Shown here: piece by piece, positions 1-64,000 of the stretch | Layout of the letters: each line of letters opens with the position of its first letter | Numbering within the stretch: the first letter of the stretch is position 1 | From: Euprymna scolopes | Taxonomy: Eukaryota | Direction: 5' to 3' (one strand) | Assembly: GCA_053919585.1 (NCBI GenBank) | Contig: CM132789.1 | Length of the DNA stretch: 64,000 bases | The notes under the pieces: generated by a model | Told to the model about the DNA's origin: nothing | Databases searched by the model: none | The model's input: only the letters and a program-made list of their open reading frames with translations | Program-made: the position numbers and the translations under genes

Positions 1-529
1 ATAATATTTAATTTTCTTAATTTTCAAATTGAACTTACGTAATAATGTTTTCAAAGATATGACGAACGTACTCTATTCAAAATTTGTGCCAACAAGGCAA
101 ATACATATCGATTAAGACTTCATACCAACAATTAACATCTCTCCACAAGAGGCTGACCCCTCAGCAACTACAAAATCAAAAGAAAAAAACCCAATAAGTT
201 TTCTTGTATGAATAAATTGTTTTAATCATCAAAAAAAAAAAAAAAAAAAATTATAAATAGTATTTGATTTTCTAAATTTTCAAATGAAACAATAAGAGCT
301 GACTTTCTTAGGATTTGGAAAGGAAGAGAGTCAGATATGTGAATGTATAAAATAGTTGTTTACTTTGTCTTTCTTTGAACTTCATCAATGTTGATGGGTT
401 TTTTTTTTCTGCAACGTTTCAGTCGATGTGCTCTCTGCCTTCTTCAGATACATCGTTTATTTACCATTTTTCTTGTATTCAAATAAAGTAACGTTTCCTG
501 AACGGGTTATAACTCTAAACACTTTCTTA

Positions 530-960
530 CACCCGCTCTATCTCTACAAATTTACTATCAGAACATGTATGGAGTATTGTTGTCATATTTGGGCTGGGGA
601 ATCTCTGTCTCATTTAGAGGTTATTGATAAGATGCAGAAACGTACCTGTAATTCCCCCCCCCTCACACACGCACACACACTTTCTTTTTCACTGCAACCT
701 CTCTCACAGACGTGATGTTGCTAGTCTCGGTCTTTTCTATAAATATTATCATGGCATGTTCAGAATTATCTTATCTATTCCCAGCTTCCTTTGTTCCAGC
801 TCGTTTGACTCGTTAGTCTAGTTGTCTCTATTACATCAGTTTTGATACCTCATTGTAATACTGCTTCCTATTCCAGTAGCTTCTTTCCATAGGCTTGAGG
901 AACTTTCGTCCTGTTAACTGTTTTCCTCCTAAATGATTTTCATTAAAAAACACTTGTTGC
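530..960 (+). mobile_element. Decayed 3' fragment of a CR1/L2-group LINE
   Basis: Frames read LYKFTIRTCMEYCCHIWAG and LSHRRDVASLGLFYKYYHG, the same C-terminal motifs as the longer LINE copies in the window; frameshifted. Confidence 0.8.
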
Positions 961-1539
961 TACATTACTTCTGTCTCTTAATGCTTCTTATGTGCTTAAA
1001 TCTAATAAATTGTAAAATAAAATACAAACAAAAATAAAATGTTTTCAAAATTTTTTAGATAAGAAATTATTATTGAGATTATTTAAAGATGAACTGATAT
1101 CCTTATCTTGATTGTTATTGTCACAATATATCCATAATGGCTTTGCTGTTATACTGGCTGATTAATTTCATTGAAATGTAAGAAAGCTTTCTTTGGATCT
1201 GAGAATAGACAGACACATAAATCAATAAAAGATCCCATTTGAAATTCTAATGAGGTCATCTAGTACAACTGGTGTCAATTGTGTTGCTGGGGTCATAAGA
1301 TCAAACTGTTTTCTATTGGGAAAGCACTTTGAATTTATTTATCACAAGAAATTTCAGTTGAGATTAAATATTAAAAATTGTTGGAGTTTAGAAACTCTTA
1401 TAGGACTAATTCCATAATCATATCACTACGGTTTATGTCATGAGTCGTCTTTCTTTAATGAAGTGGAACTGCTAGTGTTTACATAACCAAGACTGTAAGT
1501 TTGAACAGAAAAGCTTGTGTGACACTTAGGGGTCAGAAG

Positions 1540-4500
1540 TAGTGGTGGGACGATTAATCGGAATCGTTAATCGTAAGAATCGTGTATTTTGGGAGGCATC
1601 GGAATCGCATCATTAAAAAATACCTTAATTTTCCGATTCCTTCATTACGATTCTTTTAGTCTGATGTTGAAAAAAAGAAAAAAAATTCCTGATATTTCTA
1701 ACTGCAAGAGAGAAATGTAGCATGTTATACAAAGAAACCAAAGAAATTCATTATTAACAGGGCAATGCTTAGTGCCCCCTCCCTTACAAGGTTCATTCAT
1801 TCAGATCTATTGTGATCAAAACTACAAAAGAGTTAACTTGAAAAGAAGTATGCAGGGCTCTACATTGCGAGTAAAAATTAAAAAAAAAAAACGCTTATCT
1901 TTTTGGCGACTGTTTTTTTTACTGACAAATCTTCTAATAGTGAATGAAAATGCTTTTTCAATTTATATTTTCTTAAAACGAGCAAAGTCAAATTATTTAA
2001 ACAGTAAAAGGTTTAATAGAACAATATACTTTTTTTTCTTTTTTTAAAAGAAGGCTTTTGAAAGAAATATCTCTAAAATGAAATTGATCACGTTGTATTA
2101 TTTCGCAAAATTTGGACAGTAGTTGGCTTCTTTTGAAGTTTCAAAAAAACCAACCCCATACCTATCTCTTCCAAGCATAAAGTTATTAAATAACCCCTTC
2201 GTTAATTTAAGGGTAATTAATTCAATTCAGTCAAGTTGTTTTTTTTTTAATTTCATTGAAATAAAATCCATTTTTTAAATTTTTTTCTCCAGAAAGATAA
2301 AACCCTGAATTTGATTATATTAAAAGCAGAATAATATAATCTTTTTTCTGGAATTTTAAATTGAAAATTAAAAAAAAAGTGTTTGACGCAGTTTTTTGCC
2401 GAATGAAAAAGAAATTAATATATATTTTTTAAAAGGTGTTGTAATCAATTAATTTTTATGTCTAAATAATATTTACGATTAATTAAATAATTTCATTTTA
2501 AAAAGTATTTATAAATAGAATTTTACTTAAGACTTATAGTTTAGCAATATTGAACCGCATCCACCATGTGTGAATTGAACACAGTCAACCAAAAAAAAAA
2601 AAATTCAAAAGAAATGCATATTTGCATTTCATTATGTAAACTTTTATACATTGGTTTCAAAAATTAAATTCTATAAGTTTTTTTTTTTTTTGTTAACTAC
2701 TGGTTGGTACAATTTACCGCTCCATCCCTTTATATTTTTTTCTTTTTGTCTTTTTTAGCGGATTATTTTCAATTAATTATCCAAATAAGTGACTAGCTTT
2801 AAAACAAAATTTAATAGTAATTTATTTGTTTACAGATAAACTGAATTTTCTAATATGGCCTCAAAGTCCAAAAAAAGTCTTGCATGGAAACTTTTTGAAG
2901 TTGATGAAGATTATGAGTTGAAAGCCATTTGCAAAGTCTGTCAAATTAAAATATCGTGAGGAACAAAACCATCTAACATGACCACAACCAACATGTTAAA
3001 ACATTTAACTATGAAGCATCCAAATGAATTGGAGGAGCAAAATAAAAAAGAAAAGGAACAAAAAATTACCAACTAGTCACTCAGAGCAGTTTTATTAGTG
3101 AGGGTTGAAATCGCAGTGTCTTTTTTTTTTTTGCCTAAGTCACCAATTTTTTTAACCTTCCTTAACTTCAAAGAGTAAATACAATATATACAACTAAAAA
3201 AATTATTTTTAAAAATGCTGATTCTATTCATGAAAAATTCTTTTAACTAGAAATTAAAACTTAGGTAAAGATAGCTGACTGACAGCAATAGGAGCACTGG
3301 TTAACTACTGAACCACATGGAAAGGTGTGGGGGAGGAAAAAAGGAAATTAAAGGATGATAATAAATTATGATAACCGTCTTTGAAAGGCACTAAACTCCT
3401 AAAATTTACTTCTTTAAAATTTTAGGCAGCATTCCCTGGCGATTTTAAAGCACTCTCTCTCCAAAAAAAAAAAAAAAAAGATTTAATTTTTAAGTTTGGG
3501 AAAGATATATTTATTATAACCGAAATCCTGTATGAAGACTGGATCTTCTTTATTGGACGTTAATTTGTGAGATAAGTAATTTTTCAATGTTTAATGTTTT
3601 TAAAGTTTCAATTATCAATTAAATTTTTTTAATTGCGTTTTTTTTTTCAATTTATTTATAAAAAAACAAACAGGGTTTAAAATGCATTTTTCAAGGTAAC
3701 AAGCTTCGAAATAAGTCTAATTAAAAAAAATCACTTAATTTTTAATTTCGACAACCCTGAGAATTTAATTATTAAAAAAATATTGAAATGTGACATTTTT
3801 TTTATTTAACATTTCTATTAGTTCAATTAATTTTCTTTCAATAATTCATTTCACTCAACAAACTTCACCATTTTTTGTTTTGTTTTATCTTTTTATGTAA
3901 TTTTGGTAACTATTTTTGCTCAATTTTATCTAGTATTTCATTTGTTTTTTATAGTGGTATCATTTTTATATATGTTCCTTTGACATACCCTATTTCAAAA
4001 TTAGTTTGGCTAAAGTTATTCTTCACATTAGAAACAACGTGTAAAAGTAATGAAAAAGTAAGAAAAAACAATAGGTGTTAACTACTCCTTGTGAATTATG
4101 GAGGTCTGAAGAACTGCCGTCACAAATACAACTATCAATAGCCAAACAAAAAATCGTTTTTGAAATTCCTTTACTTGTAAGTTTTCGCTATACCTACCTT
4201 TTGGTATAAAACACAAAAACTTTCGATTAATGGTATTTCTCAAATATGGTCGTTAACTTTGGAAGGGTTATTTTGTATCTATAGCGCTATGTCACGTGGT
4301 ATATTGTTTTTTTCATTACGCACGTTCATTTATAAATTATTAAATTAAATATTTATCTTTTTTTATTTTTAATTAGTATATATTTTCTTTCTCTTCCGCT
4401 ATATTTTTTTTATTTAATTCATTAAATCTGTAAATTATGAGGACCAAAATAATGAATCGTGTTAATTTATTCTCTAATTTTCTTGTTTTTGTTCTGTTAT

Positions 4501-4861
4501 ATAAATTCTATTTTATTTGTTTTTGCTCTGAAGGATAAATTCTATTTTCTTTGTTTTTTTTCTGTATTCCAATTAAGTAAAATAAATTTTCTCTAAAATA
4601 AATTTTGCTAATTTTTCCGTTTAGTTTACTATATAATAATTTTATTTAAACCAAAACACGACGGTGTAGACATAAAATATCTCTTCCAAAATTAGGGAAC
4701 ATATTTGGGAACTAACGACCATAAGTATAAAACTACCTGGTATATTTCAAAACAATAATTCCCTAGGAATCGGAATCGGAATAGTACTTGGTATCGGAAT
4801 CGTTAATCAATATTTTCCTGGAATCGGAATCGTATAAAAATTAGGAATCGTCCCAACACTA
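1540..4861 (+). mobile_element. Non-autonomous hAT-superfamily DNA transposon (~3.3 kb)
   Basis: 16-bp TIRs TAGTGGTGGGACGATT / AATCGTCCCAACACTA (1 mismatch); perfect 8-bp TSD GTCAGAAG at 1532-1539 and 4862-4869; clustered GAATCG subterminal motifs at both ends; internal BED-finger remnant. Confidence 0.92.
2855..3076 (+). pseudogene. BED zinc-finger N-terminus of a hAT transposase (disrupted; catalytic domain absent)
   Basis: MASKSKKSLAWKLFEVDEDYELKAICKVCQIKIS*GTKPSNMTTTNMLKHLTMKHP shows the W-x2-F, C-x2-C and H-x4-H BED signature. In-frame TGA at 2957-2959 is probably a CGA>TGA change. Confidence 0.8.
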
Positions 4862-6204
4862 GTCAGAAGTGACCTCAGAAACGGAAGTTGGTGAAATCAT
4901 GTAACTTAATTTTCGCTCTTTCTTGGAGACATTTCAAGCAGAAAAGACGTGAAAATAGTCACTCTCTAATTTATCCCGATTTAGGGGAGGAGAGGGCGCA
5001 CAACATAATCGAATGAATGCATGGCACATCTGACTTATATAATCTTTCTCTTGCACATGCATGCAACTAACCTGTTGCTAAAGTGTTGATCTCTCTTTCA
5101 CTGGTTTTCTTTGATTTTCTGTGATTGATTCTTGCTGTTCAAAAAATTTATACACAAAACTGAATTGCGACTTTCATGTAAGATATTTGGGATGTCGAGA
5201 CGAACTTGGGTTCAAAACAATCACATTGTAAGCATTATTTTCATGTTTCAGAATTGGTGTTTATCTCTACAGAGACTTAAGATATGAATCTATTCTATTT
5301 CATCCATGGGAAGGGATAAGAGAAGTCAATCGATGTCTTTTCTAAGGGAATTAGTGCATGTCTTGGTTGAACTTGAACATGACATGCCCACCTATCAGGC
5401 TATATTAATAAACATTAAACCACCAACACGTCAAAGCATGAATGTAATATGATATTCAATTGAATAATTTTTACGACAAGTCCTTTCATTTATTTGTTAT
5501 GAATTGAATATTTATCTACTCAAAGTTTTATTTACACTACAACATAAGCACTTGTAATTGTAGTGGCTATCATCCTGGTCAAATTGAGCCTGCTACCTCC
5601 TGAGCACGAACTACATTTCAAATCATTGGAGTCCAGTTTTGATGATCCTGGGCCAGGTCGCAGGAAATGGCTAGCCACTCCAGATTCCAGCACTGGAGAC
5701 CAATTACTAGTGGACCCGATAGTATCGCCAGGTCGTCCCTAAGTGTTGTTTCCCAGGTCTCCAGCTGCTCACTGACACATTTGTGTCATACTGGTAGAGA
5801 GGGGAGAAGAGATGATCTTGCAAATGAGCTCTCCTTCTGATTGATGAGCTGCATGTTTAAACCATCGGAAACGTCATTGAAGAAAGGTGTACAATCGGGA
5901 GTGTAAGTTTAGTCTTTGGCAGAAAGTAGAAGCAATATATATCCTTTAATTCTCTCATATCATCACATCGTCGAAATAACAAATGCAACGTATTTATGAT
6001 TCTTCTGTAATTTATTCGCAACGCAAGGATCCGTGGCATAGTGGATAAAGTATCAATTGCTCCAACAAATCTGAACTGATTTATTTATTGTGTAAAACAT
6101 ATGTAACTTAGAAATGAATTTCAGAATTTTTTATACAAAAATTGATTTTTCGTATTATTTGGATTATTCAGACTACTGTTCTTATTTTGAGTGTTATTTT
6201 TGCA

Positions 6205-6530
6205 AGAACCCATGGTGTAGTGGATAAAGTACTTGGTAAAATTCAGTTGTACAGTTGCACTCTTCTGGAGGTTGAAGGTTCAATCTTCAGTGCAGGTCAT
6301 ATTAAAAATATAATTGCAAATTATTTAGGACTTCTATCCAATTATGGCTGATGGAACGAGAGCATGCTACCCCTTTGGATTAAATAAAGGATTCTGTTCA
6401 AAATTCTTCCTGATTTCGACAAGATAGACCTGCAAAAGGTCAGAGGTTACATCGATTGAAATGTTGTGAAAATAACACCTAAGATGAGAACAGTAGTTTT
6501 AAGAATCCAAATAATATAAATAATTGATTT
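6205..6530 (+). mobile_element. tRNA/Pol III-headed SINE-like element (family S1) with Penelope-type tail
   Basis: A-box TGGTGTAGTGG and B-box GGTTCAATC. Body and tail are collinear with copies at 21590-21930 (+) and 59380-59600 (-). A head-only fragment sits at 6028-6053. Confidence 0.7.
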
Positions 6531-7199
6531 ATTTTAGATAATGAGTCATTGCTTATCAAGACCAAAAGCCATTCGAGGATACGGTTTAAAAAGATATATA
6601 TATGGAGTGCCTGTTGAAACGCTGAAGACAAGCATTTATTAACATTGGATTTAAAGATAACTATGTTGTAATCTATAGGGAAGCAGTTACATGATGATGT
6701 GTTCCATAGATAGGAAGTTCTTCATTGAAAATCCATTTGATATTACTCACGGAGGAAGAAAGGAAAGTTCTTTGCAGTTGTAGTAGAAGGACGTGTTCTT
6801 TCTGTGAATGTAATTATTTGTGTGAGCTTTAGATCAGTGTTGAATAAAGAAAAGTGTGAAAAAGACACAATTTTCATCATTTATATGTGTAGATTTATTC
6901 GTCTATTGTGAACTTGTGGTTTAGATATTCGTCAAAGCACTGACGTTGGTGAACACTGATATAAATAAGTCACTGGCTAATAAAGAAGAATTGATAAAAA
7001 ACACCAAAGAAAAAATCTGGACACGCACATACTTCAAAGCACTGTCACATGACCATTTTAAAATTATCGCTAAATTATTAAAACTATCAGCCAACGTCTT
7101 GTGTGAGTGTATGTGTGTGTGTGTGCCTGTTTCTCATCTATATGTAACTTAGATGAATGCACATGGGAGTTTTTTTGTTTTATTTAAAACAAAAAAAAA

Positions 7200-7482
7200 A
7201 ACGGTTAGATCTGATGACCTCAGAGGGGGTTAATTTTACAGTACAAAAAAAAAAGAATGGATGACAGTGTTGGGCTTAGTAGACATGGAAAGTTGAATTA
7301 GCAGGGAAAGGCCAAGGAATTCATGGGAGGAAGTGATATGGATGACTTTGAGAGAAAAAAGAATGAATAAAATCTGGCGACAGATAGGTTAGTTTAGAAG
7401 TCAGTTTCTATAAGCTGTCAAACACAGCATGTAAAACGGATGTTAAATTGATGATGATGACGACGATGATGATGATGATGAT
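7200..7482 (+). mobile_element. Decayed RTE-like LINE 3' end with (GAT)n tail
   Basis: Shares AGATCTGATGACCTCAGAGG with the 34440-34950 copy; GRPR-like coding remnant; ends in a (GAT)n tail. Confidence 0.55.
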
Positions 7483-8164
7483 TTACTATTTGAATATTTA
7501 TTGAAATCATCAATAAAAAAAAAACTAAAGCGAATTAAAATAAAAAAATCTCTTGAAAAAAAAAATTGTGAACATGTCTATATTTTCAAATTTTTTTTTC
7601 TAAACCTCTCACCTGGACGATATACAAATATAAATAATTTAGTGCAGTTGTCTGTTTCTCTCATTGTTTTATTTTACTTCAGTTGAAGTTCTCCGAAATC
7701 AAGGATCCCCAAATTCCTGGAGCTAACACTTTATTTATTATATTATTTCTACATAGATATTTGACTATTCCATTAAAGTTATTTTTTACCTCTCAAATAC
7801 TGAGTTGAAGAAGTTGGAAAGATAATTTCCCTCTCCCCAATTGACCATTGTAATAAGTTATAGTATAATTTTCTTGTGGTCTCTTGTAGACTCCAGGACA
7901 AGTATTGCCTCTGTCTGGTGGAGTATACAGCTTCATCCTCTGACTTGAGATAACATCACTTAGAGAAAGTGCACCATTCCTCATAAAAGCCAGTGTGAGT
8001 TAGTCATACCAAAGAGATCTTTTTGGGCTAGGAATACTATATGATTTGGAATATTTAATCAGAGTTTACTTGGAGAAAAAAGTATCCTCATACCAGGTTT
8101 TCTTGACTAATCCTGTGCAGAGAGACCTTAGACACCCGAGGACAGTGTCTAGTAGGCATTCAAG

Positions 8165-8600
8165 TTTCTCCGTGTCTATGTGTGTTTGTATGTCCAGTTC
8201 AAAGTAAAAAAATAACTACAAAACAAACACACACAAAGTTGATATATTCTTGATCGGCATTGCTCTGGATAATTAATATCTAAAATTGGAAAATAATTCA
8301 TACTTTGGAAGTAAACTGGATCATGAAATGTCGCGGGGATGGGGGATTGTTTCAGCCATTTTTAATGTTATCTATTGTATAAAAGATGTAAATTACTTCA
8401 TTTTTATTATTTTGAATATATTAAAACAAGGGAAAGAGGATTGGTCTGGACAGGGGTAAATAAGAGGATGCGGATGTGGCAAAACAGGAAGAGAGAGAGG
8501 GGTAAAGAGAAGTTTTTATGTAATGATGTTGCACACACTGTTTAATCGCTTCTACTTTTTTATTTTTTTAACTCCGAGCAATGCCTGGTATCTTTGTAAG
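8165..8600 (+). mobile_element. Decayed non-autonomous Helitron-like element
   Basis: GT-rich 5' microsatellite-like start; 3' end CCGAGCAATGCCTGGTATCTTTGTAAG resembles the hairpin+CTAG end at 28487-28514. Confidence 0.4.
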
Positions 8601-10589
8601 AACTTTAAAGATTGAATTTTTCAAATATTCATTTTCTGTTCTTAAACATTTTTAAAATAACTTAAAAGACATTATGTGATTGAACTTTGTAAATATTTTC
8701 ATTTAAAACAAAAAAAAGGAAAGAAATTAAAATGACTCTTTAGAGTTCGCATGAAAGCTATCTTAATCTCGTAATTTAAATGCAATATTTATTCATTTAT
8801 TTTTCTTATTTTCATTTTTAAAAATAGAACACTGTGCCTATCTCACAATAGCTGGTCAAAACATTGTATATCAAACTTTTCTATTTATATTTTTTCTTTC
8901 ATCTAAAATCATTCAAAACTTGTTTTCTATAATAATGTATACAGGTAGGTAGCTTCACCTTTGTATACTTATAACCCCCCTCCCACCTAGTGATTTTTAA
9001 AAGCACCTAAAATTAATTACCTCTTTATCTAGTTCACCTGCACAGGTAAACTGTAAACACTTCATTCACTATTCCTACTTATGGATTTGTCTGTAGGTAA
9101 AAATGCCTTTTGTATATTGTCGTCATGTGTAGTGTAGCCTCGCGCACCCACACAAACATTAAGCATTTGGGTCAGAGAAAAAGAACTGAAGAAAAAAAAA
9201 GAAAAAAAAAGTAACTATTTGCGGCCATTTTTAAATGTAACTGCTGTAGCTTGTTTAAATATGGCTACTAACGGTTTCTGAGAAATAAGGAAATGATCCT
9301 TTGGGATCACTAAAAATAACCCTTTGATATTATGCAGAGAAAATTTATTCAATCACGAATTGTTTTATTTTTTTCCTCCCTTTTTTTAGTTGAACAGCAG
9401 GGTTACTTGGCGTTGCACAGGGGTATGGATAAGAAAATAGAAAAGTTTAAAAAATTGTATAACATTTGCCTTTAAAAACATTTTTTCTCTCTCTTTCTCC
9501 CACCCCCCTTCTCTCTTACTCTCTATCATTCTTTCTACTTCTCATTTTATTCCTATTTCTCTCTCATTCTCTCGATCCTCTTCTCTTTCTCAGGCAATTG
9601 GTTCAATATAATAAAAAGAAAAAAAAGGAATCTTATTTTTAGTGTTTATTAATATATTTTGATTAGTTTTATGATTTCTTATATATATATATACACATAG
9701 ACAGATAGATAGATAAATAGATATAGTGATCTTGCTTGTGTGTGTGCAAAACGTTCTCTACCAAACTCTTCTCTCAATTTTTAGTCTACAGACTTGAAAC
9801 TTTATATATAGGAGACTTGGATCTGTGGAACAAATTCAGTTAGTTTTTAGCCAGTAAAAATAGCTGCTAGTATGTCCAAATTAAAAAAAAAATTGTCCTT
9901 CACTGGAGTAAGTCGATTAAATGTGTAACTTCTATGCATATGCAAATAGACATTTATATGTTGAAGTTGCTTAATTTTTAATGTTTTTTATCCATCTGTC
10001 AAGGGTTCAAATGGTAATGACTAAGGTTGGAGCATTAAATATTTTCATTTCGATTCTGACTAATAACACCAAAGTCAGTTTTTTTGTTTTTTTTTAAAAC
10101 TTTCTTTAACGTTACTGGAATGGGTAATATTGGGTACAATATAATAATCAATAGAGATTTGTATCAATAATAATAGAAAATACAAAATCTGCATAATTTA
10201 AAATATCATATTTTAATAGCCGGATGGCTATCTGATATCTTTGATTTACATTTTATTCAATTCGTCTTGAACTGTAAAGTTTAAAAATCATGCAAATCAT
10301 AGGTAAGAGGAGGGGGTTGTATCGTCCCTCAACCATCAAAATAAATGTAAACTCACCTGCTGATTATGAATATGTTATTAGTTTTGCAAAGATGCATACA
10401 TATACACCTTTGCTGCATATGTATACATATTAGCTGTACCTAAAGGATGCAGTGAAGTCATTTCAATTTTTAATTTTTGTTTGCACATTCTCCAATTGGC
10501 AAGGTGCTGTGTTTGAATTTGAAAAAAAAAATTAATTCAAATAATTGTACGCATTTGTTGACAAATATCGTTTTTTCACATTAAATAAG

Positions 10590-10930
10590 ATACGATAGAT
10601 GTGTAACGTCAGTCTAAAAGACAGGCTTAGTTCTTCTGAACCCAGAAAAAAATTTAAATCTGTACAATAAAAGGTGTTGTGTGCAGAAGAGTAGACTGAT
10701 GGTATGGCCACATTGAAAGAATGATTGAGTTCTTGTGGAATAGTTGAGATAACAGATTCAGTTCACAGAAGTTCAAGGAAAACATGGAAGGAAGTGATAA
10801 AAATGAGCAAAGAGGAAAAAAATAAATACTTAGAGATAGGTTACTTTGAAAGTCAATTTCTTAAAACCGTCTAATACTCTAATACTAATGTTGGCATGTA
10901 CAATAGGTATTAAACTGAAGATTATCATAT
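10590..10930 (+). mobile_element. Decayed RTE-like LINE 3' fragment
   Basis: WYGHIERM and RKTWKEVI coding remnants; 3' UTR GTCAATTTCTTAAAACCGTC is shared with 34862-34882. Confidence 0.55.
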
Positions 10931-10939
10931 TTTACTCAC

Positions 10940-11250
10940 TAGGAGTTCTCACACAGGTCATCATCACATATTGCTCACTGGTAACAACCGATAGTGTTCC
11001 TTGAAGTCTGGGTTACAAGTTTCCCTAGATTTCCAGTACTCACTGTCTCTTTCCAAATGAATTTACCTTATCACAACAGCCATTTGCCATTGGCTTCTCG
11101 CCGGCAGTGACAATTGATTTTCACTGGAATTTGAGTGGCAATAAATCTTCTCAAGGTTTCAGTCTTCTTCGCACTCATTCAGTGGAGGTCTGGCTAGTGC
11201 TTTCTGACCTCCTTGATCTTCTCAATTATTTGGTGTGGTGCCTGTCAATG
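10940..11250 (-). mobile_element. Dispersed SINE-like repeat with R4/Dong-type 3' tail (copy 1)
   Basis: Collinear with 60150-60490 (GAGTTCTCACAC...GTGTTCC...AGTCTG...ATTTCCAGT...GAGGTCTGG...GGTGTGGTGC). Confidence 0.5.
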
Positions 11251-11689
11251 CCAACCTTGCACTACTGCTGCTACTAATACTACTACTACTTATTATTATT
11301 ATTATTATTATTATTATGTAGTAGTAGTAGTAGTAGTAGTAGTAGTAACAGTAATAAATGTTGCCTATTTTTATTGCAGTTTCACGAACAATCCAATAAT
11401 CAGAATTGTGTATATAAAAATGTTTATAAACGTTCAAAATTTTATACACTTTTGATTATTGGATGGTCCATGAAACTGCAGTAAATTGTTAAGATAAATC
11501 ATATTTATTATTTACTATTGTTATAAAACTTTTTTAAATGATATTGAATCATTTGATTGTGCAAGTTCTGCTTTCCATTCATCTCAATTACAATTTGGAG
11601 AAGTTTTTCATGTTCCACAACTATAGAGTTTTCTTTTTTTATATTAAAAAAGAGTTTTCTTGAAATACATAAAAATAAAAAATAAAAAT

Positions 11690-12299
11690 CTAACCACTGA
11701 TGCAATCCTTTATCTGTATAAGATAGAGTACTATTACCATATTAGGACAGGAGCTGCTCAAAGCATCTTATCCTGCCTTGACAGAGTTCAAAACTGACTT
11801 CATAGTCTAGTGGGTGACACACTTTCCTTTTACCTGCAACCTCTTTCTCACAGAAGAAACGTTACTAACCTGTCTTTGCTCTATCCTTATTTTCATGGCA
11901 AGTGCTCGTCTGAGCTCCACTCTATGGTCCTCCACTTTTTGTCAAACTTTCATAAAAAACAATTGTCTAGCTGGAGCCACTACCAATTTCCCTCACTGTG
12001 CTTAAACCTAAATGTAGATTCCATGAACAAAGCTTCTTTCTTAGATCCTCCCCCCCCATGGAACTCTGTTTCGTTTGCCTGCTTTCTGACTGACTACAAT
12101 ATGGTCATCTTCAAGTCCAATGTAAACCAGTTCTTGATCAGCCGTCCCCTTAAGTAATCCAATTCACCAAATTTTCACTACTAACGATTACTACGTTATT
12201 GTTCCAATGACTACTGTGCACTCATTAACCCTTATTCTTGAGTGGTCTCCAGGCCTTGATAAGAGGTGACTCCTTTGTAAAAAGAAAAAAAAAAAAAAA
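11690..12299 (+). mobile_element. 5'-truncated CR1/L2-group LINE, subfamily A, with poly(A) tail
   Basis: Reads LQPLSHRRNV...YFHGKCSSEL...FLISRPLK*. The 3' UTR CCTTAT...GAGTGG...GGCCTTGATAAG.GGTGAC is shared with the 17190 and 42847 copies. A-tail at 12279-12299. Confidence 0.85.
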
Positions 12300-12996
12300 C
12301 ACCACAAAATCAACGCTATCTATTTTACTAGCTGTTCCTAACTGACATTGCTTGGGAACAGTTAGATGCAAGGTTGGTTTTTTATATGAGGGAATCCAGC
12401 CCTCCCAGAATAAGCACTCTGGCTTGAGACAAAAATAAATAGATTTAGTCTAAAATAATTTATCCTTCACTAACTGAGGACAGAAAATATGAAATCTTGT
12501 ATCAAAACAGATATTACACTTTGTTCCTAGCCAGAAGGTCTAGAAATCTTTCCTTTCCTTTGCTTTAAATTTTTATAAACAATCTCCTTTATTTGATTTT
12601 TTTTTCATTTTTTTTTACCAAATTTTTTAAAGAGGATTTTTAAGTTAAATTTAATCATTACAATATTTTGTTATTGCATTATTAATTGAAGAAAATGTTT
12701 GAAAAAACAAATTTTGTTTATGTAATGTTGTTTTAATTTTTATTTCTAAAAAAAATGATTAAATATAAATAGTTTCCAAAACTTTCAATCTTTTGATAAA
12801 TTAGGTATTAATAAGGTAAGATTTTTTAAGTCAGAATTGACTTTCTATTTGACAGTTTAAATGCTTCTAAATTCCTTAAAATTTTTAAGTATCACAAAAT
12901 TATGACTCATATTTTTCATGATTAACAAAAGATTAAACTGACTCATTTATTTACAAATAAACCAAAATGTGTTAGGGTAGATTTCATTTCTTCAAT

Positions 12997-13140
12997 AAAT
13001 ATTTTAAAAATAGGATAATTTCTTAAATATTATTTTAAAAAATAGGATGATTTATTAAATATTATTTTAAAAATAAGATGATTTCTTAAATATTATTTTA
13101 AAAATAGGATAATTTCTTAAATATTATTTTTAAAAAATAG
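12997..13140. repeat. AT-rich minisatellite, ~31-bp unit, ~4.5 copies
   Basis: Unit AAATATTATTTTAAAAATAGGATAATTTCTT in tandem with minor variants. Confidence 0.85.
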
Positions 13141-13470
13141 CATATTTTAAATTCTGTTTAATGCTATTGCATTTTCGATTTCAATAAAATTTAAATTAAA
13201 AATAAAGAAAAAATAGTTACTAGATGTAAAAGTTAGAAACGCGCACACATTCAAAGTGGTTGAGCAATTTTATTTATACAGAGAATAAACAAGAGATCTT
13301 TCTCTGTTGACAATTGAGGCCAAAAATACTTGACCTATAACACTGAGATTGACTTTCGTCCAATTTATTAATTAGCTTCTATCCAAAAGGAAAATATGAA
13401 TCCGTTCAGTTGAATGACTTTAGAAAAAGATCAAAATGAAAAACATATCTTGTTTGATTGACAAGATGTG

Positions 13471-13642
13471 NNNNNNNNNNNNNNNNNNNNNNNNNNNNNN
13501 NNNNNNNNNNNNNNNNNNNNNNNNNNNNNNNNNNNNNNNNNNNNNNNNNNNNNNNNNNNNNNNNNNNNNNNNNNNNNNNNNNNNNNNNNNNNNNNNNNNN
13601 NNNNNNNNNNNNNNNNNNNNNNNNNNNNNNNNNNNNNNNNNN
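13471..13642. other. Assembly gap
   Basis: Run of N. Confidence 1.
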
Positions 13643-13789
13643 CTACAACCACCATAACATGATTTATATCCAATCTGTTGCTAATGTCACGAAAAAAAAA
13701 TGATTGGATGAATCCAAAGATGCCACATTTGGGAAAGTTCTGCTCAGGACACTTTTTATTCTTACTTATGACTTATTTTGGGTATAAAC

Positions 13790-14062
13790 TGTTGGTTGGT
13801 TTTTATTTTACGGCATACCAACTCTTTTCAGGTTATATAATGTTGAATCCAAAGATTTTGAAGAAAATTTTTTTAACAGAATATATTTGTTGTTTTCAAG
13901 TCGGTTTCTATTCAACCCATAGTTGGAGCCCTAACAGGTACTACCACTCCGGGTCAGAGTGGACCTGAGAGCAATGGCAACTAAAGGGTGGCTCCACACT
14001 CCCCAAAGCCCGCAAGCTGGGGCCTCACGACTGGATATAGTTTAAGGTTATATCCAGGACCT
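13790..14062 (-). mobile_element. SINE-like dispersed repeat with (AACC)n-type tail
   Basis: Minus strand has a GC-rich body (GGTCCACTCTGACCCGGAGTGGTAGTACCTGTT, also at ~38475-38500) and ends GTTGGTATGCCGTAAAATAAAAACCAACCAAC. Confidence 0.55.
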
Positions 14063-15325
14063 AAACTATTATGAAATGATATAGTAAGAGATTTAAAAAA
14101 TATATATATGTAAGCTCTTTTTATTGCTATTGATTTTGTTTATTTTTGGAATTGAAATTTGATACGTTTAAGAATCATCTTAAGCTATATAAATTTGATT
14201 AAGTTGATATTACTAATTTCCATTTAAATATTTCTTAATTTATAAGCAATATTTGAATATAAATTGCATAAAAAAATTACTAGATTTATGTTAGAAAGGA
14301 AATGCTAGAGGAAAGAAAAGAACGAACACTGAATGGGTATTGTGATTTACTGATCATTTTAAGTCGCATTCTAGTGATGCTGATATATACTTAGAGCATC
14401 TGCTGTAGGATTTCCTCTTGTGATGGATCTTAAAGGTTTCTTTATCAGATTTTACTATGGATAATTTTTTAAAGTTTCCTTCTTTCAAATAGGTTGCCAT
14501 CTTTGCTTTTTGGTTTAGTTTGTCCATTTTACAGCATATCAACTTTTTGGAGGACTATTTAATGTAGAAACACAACATGTATTGTAAATGATTCGTTATA
14601 TATGATTAATTGAATGCAAGTTGCTATTTTATCACTAGTTGAAGGATGGGATAAATTACGTGTTCAGACCGTACCCAACAGTTTTAGTACATAAATTATT
14701 ACAACATATCTGATAGGATTTGAATTCAGTGTAGCTGATCTCATAGTCTGTGGCGATATCTATTAGGCCAATTGTGTACACCCTTCCTTGTTTCATCTTC
14801 CTGTTCATCTACCTATGTCATGAGTATTTCAGGTATTTTACATCCAGTGTTTTTCTTGATCAGTGAATCTCTATTCCCTTCCTTCTAATCTATAGAATGT
14901 GATGTTTTCAATATTGAAAATATTCTCCCATTAATAAAAAACTGAGCTAAATATTTCTCATAATAGAAAGAGTGAAAAAGGAAAACCATTTATGTATTTT
15001 ACATTTTGCGTAGAAGTGTGTGTTATTTGATATCTTCTATTTTCATTTTATCACTTTGTACAAATGATATATTTAGTAAATACTAGTTGTCCCTACATAT
15101 TGCTGCTCAACTCCCCACAGTCCCCTGTTAGACACGATCCCAAATAGTACCGCCTTACGCAATGTGCCTTGTTTGGAATGAAAAAGAATAAAAAATTTAA
15201 AAAATAATTTATAGTTTTGGCGCATCATCAAAAATGATTACTTTTAATATTTTTTAAATATTTATGTTTTTATGTTATATTTTCTAAACTAAGTTAAAAA
15301 AAATGCTTTCGGTTCATAGAGTAAA

Positions 15326-15594
15326 TGTAACGTTGAGCACACAGTCGAAAAGTAGACAAAAGAACAAGAAATAACTCCAGCTCGCTTTTTAAGTTTGTAA
15401 AACGACATTTATTTCTTCGTTGTTACAGCCGTGACGTCACCCACGTGATGTAGAACATTCTCCACATCTCGCCTGAGATTTCGAATGTCATCTTGTCTCT
15501 GTTGAGATCTTTGTCTTTCTTTTCTTATAGTCCCCCTCACCGGTGACGTCACTTCTCATGCATTTACGCATCCACACATCCACGCTCTGTTAGA
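15326..15594 (-). mobile_element. Probable solo LTR (~270 bp)
   Basis: Ends TGTAACG... / ...TGTTAGA (one change from TG..CA inverted ends). The minus strand has TATAAG followed by AATAAA in U3-R-U5 order. No convincing TSD. Confidence 0.5.
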
Positions 15595-15787
15595 CTAAGA
15601 ATACAAACTCAAATTGCTTAAGAACTGATAGAACGAGAACATGCTACTCTTTTGGATTATATAAATTTGGTTCTATTTGACATTCTGTACTGATTCCTAA
15701 TTTGGACAGAAAAATTCCTGAATTCCACAAGATACATCTGAAAAAGATCAGACGTTACATTGAAATAACACTCAAAATGAGAACAGT

Positions 15788-16088
15788 TTATATTATATAC
15801 GCCATAATCATATTGACACACCGGTTCCCATCAGATCATCAAAGTTAAGCAATGTTGAACCTGGTCAATAGTAAAATGGGTGACCATTTGGGACTTTCAG
15901 GTGCTGCATGTGCTCTTTGCTTATCTCGGCATTGTTTCCAGTCAGCCTTGGCCCTCTCCTTGCCACTGGACCCAAGCAGTGCCGATTCAGGAGGTGTGGT
16001 TGGAGATTGCGCAATTCTTGCCTTACAATTACATGTATAGCTATCCTTACATGAGTGACCATTGTTTCTTGAGACTGAACAGAGGCAT
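15788..16088 (+). mobile_element. 5S rRNA-headed SINE (SINE3-like) with 10-bp TSD, inserted in the tail of an S1 element
   Basis: ~15795-15911 aligns end to end with invertebrate 5S rRNA (GCCATA...ACACCGGTTC...GATC...AAGTTAAGCAA...ATGGGTGACC...TGGGA...GGTGCTG). A ~175-bp unrelated body follows. TGAGAACAGT is duplicated at 15778-15787 and 16089-16098. Confidence 0.8.
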
Positions 16089-17189
16089 TGAGAACAGTAG
16101 CTTGAATAATCCAAATAATCTGAGCTTGTTTTTTAAGAAATGTTGAAGATGCCGTCTTCTGTGTGCAAGGGCAAAAAAGATAGTCAAATTTGATCTTGAC
16201 CCAAAATATGTGAAATCAACAGAAGATGAATAACTTTTGTAAGCAATATTCATTTACTGCATGTAAATTTAACAAAGCGTGTATAAACACATGTGAAAAT
16301 TGTAGCAGCAGCTGAAAGATAGATGGCTAGCGATGGTATTAGCAGCAGCAGCCATTTGAGCATTTATGCAAATTAGCAAGTGTGTGTGGGCTTGCATCAC
16401 AAGAAAAAGAAAAAAGGTCAGGATGTGGTTGGAGAGCAGCAAAATGCATGCTGGGAAAGATGGATGTGTAAAGTTGAAGGTGAGAAATGGCTCGCTATGG
16501 CCAGCATGAGGTCGGGAAAAAGGAAAACACTTGCGGGTGAGATGGACGTGTGACCCTGTGGTGGCAGCAAGCGACTTTTAAGCTGGTGTCAAGATGGCAG
16601 GGTTTTTTTTTAATCTCATGGAAGACAAAATAAACAGCAAAAAACAAAAAAACAAGAAGCAGGTATTGTTTGGAAAGTAACAATAATAAATGTCCTTTTG
16701 CTAAAACAGAAAAAAAAAGCCGGTTTTATTTTTGTTTGTTTGTTCCTGTGCGAAAAGTACCGAATAGCATAGAGTTTCAAAATAGGTTTGAAGTGTAATG
16801 AACATATTTCAAGAGTAACGGCCATGTTACATGAAGACAAATTGACAGTATAAAAAATGTAATATCTAAGCAAGTTATGGACAGTTGTATGTGTAAATTT
16901 CCTTTTGCTGTGCTACTACTGGTTTGTAATGGATGCATATAAGAACTAAGAAATTTATGTATACATAAATACTACTGTTGCTGCTACTACTGTTTCTTTG
17001 AACGTATTGGAAAAAAAGTCTAATATTGTCCATTTTCTCACCAGACTTGAATTTTCAGGAATAATGTAAAATTTTCTTGTGAATATAAAAAAGTGTATAT
17101 ATTTTGTGCAAATAACTGTAGATACAATGGGTATTGGTTCAAGCATCTCATAAGAATACAGAATCACAAATTCGAAGTCTGCTTGCAAC

Positions 17190-20100
17190 ATTTTTTTTTT
17201 TTTTTTTACATGGAGGTCACCACTTATCAAGGCCCGGAGGCCACTCAGGGATAAGGGTTATTGTGTGTACAGTAATCAATGAGATAGTATTGTATTAATC
17301 ATTAGTATTGGAGATTTGACAGTGTCTTACTTAAGACGGCGGTTTGTCAGGAATTTATGTTCGACTTGAAGATATCCAAGTTGTAGTCAGGTGGGAAACA
17401 GGTAAATTGAAGAGAGTTCCACAGTAGTGCACTTCTGAGAAAGAAGTTCTGCTCATTGAAGCTACGTTTGGATTTAGGCACAGATAAAGAGTGGGGAAAA
17501 TTATTAACAGTAATTTCAGCCAGACGGGTGTTTCTCGTGAAAGATTGGTGAGGGGGGACGAGAGATTGGAGCTCAGACGAGCACTTGCCATGGAAATAAC
17601 AATAAAACAAAGACAGGCTCGCAACGTCTCTTCTGTGGGAGAGAAGCTGCAGGGAAGAGAAAAGGACACCCCCCCCACTAAGCTACGAAGTCTATTTTGT
17701 ACTCTGTCAAGGCAGGATAGGCTGTTTTTAGCAGCTCCTGCCCAGATGTGGCAGCAGTACTGCATCCTTGGATGTACTTGGCTTTTATACAGATAGAGAA
17801 TTGCATTAGTAGTGAGATATCTTCTGGAGTGGTAGAAGGATCCCACCATTTTCCCAGCGTCCTTGGCAACAGACCTGATGTACATGTTCCATTTCAAGTC
17901 AGGAGTAAAGGTCAAACCCAGAAGCTTTTCAAAACATGGAGCCTCCCCAAGACGAGAGCCATCTATTTCAATTGATGCCAGATGGGGATCAGAGCGTTGA
18001 TGATGTAAAGATAGAAGCTTGGTTTTGGATGAATTAAAAGTGATCAGCCACCTCTTCCCCCACTGTACCACGCACTCCAGATCAGAAGAGAAAGAATAAG
18101 AGAGAACCTTGTCATTTACGGCCTTTGATGTGTTACCATAGATGGTCGTGTCATCAGCATAGATGTCAACAAATGATTTAAGTATGTGTTTTGGGAGATA
18201 ATTGATGTAGATCAAGAAGAGAGTTGGGCCCAGGATGGACCCCTGAGAGACTCCAGCATTAATAATGTGGGCCTCTGATTTCTGCCCATCAACCACTACT
18301 CTTATGAACCTATCGGAGAGAAATGATTTAACAATTGAGAAAACATTTCCAGTTATACCATAGCTGGAAATCTTGTGAAGTAGGTCCTTATGCCATACCT
18401 TATCGAAGACCTTTGATATGTCAAGAGCAATTGCCTTGGAAAGGAAGTCTTTGTCAAGAGATTCACTAATCCTATGAGATATAACCGTTAGCACATCTGC
18501 TGTAGATCTTGCAGAGTGGAAACCATATTGTATGTCACTAAGAAAATTGTTTCTGCTGAGGTGGTTGACTAATTCTTTATTTAATATGGATTCCAACAAC
18601 TTACTCATGGCACACAGGAGACTTATTGGTCTGTACTGAGAGACAGATGACTTATCACCTGAATTCTTAAATACAGGGCATACTGATGAGGTTTTCCAGG
18701 GTGTTGGAAAGCACTTCTCCTTAAGGCAACGTTTAAACAGTTTTGTAAGTATAGGGGCAAGTTCTGTTTGGAGCTTTTTCAACACTATAACTGGAATGCC
18801 ATCAGGGCCAGTTGCTTTACTGGAATCAAGGTTCTTGATTAACTTGGCGACCTCACGCACAGATATTTGTATGTTGTAAAGCATGTTGTCCGTTATAGGA
18901 GGAAATACGGGGAGTTGATGGCCTTCGTCACATAGGGTAGAATTAGCTGCAAAGTTCTTGTCAAATAGTCTGGCCTTGTCTGATGCTGAGGAGATGACCT
19001 CAGATCCATTGATGATGGTTGGGATAGAACGCACGCTTCTGTTCAAGATCCTGTTTGCTATTTGCCAAAACTGGTGGGAATCAAGCCACTGCTTTGCTAC
19101 TTTGGATTTAACAGACTGAGCATACAGCTCTTTTGCATTTTTTATTACTCTTTTACAGTGGTTGCTGACAGTCCGCAAAGCAGCTTTAGTCTCAGTACAT
19201 CTATTACGTTGGTAGCTATGGAAAAAGTGATTTCTGTGCGCGATGGCAGCAGCATATTCTGGGGAGAACCATGGCTGGCTGTTAGGTTTTTGTTGGAACT
19301 TTTTGGATGATATGAATCGGTCTATGCCTACAATTAAACATTCGGTCAGGTCTGATACTATAGAGGACACATCCTTTTTAAACATGGAATGTAGAGGTAA
19401 ATCTGATATGAATGTACGGAAGCTATCCAAGTCAGCCATAGAGTATCGATATACAATACGGTGGAGAGGTACGTTTGAAGACTTATTACATTTCATTTTT
19501 ATCTTAACTGCTACAACGGTGTGGTCAGAGGATCCCAGAGGAGATAGAACGGAACATGAACGTAGCTCAGGGGAAGTTGTGAGGAAAAGGTCTAGAAGGC
19601 TTTCATACTGACCGGTAGTATCAGGCACACGGGTGGGTTCGTGAACAATCTGAGTGAGGTCATAGGCAGTGGCAAAATCATGACAGAACGCACCCCCCTC
19701 ATCATCGGTTTTATTTGAGTGGGTCAGCCATTCAACATTATGAACATTGAAGTCACCGCAAATGTGAATGTTAGCCGAAAGATGAGCAGACAGGATGTGG
19801 TCAATTTTCGCAGATATGCTCTTAAAGATAGTAACCCCACTGTTGTGGGGGCCGATAGAGGGCAAATATAAATGCAGTGGTGTAAGCAAGTGCAACCCAG
19901 AAGCACATATAAGGTAAATTAGGGTCTTCTCTGGAGATATCCCTACCACATGGAAAGCCATCTTTAATGTAGGCACATATTCCATGCCCATGGCGATCTT
20001 GGGGGTTAGATTTAGATGTTAAGTTAGAGTATCCTTTAATTATGAATTCGTCTAGGGAAATGGTTGGCCCTATGCCAGTTACACTTAGAAAGAATATGTC

Positions 20101-20190
20101 CGGTTTCGTCTCCTGTAATTGTGTTTCAACCTCTGGAAGGTTGGAACGTAGATCCCTGATGTTGGAGAAGGAGACCTGGTTGTATCAAAA
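17190..20190 (-). mobile_element. Near full-length ORF2 of a CR1/L2-group LINE (subfamily A): APE endonuclease + reverse transcriptase, poly(A) tail
   Basis: 878-aa ORF 17355-19991 with APE motifs (GDFNVH, LLDLFL, SSDH) and RT motifs (KATGPDGIP, YRPISLL, QYGF, LDISKVFDKV, GVSQGSILGP, YADD). The APE N-terminus (SNIRDL, PDIFFLS) continues in another frame to ~20180. A few frameshifts; T-run at 17190-17207. Confidence 0.95.
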
Positions 20191-21319
20191 GAAACTGAGA
20201 CCAAATACATGTTTGTATAAAAAAAATATATCCAAGCGGAAAAAAAGAAAAATGAGCTAGTCAGAATTAGATATTGATGTAGCAAATTATTTGCAATCGA
20301 TAACAGACTTTAAAAATATAGGATAAGATTATATATTAGATTGGTAGAATATTTTAATGAATTTTCATTACATAACAAAAATGGTAAACTTTAAAGAAAT
20401 TTCTTTCCCAACTTTCATAAAAGAAGAATGCGTTGAGTCTGGAGAGAAGTCAAAGACTGAATATTAAAATGATGAAGGGATCAATTCAAGAAACTTGACC
20501 TTTTTTCCCTTGAGCGTCAACCTTTACACAGTAATCTGTCTACAATCGCCTCAATTATGATTTCCCTAGAGTCCTATTATTCACTCCTGCAGCAAATAAC
20601 GATTTACGCAGGTATCACCGGACACTGTTTCAGCTGATTTCGATTGAATGGGAGAAGTTTTATTTTTCTCTGTGAAATCCAGACAGCTGTTTCATCATAG
20701 TACCGCTTTTCAGTGTGGCTAGATGTAGTGAGTGTTTCAATGTAAGATTCAAAATCTGAACATTCGATTAACACTTCTTATCTCTACACTATTATGCTTG
20801 CTACAAAGTAAGATAAATTACAATGCTTTATATTATTTGCAGTCATATTACCATCTACCTGGAGAATTCAATTTTTTTACAGAGTGCAATACTTTATGCA
20901 AAATGGTAACCGCTAATTTCCTTGCTAATGAGTAGGGAGCAAATGTAATCATCGAAGACGTCTGTTTTTACCATATCACAGTTTTTCGGTATGTCTGGAC
21001 ATATTTCTTATGTATTTAGCAGCATTTCGATGACTAGTTTAACATGGCGATCCTGCTATGAAAATAAATCGCTTCAAGATGCAACAAATTACACATTTTT
21101 GCTAAGCGAAAAAACATGCTGAATGGAATAACTAGAATCTCACTTTGATGTCTTCAAAGGTTTCTTTTACAAATATGTTATTTATTTTTTTTTTTTTTCA
21201 TAATATCCTACCATTTGTTTTTCTCTTTTTAGCTTGACATTTTTGATGATCTGTTTCATTTAAATAAAATTTTTTCGCATCGTTGATTAAAGTAAAGTAG
21301 TTGGCTTGTTTAAAAAAAA

Positions 21320-21435
21320 AAAAAAAATGGTGCAAATTTTTTCAGCAAAATTTACTTAGAATAAAAATAATTTTACATTCTATCTATATTTTATGTATAT
21401 TTTGCTGAAAAAATCTGCTACATTTTTTCCAACCA
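21320..21435. repeat. Short fold-back (MITE-like) inverted repeat
   Basis: AAAATGGTGCAAATTTTTTCAGCAAAATTTAC ... GTATATTTTGCTGAAAAAATCTGCTACATTTT: ~35-bp imperfect arms. Confidence 0.6.
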
Positions 21436-21589
21436 ATTTGAATCAATTTATGTACGAGGTAATTCATAAGTAATTTTGAAATTATTAACAAAGAATTACG
21501 TTTCTGAATTTTTTAGATAATGGTTAATTATTTGTATTATTTTAATTCTTTGGATTATTGTTCTCATCTTGAGTGGTATATTTTGCAAA

Positions 21590-21930
21590 TACCCGTTGCA
21601 TAGTGGATAATGTATTTGATAAGATTCAGTTGTAAGTTAGACTCATCTGGAGGTTGAAGGTTCAATCCTCAGTGCAGTCACACTCAAAATGCAATTGAAC
21701 ATTCCTTAGATCTTCTACCCAGGTATGGTTGACGCAACAACAACATACTACCCCCTGGATTAAATAAAGAGTTCCGTTTGAAACTCTGTACAGTTTCCCC
21801 CAAGTTTGAAAGAAAGATTCCCGTGTTCGACAAGATACACCTGAAGAAAGTCGGCGGTTACATCAACTGAAACGTTGTAAAAATAACATTCAGGATAAGA
21901 ACAGTAATCTGAATAATCCAATAATGTATA
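21590..21930 (+). mobile_element. tRNA/Pol III-headed SINE-like element (family S1), best-preserved copy
   Basis: A-box-like TTGCATAGTGG, B-box GGTTCAATCC at ~21659, and CTGAAGA...GAAACGTTGTA at 21841-21879 near the 3' end. Confidence 0.7.
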
Positions 21931-22423
21931 CTCTTTACAAACGAGCAGAAGTATTGATTTTAAATCAGTTAACACTAGAAATTCTTAATTTTATGTCTGT
22001 TCTATAATAGTTATTCAAAACCAAAAGTTTTCTTTTCATTATATCTTAAACCTAGATCTTTGCAAAACTTAAGAAATAGTACCAGATTTATTTTCGTAGC
22101 TCAATTAGCCTGTTTAAAATAAGAGAATTATTTGCTTTGTGTGCTATTATCCACTAGCCAATAATAATACTAATACAGGCAAAAATGCCTTACAAATGTA
22201 TCACGTCATCTTGTGGTAAATGTAAATTAATCATAATGGCAGCAACAGAAACTAGATTTAAAAAAAAAATAGTTCTAGACTAAGTAAAAATAGACAGAAA
22301 CATAATTTGATAATAAGGCAAAAATTTATTTTCTATTAAGACAACTTAACAATCTTTATTAAATCGCCATATTGACAAGTGATCTTTTTTAGCTGCCAGG
22401 TTTGCAGTGTATTTTCTTTATGG

Positions 22424-22426
<3 letters not shown>

Positions 22427-22495
<69 letters not shown>
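22427..22495. repeat. (CT)n microsatellite
   Basis: Perfect dinucleotide run. Confidence 0.95.
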
Positions 22496-22498
<3 letters not shown>

Positions 22499-24189
22499 AG
22501 GGAGAGCACAGCACATGTCCTTAGTTTTGAATTTGGTCTTAAAAGTAACATGTGAGAACAGTTATAAAGACACAATCTCAACCTATTGAAAGGGACACCT
22601 TTTGTGTTTACCAATCATTTTTTTTTCTTTCAGTTTGTGATATAAGTATTGGGAAAATTCAAAAAAGGTTTTCATTTAGACTGGAGTTATTCCTGGAAAT
22701 TGCTTGTGCCTTTTAGTTAAAAAAAAACAAAAAACAAAAGTGAAATTTGCTTTAAAGCGTAAAAAACAATATTAATGCAAATAAATGTGGATTAAAGAGT
22801 TTTTTAATGCACATTGTAAATTTTATGTGATATAGTTAGTCATAACTTGGAGTCTTATTGTGCTGAGATGGGCAAAACAAGTAAATCGGCATGTAGATCT
22901 GTAGGTGTGTGTGTGGGGGGTATGTACCCATAAGCAGATGCCGTTCAAGCATGACCAATATCCGGTATCCCTTGCGATACCATGGATCCTGCAAACAAAT
23001 GACTTGTCACTTGTTTGCAGATTATTCGTATAAATAGAGAATGAAGTGTTGTTTGGGTGAGGCACTTGCTTCTAAAAGAAATGGCTCAGGCTCTTGGGGA
23101 AACTGCTGCTGCTGCTTCTTCTTCTAACATTCTTGCAATAAAAAAAGTCATAGAAATTAAATTTTCTTTTCTATTTACAGCGTCTTCATTATGAGTTTTA
23201 GGTAAAATATAATGTGGACGTAATTGATAAAATTGATCAGCCTTGTTAAAGAGCTTTTCGCACATATTACAAGATCTTTTCTATATTAGATGATGATATG
23301 GAAACTAATTTTAAATGATTAATATTATAATCATATTTGATTGGAAACCATTTATAAACTCAAAGACAACAAACAAATCCATGTAGTTATGGAAATTTAC
23401 TTACATGAAAAATATTAAATATTAAACAAAATCTCATATTTGTAAGAATTATTTTCAAAAGAAATCCCTGTTTACAAGATTTAACGAATAATATCAAATC
23501 AAAAATACACTCAATCTCATAACGGCATGTTTTTTTAATCCTTCATTATATTTATATTTTATCATAGATATTTTAGATTACCTGTATCTAATTGACATTG
23601 CCTAAGTGTTTAATTAATAAATTGGGAAATTTGAGGAAACTTCATGATACTTGCATGTTGGTTTCAGGAAAGGTAATTTTATTATTATTTGCCTCATTTT
23701 TGCTCTCAATTTTTTATTTTATTAACTCTTATTTAATATTGTTACATTCTTAAAATGCTATTGATGTTGGCCATTTTCTTATTTTATTAGTAGGGGTACT
23801 TACCCTTGTTTATTATTTAATTCTTAGTGTATGTCATTTTAACTGTAATCCAAAAATAATTTATGATATGAATTATTCAAAATTAGGCTAAAATATCTGC
23901 TGATTCCAAAAATGTCATTGGTTTTGCTTGGAGATTAACCATTGACAATGGATTGGATATATGACATACATGCGCATTTTCGCTTTATATATAAAATACA
24001 AATGTGAAAATATAAAAATACTATCACAGGAATAAAACATTTTTGCACCACTTTTATCTCTCCTTACAAAGACTAAAATAAATATATAATGTTACTAAAC
24101 CTTTTTTATAGAATCCTTATTCCAATTTTGATCAAAATATGATTTTGATTCTAGAAAATGTCTAAACTTTAATAGGTCTTAAGAAATTG

Positions 24190-24792
24190 TTGAAAATATA
24201 AAACATTTCGACTACCTGGGTGCAGTTTTCACAAACAGAATAGATGACGTATTGCAATGGCAAGGGCAGCAATGATTGCACTAACCAATATCTGGAAACA
24301 CGGATCCATTTCACAACACACAAAGAAATGATTCCTGCAAGCTTTGATATTCTCAATAGCAATATACAGAGCAGAATGTTAAGTCTTGAAGAAAGTTGGT
24401 AAAAGGAAAATTGCTGCTTTTGAATTACGGTGCTTCCGCAGACTTTTTTTTGTGTAAGCTGGGTAGACAACCGTACAAACGAATGGGTTCTGGAGAACAC
24501 TGCACCATGCCATAGACTGCTGGACAACATCAATAACAGGAAATTGTGATTTTTGGAACATGTGGCCAGAACAGAGGGGCTAACAAAAGATTTACTCTTT
24601 GGTATAACCCCTGGCAAAAGAGGACATGGAAGACCAAAAACAAGAATGTCAGACAACGTGAAGAACGTCACATACATTAACATGGCTGAGTTGCTCAGAA
24701 TGGTGCAGAACTGGAGTCAATGGTGACGATTCGTGAAGAGTGCCACGGCTAGTTAGTAATGACTATTCTACCAAAGAGAGGAAGAAGAAGAA
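24190..24792 (+). mobile_element. RTE-clade LINE, 3' ~600 bp with (GAA)n tail
   Basis: Frames read KHFDYLG, AAFELRCFRR, VSWVDNRTNEWVL and GKRGHGRPKTRMSDNV, typical of the RTE C-terminus; contains stops and frameshifts. Confidence 0.8.
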
Positions 24793-26354
24793 ATTGAATT
24801 TTAGGGAATCTTGCTCAACTGATGTCTAATGTTTGTGGATCAGATTTAATAAGAGTCTGAAATATTTGAATTTTCAAATGGGTTGTTCTCATATTATGCC
24901 CCTAAATCTCTTTTAAAATACCACAAAGAAACTGAAATTTTGGGGAATATTTGTTATCTTGATAAATATTGTTAATATTTCACAAAAATTGGAACTGAAT
25001 ATTCACTAGGGTTTCTACTTCATTTTTATCCCATTTGCATAAAGCTAAATGCTGTTATCAATTTGCTGCCCAGCTCAGCAACATGTGACACAAGGTCGGA
25101 AAGTGGGGATGTCCAGCCAGTGCCCCTAAAGGAGGAGCACTCTGGCCTAGCAAAAATTACCTGGGCATTCCCATCAACATTCCCTGGTAAGGGCGCCTCA
25201 AGAAACAAGCAATAAACTTGCCACACCCGAAAGCTAGGTGGTATAGCCTAGGAGGGTGGACCTCCTAGGTAATACCCAGGTGGTGTACGTCTGTTTGACA
25301 GGCATTGGACCAGTTCCATGCCCCGCACCTCTCGGGTTGATTGTAAAGAACGGATTCTTGACTGGTACATTCTACCCATCCTCCAACATAAAAAACAAGC
25401 AAAAAACTATGTATGGTCCTCCGACTGATTGTGACTATTTCCCCCATTTAAACCCCTGGCTGAATGTAAAACATCAGAGTAAAACGGCCAAATGACTCCG
25501 TTTCATGACAAACGATGCATTATTTTGAATTCAGTACCATTCAAACCCCCTATTTAGACACATGTATGAATGTTTAGAGAAAAATTTTAAAAAATGAGAC
25601 TCAAAACAGGTTGTTGTTTTTTTTTACCCCTAAAACACACCGGGGCTCAAGCCCCACAATTTTTACAGGGTAAAATATTATGTTTCAGATGTATATTCAT
25701 ATGGTCTTGCTTTTGGGTAATTTACAGCAAAATCTAAGGGTCAGAAAAGATTCTATTTTGAGAACAACTACCAAGATGAGAGCGATAGTCCAAGCAATCA
25801 AAATTAATACCAATCCTCATCTAAAAAAAATAAAATAAAACAATTTATCTAACCGTAATGCATCAAATTTATAGAAATTTTGTTCAAATGAAAAAGAAAT
25901 AAATTTGAAAATTTTGAAAACCGAATAATGCTGATAATTGTTGTTATTAAATGAAAAAATAAATTAATAATTTGCCGGATTGTTGCGTTTATTCCTATTT
26001 CAGTCACATAAATTCTATAGAGTGAAATAATTTTGGCATTTCTTCCAAACAAATTATCTCTACTTAAACCATGTTTGTAACAATTATAAAAATGATATGG
26101 AAATGATTAAAAAGAGTAAGTTATAACGGGGTTTAGCACTTATGTATGACACGAGCTGAGATACACAGTTGCCAGACTGATTATTTTTCAAGATCAAACG
26201 TTTAAGAAAACAATTTAATAAAAATGATATAAAGCTTAAATTTAACTTGTAAATACTATTTAACAAATGGCGCGGGTTGTTAAATACAAAAGCACCAAAT
26301 AACATTTATTTGTTCAAGATAAAATTGTAAAAACATTTATTGTATCAAAATATA

Positions 26355-26548
26355 AGGCACTTATGCATTATATGGGCGGAGCCATTTTATTTTATTGGGT
26401 TTCATTGAACGACCGATAGGGGACGCAACTTTTCAATCTAATTCAACAGTGAGGCACTTATGCATTACACAGGTGGGGCCATTTTGTTTGTTGGGTTTCA
26501 TTGAATGACTGATAGGGGGCGCAACTTTGCAACCTAATTCAACAGTGA
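26355..26548. repeat. Tandem duplication of a ~97-bp unit
   Basis: AGGCACTTATGCATTA...GATAGGGG.CGCAACTTT...AATTCAACAGTG occurs at 26355 and 26452. Confidence 0.85.
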
Positions 26549-26789
26549 CAATAATTAAAAGTATATTTTGTTATACTTTTACTTTAATTCAAACAATTTT
26601 TTATTAAAATTCTATTTTTCTCTTACATTTCCATTAAATTGTTTGAAAAAAATCCAATGATACTTCAGTTCAAAAAATGTTTTAAAATTGTTTGAAAAAA
26701 AAATCCAATGTTGCTTTAATTTTTATCAAAATTCTATTTTCTTATGATGAGTTTCTGTTAAATTGTTTGAAAAAAAGTCCAATGTTCCT

Positions 26790-26935
26790 CAAGGGCAGAG
26801 TTAAACACAATATCGGTTTTTAATGTGGGGAAAGGAACAAAAATAAAAATTGCCTCGGTCTAGAAGGATTTCTCTTCCACTGACTGAGGCCAGAAAAGAG
26901 AAGTATACTTTGCTCTTAGCCAAAAGGTCAAGTAA
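26790..26935 (+). repeat. Dispersed SINE-like family (other copies ~12370-12540 +, 58230-58385 +, 60860-61050 -)
   Basis: Shared TTTTAATGTGGGGAAA...ACAAAAATAAA...TCTAGAAGGATTTCTC...CTGAGG.AGAA.AG. Confidence 0.65.
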
Positions 26936-27912
26936 TGTCGCTTTAATACAAAAAATGTATTTTTTCCAGGGTCAAATATAACATTTCCAGATGAATATCC
27001 ATGTTGTCTTGCTTTTGGGTAATTTTCAGCAAAATCTTTGGTTGGAAAATAATCTATGTACTGAAAAGTGCTATTTTTGGCAATTTTGACCACTTTTGAC
27101 CCCTGGGGATGTAACCAGAATTTTCCCCAAGTCAACTATTACATTTTCAGATGTATATCATGTGGTCTTGCTTTTAAGTAATTTTCAGTAAAATCCAATG
27201 GTTGGAAACATTCTGTCTCAAAAACCGTTATTTTTTGCAATTTTGGACTAAAAAAATCCATTTCTGACCGCTTTTTATCTCCTGGGGGCGCAACCAGAAT
27301 TTTCCCATCATCAAATATTATGTTTCTAGATGTATATCTATGTGATCTTGCTTTTGGGCAATTTTCAGTAAAATCTAATCATTGGAAAAGATTCTATATC
27401 TTGAATTTTGCTATTTTTGTCCATTTTGGACTTTTTTAGTCCAAAATGGACACCATTTTTATCCCTTTGGGAAGACGCCAAAATTTTCCTAGAATAAAAT
27501 ATTATGTTTCCAGATGTATACCTATGTGGTTTTGATTTTGGGTAATTTTCAGCAAAATCTAATTGTCGGAAAAGATTCTATGGCTTGAAAAGTGCTATTT
27601 TTGGCTATTTTGAACTCTTGGGGATGCAACCAAACTTTTTATCAAAAATCCAAGAATCTTATATTTCCTCCCTTTCCTAGTTGTAACTTCATGCAAAATT
27701 TCAGAAAAATGTAATAAGTAATCAGTAAGAACTTTTGGAACAAACGGACGAACAGACAAGGCCGAATTCTAAGGTTCAGATCTGACTAAGTTGGTGGACC
27801 AATAATGGGGGGGGGGTATTAAATCTATTGCACATTATTTGCCCTTAGGTCTAGTAGCTGAGTTTCAAAATTCATAATGATCAGTTCATTAGTTTAGGAA
27901 TGAATTATATAA

Positions 27913-28514
27913 TCTATTTATAATATAAATCTCACCTGTCTGTTTAAATGTATGTATGTATGTTTGCCTAAAACTTTTGACAAAGGCAACAAATTTTCAC
28001 GAGATCAATATTGTTTTGAAGCTCGGCCCCTCGGACGACAAATATCAAAAAATTGTCTAAAAACATTAATCCATAACTGGGCACTTTCCTACAAGAAGGG
28101 GTCACTTTTTTTGGCGATATTTTCAAAAGTCATCCCCTCTTTTCAATTGATTAGCCTTAATTTAAACTTCACCACTTCTGGTTTGGCGATGGACGCAAGG
28201 GCAAAGACGTCACTTTTTTTTTTTTCACATTCTTTTCCTCCTTCATGTTACGGGTTTGAGCTTGCTTGCCTACTACCACTTTTTTCTCTCTTCACCCAAA
28301 ACTGCCTACTGTTGTTTTGCTCCCCCCACCCCTACCCTGCTACTACCATTTTTTTTTTTTTTTTTAATCCTTCCTGGGTTCCTTACTCAACTCAAGCAAT
28401 GCCAGGTAATTCCGCTACTATACCACTTTTTTTAACACCTTTTAAATCCCCCCTCCCACGGGAGGGTCCTTACTACGCCTCCACTACCCGGGCAACGCTG
28501 GGTACCCCCGCTAG
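27913..28514 (+). mobile_element. Non-autonomous Helitron
   Basis: Starts TC after an A (27912|27913); (TATG)n near the 5' end; hairpin CCCGG-GCAACG-CTGGG at 28487-28502; terminal CTAG at 28511-28514 followed by T; no TSD. Confidence 0.8.
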
Positions 28515-29879
28515 TAGAAATATATAAGCTTAGATACAAGCCTATATCCGTACTTGATTTTATAAAGAGGTATTTGTGTTTTTATGTATGAATTTAGGTT
28601 ATTTTATTATGCATGGATGCATAATATTATAGCATAATAAGGATTGAATGTTGTTTGTAATTCTTTTATTTGGACTTGTGCTTATGTAACATTTTTTCTT
28701 TCTTTCATTTTGATCCCACTCACATCCGTAGATCAAATGGGTTCATTGATTTATGCCAATATTATTTACTCAGCAGAACATAAATAAAGTAAATAATTCA
28801 GTAAATAATACAAAAGAATATTAACATAGGATGTTTTTTAAGTGGAAAAAACGCAGGTTCACTAAGTGTATTTATTATTTATCCAGAAATATTGGTGTGA
28901 ATGGGTGTGTGAGAGGGATGTCATCAAAACTAACTTATTTTCTTTCTAGAACAAAGAAATGATTTCTTACTTGTCGAAGGGTTGCAGCAAATCTGTTCTC
29001 AATGGTGAGAAACAAAATGTATCCTCTGGATTGTTCAACCTGTTTCTTTATTTCTATTTATTGATGTCAGATCTCTACACCAAGGAAATCGTGTAGAATC
29101 TAGTCTTACATGTTATCACAGACATTGGGTAAATCTTATCCTTTTTTTGGGAGTCTTTAATTGATGTAGATTATCATACACATTTTTTTCTTTTTGGAAT
29201 GAAAAAGAGGAAGAGGATCAGAAGAGGTCAATATAAAGGTATTTTAAAAAGTCAGAATTTTTGGTTTTTGTGTGGTTTTATCGCTCCCACCCCAACCACC
29301 AAGTGTTAGGAATTAAAAAACCAAAAATAAAAGCAAGATGAAATGGGTTTATCAGTATAACAATGAAGGGGAAGTTATTCACCAACTACACAAAGGGAAC
29401 TAAAATAGGATTGTTAATCAAGATGTGGCAGTGAATGGTAGCAAGCACCTAAACAAAAGATCGATCGATATATTTTAAAGTTAGCTGATGAGCACTTTGA
29501 AGAGTGGTGATGAGTTTTGTAACAGTTGGGAACCGTCTTGGATTAGCAATGGTTGACCACTATTTTGAGTTGAGGAGTTGTGAGTTTAATATTTGGACAT
29601 TTAAGAATTTCTAGTGTGTGTGTGTGTGTGTGTGTGTGTTAAAGAAAATTTTTTCCTTTTAGTGATTGATAATTTTCAGATGAGCATCCTTTAAAAGTAT
29701 CCTGATGAGGTTATGCTGTTTTACATTTTTGACCAAAACATGTCTGCAAATATTTAGCCAAAAATGGACTAAGAACTCGGTTCTTATTGTTGAGCACTCT
29801 ACGTTGAAATTAAAGTCGGTCACTTAAGCTCACGTGCGCAGATCATGATGTTATAATCATAAGATCACTCTCGTCATCT

Positions 29880-30550
29880 TGACATTTATGCAATTGTTTG
29901 TCGGTCAGGAGTTTAGCAGCTGTAAGGTGATGGACTAGAGCTTGATTAATTAAGGACTCAAATATTTTGGCGAAAAGCGTGAGAAGGCTAATGGGGCGAT
30001 AATTTAATGGGTCAGTTCTTTCGTCAGAATTCTTGAAAATTGATACCACAGAAGCAGTTTTTGCAGCAGTCAGGAAAGCTGACCTGAGAAGGAGTGATTT
30101 TCAAATCATCTAGTGTGGCGTCTGTCCGCAAAGGAAAGTTAGGAAGGGAGTGGTGTACCGGGTCCAATGTGGAGTTAGAGGAAAACCAACTGGCAAGTAG
30201 GTTAGCCTTCTCGGTTGCCATGCAAACAACCTCACGATTGTTTGATAGTGGGGGAATCTTTGACTAGCCATTATTTACTACACTGTTGTAGATATCCAAA
30301 AATCACGGGTTCCTAATTTCTGTGCTTCAGTGCGTTTTCTGATTGTGTAAGTGTATTTAGTCTTAGCTTTTGCTATTTCTCTTTTACAATGACTTCTAGC
30401 TTCTATATACTTCTGTCTGTTTGAACTGGACTTATGTCGGTTGAATCTACGGTATGCATACTGCCTTTGAGCAATGGCAGCTGCACAAGTAGAAGTAAAC
30501 CATTGGGGAGAGTGGGGCTTGCTATAAAAACCTAGAATAAACCACGTTGC
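29880..30550 (-). mobile_element. Internal fragment of CR1/L2-group LINE subfamily B
   Basis: Reads ATEKANLLASWFSSNSTLDP and FKNSDERTDPLNYRPISLL; nearly collinear with 44250-44900 but with an internal deletion. Confidence 0.85.
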
Positions 30551-30891
30551 ATGTCAAACAAGTTCAAACATTTTAAAATGTCTGCCATTGCTGCTAATTT
30601 TCTTCCCTGGCCAATTCTTCTCAGTATATCATTTGACTTTCACCTGAAGATGCTCTTGGAATGGAGTGAAAATGTTCATGATACATTAACATTTTTGATT
30701 TCCATACAAAAAATATATAAGAAAAATCGAAAACATAAAATGTGTAACTAAACGGAAGCTCTTTATCTTCAATAATGTTTGTTTATATATATATATATAT
30801 AATCTCCGTGGAAATATTTTTTTTCAATTATATTTCACCGGTTATATATATATAAATATTTTAATTTATGAAGCTCAATGTGATTACATTG

Positions 30892-31072
30892 CATATAAAA
30901 AATAAATGACAAAGGTCTATATTCCAAATTTCAAGATGTTGACCATCTTACAATTTATTTTAAATATGTTGACAAGAATTGTGCATGTCAACATACTTAA
31001 AGGAATAAATTGTACGATGGTCAACATCTTAAAATTTGCAATATAGGCCTTTGTCATTTATTTTTTATATTG
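30892..31072. repeat. ~180-bp imperfect palindrome (fold-back)
   Basis: ATAAAAAATAAATGACAAAGG.CTATATT..AAATTT.AAGATGTTGACCATC...TATGTTGACA / TGTCAACATA...GATGGTCAACATCTT.AAATTT..AATATAG.CCTTTGTCATTTATTTTTTAT. Confidence 0.9.
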
Positions 31073-31649
31073 TTAAATTGTTATATTAGTCAAGAGAAGT
31101 TATTAACTAAGTAATGTTATTTTTCTTTTTTTTATCCATTTCTTTTCTTTTGATATATTTTATTATTCTCAAAAAAAAAAATTCATAATCAAGAAGAAAT
31201 GTAGTAAAATATTGTGAAGTCAGTCTTATAATTATCTTCTTTAATGTTTTCTAATAAATTTTAACAAAGCTACAACCATATGTAGCACACTAATGAAAGT
31301 TGCCACTTGACAGATATGGAACATGGTTTGTTATTTAACTGCATATCAGCCTAAAATGCTTTCGTAAACTACATTAGAGAATCAGGTGTTCATGAAAGAG
31401 TAAGCGTTCCCTGCTACCCATTGGTTATCCACACTATTTTAGAAAATAACTCATACGAAATATTATCAACTGTATGTCTGATTGAACCATTAACTTATAC
31501 ACTAACATTTCAAATCTAAACTTATCTACTGTCTCCAGATAACATACTTATAGTTTATTTAAAGGAGGAAGGAGTTGCCATTCAGTTCCACTCTGACTTT
31601 TCATTCTCTCATCATTATCATCATATGAATCCAAAGATTCTAATGTTAG

Positions 31650-31835
31650 CATTGGTTACCCCGATATTTTTCTAGTCAGAATTCTTTCTAGAAAGACATC
31701 AGGTACTTATGGGAAGAACCATGTAAAGGTTGCATCATCCTAAATGAAAGTGATTTTTGTGGAATGAACTGGATTCGAACTTGGAACACCTAAATCATCA
31801 GTCCATATTATTAATCATTTGACTACTATCATCCA
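31650..31835 (-). mobile_element. tRNA-derived SINE relic
   Basis: Minus strand has A-box-like TAGTCAAATGA and B-box GTTCGAATCC at tRNA spacing. Similar heads lie at ~14710-14780 (-) and ~5340-5430 (-). Confidence 0.5.
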
Positions 31836-32895
31836 CCCTTTTTATTCCCCGAAACAAACTGCTGTTAGAATAAATTTATTTGATTTTTCAATTTGTTTTT
31901 AAGCTTACACCTATTTTCTTCCCTGCCATAAAACAAGTGTTTTGGCTCGACTAGTATTTCATATAATGAATATTTATTTGCTTTAATGTTTATTTTACTA
32001 CATTAAGGTCACATCATTTTGTTAGCATTGAAGTTGTCTCTGAAATTCTTATCAAAACATGGATTCTATGATGATGTAAGTTGCTGGGTTCCATGTACTG
32101 TTGCAAAATGTTTGACTAGCGTTTTATTTATTTTTATTTTTATTTTTTTACCTTGGGGTGAGGTGTATCAACAGATGAGCTTGAAAGCACAGTTTATTTA
32201 CTGGAAATACCTCCTCCCCATCCATTGACTTACCCCTCCCCTCTGCAAAAAAAGCGTTGCACCATTAATTTTTTTTTATCAAGCCAATAACACAGATATT
32301 CTTGTCGGCCCTCTTAATGAGATGCTCTCTTCTTTCTTAGAAATATCAGACGCAGGTGAACAATGCACAGCTTCGACTCTTCTGTGTTTTTTGCTTATTC
32401 TATTCTTGTCCTTACATTGTAAATGTTACTTGAATACTTTCTAGTGAACTTTGAACCAGGTGTAAATTCAGCATTCCAGTTATGTCTGCCCCTCAGAGAA
32501 GAACCGATTTTACATATCACCAGTTTCCTTCCCAAATGCAAACAAAACAAACATGTAACTTGATCTTAGATCAACTTTTGTGCCATTAAAAACTCCAAAG
32601 TAATTTTTTTTATATTTGTTTCTTACAATATGTAAATTAAGTAGTTTTAATTAGACAAATTAATTATTTTGATTAAAAATGAAGAAATCCTGCAGGATTG
32701 CAAATATAACATTTTGGAGCAGGATCAAACTGTAGTATCTACTTTGTCATCAGTTAAACGAGGGAACATCCTCCTAGATAAGGGCAATTATTATAAGTAA
32801 TTTGTTATTGGCCTTGAACTTGTGGCTAGACCTTCTCTCCCCAAACACACACACACATACACATACACACACACACACACATACACACACACACA

Positions 32896-33819
32896 CGAGA
32901 TGCCTTCAGTAACTTTCCAGACTTCTTTTATACAGGTATTTAAACTTGTCATAGACTCTTGAAAATGTCAGTATATGAGATGACTAATTTTTATAATTTC
33001 AGGTTTAAATGAACAGCTACAGCAAGAATTGGAATACACCCTACTAAAGCCTGATTGTCACAGTTGATGAATTTCAAAAATGCAATCTGGACGTGAGAAC
33101 ACTTTAGAAGAACAATATGCAATAAAATTCTGCTTTAAACTTGGAAAAAATGCCACGGAAACGTATGGAATGCTTCAGATTGCTTTTGAACCATATTGCA
33201 TGAGTTGAGCATCAGTTTTAGAGTGGTATGAGAGATTCAAGGAAGGTAGGGAGTCTGTGAGGGATGATGAGAGGTGTGGGAGAAGTAAGGAAGTCAGAAC
33301 ACCAGAGTTGATTGGCCAAATAAAGAATTTCATGGACAAGGACCGTCGTGTGTCTATAGAGACAATAAGTGCACAGTTTAATGTCAGTGTGGGAACTGTA
33401 CACACAATTATTCATGAGGAACTTAAGATGTGGAAGATTTGTATGAAGTTTGTCCCAAGGGGGCAGTCTGCAACTCTGTCCTTATCACAGAATATTTAAG
33501 ATGGGCATCAAGACAGTTCTTCACCCTCTCTATAGTCCAGACCTTGCATCCTATGACTTTTGGTTATTTTCTAAGCTCAGGGAAAACCTTAGAAACTGCT
33601 GTGATGAGACAATTGAGATGAAAGAGGCTGTGACGCGGGTCATTGATCCGCTTGCACACAAGGACTTCCATGGGGCCTGCCAGAAGTTGTTAGAACGGTA
33701 CAACAAGTGCATTGCAGCTGGAGGAGATTATTTCGAAGGGGACTAGAGTTTCATGTGTGTACTATCGATAAAAGTGTCCATATGAAAAAAAAGTCTAGAA
33801 ACTTATTGAACGCACCTCT
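32896..33819 (+). mobile_element. Internally deleted mariner transposon
   Basis: Imperfect TIRs CGAGATGCCTTCAGTAACTTTCCAGACTT / AAGTCTAGAAACTTATTGAACGCACCTCT then TA. Transposase remnants YAIKFCFKLGKNATETY...KFVPR and HPLYSPDLASYDFWLF...KCIAAGGDYFEGD. The segment carrying the first two catalytic Asp residues is deleted. Confidence 0.9.
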
Positions 33820-34439
33820 TATACAATAAACCTGACCGTATGTCATGTCTAGGTCACATAGGGTCAAGTAATTAAACAAGTAATGTCTTTTATAAAGAGC
33901 AATGTTTTTCGTTTCTTACAAGTTTAAAAAACTTCTGTAACCTGATATTAGGATTTGAAGCAATATATTTATACCACTAGTCCAAAGCACCTTACAAAAC
34001 AGATAATTGAAAGCGTATTTTTTTGTTTTATAGTTATTGATAGCACTGCTTACATGTTGTTAGTATGACTACAACAGTCCAAAATAATAAAACATTTGTA
34101 TTATTTGGACTTGATATAGGAATAGCTTTAGTTTGGTTTCCCCTTTTAATAGTATTTTTATACTTTTAGAAAGTTACTTCAAAGCACGACATATTGACTG
34201 TATCGTGAATTTTTTTCTCTTCATTCTAAAGTGATAAATTTACTCAGATTCTGAAAGCAAGTTCAAATGGATTTAAGTGAAACTTTTATTATGGTTTAAG
34301 AAATTGTACATATTTGACCCAGTCTCAGTAATAAGAAATCAGCTATATCTAGTTTACACTGAACACAACTTGTTGCAACTCTGTTTCTCATTTGCATAAT
34401 ATAATGATACAAACACTTGTTTCATGTAGGGAAATCGTT

Positions 34440-34950
34440 GTTCTGTTTATCTGTGGACGAAGGATTCAGTGTACTGCATTCAAGTTCTTCCTCGGCTGTT
34501 AATTCACTTTCTCTAAGGCATGTGTACGCAGTGTGATGATGTATGGAAGTGAAACCTGGCCAGTGAAGGTTGAGGACATGCGTTGCATAAAGAGTAATTA
34601 TACAAGAATGATACAGTGTGAAATGTAAATCTTAAAGGCAGTTAGATCTGATGACCTCAGAGGAAGATTAAATCTAGATGTATGCAGAATAGGAAATTTC
34701 GATGACATGGCCATGTTGAAAGAATGAATTGGATTAATAGATATAGAATAATTAAGGTAGTAGGTCCAGATCACAAGGGAAGTCCAAGGAATAAATGATA
34801 AAAATGAACTTGAGAGAAAGAGGAATAAATAAATACTTGGCCAGAGATAGATTAGTTTGGGAGTCAATTTCTTAAAACCGTCCAACACATGTTAGTATGT
34901 ATAATGAACCTTAAACTGAATAATGATGATGATTATGATGATTATGATGA
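34440..34950 (+). mobile_element. Decayed RTE-like LINE 3' fragment with (GAT)n tail
   Basis: Motif ACVRSVMMYGSETWPVK; ends TAATGATGATGATTATGATG. Confidence 0.7.
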
Positions 34951-36801
34951 TTTTCCTTTTGAGAAAATTATGAATCCATTACACTTATAGCTATTGGCCA
35001 ATAGAAGATTCTTAAAACTTTCCAGGACAACAACTTGTCTAGAAGAAGAAAAACTCTGAAATAACACTGGTTCTTCTCTGCTTATCCCAGCATTGCACCC
35101 TTACATCTTGGAGAAATATAACTAGGGTTATGCAGTGCTAGTTCCACTATAAAGTTCTTATTTTGCCAGTGTCCTAACCTGCTCTTTTAAGAGAAAGAAG
35201 ACATAATAGTAGCTGTGCCGTGGAGTGGAAGCGGCTTTCTGAAATTTGATAAATTTTTTTTCTTTCTTTTTTTTTTTTTTTGCTGAAAATCGATCAAAAG
35301 AAGAATCTTTATTTTTGTTAAATGCTGTTAGGATTATTTTAATGAAATCTTTGAATTTTTTTTTTCTGATTTTAATTTTGTTAATTACAAATCGAATCGC
35401 AATTTCTTCTCATTTGTATTGCATGTGTAGCAATCAAATTTATTAACTTGTAGCTATTTTTTAGTTGTGTATTTTGTTATGACTTTTTATTCCTTTTTGA
35501 TCCATTTTTCTTCTATTCACTTTGGTGTTATAAGATTTGGTTCCTTTTACAAAATAAGTATTATCGGCTGAGTTTGGATTACAGAAAACAAATATAAACA
35601 TTTTTCAGCATTTTTAATGCTAAATCATAATATCCACTGGTAAGGATTCGTTAACGATTGATTATTTCAACAGCTATTCTCATCTTGATTATTTTATTCA
35701 CGTTTCGAATGATGAAAAAAACTTGGAGCTTACATTTGTGAACAATTTAGATGAGGATGGTAGTCCAAATAATCCAAATTTATTTTATCAAAATAATTTT
35801 TTCCAAAAATTTTCCCTGGATTTAAAAATAAGTTCATATTGCTATTTATCTGACTAGTGTTCAACTATCCATCTATTATATATTCGTTGTGGTCAGTCAT
35901 TAAATGTGCTTTTCAGTCTATATAATTTCTAAATCAACTTTTGCTACTGTCTAAAATATATACACCTGGCAGCAAATAAAACACAGCATAGCTGGATTAT
36001 AAAAATATTTTGTTTATTCTTAATGACAACCTTTTCGATTTAGTATGATGGTGTTGACATCAGTGAAGACATGTGGTGGGGGGATGTTTTGGCAGCTTGT
36101 CCTCGCTCTGTGTCCAACTATCTTCTGACTGCTTTCTGTTGTCGATTTATATAAACATCTATTCATTCTAAATGTTTAATATTTACCATTGTCTATTGTC
36201 TCGACCTTTTGAACGATATCCTCTCGCTTATTTCTAGTCAAATTATGCATTTCAATAGACAATGGTTGAAAGTCTCGCACCCTTTAAATGGAATTAATTT
36301 GCATGTGTGCAACCCATCGAATGCCTCTCTTTCTGGGGTCACCTGCCAAATATCCAACACATTGACACCTGCAGTTTGATGAAAGCACTGGAAATCCAGT
36401 TTGATGGATTAAATCAAAACGTGACATCATGTAAAACAAATGTTAAATCAACTATGATGAAAAGATGAAAATACACAGAAACGTGTTTTATATTACAGGT
36501 CAGCTAAAATTTAGTTTAATGAAATGAAAAGTTAAACTTAATTAAAAACGAATGAAATTGAGGGACGAAATGTATGTTTACACACTAAAAATTAAACTGT
36601 TTAGTTTCCAATTTTTGTTACTTGATTTTTTTTTTTTTATTGAACTGTTATAATGGAACAACCTAGCACCCCTCTAACACTAACAATAAGTAGCTGATCC
36701 TGAGAGACGCTGACTGAAAGAAATATAGAAAAAGGAAGAGTTTGACACAAAAATGGAGGAAAAAAAGAAAGGGCCTCTATATATTCAGTGTAGGCGCACT
36801 C

Positions 36802-36930
36802 NNNNNNNNNNNNNNNNNNNNNNNNNNNNNNNNNNNNNNNNNNNNNNNNNNNNNNNNNNNNNNNNNNNNNNNNNNNNNNNNNNNNNNNNNNNNNNNNNNN
36901 NNNNNNNNNNNNNNNNNNNNNNNNNNNNNN
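36802..36930. other. Assembly gap
   Basis: Run of N. Confidence 1.
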
Positions 36931-36990
36931 ACAAACATAATTTTTCAGAACAGAAATTCATTGTTTGAATAAAGAATACAGTTCAGATTT

Positions 36991-37038
36991 TTTTCGTAGC
37001 CCATGAATTTTCGATGTAGGCTCCTCTCCTCAGGAAAA
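36991..37038 (-). ncRNA. Type I hammerhead ribozyme motif (intact CUGAGGA core, weakened stems)
   Basis: Minus strand reads TTTTC-CTGAGGA-GAGG agccta CATC-GAAA-ATTCATGGGC-TA-CGAAAA. Confidence 0.6.
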
Positions 37039-37065
37039 GTCATTAGCAAATATTGGACTAATGTC

Positions 37066-37116
37066 TTTTCCTTTGAGGAGATGAGCCTACATCGAAAATC
37101 CATGGGTTAAGGAAAA
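37066..37116 (+). ncRNA. Type I hammerhead ribozyme motif (core C3U variant)
   Basis: Stem I TTTTCCT/AGGAAAA; core TTGAGGA; stem II GATG-agccta-CATC; GAAA; near-palindromic stem III ATCCATGGGT; cleavage triplet UUA. Confidence 0.7.
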
Positions 37117-37423
37117 AAAATCTGAACTGTACTCTTTATTCAATCAACAAATTTCTGTTCCGAAAAATATTTTTCTGAATGAAATTAAAAAAAAAAAACT
37201 ATAAATTCCATTTGCTTTATCAAGTATATTTAGCTGTTCTCTTTTTGTCTAGAATTGTCTTATATAATATTACCTCCTAAAAATATTCTGTAGGACCCGA
37301 TAACACACGATTAATTTATCTATTTCTATTCATCTTAGGATTCTGATATATAGTTTCCTTTTTGAAAAGTTAATGTTTTTAACTCTTCTTAAAGTGGTTT
37401 TAACATGTTTTATTAATTCTTTG

Positions 37424-37479
<56 letters not shown>

Positions 37480-37594
37480 TTACTTTTAGTCGATCCTGTT
37501 TCTTCTTACATTATAGTCGATCTTTTTTTATAAGGTTTAAAAAAAAAATGCCCCACTTCGCTTTTAAACTATTACAATTCTGTTGTACTTCGAA

Positions 37595-37661
<67 letters not shown>

Positions 37662-38742
37662 TCTCATTCATTAGACTATGTTTGTTTTGTACTATTTATA
37701 CAATAAACCTGTGTTATCCCTTTGTTACCTTTGTATAATTATTTCACCTCCGATTATTATTTTGCTTATATCGAAATTGACATATAATAACAACAATCTT
37801 AATGAATTTCTATGATTGAAAAGAGCACTTGTCCAAATTCCTAACGATAAAAAATTCTTTTTGTTTCTTTTAAAGACCATTTTTTTAATCCATTTTAAAA
37901 ATATTTTTTCGGAAATTCTGTTTTTACATTCTCTCCCTCCTACCCTCTCTTTTTCCCCTTCCTCTATCTCTTTCATTCAATCTCTCTCTTTCCATCTCTC
38001 CTCTCTTCTCCTCTGTCTTCTTCTCCTCTCTCTTTCTCTCCTGCCCTCCGTATCTCTCTTTCTCTCTCACTCCTATTTATCTTTCTCTTCTTCTCTCCTT
38101 TCTCTCCTCCTCCTCTTCTCTCTCTACCCTCTCCACCCTCTCTCATTCTCTTCCCCTACCTCCTATCTCTTACAGTAATTTATTGTTCAAACATCAAATT
38201 CAAATGTAAATTTGTACTTTGTATTTTTTCTCTCAATTTGCTCAGCTCTTTTGCATTGAATTTCATGAGTTTTTTCCTATTCGCTTAAACCTTTAACACC
38301 TGTTGAGTAACGGATTTAAATATCAAACATGAACGTTGATATATAACGGTTAAGTTTAAGGAATCCAGAGGCAAATGAGTCCTTGTCATGACCTACAGCT
38401 GTTGAACTCCCCCTCCTGATTTAGGCAATTTACAAAATGCGAAGTTACTCTTTTGTTACTATTAAGTTTATTGTGACCCGTTGTGGTAGTACCTGTTAAG
38501 TACTATGGCTTAAATAGAATCTTGCACAATACAATAACTAAACTGCCTTGGACACCCTTCAGCAAGGTGTTTGCCCCTATTCCATCATATCGCCATGAAA
38601 TCCATCTAATAGAATATTCTAGTTCATCTAACCTTATAAAAAAAAATTCAGGTCTACACACTATTTTCACAATAAAATAATGTTCTCTTGACACTTCTTC
38701 CTTTGGAGGAAGCTGGTTCAACCCGTATAGAGTGAATGCCAC

Positions 38743-38779
<37 letters not shown>

Positions 38780-39476
38780 CTCTATGGATCAAACTACATG
38801 AAGAACAGGTGTAAGATGCCGGTTGGTGTTGTTCACCCTCAAGTCCAAGACAACCGTATCACCTTTAATATCTAAACCTGATGATGGAAAAGAAGAATCC
38901 TGAACTTCTAATGGAATCTTCTAGTTCATCTAATCTGCTAAGAAAAAATTCAATTCTCAACACTATTTTCACACATCTAAGTCGAATATTGTGACGATTT
39001 ACTGGATTATCATCTAATCAATTGTCCAGTAGAGTTAATCACTAACTGTAATGGTAATATTTTATTTAAAAGATCTTTATAGCAATTTAATCGTGTTTTT
39101 TTTTTTTATTGATGTACTGACCTCTCTAATGAGGAGGTGTGCTGCAAAATCAGAAAATATGAAACATCACATGATCACATAGTCACGCCTACGATTGTTT
39201 TTTTGATTCGTACAGTCGCAATTGTCGTCACTTTGATGTGAATAATACACAGGAGATTTAGGATATTTTTATTTCCATTTTCTGACATTTTGTTAATTTA
39301 AATAAATGATGCTATAATAATAAGTTAGTTCACTTCTGTGTGAGAAGTTTGCGATTATCCCTAGAGTAAATTATGATAATCAAAAAAACTTCTGGGAATC
39401 CATGTTCTGTTTTTGAAAATCTGATGTCAAGGAAAAACAGGTTTATAGTTTGTAAAGCTTGTTTAACATTTAGTGT

Positions 39477-39529
<53 letters not shown>

Positions 39530-39619
39530 CTACTTCATTTATTCACATAGAATTAATATACCAAAGTATAAATTTATGCGTAAACTTTAAGTATTTACTT
39601 CAAAAGTGCTCAATACGTA

Positions 39620-41250
39620 CAGTGATGATCATATTTATTGGCACGGTAAAATAAAAGTTAAATTTTGTCTAATAAATTCTAAAAAAGGGATTAAATTAAA
39701 GAAAATAACAAAGTATATTATGTATTTTTAACTGGCCTTTCCGATGCAGCAATCGGATTTTAGAAAAAATAAATAACAAAGGAACAAACATAATTGCAAA
39801 AAACCCTTGTTCAAAATTATTGGCACGGCTTTGTTTTTATTTTAGTATCAGTATAATATCAATCAATTTCCGGTTTACGTGCTTTCTGAACTTTTTTATA
39901 GCCATATTATGCTTGTTTAACGCTAATTCAGTGAATAATTTTTTTCAGATAATTTTTAGATAGCGATTTATTTAAACTATTATAAGTGACTAAATTATAA
40001 TTTTTAATCGCCATGGTTAAAACTAAGGAATACAGCGAAGACGTCAGGAAGCTTGTTGTAGCATGCCATACCAATGGGGAGGGCTATGATAAGATTTCAA
40101 AGAAGCTAAACCTTCCCAAATCTACTGTTAGAGCCATAATAAACAAGTTCAAATCGCAAGGCCACGTTATGAGTTTAGAGGGTAGAGGGAGAAATAGGAT
40201 TCTTTCCCCAAGAGATGAACGGAAAATTGTTCGACAAGTAAAACAAAACCCAAGGATCTCTGTTGGGGAGATTGTTGATGAACAGAGCACCTCTGGAGTG
40301 AATGTATCTCGACATACAGTTGGTAGAGTTTTGAAGAGAGCTGGTTTAAAAGCATGTCGTCCGAGAAAGACTCCCTTATTGAAGCCTATGCACCTGAAAG
40401 CAAGGCTAGCCTTTGCAAAACGTCATATTGATAAAGATGTTGCATTCTGGAAACGTGTTCTATGGACTGACGAAACGAAAATAGTTATTTGGCCATAATA
40501 AAGTGTCTTATATTTACAGAAAATCTGGCGAAGCTTTCCTGCCTAAGAACACCATACCCACAGTGAAGCACGGTGAAGGCAGTTTGATGTTTTGGGGATC
40601 CTTTGCTGCCTCTGGACCAGGGCGACTTGTTATGGTCACAGGTAGCATAAAAAAGGAAGATTATGTTAAAATATTGGATGAAAACCTGAAAGACTCTGCT
40701 AAAGAGCTCTCACTTGGTCGTCGTTGGTGGTTCATGCAAGATAATGAGCCAAAGCATTCGGCTAAACTGACTAAGAAATGGCTTGAGGACAATCATATTA
40801 ATGTTTTGGAGTGGCCATCACAAAGCCCAGACCTTAATCCAATTGAAAATTTATGGAGAACATTAAAATTGAGGGTAATGCAAAGGAAGCCTAAGAATCT
40901 TATTCAATTGGAGGATTATTGTCAGGAAGAGTGGGCTAAAATTACTACTGAAGAGTGCAACAACTTGGTTGTAAACTATGAAAAGCGACTGAGGAAGGTA
41001 ATCAAGGCCAAAGGCTATACAATTGATTATTAAATAAATCGTGCCAATAATTTTGAACAAGGGTTTTTTGCAATTATGTTTGTTGTTCCTTTGTTATTTA
41101 TTTTTTCTAAAATCCGATTGCTGCATCGGAAAGGCCAGTTAAAAATACATAATATACTTTGTTATTTTCTTTAATTTAATCCCTTTTTTAGAATTTATTA
41201 GACAAAATTTAACTTTTATTTTACCGTGCCAATAAATATGATCATCACTG
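39620..41250 (+). mobile_element. Tc1-family DNA transposon (1631 bp) with IR/DR ends and TA TSD
   Basis: ~210-bp near-identical TIRs (39620-39827, 41040-41250) starting CAGTGATGATC; TATTGGCACG direct repeats at the outer and inner TIR ends; TA on both sides. Confidence 0.97.
40013..41033 (+). pseudogene. Tc1 DD34E transposase with a single frameshift
   Basis: ORFs 40013-40498 and 40503-41033 give a paired-like HTH, WTDETK, TVKHG, MQDNEPKH and WPSQSPDLNPIE (34 aa between the second D and E). An apparent 2-nt deletion falls in the KIELFG codons near 40483. Confidence 0.93.
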
Positions 41251-41292
41251 TAGGTAGAGCTAGTTAGTAATTTATAAAATATATATGGCGAT

Positions 41293-41345
41293 TAAGCTAC
41301 ACTGAATATTCTGCGTTTCATCCACTCTAGGATTATTCAAGCTTA
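41293..41345 (-). ncRNA. Hammerhead ribozyme motif in the inverted 5' pseudo-LTR (core mutated)
   Basis: Minus strand reads TAAGC-TTGAATA-ATCC tagagt GGAT-GAAA-CGCAG aatatt CAGTG-TA-GCTTA. Confidence 0.65.
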
Positions 41346-41455
41346 TGCGCAATTTTGTGGTTGTCTGTCATTTTTATATACGCACCTTCTATACTTAGCT
41401 CTTGAAACAGTTGAGCACTCTCAAAAGAATTTATTTCACCACATTAAAAATAGAT

Positions 41456-44165
41456 ATGGAAAGAGTTAATTTCGAAATATCGCTAAAACACATCCCCACA
41501 CCTAGCAAGCATAGCTATATCATTAAATTAATTAAAAAAAAACAGATGAACTAATACGCCGAATGCAATGGCGAGCAAATGTCTTTATTAAAAATGAAAA
41601 AGTAAACAAAAAAGAATCCCAAGGTTTTAAAACCCTAAAAAGTGCAAAAACAGTAGACCTTTTGATAAACTTTGAAAATAACCTCTTAAACGTAGTTAAA
41701 AACTTAGAATTCCACAATCAACCTAACAATTTCCAACGGAAACGACACAAAATCGTTAGAAACATAAAGAACTCTAATAAAATCTTTATAAAAGCAGATA
41801 AAACTAGAAATTTTATAAAATAGATAAACAAGAATATAACAAACTAATCACAGAAAACATTACAAAAAACTACAAAAAACTAGACACAAATGAATGCGAC
41901 TACATAGATATAATAAATACTGAAAGTAAACAAATTACCGATAAATTAAAAATTAGCGATAAAGTTGGCAAATTGAAACCTAGAGGCATACATTCTGCTC
42001 AAAGACCACAAATGGGACTTCAATAATAATCCCAGCACCCGCTTGATAAACCCAACTAAACCAGAAATAGGTAGAATTAGCAAAGCAATACTTTCTAGAG
42101 TAAACAAACAAATCAAACAAGACCTAGAATTAAACCAGTGGGCAAATACTGCGAAGCAATCACCTGGTTTAAAAATATAGAAAACAAAAAAAAAATGTAC
42201 GTTTATACAGTTCGACCTCATAGACTTCTATCCCTCCGTATCCAAAGAACTTTTTAACATTGCCCTAGAATTTGCTGAGGCATACACTGATATATCCTCG
42301 GAGGAAATCAACATCATTAAAAAATGTAGAAAATCAGTTCTAATAAATAACAATAACCAATGGATAAAAACTAAAATGACAAATTCGTTTGATTTGGTGA
42401 TGGGTGCCCTGGATTCTGCAGAGGCATCAGATCTTGTGGGATTATCCATTCTATATACCGTCACAAGCATATTTGATACTACGGACATCGGCCTATATAG
42501 AGATGATGGATTAGCTATAATAAAAGACTCCAACAAAGTCAAGGGAGATAAATTTAGAAAATCATACACAAGGAAATGAAAAAGTTAGGCCTAAAAGTAG
42601 ATGTATTAGCTAACATAAAAATAACAAACTTCCTGGACGTCACGTTAAATTTAGATAAAAACACATATGAACCCTACTTAAAAGATAACGTTACTCCAAT
42701 ATACGTCCACCATCATTTATAAACCAGATTCCTAACTCGATCGTAAGTAGACTTAGCAATAACTCAAGCAATGAAAATGCATTTAACAGGTCAACCAATA
42801 TCTATGAAACAGCCCTAAAAGGGAGTGGATACAAAAACATTGATATTTTTTTTTTTTTACACAGTGATCACCACTTATCAAGGCCCAGAAGCCACTCAGG
42901 GATAAGGGTTATTGCAAGTACATTACGTTAGTTTGGAGATTTGCTGAAGTGTTTACTTAAGGGGGCGGTTCATTAGGAATTTGTTAACATTGGACTTGAA
43001 GACATCCAAGTTGTAGTCCAGAGGGAAGCAGGCAGACAGAACAGAGTTCCACAGGCGTGCAGTTCTAAGAAAGAAGCTTTGTTCATGAAATCCGCGTTTT
43101 GATTTAGGCACAGATATAGAGTGGGGGGAATTTTTCACAGTGGATTCAGCTAGACGGGTGTTTTTCGTGAAAGATTAGCGAGGGGGGATCAGAGATTGGA
43201 GTTCAGACGAGCACCTGCCATGGAAATAACGATAAAACAAGGATAGGCTCACAACGTCTCTTCTGTGGGAGAGAGGTTGCAGGGTAGAGAAAAGGGCATC
43301 CCCCACTAAGCCACGAATATCAAATATAAACAACAAAACACCAACAACTATAATAAAATTAAAAATAGAAGAAAAAGAACTATAATTTGGTATACGGCCC
43401 CATACAATTAAATGTTAAAAACAAAACTTGGCAAGAAATTTCTAGATCTTATCGAAAAGCACTTTCCCACAACCAACCCTTACACAAAATTTTCAATAAA
43501 AATACCATAAAGTTATTCTACAGCTGCTGCGAAAATTTAGAGATAATTAAAGCACATAATAACAAAATATTAAATTAAAACAATGTAAACAACAACAAAA
43601 TAAACAATAAAAAAAGTAGACACCATGACAAAAATAAAACTAACACAAAAGACACATATATAACTAGCAGAAATAATAATAATAAACCAACTCCGGACAA
43701 CAACAACCATACAAGAAATAAAAATAAAAATACTAATAATGAACAAGATAAATGCAACTGTAGATACCATACATTTTGTCCACTTCAAAATAAATGTCTA
43801 ACCAAAAGCATAGTTTACCAGGCCACGATATTTGCAAAAGAAAACCCGAATAACCAGAAATATTATGTAGGTATGACTTCCTTAGATTTCAAAACTCGAT
43901 ATTATGACCACAAAAGTACATTCAACAATGAAAAACACCGTATGAAAACAAAGCTAGCAAATAAATACTGGGAACTCAAGGAAAGCGGCCATTCGCTGGT
44001 AGTCGAATGGAAAATAGTAAGACAAGCAAACACCTGTAGAGACCTAGACGATCCATGTAGATTATGCCTTCATGAAAAATTTGCTATCCTGTACTTTAAA
44101 GAACCCTAACATCTATTAAATGTAGGAGAGGAATAGCGAACGACTATGTTCACAGGATAAAATAG
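41456..44165 (+). pseudogene. Naiad-type Penelope RT + C-terminal GIY-YIG endonuclease ORF (frameshifted, interrupted)
   Basis: MERVNFEISLKHIPTPS...RRMQWRA; KADKTRN; RLINPTKPEIGRISK; FDLIDFYPS; FDLVMGALDSAE; GLYRDDGL; NFLDVTLNL; zinc knuckle CNCRYHTFCPLQNKC; SIVY...YYVGMT...FKTRY; CRLCLHEK. Confidence 0.9.
42847..43316 (-). mobile_element. 5'-truncated subfamily A LINE nested in the Naiad RT
   Basis: Poly(T) at the left end; collinear with 17190-17690; ATAT duplicated at 42843-42846 and 43317-43320. Removing it restores Naiad ...SGYKNIDIKYKQ. Confidence 0.9.
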
Positions 44166-44234
44166 AAAATAAACAAATAAAATAAATAGAAGATGGAAGA
44201 AAATAAACAAATAAAATAAATAGAAGATGGAAGA

Positions 44235-46180
44235 AAATAAACAAATACAATAGATAGAAGCTAGAAATAACGTTAAGAAAGAAATAGCGACAGCCAAGAG
44301 AGAATTTACTGAAACCACTAAAAAACGCATCGAAGCACAAAAATTGGGAAATCGTGACTTCTGGAAAATCTACAACAGTGTAGTAAATAATGGGCAATCA
44401 ACAATTCCCCCACTAACCAACAATCACGAGGTTGTTTGCTCAGCAACCGACAAAGCTAATATGCTTGCCAGCCAGTTTGCCTCGAACTCCACACTGGACC
44501 CTTCCAACCACCCCCTGCCTGACTTTCCTTTGCGGACAGACGCCACGCTAGACGATCTAAAAATCACCCCTGCTCAGGTACATGCTATCATAAAAAATCT
44601 TGACACTTCAAAACATGTGGACCTGATCTCATCCCAGCTGTGCTATTAAAAAAGTGCTCAGCCGAAGTAGCTCCAGTTCTCTCCAAACTCTACAACAAAT
44701 GCCTTAATGAATCCTGCTTTCCAGGCTGTTGGAAAACCGCTTCTGTGGTACCAATATTCAAGAATTCTGGCGAAAGAACTGACCCATCAAATTATCGCCC
44801 CATTAGCCTCCTCCCACTTTTTGCCAAAATATTTGAGACCATGATTAACCATGCTCTAGTCCGGCACCTTACAGATGCTAAACTTCTGACTGCCAAACAA
44901 TATGGATTTAGACAAGCCCGTTCCACAGCTGACATCCTCACTGTAATCTCTGAACGTACATACCATTCACTGGACAAAGCGGGGGAGGGTAGAGCGGTAA
45001 CTCTAGATATATCTAAGGCTTTTAACAGGGTATGGCACAAAGGTCTCCTCAGGAAAATTAAATCATACGGTATCACTGGTAGAATACTTAGCATAATTAA
45101 ATCCTTCTTAGATAAGAGAAAAATCCAGGTTGTCCTCGACGGTCGAACATCTAAACAGTGTGATATAAATGCGGGAGTGCCTCAGGGGTCTATTCTTGGA
45201 CCTCTATTATTCCTGATATTTATTAATGACCTCTCCGACAAAACTGCCTCTGAGATGGGTATATATGCTGATGACACTACACTCTATAACAGGAAAACAA
45301 ATGAACACATATCTAAAGAAATGGCAAAAACACTAGAGGATGACCTCCAATCTGTAGTGGAATGGGAACATAAATGGATGGTCACATTCAATGATGCCAA
45401 GACTAAACTCGTTTCCTTCAATAACTACAAGAAACCTTCTCTGCCACCAATAGCAATGGCCAGTAACTCCCTGTCTGAGCGTACATCTTTCAAACTGCTT
45501 GGCCTAACGTTCACAGAAAACATGAGCTGGAACAATTATATTGAAAACATTGCCAGAGCCGCTGCAAAAAAGGTAGGCTCTCTCTACGTGCTAGAAAACT
45601 ACTGACACCTGAAAGTATCCTGTATCTCTATAAGGCCACCATTCGCCCATGTATGGAGTATTGTCACATTTGGGCTGGTGCATCTGCTACTAGTCTCTCG
45701 CTCCTTGACAAGGTTCAAAAAAGAGTCGCCAATCTGATAGGCCCTGAACTGGCATCTAAGCTTCAGCCTCTGTCTCATCGACGAAACGTTGCGTCCCTCA
45801 GCTTGTTCTACAAGTATTTTAATGGTGAATGCTCTGACGAACTGCAGACACTTGTGCCCCCACGAAGCAGACACCCTCGACAAACCCGACAGGCAGCTAA
45901 ATCCCACCCCCACACAGTAGAGATCCCTAGATGTAAAAGATCTTTCCACTCCAGTAGTTTCTTCCCCAGAACCGCTAGACTCTGGATTCCATTCCAGGAT
46001 CCTGCTTCCCTAACTGTACTGACATGGAGAAGTTCAAGTGCAACGTGAACCGACATCTTGCTGCCCAAATCCCTACATAGTGCCCCAGTAGTTGCTGACC
46101 CTGATAGTAGCCCCTACACCAAAGTGGCAATGTGCCTTGTTTGGGGTGAAAATGTAATAAAAAATAAAAAAAATAAAATA
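44235..46180 (+). mobile_element. 5'-truncated CR1/L2-group LINE subfamily B nested in the Naiad 3' region
   Basis: ORFs 44344-44649, 44640-45605 (QYGF, GVPQGSILGP, YADD) and 45653-46048; A-rich tail at 46156-46187; 34-bp tandem duplication just 5' of it (44167-44234). Confidence 0.92.
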
Positions 46181-46480
46181 AAATAAACATGCACATACAT
46201 AAACTATCATACATATATATGTATGTATGTCTATATATAAACTAACATAAAAAAACAAAACCTAACCTAGATTTAAAACAGGTCAAGACGCTAGATATCC
46301 AGGCTAAATAGAACACACACAAAGAATCAGGTCAATCAGAGGTCAAATGGGCCTTTGTCCTGTAAGTGCATGTTCATTGGCTGATAGGAAGGTGCGGTGG
46401 ATGCTAGAAAGCTGATTGGCTAACTAAAATCTCAATAGAAGTGCGTATATAAAACGACAGACAACCACAAAATTCGCACA

Positions 46481-46534
46481 TAAGCCTGGAGAATCCTAGA
46501 GTGGATGAAACGCGGAATATTCAATTGTAGCTTA
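46481..46534 (+). ncRNA. Hammerhead ribozyme motif in the 3' pseudo-LTR (core A6G variant)
   Basis: TAAGC-CTGGAGA-ATCC tagagt GGAT-GAAA-CGCGG aatatt CAATTG-TA-GCTTA; GUA cleavage triplet; stems I and II perfect. Confidence 0.7.
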
Positions 46535-46557
46535 ATCGCCATATATATTTTATAAAT

Positions 46558-46600
<43 letters not shown>

Positions 46601-47039
46601 TGTGTGTGTGTACTATAAAATAACGTCTCCTCACGAGCAGTGAATTCAATAAGTAAAAGATATTTTAATCTTAAAATTTTCAATTCTTTTTATCAACAAT
46701 TTTTCTTTCACCATTTCCTTTCTGTTCCAAGGAGAAAAAAAAAAACTCTAATTTTTTTCTGAGGAACATACTTCTGTCTCCGATTAGTTGTTTGGTTAAT
46801 TTCTGCTATTCAACAAAACACGTGTAAGACGTACTACATTAACGCATGAATAAAATACTATGAGTGGGGAATAAATACATTTTCTGGATATGTATATTCT
46901 TTGGCACCATAGTCTGAATAACACCCAGACAATGTAAGAGTTAATCTCATGAATTTAATATATTTATCTAACAGTGCTCAATAACAAGTAACAATATATT
47001 TCAGTATTTATTTTATTTATACAAACATATTGGCTACAT

Positions 47040-47101
47040 ATTGGAAGACATGTTTCGGTTATAGCCTTTTTTTTTTAAGGCAGCAGCTTCTTCAGGCCAA
47101 T
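47040..47101 (-). ncRNA. Decayed hammerhead motif in a Penelope pseudo-LTR fragment
   Basis: Minus strand reads ATTGGC-CTGAAGA-...-TAACC-GAAA-CATG-TC-TTCCAAT. The downstream flank (TAGCCAA...TTGAGCACT) matches the 29702-29800 relic. Confidence 0.5.
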
Positions 47102-47661
47102 CTAAGAGTGATAGTAGTTAAATTGACCTCATGATACTTTTGTCTTGAAAAAGTCTATAGTGAAGACAACATCCAGAATATATGTAAACAAAATGTTTGT
47201 ATTAAATAAAATGTAGTAGTAGTAGTAGTAGTAGTAGTAGTAATAATAATCTGAAAATATACTCATGGCAAGTGTTTGTTTTCAATTTTTACTATCTTTA
47301 CATATCTGGCGTTGCCCCAAATTATATATATATATATATATATATACATCTCTTTCCACCATTTCTCTCTCTTTCTCCCCCCTCCTTCTATTCCTATCCG
47401 TGTCTAGTTTAATATTTTAAACTCTCCTTCGCCCCTTGATTTTAACCCCTCTCACCCTTATCACCTTCCAGTGTCTTTTAAAACTTAACTGCTGCTGATA
47501 TCTGATTCATTCTCTCCCTCCCCCCTGTTTTGTGTATTCTTCTTTTTCTTATATCTTTTTTCCCCTAATCATAATAATTATTTTTGTAAAGTTTGATGAA
47601 ATTATTGGAATGTTGATACTTTTTTCGCTAATCGAAACATGTGTAACTAAGCAGATCAAAC

Positions 47662-47795
47662 AGTAATAATAAATATATATTCAAACTATAAAGTAATAAT
47701 AAATATATATATATTCAAACTATAAAGTAATAATAAATATATATATTCAAACTATAAAGTAATAATAAATATATATATATATTCAAACTATAAAG
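47662..47795. repeat. Minisatellite, ~30-34-bp unit x4
   Basis: AGTAATAATAAA(TA)nTTCAAACTATAA repeated with variable TA number. Confidence 0.9.
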
Positions 47796-48174
47796 CACCG
47801 TTTATATGATATAAAAAAACGAATCAAAATGGCTGTTTCATCAATGAAGAAATTAAAATTCATTCTTGTTGAATAATGAGTTTGCAAATGAAGTATTCTT
47901 TTTTAAATATAATGTTTAAAATTTCCTGTTTTTTCTGTTATTGGCTAGTTGAATGCAGTGTATGTTTGCTGAAAATTATTTTGATTAAATCATGTGCATA
48001 TCATGTATATTTAAAAAAAAACACATACACGAAAGGTAGTAAAAATATTTAGAAAGAAATTTGGTGATTTTTCTGAATAACAAATAAGGTAAAACGAAAG
48101 TGTTGCAAAAATTTCATTGGTAATTAATAATTTCAAGTGTGTCCACTTTAATTTATTGTTTGTTATGAAATATT

Positions 48175-48529
48175 GTCTTTTTTCTTTTCTCTTTCTTATT
48201 GACATTTTCCTTTCTTTTATCCTTTACTTTCCTTTTCTGTTTTTTTATTTTTCTATTTCCTTTCTTTTTTCTTTCTTTTCTTGCTTTCACTTTCCTTTTT
48301 ATCTTCTATTTTTCTTTTTTATCTCACTTTTTCTTTTTATCGCTCTTTTCTCTTTCTATCTCTTCTTTGTTTCTCTTTTTCTTTCTTCCCCTCTTCTTCA
48401 TTTTCACTTTTTCTTTTTCCTATATCTCATTTGTTTCTTCTCTCTTCCTTTTTTTTTTGAATTTTCTCCTCTTTTTTCCATTCATTTTAATTAACTACTT
48501 TTTTTGTTTTTTGTTTCTTCCCCTTCCAG
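48175..48529 (+). repeat. ~350-nt polypyrimidine low-complexity tract ending at the exon acceptor
   Basis: Almost exclusively T/C. Similar tracts lie at 37930-38175 and 53080-53520 on the same strand. Confidence 0.85.
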
Positions 48530-48647
48530 GAATTATTCTATTGCCATGGTTTGCATAAACTCAGTCTTTCGGACAATGAAATCACAAGAATTCCTGCTGC
48601 AATTGGAAGTCTCATCAATTTAGATGAACTTGACATCAGCAAAAATG
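48530..48647 (+). CDS. Lap1: Internal coding exon (118 nt) of a LAP-family LRR protein gene (Lap1/Erbin/Densin-180 type)
   Basis: Acceptor ttccag at 48524-48529 after a very long pyrimidine tract; donor G|gtaagt at 48648. Translates ELFYCHGLHKLSLSDNEITRIPAAIGSLINLDELDISKN-G, i.e. LxxLxLxxN LRRs that closely resemble the N-terminal LRRs of Erbin/Lap1 as I recall them (QLFNCQSLHKLSLPDND...LINLRELDVSKNG). Confidence 0.9.
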
Positions 48648-48889
48648 GTAAGTGAAATTTCAATTTATTAATTCTGCATCAGAAAACCAAGTTCATTTAT
48701 AGTTTTTACATCACCATACATATAATATTTGTAATGTATATCTATACATGTGTCATAGTTTTATTATATCGATACATAACATGCATGTACATGTATATAC
48801 ATGTACTGGCCACAAAGGGACATAAACAAAATAGACACTAAAATGCAGATGTTGACACTGTGCAGAATAACATACAAAAACCAGTTTCT

Positions 48890-49760
48890 GCCTAATCTCT
48901 ATCTGACCAGAGAAGCAGGAGGTATGAACCTTATAGAAATTGACCATCAGCATCATGCCACTATTGTGAGCATCGGCTAATATTTGCTGAGCTTCCAAAA
49001 TCCAAAACCTCAAAATGGTTTATCAACATCATAAAACAAGAGCCAGCAGAACAACTGCCATGACAAAACTAGCCAAACATTTTAGACAAGACGGTCTTAC
49101 AGAATTAGAAAATAAGTTTCCTATGGAAATAGCCTTAAAGTGTCGTCAAAAATACACTAAGACTTTCCATTGCATAGAACTGGAAGAAGGAACCAACCAA
49201 GTGTTCCAAGTATTTTCTGTATGAATTCATCCAGGATTATATAGATAAGGAAGACTCTGTAAACTGGCTAAAAAGAGGATCACTCCATGAAGATGATCAA
49301 GAGAGGATTATAATGGCTACTCAGAATCAAGGCTTGATGACCAAGCTGTAAAAAGTTGAATATTGAATGCAGCAGCAGATCCTGGGAACATATACCAGAA
49401 ATAACAGTTGAAAATAAATTATACGCCTGTCCCTACAAGAAAACAGAACTATTAAATCTGATATAGAATGAGGAAGAATCAATCTTAGTAAAAGTTAGTG
49501 TTCACAATAAACAGAGCTGAGAGGGAAAAGATAACAAAATACCAAGGTCTTATATGACATGAAAAGAAATTGGAATCTTAGGAAGATCTCCATCATTCCA
49601 TTGTTTATAGGAGCAACTGAACTCATGAAAAAGAATTTCAAAATCTACCTTGAAAATATACCTGGTGAACAAAGTGCAAGAGAGGATCAAACAATTGCAC
49701 TAAAAAAGGGTGGTTAAAATTTTAAAAAGATCTCATGATTGGAATGTATGAGATAGCGAG
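48890..49760 (+). mobile_element. Decayed R4/Dong-like (restriction-like endonuclease) non-LTR retrotransposon 3' part
   Basis: Remnants LYLTREAGG, SVNWLKRGSL...IIMATQNQGLMT, EKITKYQGL and WNLRKISIIPLFIGAT follow the R4/Dong C-terminal pattern. Confidence 0.65.
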
Positions 49761-50649
49761 TGAATATCTGTCATCTGGTAGGATACCCCATCCACAGCTT
49801 GAATAAAATGATAAGAAAATTGAAAAAAAAAAATGAAGAGAAGTCGATTAAATTTTTAAAATTAGACCCAAATAGCAATCAGTCTGATATATCTCTTTCA
49901 TTCTGGTTGGTCTATTCTTTCATAAGTTTTCCTACTCAGTTCAGTTTTTTTTTCTGAGAATACTGACTAAGAAAGTTGTTTGAATGGAGTTAGTTTTGAT
50001 GGGCTGGTGTCAATCAGCACAATACCAAACAATACTAACATTTAAATCATTTTTTAAAAAAATATTTAAAAAATTAATCCATGATTTTTCATAATTGGCT
50101 AAATAAAGATTTAAAACATGACTTTACTAAATACACTTACATTTAATCTTCATTTTGTTCAGCCGATTTTACAAAACAGCTGCCTTGAATTTTGTACTAA
50201 TTTTGTTTAAACAATTTCTTAGCTTTGTTATCACTTATTTTTTTCTTATTAGATGTTTTAAAATACAAGTTTTATTAAACAAAAAGATGTTCAACTTGTA
50301 ATTTCTTAGTTCTCATAAGAATTTAAAACCATGGGAAAAAAATGTTGCAGTGCATGTTCTCCTGAGGACTATCAATAACCCCCCCCACACACACACACAC
50401 ATGCACACCCCCACACACACATGCACACTTTACATTTTGCTAAATTTCCACCATTACCAGTCCACCAATCATCACATTGTTGTCTCACTGGGCACATGAC
50501 ATTCATTAGCCCTTATCATCGTGTGGCTTTTGGGCCTTCATAAGTGGTGACACCTTAGTAAAATAAAATTAGCAACTTTTCCTAATTGTTAATGGTCATT
50601 TTCATTATTCTTACTTTTTAATGTTTAGTTATTTTTAGTGCATTTCATG

Positions 50650-51460
50650 TTACAGCTATTGAGTGAAATTCTAAACTTCAGGGAACTTCAAAACTTAAAT
50701 TTTAGAAGTGAAATAGCAAACAACTGTATACACAAAATAAAATTTACTTTAGAATAACAATGCATGAGAAAAATAAAAGAAATATTTAGAATGAAGTTTT
50801 CCAATCACGCATATGTTAAGATAGGCTGAAGTATTAATTTAAAACATTCACAAATAAACAGTGCATCACTGTATAGAAAGCAAAACAGTAGAATAGGAAG
50901 TAGATATCAACCAAACCTTTATTTGGTTGAAGCACAGCTATTGGATAATGGACACTTCAACTCACAGGTGAGAATAAATATGAATCTGATTGGTTAACAA
51001 ACTTCAATATGCATGAAAACAAACGATAAAATAAAAAAAAACTTTATATACTCAAGCCCTGAAATTGTTTGGCCTGATAATTGCCAATTTGTCTGGAAGC
51101 TCAAAGAAAACGGGCACTTGCCAATAATCGAGTTGAAAATAGTATGACACGTCAGTACATGTTGAAATTTAGAAGACCGATGTGAACTATTTCTGAATCA
51201 AGAAATTTGAAATTCTAAACTTTAAAAACTCCAAAGCCTATTAAATGGTAGGAGTGAAATAATATACAACTGTATACACAGATTAAAAGTTATTTTAGAA
51301 TGATAATACATAAGAAAAATAAAATGAAATTATTATTAATAAAAAAGTACTCCAAGCATGCGCAAGTTAAGATAAGCTTGACTATTAATTCAGCAAATTC
51401 ACAAAAGAAAAGTGATCAACAACAAAAAACATAAGACTCAATTGTGATATAAACTAACCC
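50650..51460 (+). mobile_element. Two tandem 3' fragments of a Naiad-related Penelope element
   Basis: LNFRSEIANNCIHKIK and WKLKENGHLPIIELKIV resemble 43960-44160. GTGAAATA...CAACTGTATACACA...GTTAAGATA occurs twice (~50708 and ~51254). Confidence 0.65.
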
Positions 51461-51469
51461 TAACCCTTG

Positions 51470-51790
51470 ATATATCCAAAGCCATTGACAAAGTTTTGCA
51501 TGAAAGGCATCTCACGAAAATTAAATCTGGTATTTCTGAATGAATACTCAACATAACAGATCCTTCCTAGACTGTTGAGATCTCCTAGATGCTCGAAACC
51601 CTTCTCTAATAGTTTCTTCTTGCAGACTGCTAGACTTTAGAATCCCCTTCCTGTTTTCTGCTTCCCTGACTGTACTAATATGCTGAAGTTAAAATGTACT
51701 GTAAGCAGTCATCTGTTTGCTCAACTCTCCACAATCACCCGAATAGTAGCTCCTTTACAGTTCCAAGTGGCAATATGACTTTTTTAGAGT
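51470..51790 (+). mobile_element. Decayed, internally deleted subfamily B LINE fragment
   Basis: LDISKAIDKVLH remnant fused to a 3' end matching 45920-46140. Confidence 0.65.
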
Positions 51791-51832
51791 TTTTTTTTTT
51801 TAAAAAAAAGAGCTTGTATAAATTTAGGATTT

Positions 51833-52448
51833 GAAAAATCGAAACTTTAAATTAAAAATTTCACACAAAACCAGACTTTAAAAAATAAGTTTTGAAAAAT
51901 TGAAACTTTAAATTAAACATTTCACACAAAACCAGACTTTAAAAAATATGTTTGAAAAATTGAAACTTTAAATTAAACATTTCACACAAAACCAGACTTT
52001 AAAAAATAAGTTTTGAAAAATTGAAACTTTAAATTAAACATTTCACACAAAACCAGACTTTAAAAAATAAGTTTTGAAAAATTGAAACTTTAAATTAAAC
52101 ATTTCACACAAAACCAGACTTTAAAAAATAAGTTTTGAAAAATTGAAACTTTAAATTAAACATTTCACACAAAACCAGACTTTAAAAAATAAGTTTTGAA
52201 AAATTGAAACTTTAAATTAAACATTTCACACAAAACCAGACTTTAAAAAATAAGTTTTGAAAAATTGAAACTTTAAATTAAACATTTCACACAAAACCAG
52301 ACTTTAAAAAATAAGTTTTGAAAAATTGAAACTTTAAATTAAACATTTCACACAAAACCAGACTTTAAAAAATAAGTTTTGAAAAATTGAAACTTTAAAT
52401 TAAACATTTCACACAAAACCAGACTTTAAAAAATATGTTTGAAAAATT
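51833..52448. repeat. Highly homogeneous 61-bp tandem array, 10 units
   Basis: Unit GAAAAATTGAAACTTTAAATTAAACATTTCACACAAAACCAGACTTTAAAAAATAAGTTTT; units 3-9 appear identical; units 2 and 10 are 60-bp variants. Confidence 0.97.
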
Positions 52449-53917
52449 TCAGTGAATTTTATAAACAAATTAACCATGTTTTGCATATCAACTACAATGC
52501 TCTCACTCAGTTTTAATTGATTCCTCCCTCCCTCTGACAAAAGAAAATAAATTAACCTTTAAACTTTTCTTCTATTTATTATGCACGGCAAACATATAAT
52601 TATTTGTGTTTAAGTTGATGTATCTTGTAACATCTTATTGGCCTTTCATAAGGTTAACAACGTGCATAACAGCTTTTTAGTTGTTTTCATTTCCCCATAA
52701 AAGGCATGATAGGAAGCTGAGATTAATATATGTATGAACAAAAATCGCTGTGTTTTGTCTTGCCCCATTTTAGGGTGCCACAAGTATCAAGGACATATCC
52801 TTTCCCATTGCAGCAATGCTAGAGGTAAGTTCTTGGTTGTTTCTTGGGACTGACATGTTAAAAAGTGCAGATATTACACTTAGTGTTATAGTATAAAGTA
52901 TGAAGGAGACGGTTATTGCTTGGATGTTTCTATTATTTTTGTAAATTGAACAAAAGCAATGTTTTTTTTTCTTGTGTATATTTTAACATTGAATTTAGAT
53001 TTACCTTTGTCGTTTGATTTGTTGCATGTTATGTATTAAATATCACTAGTCCTTGAATGATGAATCTATACTTTGTACTTCTTTTTTATTTTAGTTTTCC
53101 AGATTTTATTTTGTTTTTGCTTATACATTTACTTTTTCTTTTTTTTCTTTTCCTCTTTTTTTTATCTTTTCATTTTTTTCTTTTCCCCCCTTTTCTATTT
53201 CTCCTTTCTTTTTCTTTGATTTTTCTTTTTTCTTCCATTTCGCCTTTCTGTTTCTTTCTCTTTCTGTTTTCTCTTCTTTTTGACTTATTTCTTTGTCTTT
53301 ATTCTTTTTCTTTCTCTTTTTCTCTTTCTTTTTACTATTCTTTTTCTTTCATTTGCCTTTCTCTTTTTCTGTCTTTCTTTCCTATGTTCATCTCATTTCT
53401 TTTTCTCTCTTTTTTTTTGTTTTCTTTTTTTTCTCTCTTTTCTTTGATCTTTCTTTCCTCAATTACCTTTCCACTTCCTCCCTTCCAGTATTTTATTCTT
53501 GTCCCCTCCCTCTCCTTCCAATTTACCCAACATCCATTCTTAACAAACTCAACAAACTCCAGTTCCTGCTGTCTGCTCAGTCACCCAACTATGAACTACT
53601 AATCATTCCATCTGTCAGTTTGGCCAACATAAAACTAAGGAATTTTCAAAGCAAACAAACAGAAAAAAAAACAATTAACCTTCTGCCCTGGGTACACATG
53701 TTTTTAAAAGATGGCGGGTGGTGTTGAGTATTAAAGAGGTACTTGTCATGCAAACTACTTCCGGGTCAAACATTAAACAGACAAGCAAAAAAAAAAGCAT
53801 GTACCATTTCCAGTCTGGTAATTTTTTTCCTATCAACATTTGAAAATGAGATTTCAAGCTTAGTTGTTGACAGGAATACATGTTCTAACTACATGCTAGC
53901 ATACAACAAATATGAAG

Positions 53918-53966
<49 letters not shown>

Positions 53967-55105
53967 CTTCTGTACGTTTTTTTCTGACATATGGTCATGT
54001 CGATTTCTTTCTTTTAGATAATAGGGCCTCACATCAGTTAGATATGCATAAAATGTTGTCAAGAGGTTGACCCCAAAACAGAGCGTCTTCTCTCCTGATG
54101 ATCCGGCATTATCTGGAAACCAAAGTATAATCCCTCACAATTTTATGAATGAAATGAATACAAAAAGGTGACAAAACAATCCATATTTCTATCTTGATTA
54201 CCTGACACTAACTGGAAGCCGAAAGGAAATACTTCATATTTGAAAACAGCTAAAAAACATAATTATATTCAATCTACAATCTCTTGAATAAAAACCACGG
54301 AGCAGACGAATCGTCAAGCATTTAGTTTCTTTTTTACTTTATATTCATATGATCAGATTTTTTATCCTTTTTATTATCACATACATGATAGTCTGAATTT
54401 AGAGTTTGAGAATGATAAAGGGTAATTAAATATATAGCTACCACTTATAAAAGGGTGGAGTATGACTTTCACATAAGTTGGTCAGAATACTGCATGAACA
54501 AAATCAGCTCAATAGGTGAAATGTAGTCCTCTAGAGCTATAGTATATTAAATTGGAGGTGAATGAATTTAATGGATTAGTATAAGTTCATTTACATGTTT
54601 GAAGAAATCAAGACAAGTACATTATCCCAAGTTGTTTTTTGCCTTGATTTCATTAAAACATGTAAATAAACTTATACTAATTCATCAAATCCATTCACCT
54701 CCCATTATATATATATATATATATATATATAATCAACCAAACTCTAATCCCTACCCTATCACTGAAATGTTGCATCTCTGTGTCTGTTTTACAATTACTT
54801 TAATAGCATGTGCTCCGGTGAACTTAAGCACTTACACTCTTTCGACATACATGACTAATTTGACAAGCTGCAAAATCCTACCCCTATACCGTAGATATCC
54901 TTAGATACTGTAAAGCCTTCTACTCTGCTAGACTTCGGAATTCCTTCCCAGATTCCTGGTTCCATAGCTGTACTGACATGCAGAATTTTAAATGTAGTGT
55001 GAACAGACATCTCGCTGGTACAGTTTTACATATTTTAATGTCAATTAGAATTTGAAAATGTTAGTAAAATGTACTCACATTTTTTGTATGTTTGGTTCAT
55101 TGCAG

Positions 55106-55184
55106 GAATTATTGATCTTCCAGACAACATCAAAGCTTGCAAGCATCTCAAGTCATTGGAAGCCAGTATCAATCCACTGGGAAA
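55106..55184 (+). CDS. Lap1: Next coding exon (79 nt) of the same LAP-family LRR gene
   Basis: Acceptor ttgcag ending at 55105; donor AA|gtaagt at 55185. The phase-1 join with the previous exon gives G-IIDLPDNIKACKHLKSLEASINPLG-K, continuing the LRR pattern (cf. Erbin [27 protein letters not shown]). Confidence 0.9.
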
Positions 55185-56699
55185 GTAAGTTACATTTTGA
55201 GAGTACTTTTCTACTGTTTTTATGTTTTGACTATAATAAGCAAGCAAAGAATCCAGAATTGATAAGAATAATGTGTTTCAGGATGTTTTTTTTTAAATTA
55301 GGAAGGATAATTTGGATTATTATTCTCTTTTTTGTTGCAATGTTTTAGCTGATGTAACTCTCTGACAATTACCAGATGCACCTTTTATAACTTAGATACA
55401 AACTCTGGAACTTATATAAAATTTACAACTGAACTCTTCATCTATAGAGGTGAATTTAATAAAATCCTGGATAAAATGTGGATTAAAAAAGGGATTCTGT
55501 TCAAAATTCAGTGCAAGTTTCTAAGTTTGACTTCAAGGTTCTCAAGTTCAAAAGATGCATTTTAAGAAGATCAAATGTTACATCATCAAAAATGTTGTGA
55601 ATATAACAACCAAGATGAGATAACAAAATAATAATGATCAAAAAGTTCACCCAAAACAGGAAATAGTTTGTTGAACCGGTGCCAAAGATGGTCAGCTCAT
55701 CTCTGTGATGGCAAAAACTATTATTATTGTAGGTAAACCCAAGAAAGAAAGATGATATCAAAAAAACTCAGTCAATACTTGAGTTTATAATTAGAAATGG
55801 TAATTAATGGATGACACCAGAATTGTTATGTCCACCACTAATCTATGCTACATACTAACCAGTTCAAGTTTTCGCTAAGATATTCCAAAGCGAAGCCATA
55901 ATCAAGGCAAAGTGATTTGACATATTAACACATTAACCTCATAGAAGTAGATGTCAACTGAATTAACCTGGCTATGGAGATAAAGATCTCTTACTTAGAA
56001 GATATCTACTAATAGTTTGTAAATATCTTAACTGGCAAATTGAGAATGAACACAAACTCTGTAATTGAGATTTTATAGAAGCTGGTATACATGACTTGCA
56101 GGATAATGTTGACTATAACAGGTCAAGCCAAAATAGAATGGTCTGTAATCAGCAACAAGATGAAGACTAGTGGAAAGCAGTTCTATTGCAAGCATCATGG
56201 TGTAAAACAAATTACATACTTTGTTAAAATAATTGTTTTGTTTCTCTCTATTTTAACAAGCAATCAGATCAACTACCCAAGATTTCTTAGTGCCAAGTAA
56301 TAAAATTAATTAATGGGCAAAGCTGAATGGCAAAAAAAATCACCTGTGCTGTATATAAAAGCTTTAAACAAAAATGTGAGATGTGATGAAGCTGATTCTA
56401 ACTGTTGAGCTTAGGCTTAACCATGGTTTATCATTTGTAGCTTGATATAAGATGGATGATTTATCTGTCCAGTAAAAAAACTGAAATTTAGTGATAACAG
56501 GTGTTCTTGTTTGAGACGATGTCACCTGAAGTTGGGCAGTTTTTGGTCATTGGAGCACCAAACATATTTCTCGTTAGTACCATGAAGAAAAAATCCAAAG
56601 ATCAGAATATGAGCTGTATTCTTGTTAAAACTTTCTCACTACACTAACTGATTCGATAACAAAAAGGAACTCTTAAAATGACCAGTGTGAGTTTTTATT

Positions 56700-56915
56700 T
56701 TTATTTTAATGGAAATCAACACTTTATGTATGGAACTAAAAAAAAGAAAATACTACTTCAAGGTAAAAAATTTACCGAAGATAAATGTTAGATGGAATAG
56801 ATTCAGAAAACAGCAATTCTTCCCTCTTTGTCAGAAACATTGCTCATGGAATGTGAGGACTAAAGGACAAAATAAGGGAAGCGAGAATTACGAGACAGCT
56901 GAAAGTAAATGCAAG
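56700..56915. repeat. Dispersed repeat, second copy at ~58930-59150
   Basis: Shared GCAATTCTTCCCTCTTTGTCAGAAACATTG...GGAATGT...ACTAAAGGACAAAATAA. Confidence 0.75.
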
Positions 56916-57629
56916 ATCCATTTTCTATTCTCCTTAAATTATAATCTGGGGTTAGGTTCGTAAGAAATCCTTAAGACTGAAACCAGAAATAAATGAGTTA
57001 CAGACTACAGATGGACATAACCCACCATGGCAGCATTTGTTGTGAACTGATGATATATTGTGATCCAACATAACTTTCTATATTTATGCATATTCTTTTT
57101 AAAAAAAAGCTTGAACCAGTTGTGAACACATCTTTTCAAATTGGCCTGGTCTCAGAATAAAATTTTTGTCATAAAAAAAATCCAAAGCAATTTTTTTTAT
57201 TACACAATCTGTATATATTTGTTTATTTTTTACAAAAAAATAAATAATTATAGTTCCTTTTTTTTATAAAATGCTCTATATTATATAAATTTAATTGATC
57301 AACAATTCATCAAATTTTTAGAGATTGAATGTACAAAAAAAAGGTTATTATTTAAAAGAAAATGATTATTTTTGTTTGAATGTATGAAAGGAAAGAAAAA
57401 CAGTTTAATATGCTAAACACGTTTCTTTTCATAAGCTTTCAGAGTTTTGATGCAAAACTTATACTCGGTTGCTGTATTAATAAATACATCCCTTCATCAA
57501 AATTGTCCTAAACTTCACTTTAACTAATCAAACACGGTTCATACCACGGATCAATGTCAGTATAAATTCACCATGATGACTCTTAAATTGACGACAAAAT
57601 CTTTGTAACTCTAAACTGTTTTGGTAATA

Positions 57630-58060
57630 ATGGCGACATATGGGTCAGTGCATCACCTGCTAGTATCTCTTTAATGGGCAGGGTTCAAAAAAGAGTCTGC
57701 AATTGATTAGATCCTGCACTGTTGATCGACCTCCAACCCCTGTCCAATCACTGCAGCATTTCATCCCTGTGCTTGTTTTACAAAGTATTTAAATGGAATG
57801 TGTTTGGATGAACTTGTAGCACTTGTGATGCACCACCTCAATATAAATCTCTCCGGACTAACCCCAAATTCAACAAAGTCTCACGGCTTCACTATAGAGG
57901 TCTTCCAGTGCCAGAGAACCTTCAACTCTGAAAGTTTCTGTCTTTAGATTACTAGACTTTGGAATCCCCTTCCTGTATCATGCTTCCTCAACTTTACTAA
58001 CATACAAAAATTGAAGTGTAATGTGAACAGGTATCTCACTGCTCAACTCCCTGCTTAGAT
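57630..58060 (+). mobile_element. Decayed 3' fragment of subfamily B LINE
   Basis: Collinear with 45665-46080 (HIW..AS..S.SL...VQKR; CTAGACTTTGGAATCCCCTTCC). Confidence 0.75.
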
Positions 58061-59379
58061 TTTCCCTGTGAACATCGTCTCTAATTCTTGGTAGCCCTTT
58101 ACATCTCGGTATCAATTTGCCATGTTTGAAATGAATACGAGTATAAAAACGAGAAAAACAAAAAAAGACTAATATAACAACAGTGAGCCCCTATTTGCTT
58201 GTTTCCACACAAGGCCAAAAATAGAAACGAGATGGGTTTTTTAATGTGGGGAAAAATCCAGCTCCTCAAAAAGTAGCACATTGGATTGGGACAAAAATAA
58301 AAGCTGCCTCATTCTAGAAAGATTTCTCCTTAACTGACTGAGGATAGAACAGGTATTACACTTTGATTTCAGTCTAAAGTGGGTCATTGCATCATATGAA
58401 GGCATATTAGACAATATCTTTAAAAAGCAAAAAAATTTATTCTATCCAAGATGTTTTGATAATGATTGTATATCCAAGTGTATGTTAGGAAGAATTTTTT
58501 CCCCAGAAGATTTAGATATGTCATAAAAAGAAAAATCCTGTTTTGTGGGATTTTTTTTTTTTTTCTCAGCAAAATTGCAAAGTGACACTTTTTCCAGAAT
58601 TGAGATGAGAAATAACGATTTGTCTTTTACTTATGTTCTTGCTGTCAAAAATCTTGTTAAAACAAATTCGTCTATCTCACTTGAAAAGACCAAAAATTGT
58701 TTGAACAATAAATGAGGACAGCTAACTTTTTTTTTCTTTTTTTCTTTTTACATGTCTGGTGTTTAAAACTTTTTTTTTTATTTCTTTGTACTTTATTTGA
58801 TGAATTTCAAAAGATGCTCATTTTTTTGTTATTCATCTGATGTTTCAACAAATACCTTAAAAGATACAAAAATTAAAACAAAGAAATCGTTGTTTTTTTT
58901 CTTTCACTTGATTCTTTTTTCAATCAGATTTTATTTTACTGGAAATCGCTCCAGACAAGGTATGAGGCCACTTAAGAACTAAAAAAATAAATACTAGTTC
59001 AAGGTCATAAAATAAGTGTTACATGGATAGATTCCGAGCTAGAAAATAGCAATTCTTCCCTCTTTGTCAGAAACATTGGTCAAGGAATGTCAGAACTAAA
59101 GGACAAAATAAAGGAAATGAAAGTTACAAGGTTGCTGAAAATAAATCCATTTTTTACTCATGAGGGACCACCTGAAGGTTTCCAACATCCATAATAAAAG
59201 TGGTACTATGAATCTGACAGGACTTAAATATGGTACCCTAACCCAAAGTCATCAATTCATGCTTGACCAACTATAACTCTCATCCTTCACTCAAACCCAA
59301 CAAATAACCGATTTACATGAATTTTATTTCACAGTTTTGTATAAGCTATAAAATAAAATGCAATTATTTTAAGCTTACA

Positions 59380-59600
59380 TAATTCCATGGTTTTGCATAG
59401 AATTTTAAACGGAACCTTTTATTTACTTCCTGGGGGTAGCACGATTTCATTCCGTTAGCCATGACTGGGTAGAAAGTTTAAGTATTTAACAATTGTATTT
59501 TGGGTGTTGCGCACGCTGAGGATTGAACCTTCAACATCCAGAAGAGTGTAACTTCTAACTGAATTCTACCAAGTAATTTATCCACTACACCACTGATCTT
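59380..59600 (-). mobile_element. S1 SINE-like element, 5' two-thirds
   Basis: Reverse complement reads GTGGTGTAGTGGATAAATTACTTGGTAGAATTCAG...GAAGGTTCAATCCTCAG...CTACCCCCAGG, collinear with the 6205 and 21590 copies. Confidence 0.7.
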
Positions 59601-60149
59601 TTAATATCCATAAAACTGAATTTTACAAAGTACATATCCACTATGCCACTGGTCCTTCAGAAACATTTATTGCCATTTTTTATTTTTATTATTATTTAAA
59701 CTGTTCTCTTTCGTTCTCCATTCGCTTTATTTCTTGTTCTTTCTTTTCCCGCTTTTTATTGCTTTACATGAGACGATAATCTTCTGCCTTCTGTTTAGTC
59801 AAACACCATGTCATTTTTTTCGTTCACCTACAAACTGGTTATTTCGCTTGAGTGGGTGGTTGCAAAAAAATCAACATTATCAAAATGTCTGCGAATGAAA
59901 CAAAAAAAATTATATTTACTTTTGCTCTGGCATTTCTACTTTAAAAACTAAAACAAACTATGAAAATATGCTTCGTTCAAAGACATCTTGCGTCACTCTG
60001 TGCATATACGTGTGAATAACATTCCTGCACCTGTGTACACTGAATCCCTCTTAACCCAAGTAAATAAAATATTGTAGAAGGCAGTAAAATTAAATTGTAA
60101 AAATATTGCATCAATTCCACTGAGTAAATGTCAGTCTGTTATTATTCAC

Positions 60150-60490
60150 TCATTAAGAGTTCTCACACTGGCCATCACCAGCAATTACTCATAGGCGATA
60201 ACTTGTTGGTGTTCCCTAGAGTCTGAGTGACAACAAGTCTCACCGGGATTTCCAGTGCTCTCTATTTCACTTGATAACCATTGCACATGGTTTTGTATTA
60301 TTGCAACAGCCGCTTACCTTTGATCTCTTGGCAACATCCGTTGATATTCCCTGAGGTTTGGAGGGGGTGCAAAAAGCCTCCCCAAGGTCCTAATGCTCTC
60401 TGCACTTTTCCAATAGAGGTCTGGTTAGTGCTTTTTCTCCTCAGTCCCTCTGAACCCTTCACAACTTTTTGGTGTGGTGCTATCTAATGT
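60150..60490 (-). mobile_element. Dispersed SINE-like repeat with R4/Dong-type 3' tail (copy 2)
   Basis: Collinear with 10940-11250; the minus strand ends ...GACTTGTTGTCACTCAGACTC...GTGTGAGAACTC...AATAATAA. Confidence 0.5.
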
Positions 60491-61305
60491 AGACATCACC
60501 ATTTTTTTTTTTTTATTATGAGAAGAACCGTAGGGAAATTCTATGGTACTTTCTAAAGCAATTTTTATAATTGTGTGTGTGTGTGTGTATATATATATAT
60601 TATTATTATTATGATAATATTGAAATAATGTTTGTTACGGTTAATAATATTTTTTAAAAAAATGATTTTTTTTTCATCTTTTTTAACAATAATTATCATT
60701 ATTAGCTAAATATGTTTTTAAATAAAAGAATATGTCTATTTTTTCTGTATTTATTTTAAAATGGCAGCAATTGTTTTCTTTTTAAAAACAATAAATATTC
60801 ACTGTCTTCTTACCGTAAGTTCCAGCAGTTTAATTCTTTTTAAAACATTGCTAAGAACAAGATGTAGTATCTGTTCTGATACTACACTACACCTTTTCTG
60901 TCCTCGCTCAGCGGGGAGAAATCCTTCTAGACTGAGACAATTTTAATTTTTGTTCCTATCCAGGGTGTTCCTTTTTGGAGAGCTGGATTTTCCTCACATT
61001 AAAATCCGACCTTATGTCTAACTCTGCCCTCGTGGGGAGGCAAGTAAATAGGAACAATAAATATTCGCTGTCATAAAACGAATGTCACTTTTTAAAACTT
61101 TATTTAAAATGATGATAGAACGAAAGAATTCAAGATTGGAAGACGTAATATTCAAATGAGTAAAGTCAGAATTGTTCATCTTAGTGACATCAGATTAATC
61201 TGCATCTTTTGTGTGTGAAAGATAAAAAATACATTCGTGTGAACATAAAAAATGCTGTATTTAGAGATAATTGGTGAAGAATTTCTTTCTGAATTCATCA
61301 TGTCT

Positions 61306-61351
<46 letters not shown>

Positions 61352-61354
<3 letters not shown>

Positions 61355-61466
61355 TATAAAATACTACTTAGCTCTACCTACATATTGAGCACTGTTGAAG
61401 TAAATACTTAAAGTTTATGCATAAATTTCTCCTTTCGTATATTAATTTATGTGATTAAATTAAGTA

Positions 61467-61470
<4 letters not shown>
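61352..61470 (+). mobile_element. Solo Naiad pseudo-LTR tip inserted in (TA)n
   Basis: Reverse complement of 39528-39619 joined to 41253-41278, i.e. the Tc1-free state; (TA)n on both sides. Confidence 0.8.
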
Positions 61471-61504
<34 letters not shown>

Positions 61505-61505
<1 letters not shown>

Positions 61506-62392
61506 TAGACTATCCGTGACCCGTTGGGTCAGTATGTTATATATTAGCTATGGAATTCATGTATGAGCGTGACACTTGTGACATAAAGAAAATAGTTTTT
61601 TTTTTAACATAGCAGAAACATTTCTATGAAAGTATATTAAAATGAAAAATCACGGATGGATCACTCAAACATGAAATAAAAATCCTCCCTATTCGTGTAA
61701 AGTTACCTATTTTTCTGAATAATCGCTCAAAAATCGAAAGTTAAACGTGATTTTCCTACGAATCGAATGCCGACAAAAGTCATTTAGCAGCAAAATGCAC
61801 ATGAACCTACCGATGAGAAATATAAGAATGAAAAACCCATATTGGAATCCTTCAACCAAGTTATAGAAACTTAAAATCTAAAAAAAAAATTATAAATAAA
61901 ACCTGAAGCAAAAAAATAAAACCTAAATAAATAAAATAAAATAAAACTAATATTGAAACAGATTAGTAAATGTGTCAACAAATTCACCGTTCTCACACAA
62001 CTATTTTGTATCTAGAAATGTAAACAAAAAATAAAAAAGGAAGGAAAAGGGACGGATAGAGAGTAGTAGTAGTAGTTTTGGCTTTACTACAATTGTTCTT
62101 ATGTTTGTCAACGGGTTAAAGTTGTTTAGTTGTAAGAAAATAGTGACAGTATAGTTGTAATAAAGAATAGTTGCAAAACACCCCCACTCTTCCCATGTTA
62201 AATAATAATTTCAAAATAATAATGTAATATTTCAGTGCGTAGGTCAAAATCTGAAAAAGAAGCGATTTGTGTTTATTTCTTTACGTTGTTATGGGTTAAT
62301 GTTTATGCGCGCATGCGCAACCGGATGTCGTAAACCGGAAAGTGGGTAACATCACTCGTTACAAGGTCATTTGAGTTTTATAATTATATATA
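61505..62392 (-). mobile_element. Non-autonomous Helitron
   Basis: Minus strand ends with perfect hairpin TGACCC-aac-GGGTCA (61517-61531), 8 nt, then CTAG|T (61505-61508). The 5' end TATATATAATTATAAAACTCAA lacks the canonical TC. Confidence 0.7.
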
Positions 62393-62638
62393 CCTGTTCC
62401 AGGACGGATAGAACTAATTCCCTAAACAGAATAGTTTTTCTCCACGTTTATCTCCCCTTCCAAAGATTAAAATCAAGATATAGTGCTACTAAACCTTATG
62501 TTAAAATCCTGATTTCAATTTTGATCAAAATTTATTACATAATTTTCATTCCAGGAAATGTTTATGTGGGATCTATTTAGAGATAATTATTATTCTTATT
62601 TAAATAGGGTGAAGGATTTCTTTCTGAATTTATTCAGT

Positions 62639-63744
62639 ATCACTGGAAGAATACTTAACATAATTAAATCCTTCTTAGATAAGAGAAAAATCCAGGTTGT
62701 CCTCGACGGTCGTACATCTAAACAATATGATATAAATGTGGGAGTGCCTCAAGGGTCTATCCTTGAACCTCTATTATTCCTAATATTCATAAATGACCTC
62801 CCTGACAAAATTGTCTGTGAGATGGGTATATATGCTGACGACACCATGCTCTATAACAGACACGACAGGAAAACAAATGAACACATATCTAAAGAAATAG
62901 AAACACTAGAGGATGATCTCTGGTCTATAGTGGAATGGGGACAAAAATGGATGGTCACATTCAATGCTGCCAAGACTAAACTTGTTTCCTTCAATAATTA
63001 CAAGAAACCTTCTCTACCACCAAGGGCAATGGCCAAAGACACTTTATCTGGAAGTACATCTTTTAAACTCCTTGGGCTAACGTTCACAGGAAATATTAGT
63101 TGGAATAATTACATTGAGAGTATTGCCAGGACCGCTGCGAAAAAGGTGAGTTCTCTCTACCGGGCTAGAAAGCTACTAACGCCCGAAAGTATCCTGTACC
63201 TCTATAAGGCCACCATTCGCCCATGTATGGAGTATTGTTGTCATATTTGGCCGGTGCATCTGCTACTAGTCTCTCACACCTAGACAATGTTCAAAAGAGA
63301 GTCACCAACCTGATAGGTCCTGAACTGTCATCTAAACTTCAGCCTCTGTCCCATCGACGAAATGTTGCATCCCTCTGCCTGTTCTACAAGTACCTTGACA
63401 GTGATTGCTCTAACAAACTGCAAGCACTTGTACCCCCTCGACATAAATACCCCCGACAAACCCGACAAGCAGCTAAATCCCACCCCTTCACAGTAGAGAT
63501 CCCCAGATGTAAGAGAGCCTTCTACTCCAGTAGTTTCTTCCCCAGAACCACTAGACTTTGGACCCTTCCGGGTCCCTGCTTCCCCAACTGTACTGACATG
63601 CAGAAGTTGAAGTATAACGTGGACAAACATTTTGCTGCCCAACTCCCTACATAGTAACCCTGTAGCTTATGTCCCTGATAGTAGCCCCCTAAATCAAAGT
63701 GGCAACGTGCCTTGTATGAGATGAAAATGTAATTTAAAAAAAAA
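62639..63744 (+). mobile_element. 5'-truncated subfamily B LINE with poly(A) and 7-bp TSD
   Basis: RT C-half (GVPQGSIL, YADD, MEYCCHIW) closely matching 45070-46157; ATTCAGT at 62632-62638 and 63745-63751. Confidence 0.93.
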
Positions 63745-64000
63745 ATTCAGTTGGCAGGAGGAACTGTCTGACTTGCTATTTGCTTTATCTCTGTCTTTAA
63801 TTATACATACTAGAAGAATACTTGTTCCAGGACAGGTAAAATGAATTCCCCAAACAGAAGTTTTTCACAATGCTACTTAAACTTTATGTTCAGAATCCTT
63901 ATTCTAATTTGTATCAAAATCCATTACATGATTTGGATTCAAGAAAATGTTCAAATGAAGTCTTCAAATGAAATTAAAACTCAAAGAATCTTGTTTAATT

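What the first reader, a model, noticed from the sequence alone, without database searches (positions are those of the whole stretch)
39480..46597. Naiad-type Penelope element with hammerheads in both pseudo-LTRs and apparent (TA)n targeting
Seen: a complete but decayed RT + CCCC knuckle + GIY-YIG with an internal CxxC; inverted 5' and direct 3' pLTRs, each with a hammerhead. Their mutations are complementary (UUGAAUA vs CUGGAGA, consensus CUGAAGA), with a GUA site and an extended stem III hairpin centred on AATATT rather than the tiny stem III typical of PLE ribozymes. Both ends abut (TA)n, as does the solo tip at 61352-61470. Inference: a microsatellite-targeting family whose ancestral ribozyme could work as a monomer.
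Basis: partly seen in the sequence, partly recalled or inferred. Interest (0 to 1): 0.7.

Follow-up and report, generated by a model that had tools for sequence, protein, structure and literature searches.

The report
Hydra-clade Penelope with long-stem hammerhead
This is a broken copy of a known, very abundant kind of animal jumping gene; what is unusual is that its self-cutting RNA motif has a much longer third stem than its described relatives, so it may work as a single molecule, and that a small conserved RNA hairpin sits just beyond both places where copies end, likely marking where copying into DNA starts.

Summary
The hammerheads, RT, GIY-YIG and (TA)n flanks are real, but the element is not a Naiad. 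Its endonuclease is C-terminal, with DKT, CxCX5C and CxxC/CxH motifs: the Hydra clade (PMC8557442), for which hammerheads and (TA)n preference are published. The span is a nest: about 2.9 kb of decayed element plus a Tc1 and two LINE pieces. One hammerhead pattern matches 52,832 times in the genome. Two features go beyond the papers read. (1) Helix III encloses 14-16 nt in at least five host families, against 7-8 nt in 26 of 26 published Hydra rows and at most 8 nt in 49 of 49 metagenome loci with a hammerhead. It is a weak hairpin and nearly self-complementary, so monomer activity is possible but a dimer is not excluded. (2) 77 of 84 termini fall on two TA sites 105 nt apart, each followed by a bulged GCUC/GAGC-ACU hairpin that covaries across the clade: likely the internal RT start signal. 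The scan had already noted this twin hairpin in other genomes. Nothing was assayed; RNA reads show no cut at the ribozyme site.

The parts
39481..39528 (.). (TA)n array at the outer end of the inverted arm
39529..39619 (-). Inverted arm, tail part; ends at end site B; holds the 3' half of hairpin A (39605-39619)
   Evidence: 96% to family majority
39620..41250 (+). Later insertion: Tc1/mariner with about 210-bp terminal inverted repeats and duplicated TA, splitting hairpin A; transposase broken by a frameshift near 40490
41251..41392 (-). Inverted arm, pLTR part (TATA box, hammerhead, site A, 5' half of hairpin A)
41294..41344 (-). Hammerhead copy 1, core mutated (UUGAAUA), predicted cut between 41298 and 41297
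41390..41455 (+). 5' UTR starting at end site B, with hairpin B at 41398-41419
41456..42846 (+). ORF part 1: N-terminal region (RMQWRA, ADKT) and RT core (YRDD); several frameshifts and stops
   Evidence: 93% to family majority
42847..43316 (-). Later insertion: reversed 3' fragment of a LINE with poly(A) tail
43317..44163 (+). ORF part 2: RT C-terminus, Asn-rich spacer, CxCX5C linker (43753-43779), C-terminal GIY-YIG (VY...YVG), CxxC before the conserved E, premature stop at 44107, frameshifted CxH
44250..46155 (+). Later insertion: 5'-truncated LINE with RT (borders approximate)
46156..46560 (+). 3' pseudo-LTR: ATTGG boxes, TATA box at 46446, hammerhead, ending at end site A (46560)
46482..46533 (+). 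Hammerhead copy 2, core mutated (CUGGAGA), extended helix III, predicted cut after 46529
46561..46596 (.). (TA)n array at end site A
61351..61470 (+). Separate solo tail of a related subfamily from just before site A to site B, with intact hairpin A (61371-61393), (TA)n on both sides, no hammerhead

Best explanation
This is a decayed, thrice-interrupted copy of a Hydra-clade Penelope-like retrotransposon whose copies end at either of two TA sites, each likely chosen because the element's protein binds a conserved bulged RNA hairpin a few bases downstream, and whose hammerhead has an extended third stem predicted to let it fold as a monomer. Steps: (1, inferred) RNA starts in the pLTR about 30 nt after the TATA box, just before the hammerhead. 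(2, inferred from PMC11167929 and from the ends) the RT-GIY-YIG protein nicks a (TA)n array and starts reverse transcription inside the RNA at a UA 4-6 nt 5' of hairpin A or B, so that hairpin is not copied; (shown) 77 of 84 termini lie on these two sites. (3, shown) copies are often joined to an inverted 5'-truncated copy, so both outer ends of a unit are start ends, which is why both abut (TA)n. (4, inferred) templates are mostly uncut by the ribozyme, since short fold-back copies carry whole hammerheads. (5, shown) the core is conserved with N7 free, and helix III is long in at least five host families; (untested) it cleaves, as monomer or dimer. Odds: clade identity 0.95; hairpin as RT start signal 0.65; useful monomer cleavage 0.5.
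For: Clade: domain order and motifs match section 11 of PMC8557442; N-terminus matches Hydra-1_Ajap and Hydra-1_Obim by eye; of the 120 best homologues 106 show a C-terminal and none an N-terminal GIY-YIG pattern, 110 CxCX5C, 80 DKT. Ends: 77 of 84 non-read-through termini at A (39) or B (38); 64 of these 77 have at least 3 TA units within 3 nt, against 1.2% of window positions; RNA reads break off into (TA)n at the same two places (201 and 383 reads in X24). A sister family with intact ORFs (about 66% DNA identity) also has two ends about 85 nt apart, each followed by the hairpin. Hairpin: 84 sense hits in 47 of 78 metagenome loci against 0-2 in 20 shuffles; the first upper pair, not fixed by the pattern, is C-G in 59, U-A in 24, unpaired in 1; 23 double-sided changes against 7.6 +/- 2.2; in 9 relatives informative by eye the 3' copy stops 3-11 nt before a hairpin. 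Helix III: 14-16 nt enclosed in five host families against at most 8 nt in 49 of 49 metagenome loci with a hammerhead and 7-8 nt in 26 of 26 published rows. Fold-back junctions cluster just upstream of the hammerhead (family 2: 21 of 23 pairs 100-128 nt apart; family 1: 4 of 12 at a 16-nt spacing).
Against: No biochemical test. The hammerhead fold of the family-1 majority is not the minimum-energy fold (-8.5 against -10.6 kcal/mol, probability 0.011), and of family 2 far from it with the stem II I assigned (-9.4 against -17.0). Isolated helix III hairpins are weak (0 to -5.0 kcal/mol) and nearly self-complementary, with duplexes at -10.9 to -16.3. RNA reads show no pile-up of ends at the cut site in either family and lie on both strands, as expected from passive read-through of scattered copies. 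Direct 5' ends abutting (TA)n are scattered, with no evident excess at the cut site among the places listed. Only 7 of 46 free 5' ends abut (TA)n (crude count) and no empty site was found, so a pre-existing target array is not proven. The pair count uses motif-selected rows, about 6 of 56 misaligned. No tree against Naiad, Neptune or Poseidon references was built.
Confidence: 0.68

Rival explanations
1. The long helix III is still a dimerisation arm, or the ribozyme needs the element's protein: two hammerheads pair through the self-complementary helix III as in other animal PLEs, and a lone copy is nearly inactive.
For: GAAUAUUC is a perfect palindrome; 12-16 of 16-18 positions are self-complementary in the long-stem rows; duplexes are far more stable than hairpins. 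Animal PLE hammerheads were reported as dimer-type with low activity (PMC4209133); the Anolis Poseidon hammerhead cleaved only with protein (PMC11167929).
Against: Any hairpin gives a stronger duplex in such a calculation. Tandem hammerheads are about 3-4.4 kb apart. One variant has a 7-bp stem with a non-palindromic loop and folds as a hammerhead at minimum energy (L075). A large helix III gave monomer activity in a fungal PLE (PMC4209133).
Confidence: 0.4
2. The twin hairpin is not an RT start signal but a DNA or RNA signal for another step (endonuclease resolution of a longer cDNA, packaging or translation), and the ends arise by cutting at the element's own TA sites.
For: PMC8557442 ascribes tails to EN-mediated resolution; the D. 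virilis EN needs the tail for recognition (as cited in PMC11167929); both sites are TA dinucleotides; 4 of 17 copies that reach the 5' UTR begin within 3 nt of site B (query-biased).
Against: Pairs vary through G-U and double-sided changes as for a single-stranded RNA fold; in Poseidon the two genomic ends were shown to be two internal RT start sites at a stem-loop.
Confidence: 0.2
3. The (TA)n arrays are largely made at insertion, by reiterative telomerase-like copying of the UA/UAUA at the start site or by later slippage, rather than being pre-existing targets.
For: TA arrays (median 19 pure units among termini selected for at least 3) sit at start ends but at only 7 of 46 free 5' ends; PLE RTs are sister to telomerase RT (PMC8557442).
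Against: 21 of 130 termini have another dinucleotide array within 150 nt against 2-5% background; an unrelated repeat family also ends at such arrays; some direct 5' ends do abut long arrays; free 5' ends include later breakage.
Confidence: 0.12
4. It is a Naiad.
For: (TA)n preference and inverted 5' copies occur in Naiads.
Against: GIY-YIG is C-terminal; DKT not DKA; canonical hammerhead present; no cysteines between the two halves of GIY-YIG.
Confidence: 0.02

Closest known systems
Hydra clade of C-terminal EN+ Penelope-like elements (Craig et al. 2021, PMC8557442; e.g. Hydra-1_Ajap, Hydra-1_Obim, Hydra-2_Amil, Penelope-1_NV)
   Same: Single ORF of about 710-740 aa, RW(K/R), DKT, CxCX5C linker, C-terminal GIY-YIG without CCHH, CxxC and CxH around E and N, canonical hammerhead, (TA)n ends, body under 3 kb, inverted 5' copies. 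The published Hydra-2_Amil consensus itself contains the bulged hairpin, without comment in the text searched.
   Different: Helix III encloses 16 nt (14-16 in sister families) instead of 7-8; tail is 105 nt rather than 30-40; RWK reads RWR; an Asn-rich spacer precedes the linker; tens of thousands of hammerhead copies, many as short fold-backs.
Poseidon element of Anolis carolinensis, PAc (Frangieh et al. 2024, PMC11167929)
   Same: Two internal RT start sites that define an optional tail; AT-rich targets; uncut RNA as main template.
   Different: Other clade; start sites lie inside the ORF in an AC-rich stem-loop and are adjacent; here they lie in the 5' UTR, 85-105 nt apart, each with its own copy of one hairpin.
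Fungal and protist PLE hammerheads with large helix III (Cervera and De la Pena 2014, PMC4209133)
   Same: Type-I hammerhead with a helix III long enough to fold alone; the Serpula motif cleaves as a monomer.
   Different: Those are endonuclease-less, telomere-associated elements outside animals; the helix here is weak and quasi-palindromic.
Naiad clade (PMC8557442)
   Same: (TA)n preference, pLTRs, inverted 5' copies.
   Different: Opposite domain order, DKA, IFD, no canonical hammerhead.

Membership tests
Naiad | GIY-YIG endonuclease N-terminal to RT | tested here: not met
   EN at 43753-44150 follows RT at 41456-42846; contiguous in uninterrupted copies
Naiad | DKG modified to DKA | tested here: not met
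   ADKT
Naiad | No canonical hammerhead | tested here: not met
   Full three-stem hammerhead
Naiad | Insertion-in-fingers domain | not tested
   No alignment to Naiad or telomerase RTs was made
Hydra clade | Single ORF with C-terminal GIY-YIG, body under 3 kb | tested here: met
   Family majority 2,945 nt; sister family with intact ORFs
Hydra clade | RWK motif and DKT | tested here: met
   RMRWRA (conservative variant; RMQWRA in the window) and ADKT; sister family RMKWKA and ADKT
Hydra clade | CxCX5C linker | tested here: met
   CNCRYHTFC at 43753-43779; 110 of 120 homologues
Hydra clade | CCHH absent; CxxC and CxH around conserved E and N | tested here: met
   No Cys between VY and YVG; CRLC before E; CVH in intact copies L107, L109, L120, frameshifted in the window
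Hydra clade | Canonical hammerhead and (TA)n insertion | tested here: met
Hydra clade | RT phylogeny groups with published Hydra elements against other PLE clades | not tested
   Reference proteins were seen only as truncated text in the paper's supplement; trees contain only homologues fetched here and have no outgroup
Monomer-active hammerhead (Serpula type) | Helix III stable enough to fold alone | tested here: inconclusive
   Hairpin 0 to -5.0 kcal/mol, quasi-palindromic
Monomer-active hammerhead (Serpula type) | Self-cleavage of a single motif in vitro | not testable with these tools
   Needs an assay; RNA reads show no end pile-up at the site

The most novel reading that the evidence does not exclude
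A sub-clade of animal Hydra-type Penelope elements has switched from the dimer-type to a monomer-active hammerhead placed at the very 5' end of the transcript, and the whole clade positions its telomerase-like RT with a duplicated, covarying bulged hairpin just 3' of each internal start site: a compact RNA signal of about 25 nt that sets where reverse transcription begins at a (TA)n nick, testable with the intact ORFs in this genome.
Probability: 0.35. Interest if true: 0.72.

Novelty: new variant of a known kind. Interest (0 to 1): 0.45.

Why it matters
How Penelope-like RTs, the sister group of telomerase, choose an internal start site and what their hammerheads do are open questions (PMC8557442, PMC11167929). 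A clade-wide hairpin tied to both genomic ends gives a precise mutagenesis target, and a sub-clade with long helix III lets monomer and dimer ribozymes be compared within one clade. The genome holds intact, near-identical ORFs of a sister family, so both tests can be run. The element class, its hammerhead and its (TA)n preference are themselves known.

Tried and rejected
Naiad assignment: rejected on domain order and motifs. Rfam found neither the hammerhead in the window nor anything at E<=1 in 6 relative loci. Pfam gave no significant hit for the five PLE fragments submitted; the PDB sequence search with the EN gave 0 hits. A first metagenome scan with one protein found no relative; the alignment query found 78 loci. 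A genomic signature of ribozyme cutting (5' ends at the cut site) was looked for and not seen (first 100 of 2,246 overlapping matches). Adapter-bearing read ends in run X23 lie 3-5 nt upstream of the predicted post-cut 5' end, at G residues, and were not counted as cleavage. Empty-site tests were inconclusive: 25 units against the local loci and two flank searches; one flank was another repeat that itself ends at TA arrays. A search for outgroup PLEs by Pfam PF26215 failed because the family is not in that library. The EN-only tree is too short to show a single origin of the long helix III (2 changes). Contig-based runs (X9) were not used as evidence of expression.
Full report
What is in the window. 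The span 39480-46597 is a nest. A Penelope-like element (PLE) occupies 41390-42846, 43317-44163 and 46156-46560, with an inverted arm at 39529-39619 plus 41251-41392. Three later insertions interrupt it: a Tc1/mariner at 39620-41250 in a TA (Pfam E 2.6e-25 and 1e-14), a reversed LINE 3' fragment at 42847-43316, and a LINE with RVT_1 (E 7.3e-37) at about 44250-46155. The PLE ORF carries several frameshifts and stops. (TA)n arrays flank both outer ends and the solo piece at 61351-61470, which has no hammerhead.

Clade. In Craig et al. 2021 (PMC8557442; I read the abstract, passages, section 11 and supplement parts 1, 2, 7 and 52 of 59, plus term searches) Naiads have an N-terminal GIY-YIG, DKA and no canonical hammerhead. 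The Hydra clade has a C-terminal GIY-YIG without CCHH, RWK, DKT, a CxCX5C linker, CxxC and CxH, canonical hammerheads and (TA)n insertion. The window's element shows the Hydra set. Of the best 120 of 871 homologues of a 447-aa piece from another copy, 106 match a C-terminal and none an N-terminal GIY-YIG pattern (14 no match), 110 have CxCX5C and 80 DKT. No tree with other clades was built, because reference proteins were seen only as truncated text. The host is an animal with a 5.9-Gb genome; one RNA run holding the sister family is labelled 'mollusc metagenome', which is a hint only.

Family. The genome gave 5,797 and 5,032 first-look candidates for the pLTR and the RT, and exact hammerhead patterns match 39,323 and 52,832 times, with 0 for the reversed controls. 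Across 107 copies the least conserved of 56 positions are N7 of CUGANGA (majority 0.60), the helix III mismatch (0.60) and a loop II base (0.70) (positions 22-51 were part of the search pattern, N7 was not). This is the pattern expected if active lineages kept a working core. A second Hydra family in the same genome, about 66% identical in the RT, has intact ORFs in tandem and 9,912 hammerhead matches; the two families group together (SH-aLRT 99) among 67 proteins (no outgroup).

Ends. In loci L001-L090 (60 chosen by likeness to the window copy, 30 by an intact core in contig order) 91 distinct hammerhead copies had 200 nt downstream; 7 read through to the ORF. Of the other 84, 39 end at site A (31 nt after the cut site) and 38 at site B, 105 nt further; 64 of these 77 are followed within 3 nt by at least 3 TA units, against 742 of 63,960 window positions. 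RNA reads break off into (TA)n at the same two places. In family 2, 28 of 38 termini were called A or B plus (TA)n by script and 8 more by eye. So the (TA)n association holds, but it is polar: only 7 of 46 free 5' ends abut TA arrays, while 74 5' ends adjoin an inverted copy and 55 a direct piece (crude). Both outer ends of this unit abut (TA)n because both are 3'-type ends. Whether the arrays pre-exist is likely (21 of 130 termini have a second kind of microsatellite within 150 nt against 2-5% background) but not proven, as no empty site was found.

Twin hairpin. In both families each end site is followed after 4-6 nt by GCUC, a short variable stem-loop, a 2-nt bulge and GAGC-ACU. The pattern gives 84 sense hits in 47 of 78 metagenome Hydra loci, often two between hammerhead and ATG, against 0-2 in 20 base shuffles; the first upper pair, free in the pattern, is C-G in 59, U-A in 24 and unpaired in 1. 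On 56 aligned instances 94% of cells pair and 23 show double-sided changes against 7.6 +/- 2.2 shuffled (rows were motif-selected and about 6 are misaligned). Of 41 relatives displayed, 9 were informative by eye, and in all 9 the 3' copy stops 3-11 nt before a hairpin. In the host a hairpin pattern matches 28,276 times (overlaps included) against 4. Frangieh et al. 2024 (PMC11167929; abstract, main text and part of methods read, supplements searched) showed that a Poseidon RT starts at two internal sites that equal the two genomic ends. By analogy A and B are likely RT start sites and the hairpin the signal; this is inference. I did not find the hairpin described in searches (listings only) or in PMC8557442 (figures not visible); subscription papers and bioRxiv supplements were not searchable. 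After these tests I saw that the scan had noted the same twin hairpin in at least four other genomes; those are AI notes, not independent support.

Helix III. The family encloses 16 nt between A15.1 and U16.1; family 2 encloses 14 and three further host families 15-16, and a diverged long-stem hammerhead lies at window 47040-47100 on the minus strand. Short-stem families also live in this genome (L257, L259). All 26 published Hydra rows enclose 7-8 nt and all 49 of 78 metagenome loci with a detected hammerhead at most 8. The three long-stem families with EN sequence fall in one sub-clade (support 99) that holds none of the metagenome DNA loci, but a single origin is not shown and the link of L245's EN to its hammerhead rests on adjacency. 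Cervera and De la Pena 2014 (PMC4209133; parts 1-2 of 4 read) describe animal PLE hammerheads as minimal or short-palindromic dimer types and large helix III only in fungi and protists, with monomer activity in Serpula. Against a simple monomer: the hairpins are weak (0 to -5.0 kcal/mol), loops are palindromic or nearly so, duplexes reach -10.9 to -16.3, and the hammerhead fold is not the minimum-energy fold of the majority sequence. A look-up for the long stem in earlier scan notes returned nothing; one search listed no paper on it by title.

RNA and promoter. Fold-back pairs make up 46 of the first 100 family-2 matches, with arms ending on average 37 nt upstream of C3; in family 1, 4 of 12 listed pairs turn at a GCGC 8 nt upstream of C3, where a start 30 nt after the TATA box at 46446 would fall. 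This suggests transcripts that begin just before the hammerhead and are copied uncut. Raw reads of three runs cover the tail on both strands, deeply in X24 (up to about 500 per mate direction), and the ORF thinly (15 or less in X24), with no place where many molecules begin or end: no sign of cleavage, though these libraries are poorly suited to show it.

Verdict. The long helix III in a host sub-clade and the clade-wide twin hairpin are variants not found in the papers I could search, both untested at the bench, the second already seen by this scan elsewhere. New variant of a known kind; interest 0.45.

Noticed in passing
window 46940-47105, minus strand: Another, diverged Hydra-type end about 400 nt downstream of the finding: hammerhead (CUGAAGA at 47095) with a 16-nt helix III and a decayed hairpin.
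   Followed up: partly
L199 = G000:C3:36913500-36923400: Second Hydra family with two identical intact ORFs in 4,421-nt tandem; more open frames of 720-740 aa listed. Likely recently active and suited to biochemical tests.
   Followed up: partly
L208-L236: Abundant 310-330-bp fold-back mini-elements made of two head-to-head hammerhead ends between TA arrays.
   Followed up: partly
window 41390; L046, L048, L034: 4 of 17 copies reaching the 5' UTR begin within 3 nt of site B, as if copying also stops, or resolution occurs, at the start site; small and query-biased sample.
   Followed up: no
window 39620-41250; L008: The Tc1 family is young: a 98.9% identical copy lies next to another PLE end in L008.
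   Followed up: no
window 21841 (+) and 447 (-): Two minimal-type hammerhead cores (CUGAAGA...GAAACGUU) that may belong to another PLE family.
   Followed up: no
window 15795-15912 and 12372-12550: 5S rRNA-like match (58 bits, E 1.5e-9) and a weak U2-like match below the gathering score; possibly pseudogene or SINE heads.
   Followed up: no
window 50695-50764: 70-bp remnant of the EN C-terminus of a related Hydra copy, 86% identical.
   Followed up: no
L275-L294: An unrelated repeat family (1,586 candidates) in which several copies stop at the same point next to TA arrays and some fold back on themselves.
   Followed up: no
window 51830-52448: 61-bp tandem repeat, 10 copies, 98% matches.
   Followed up: no
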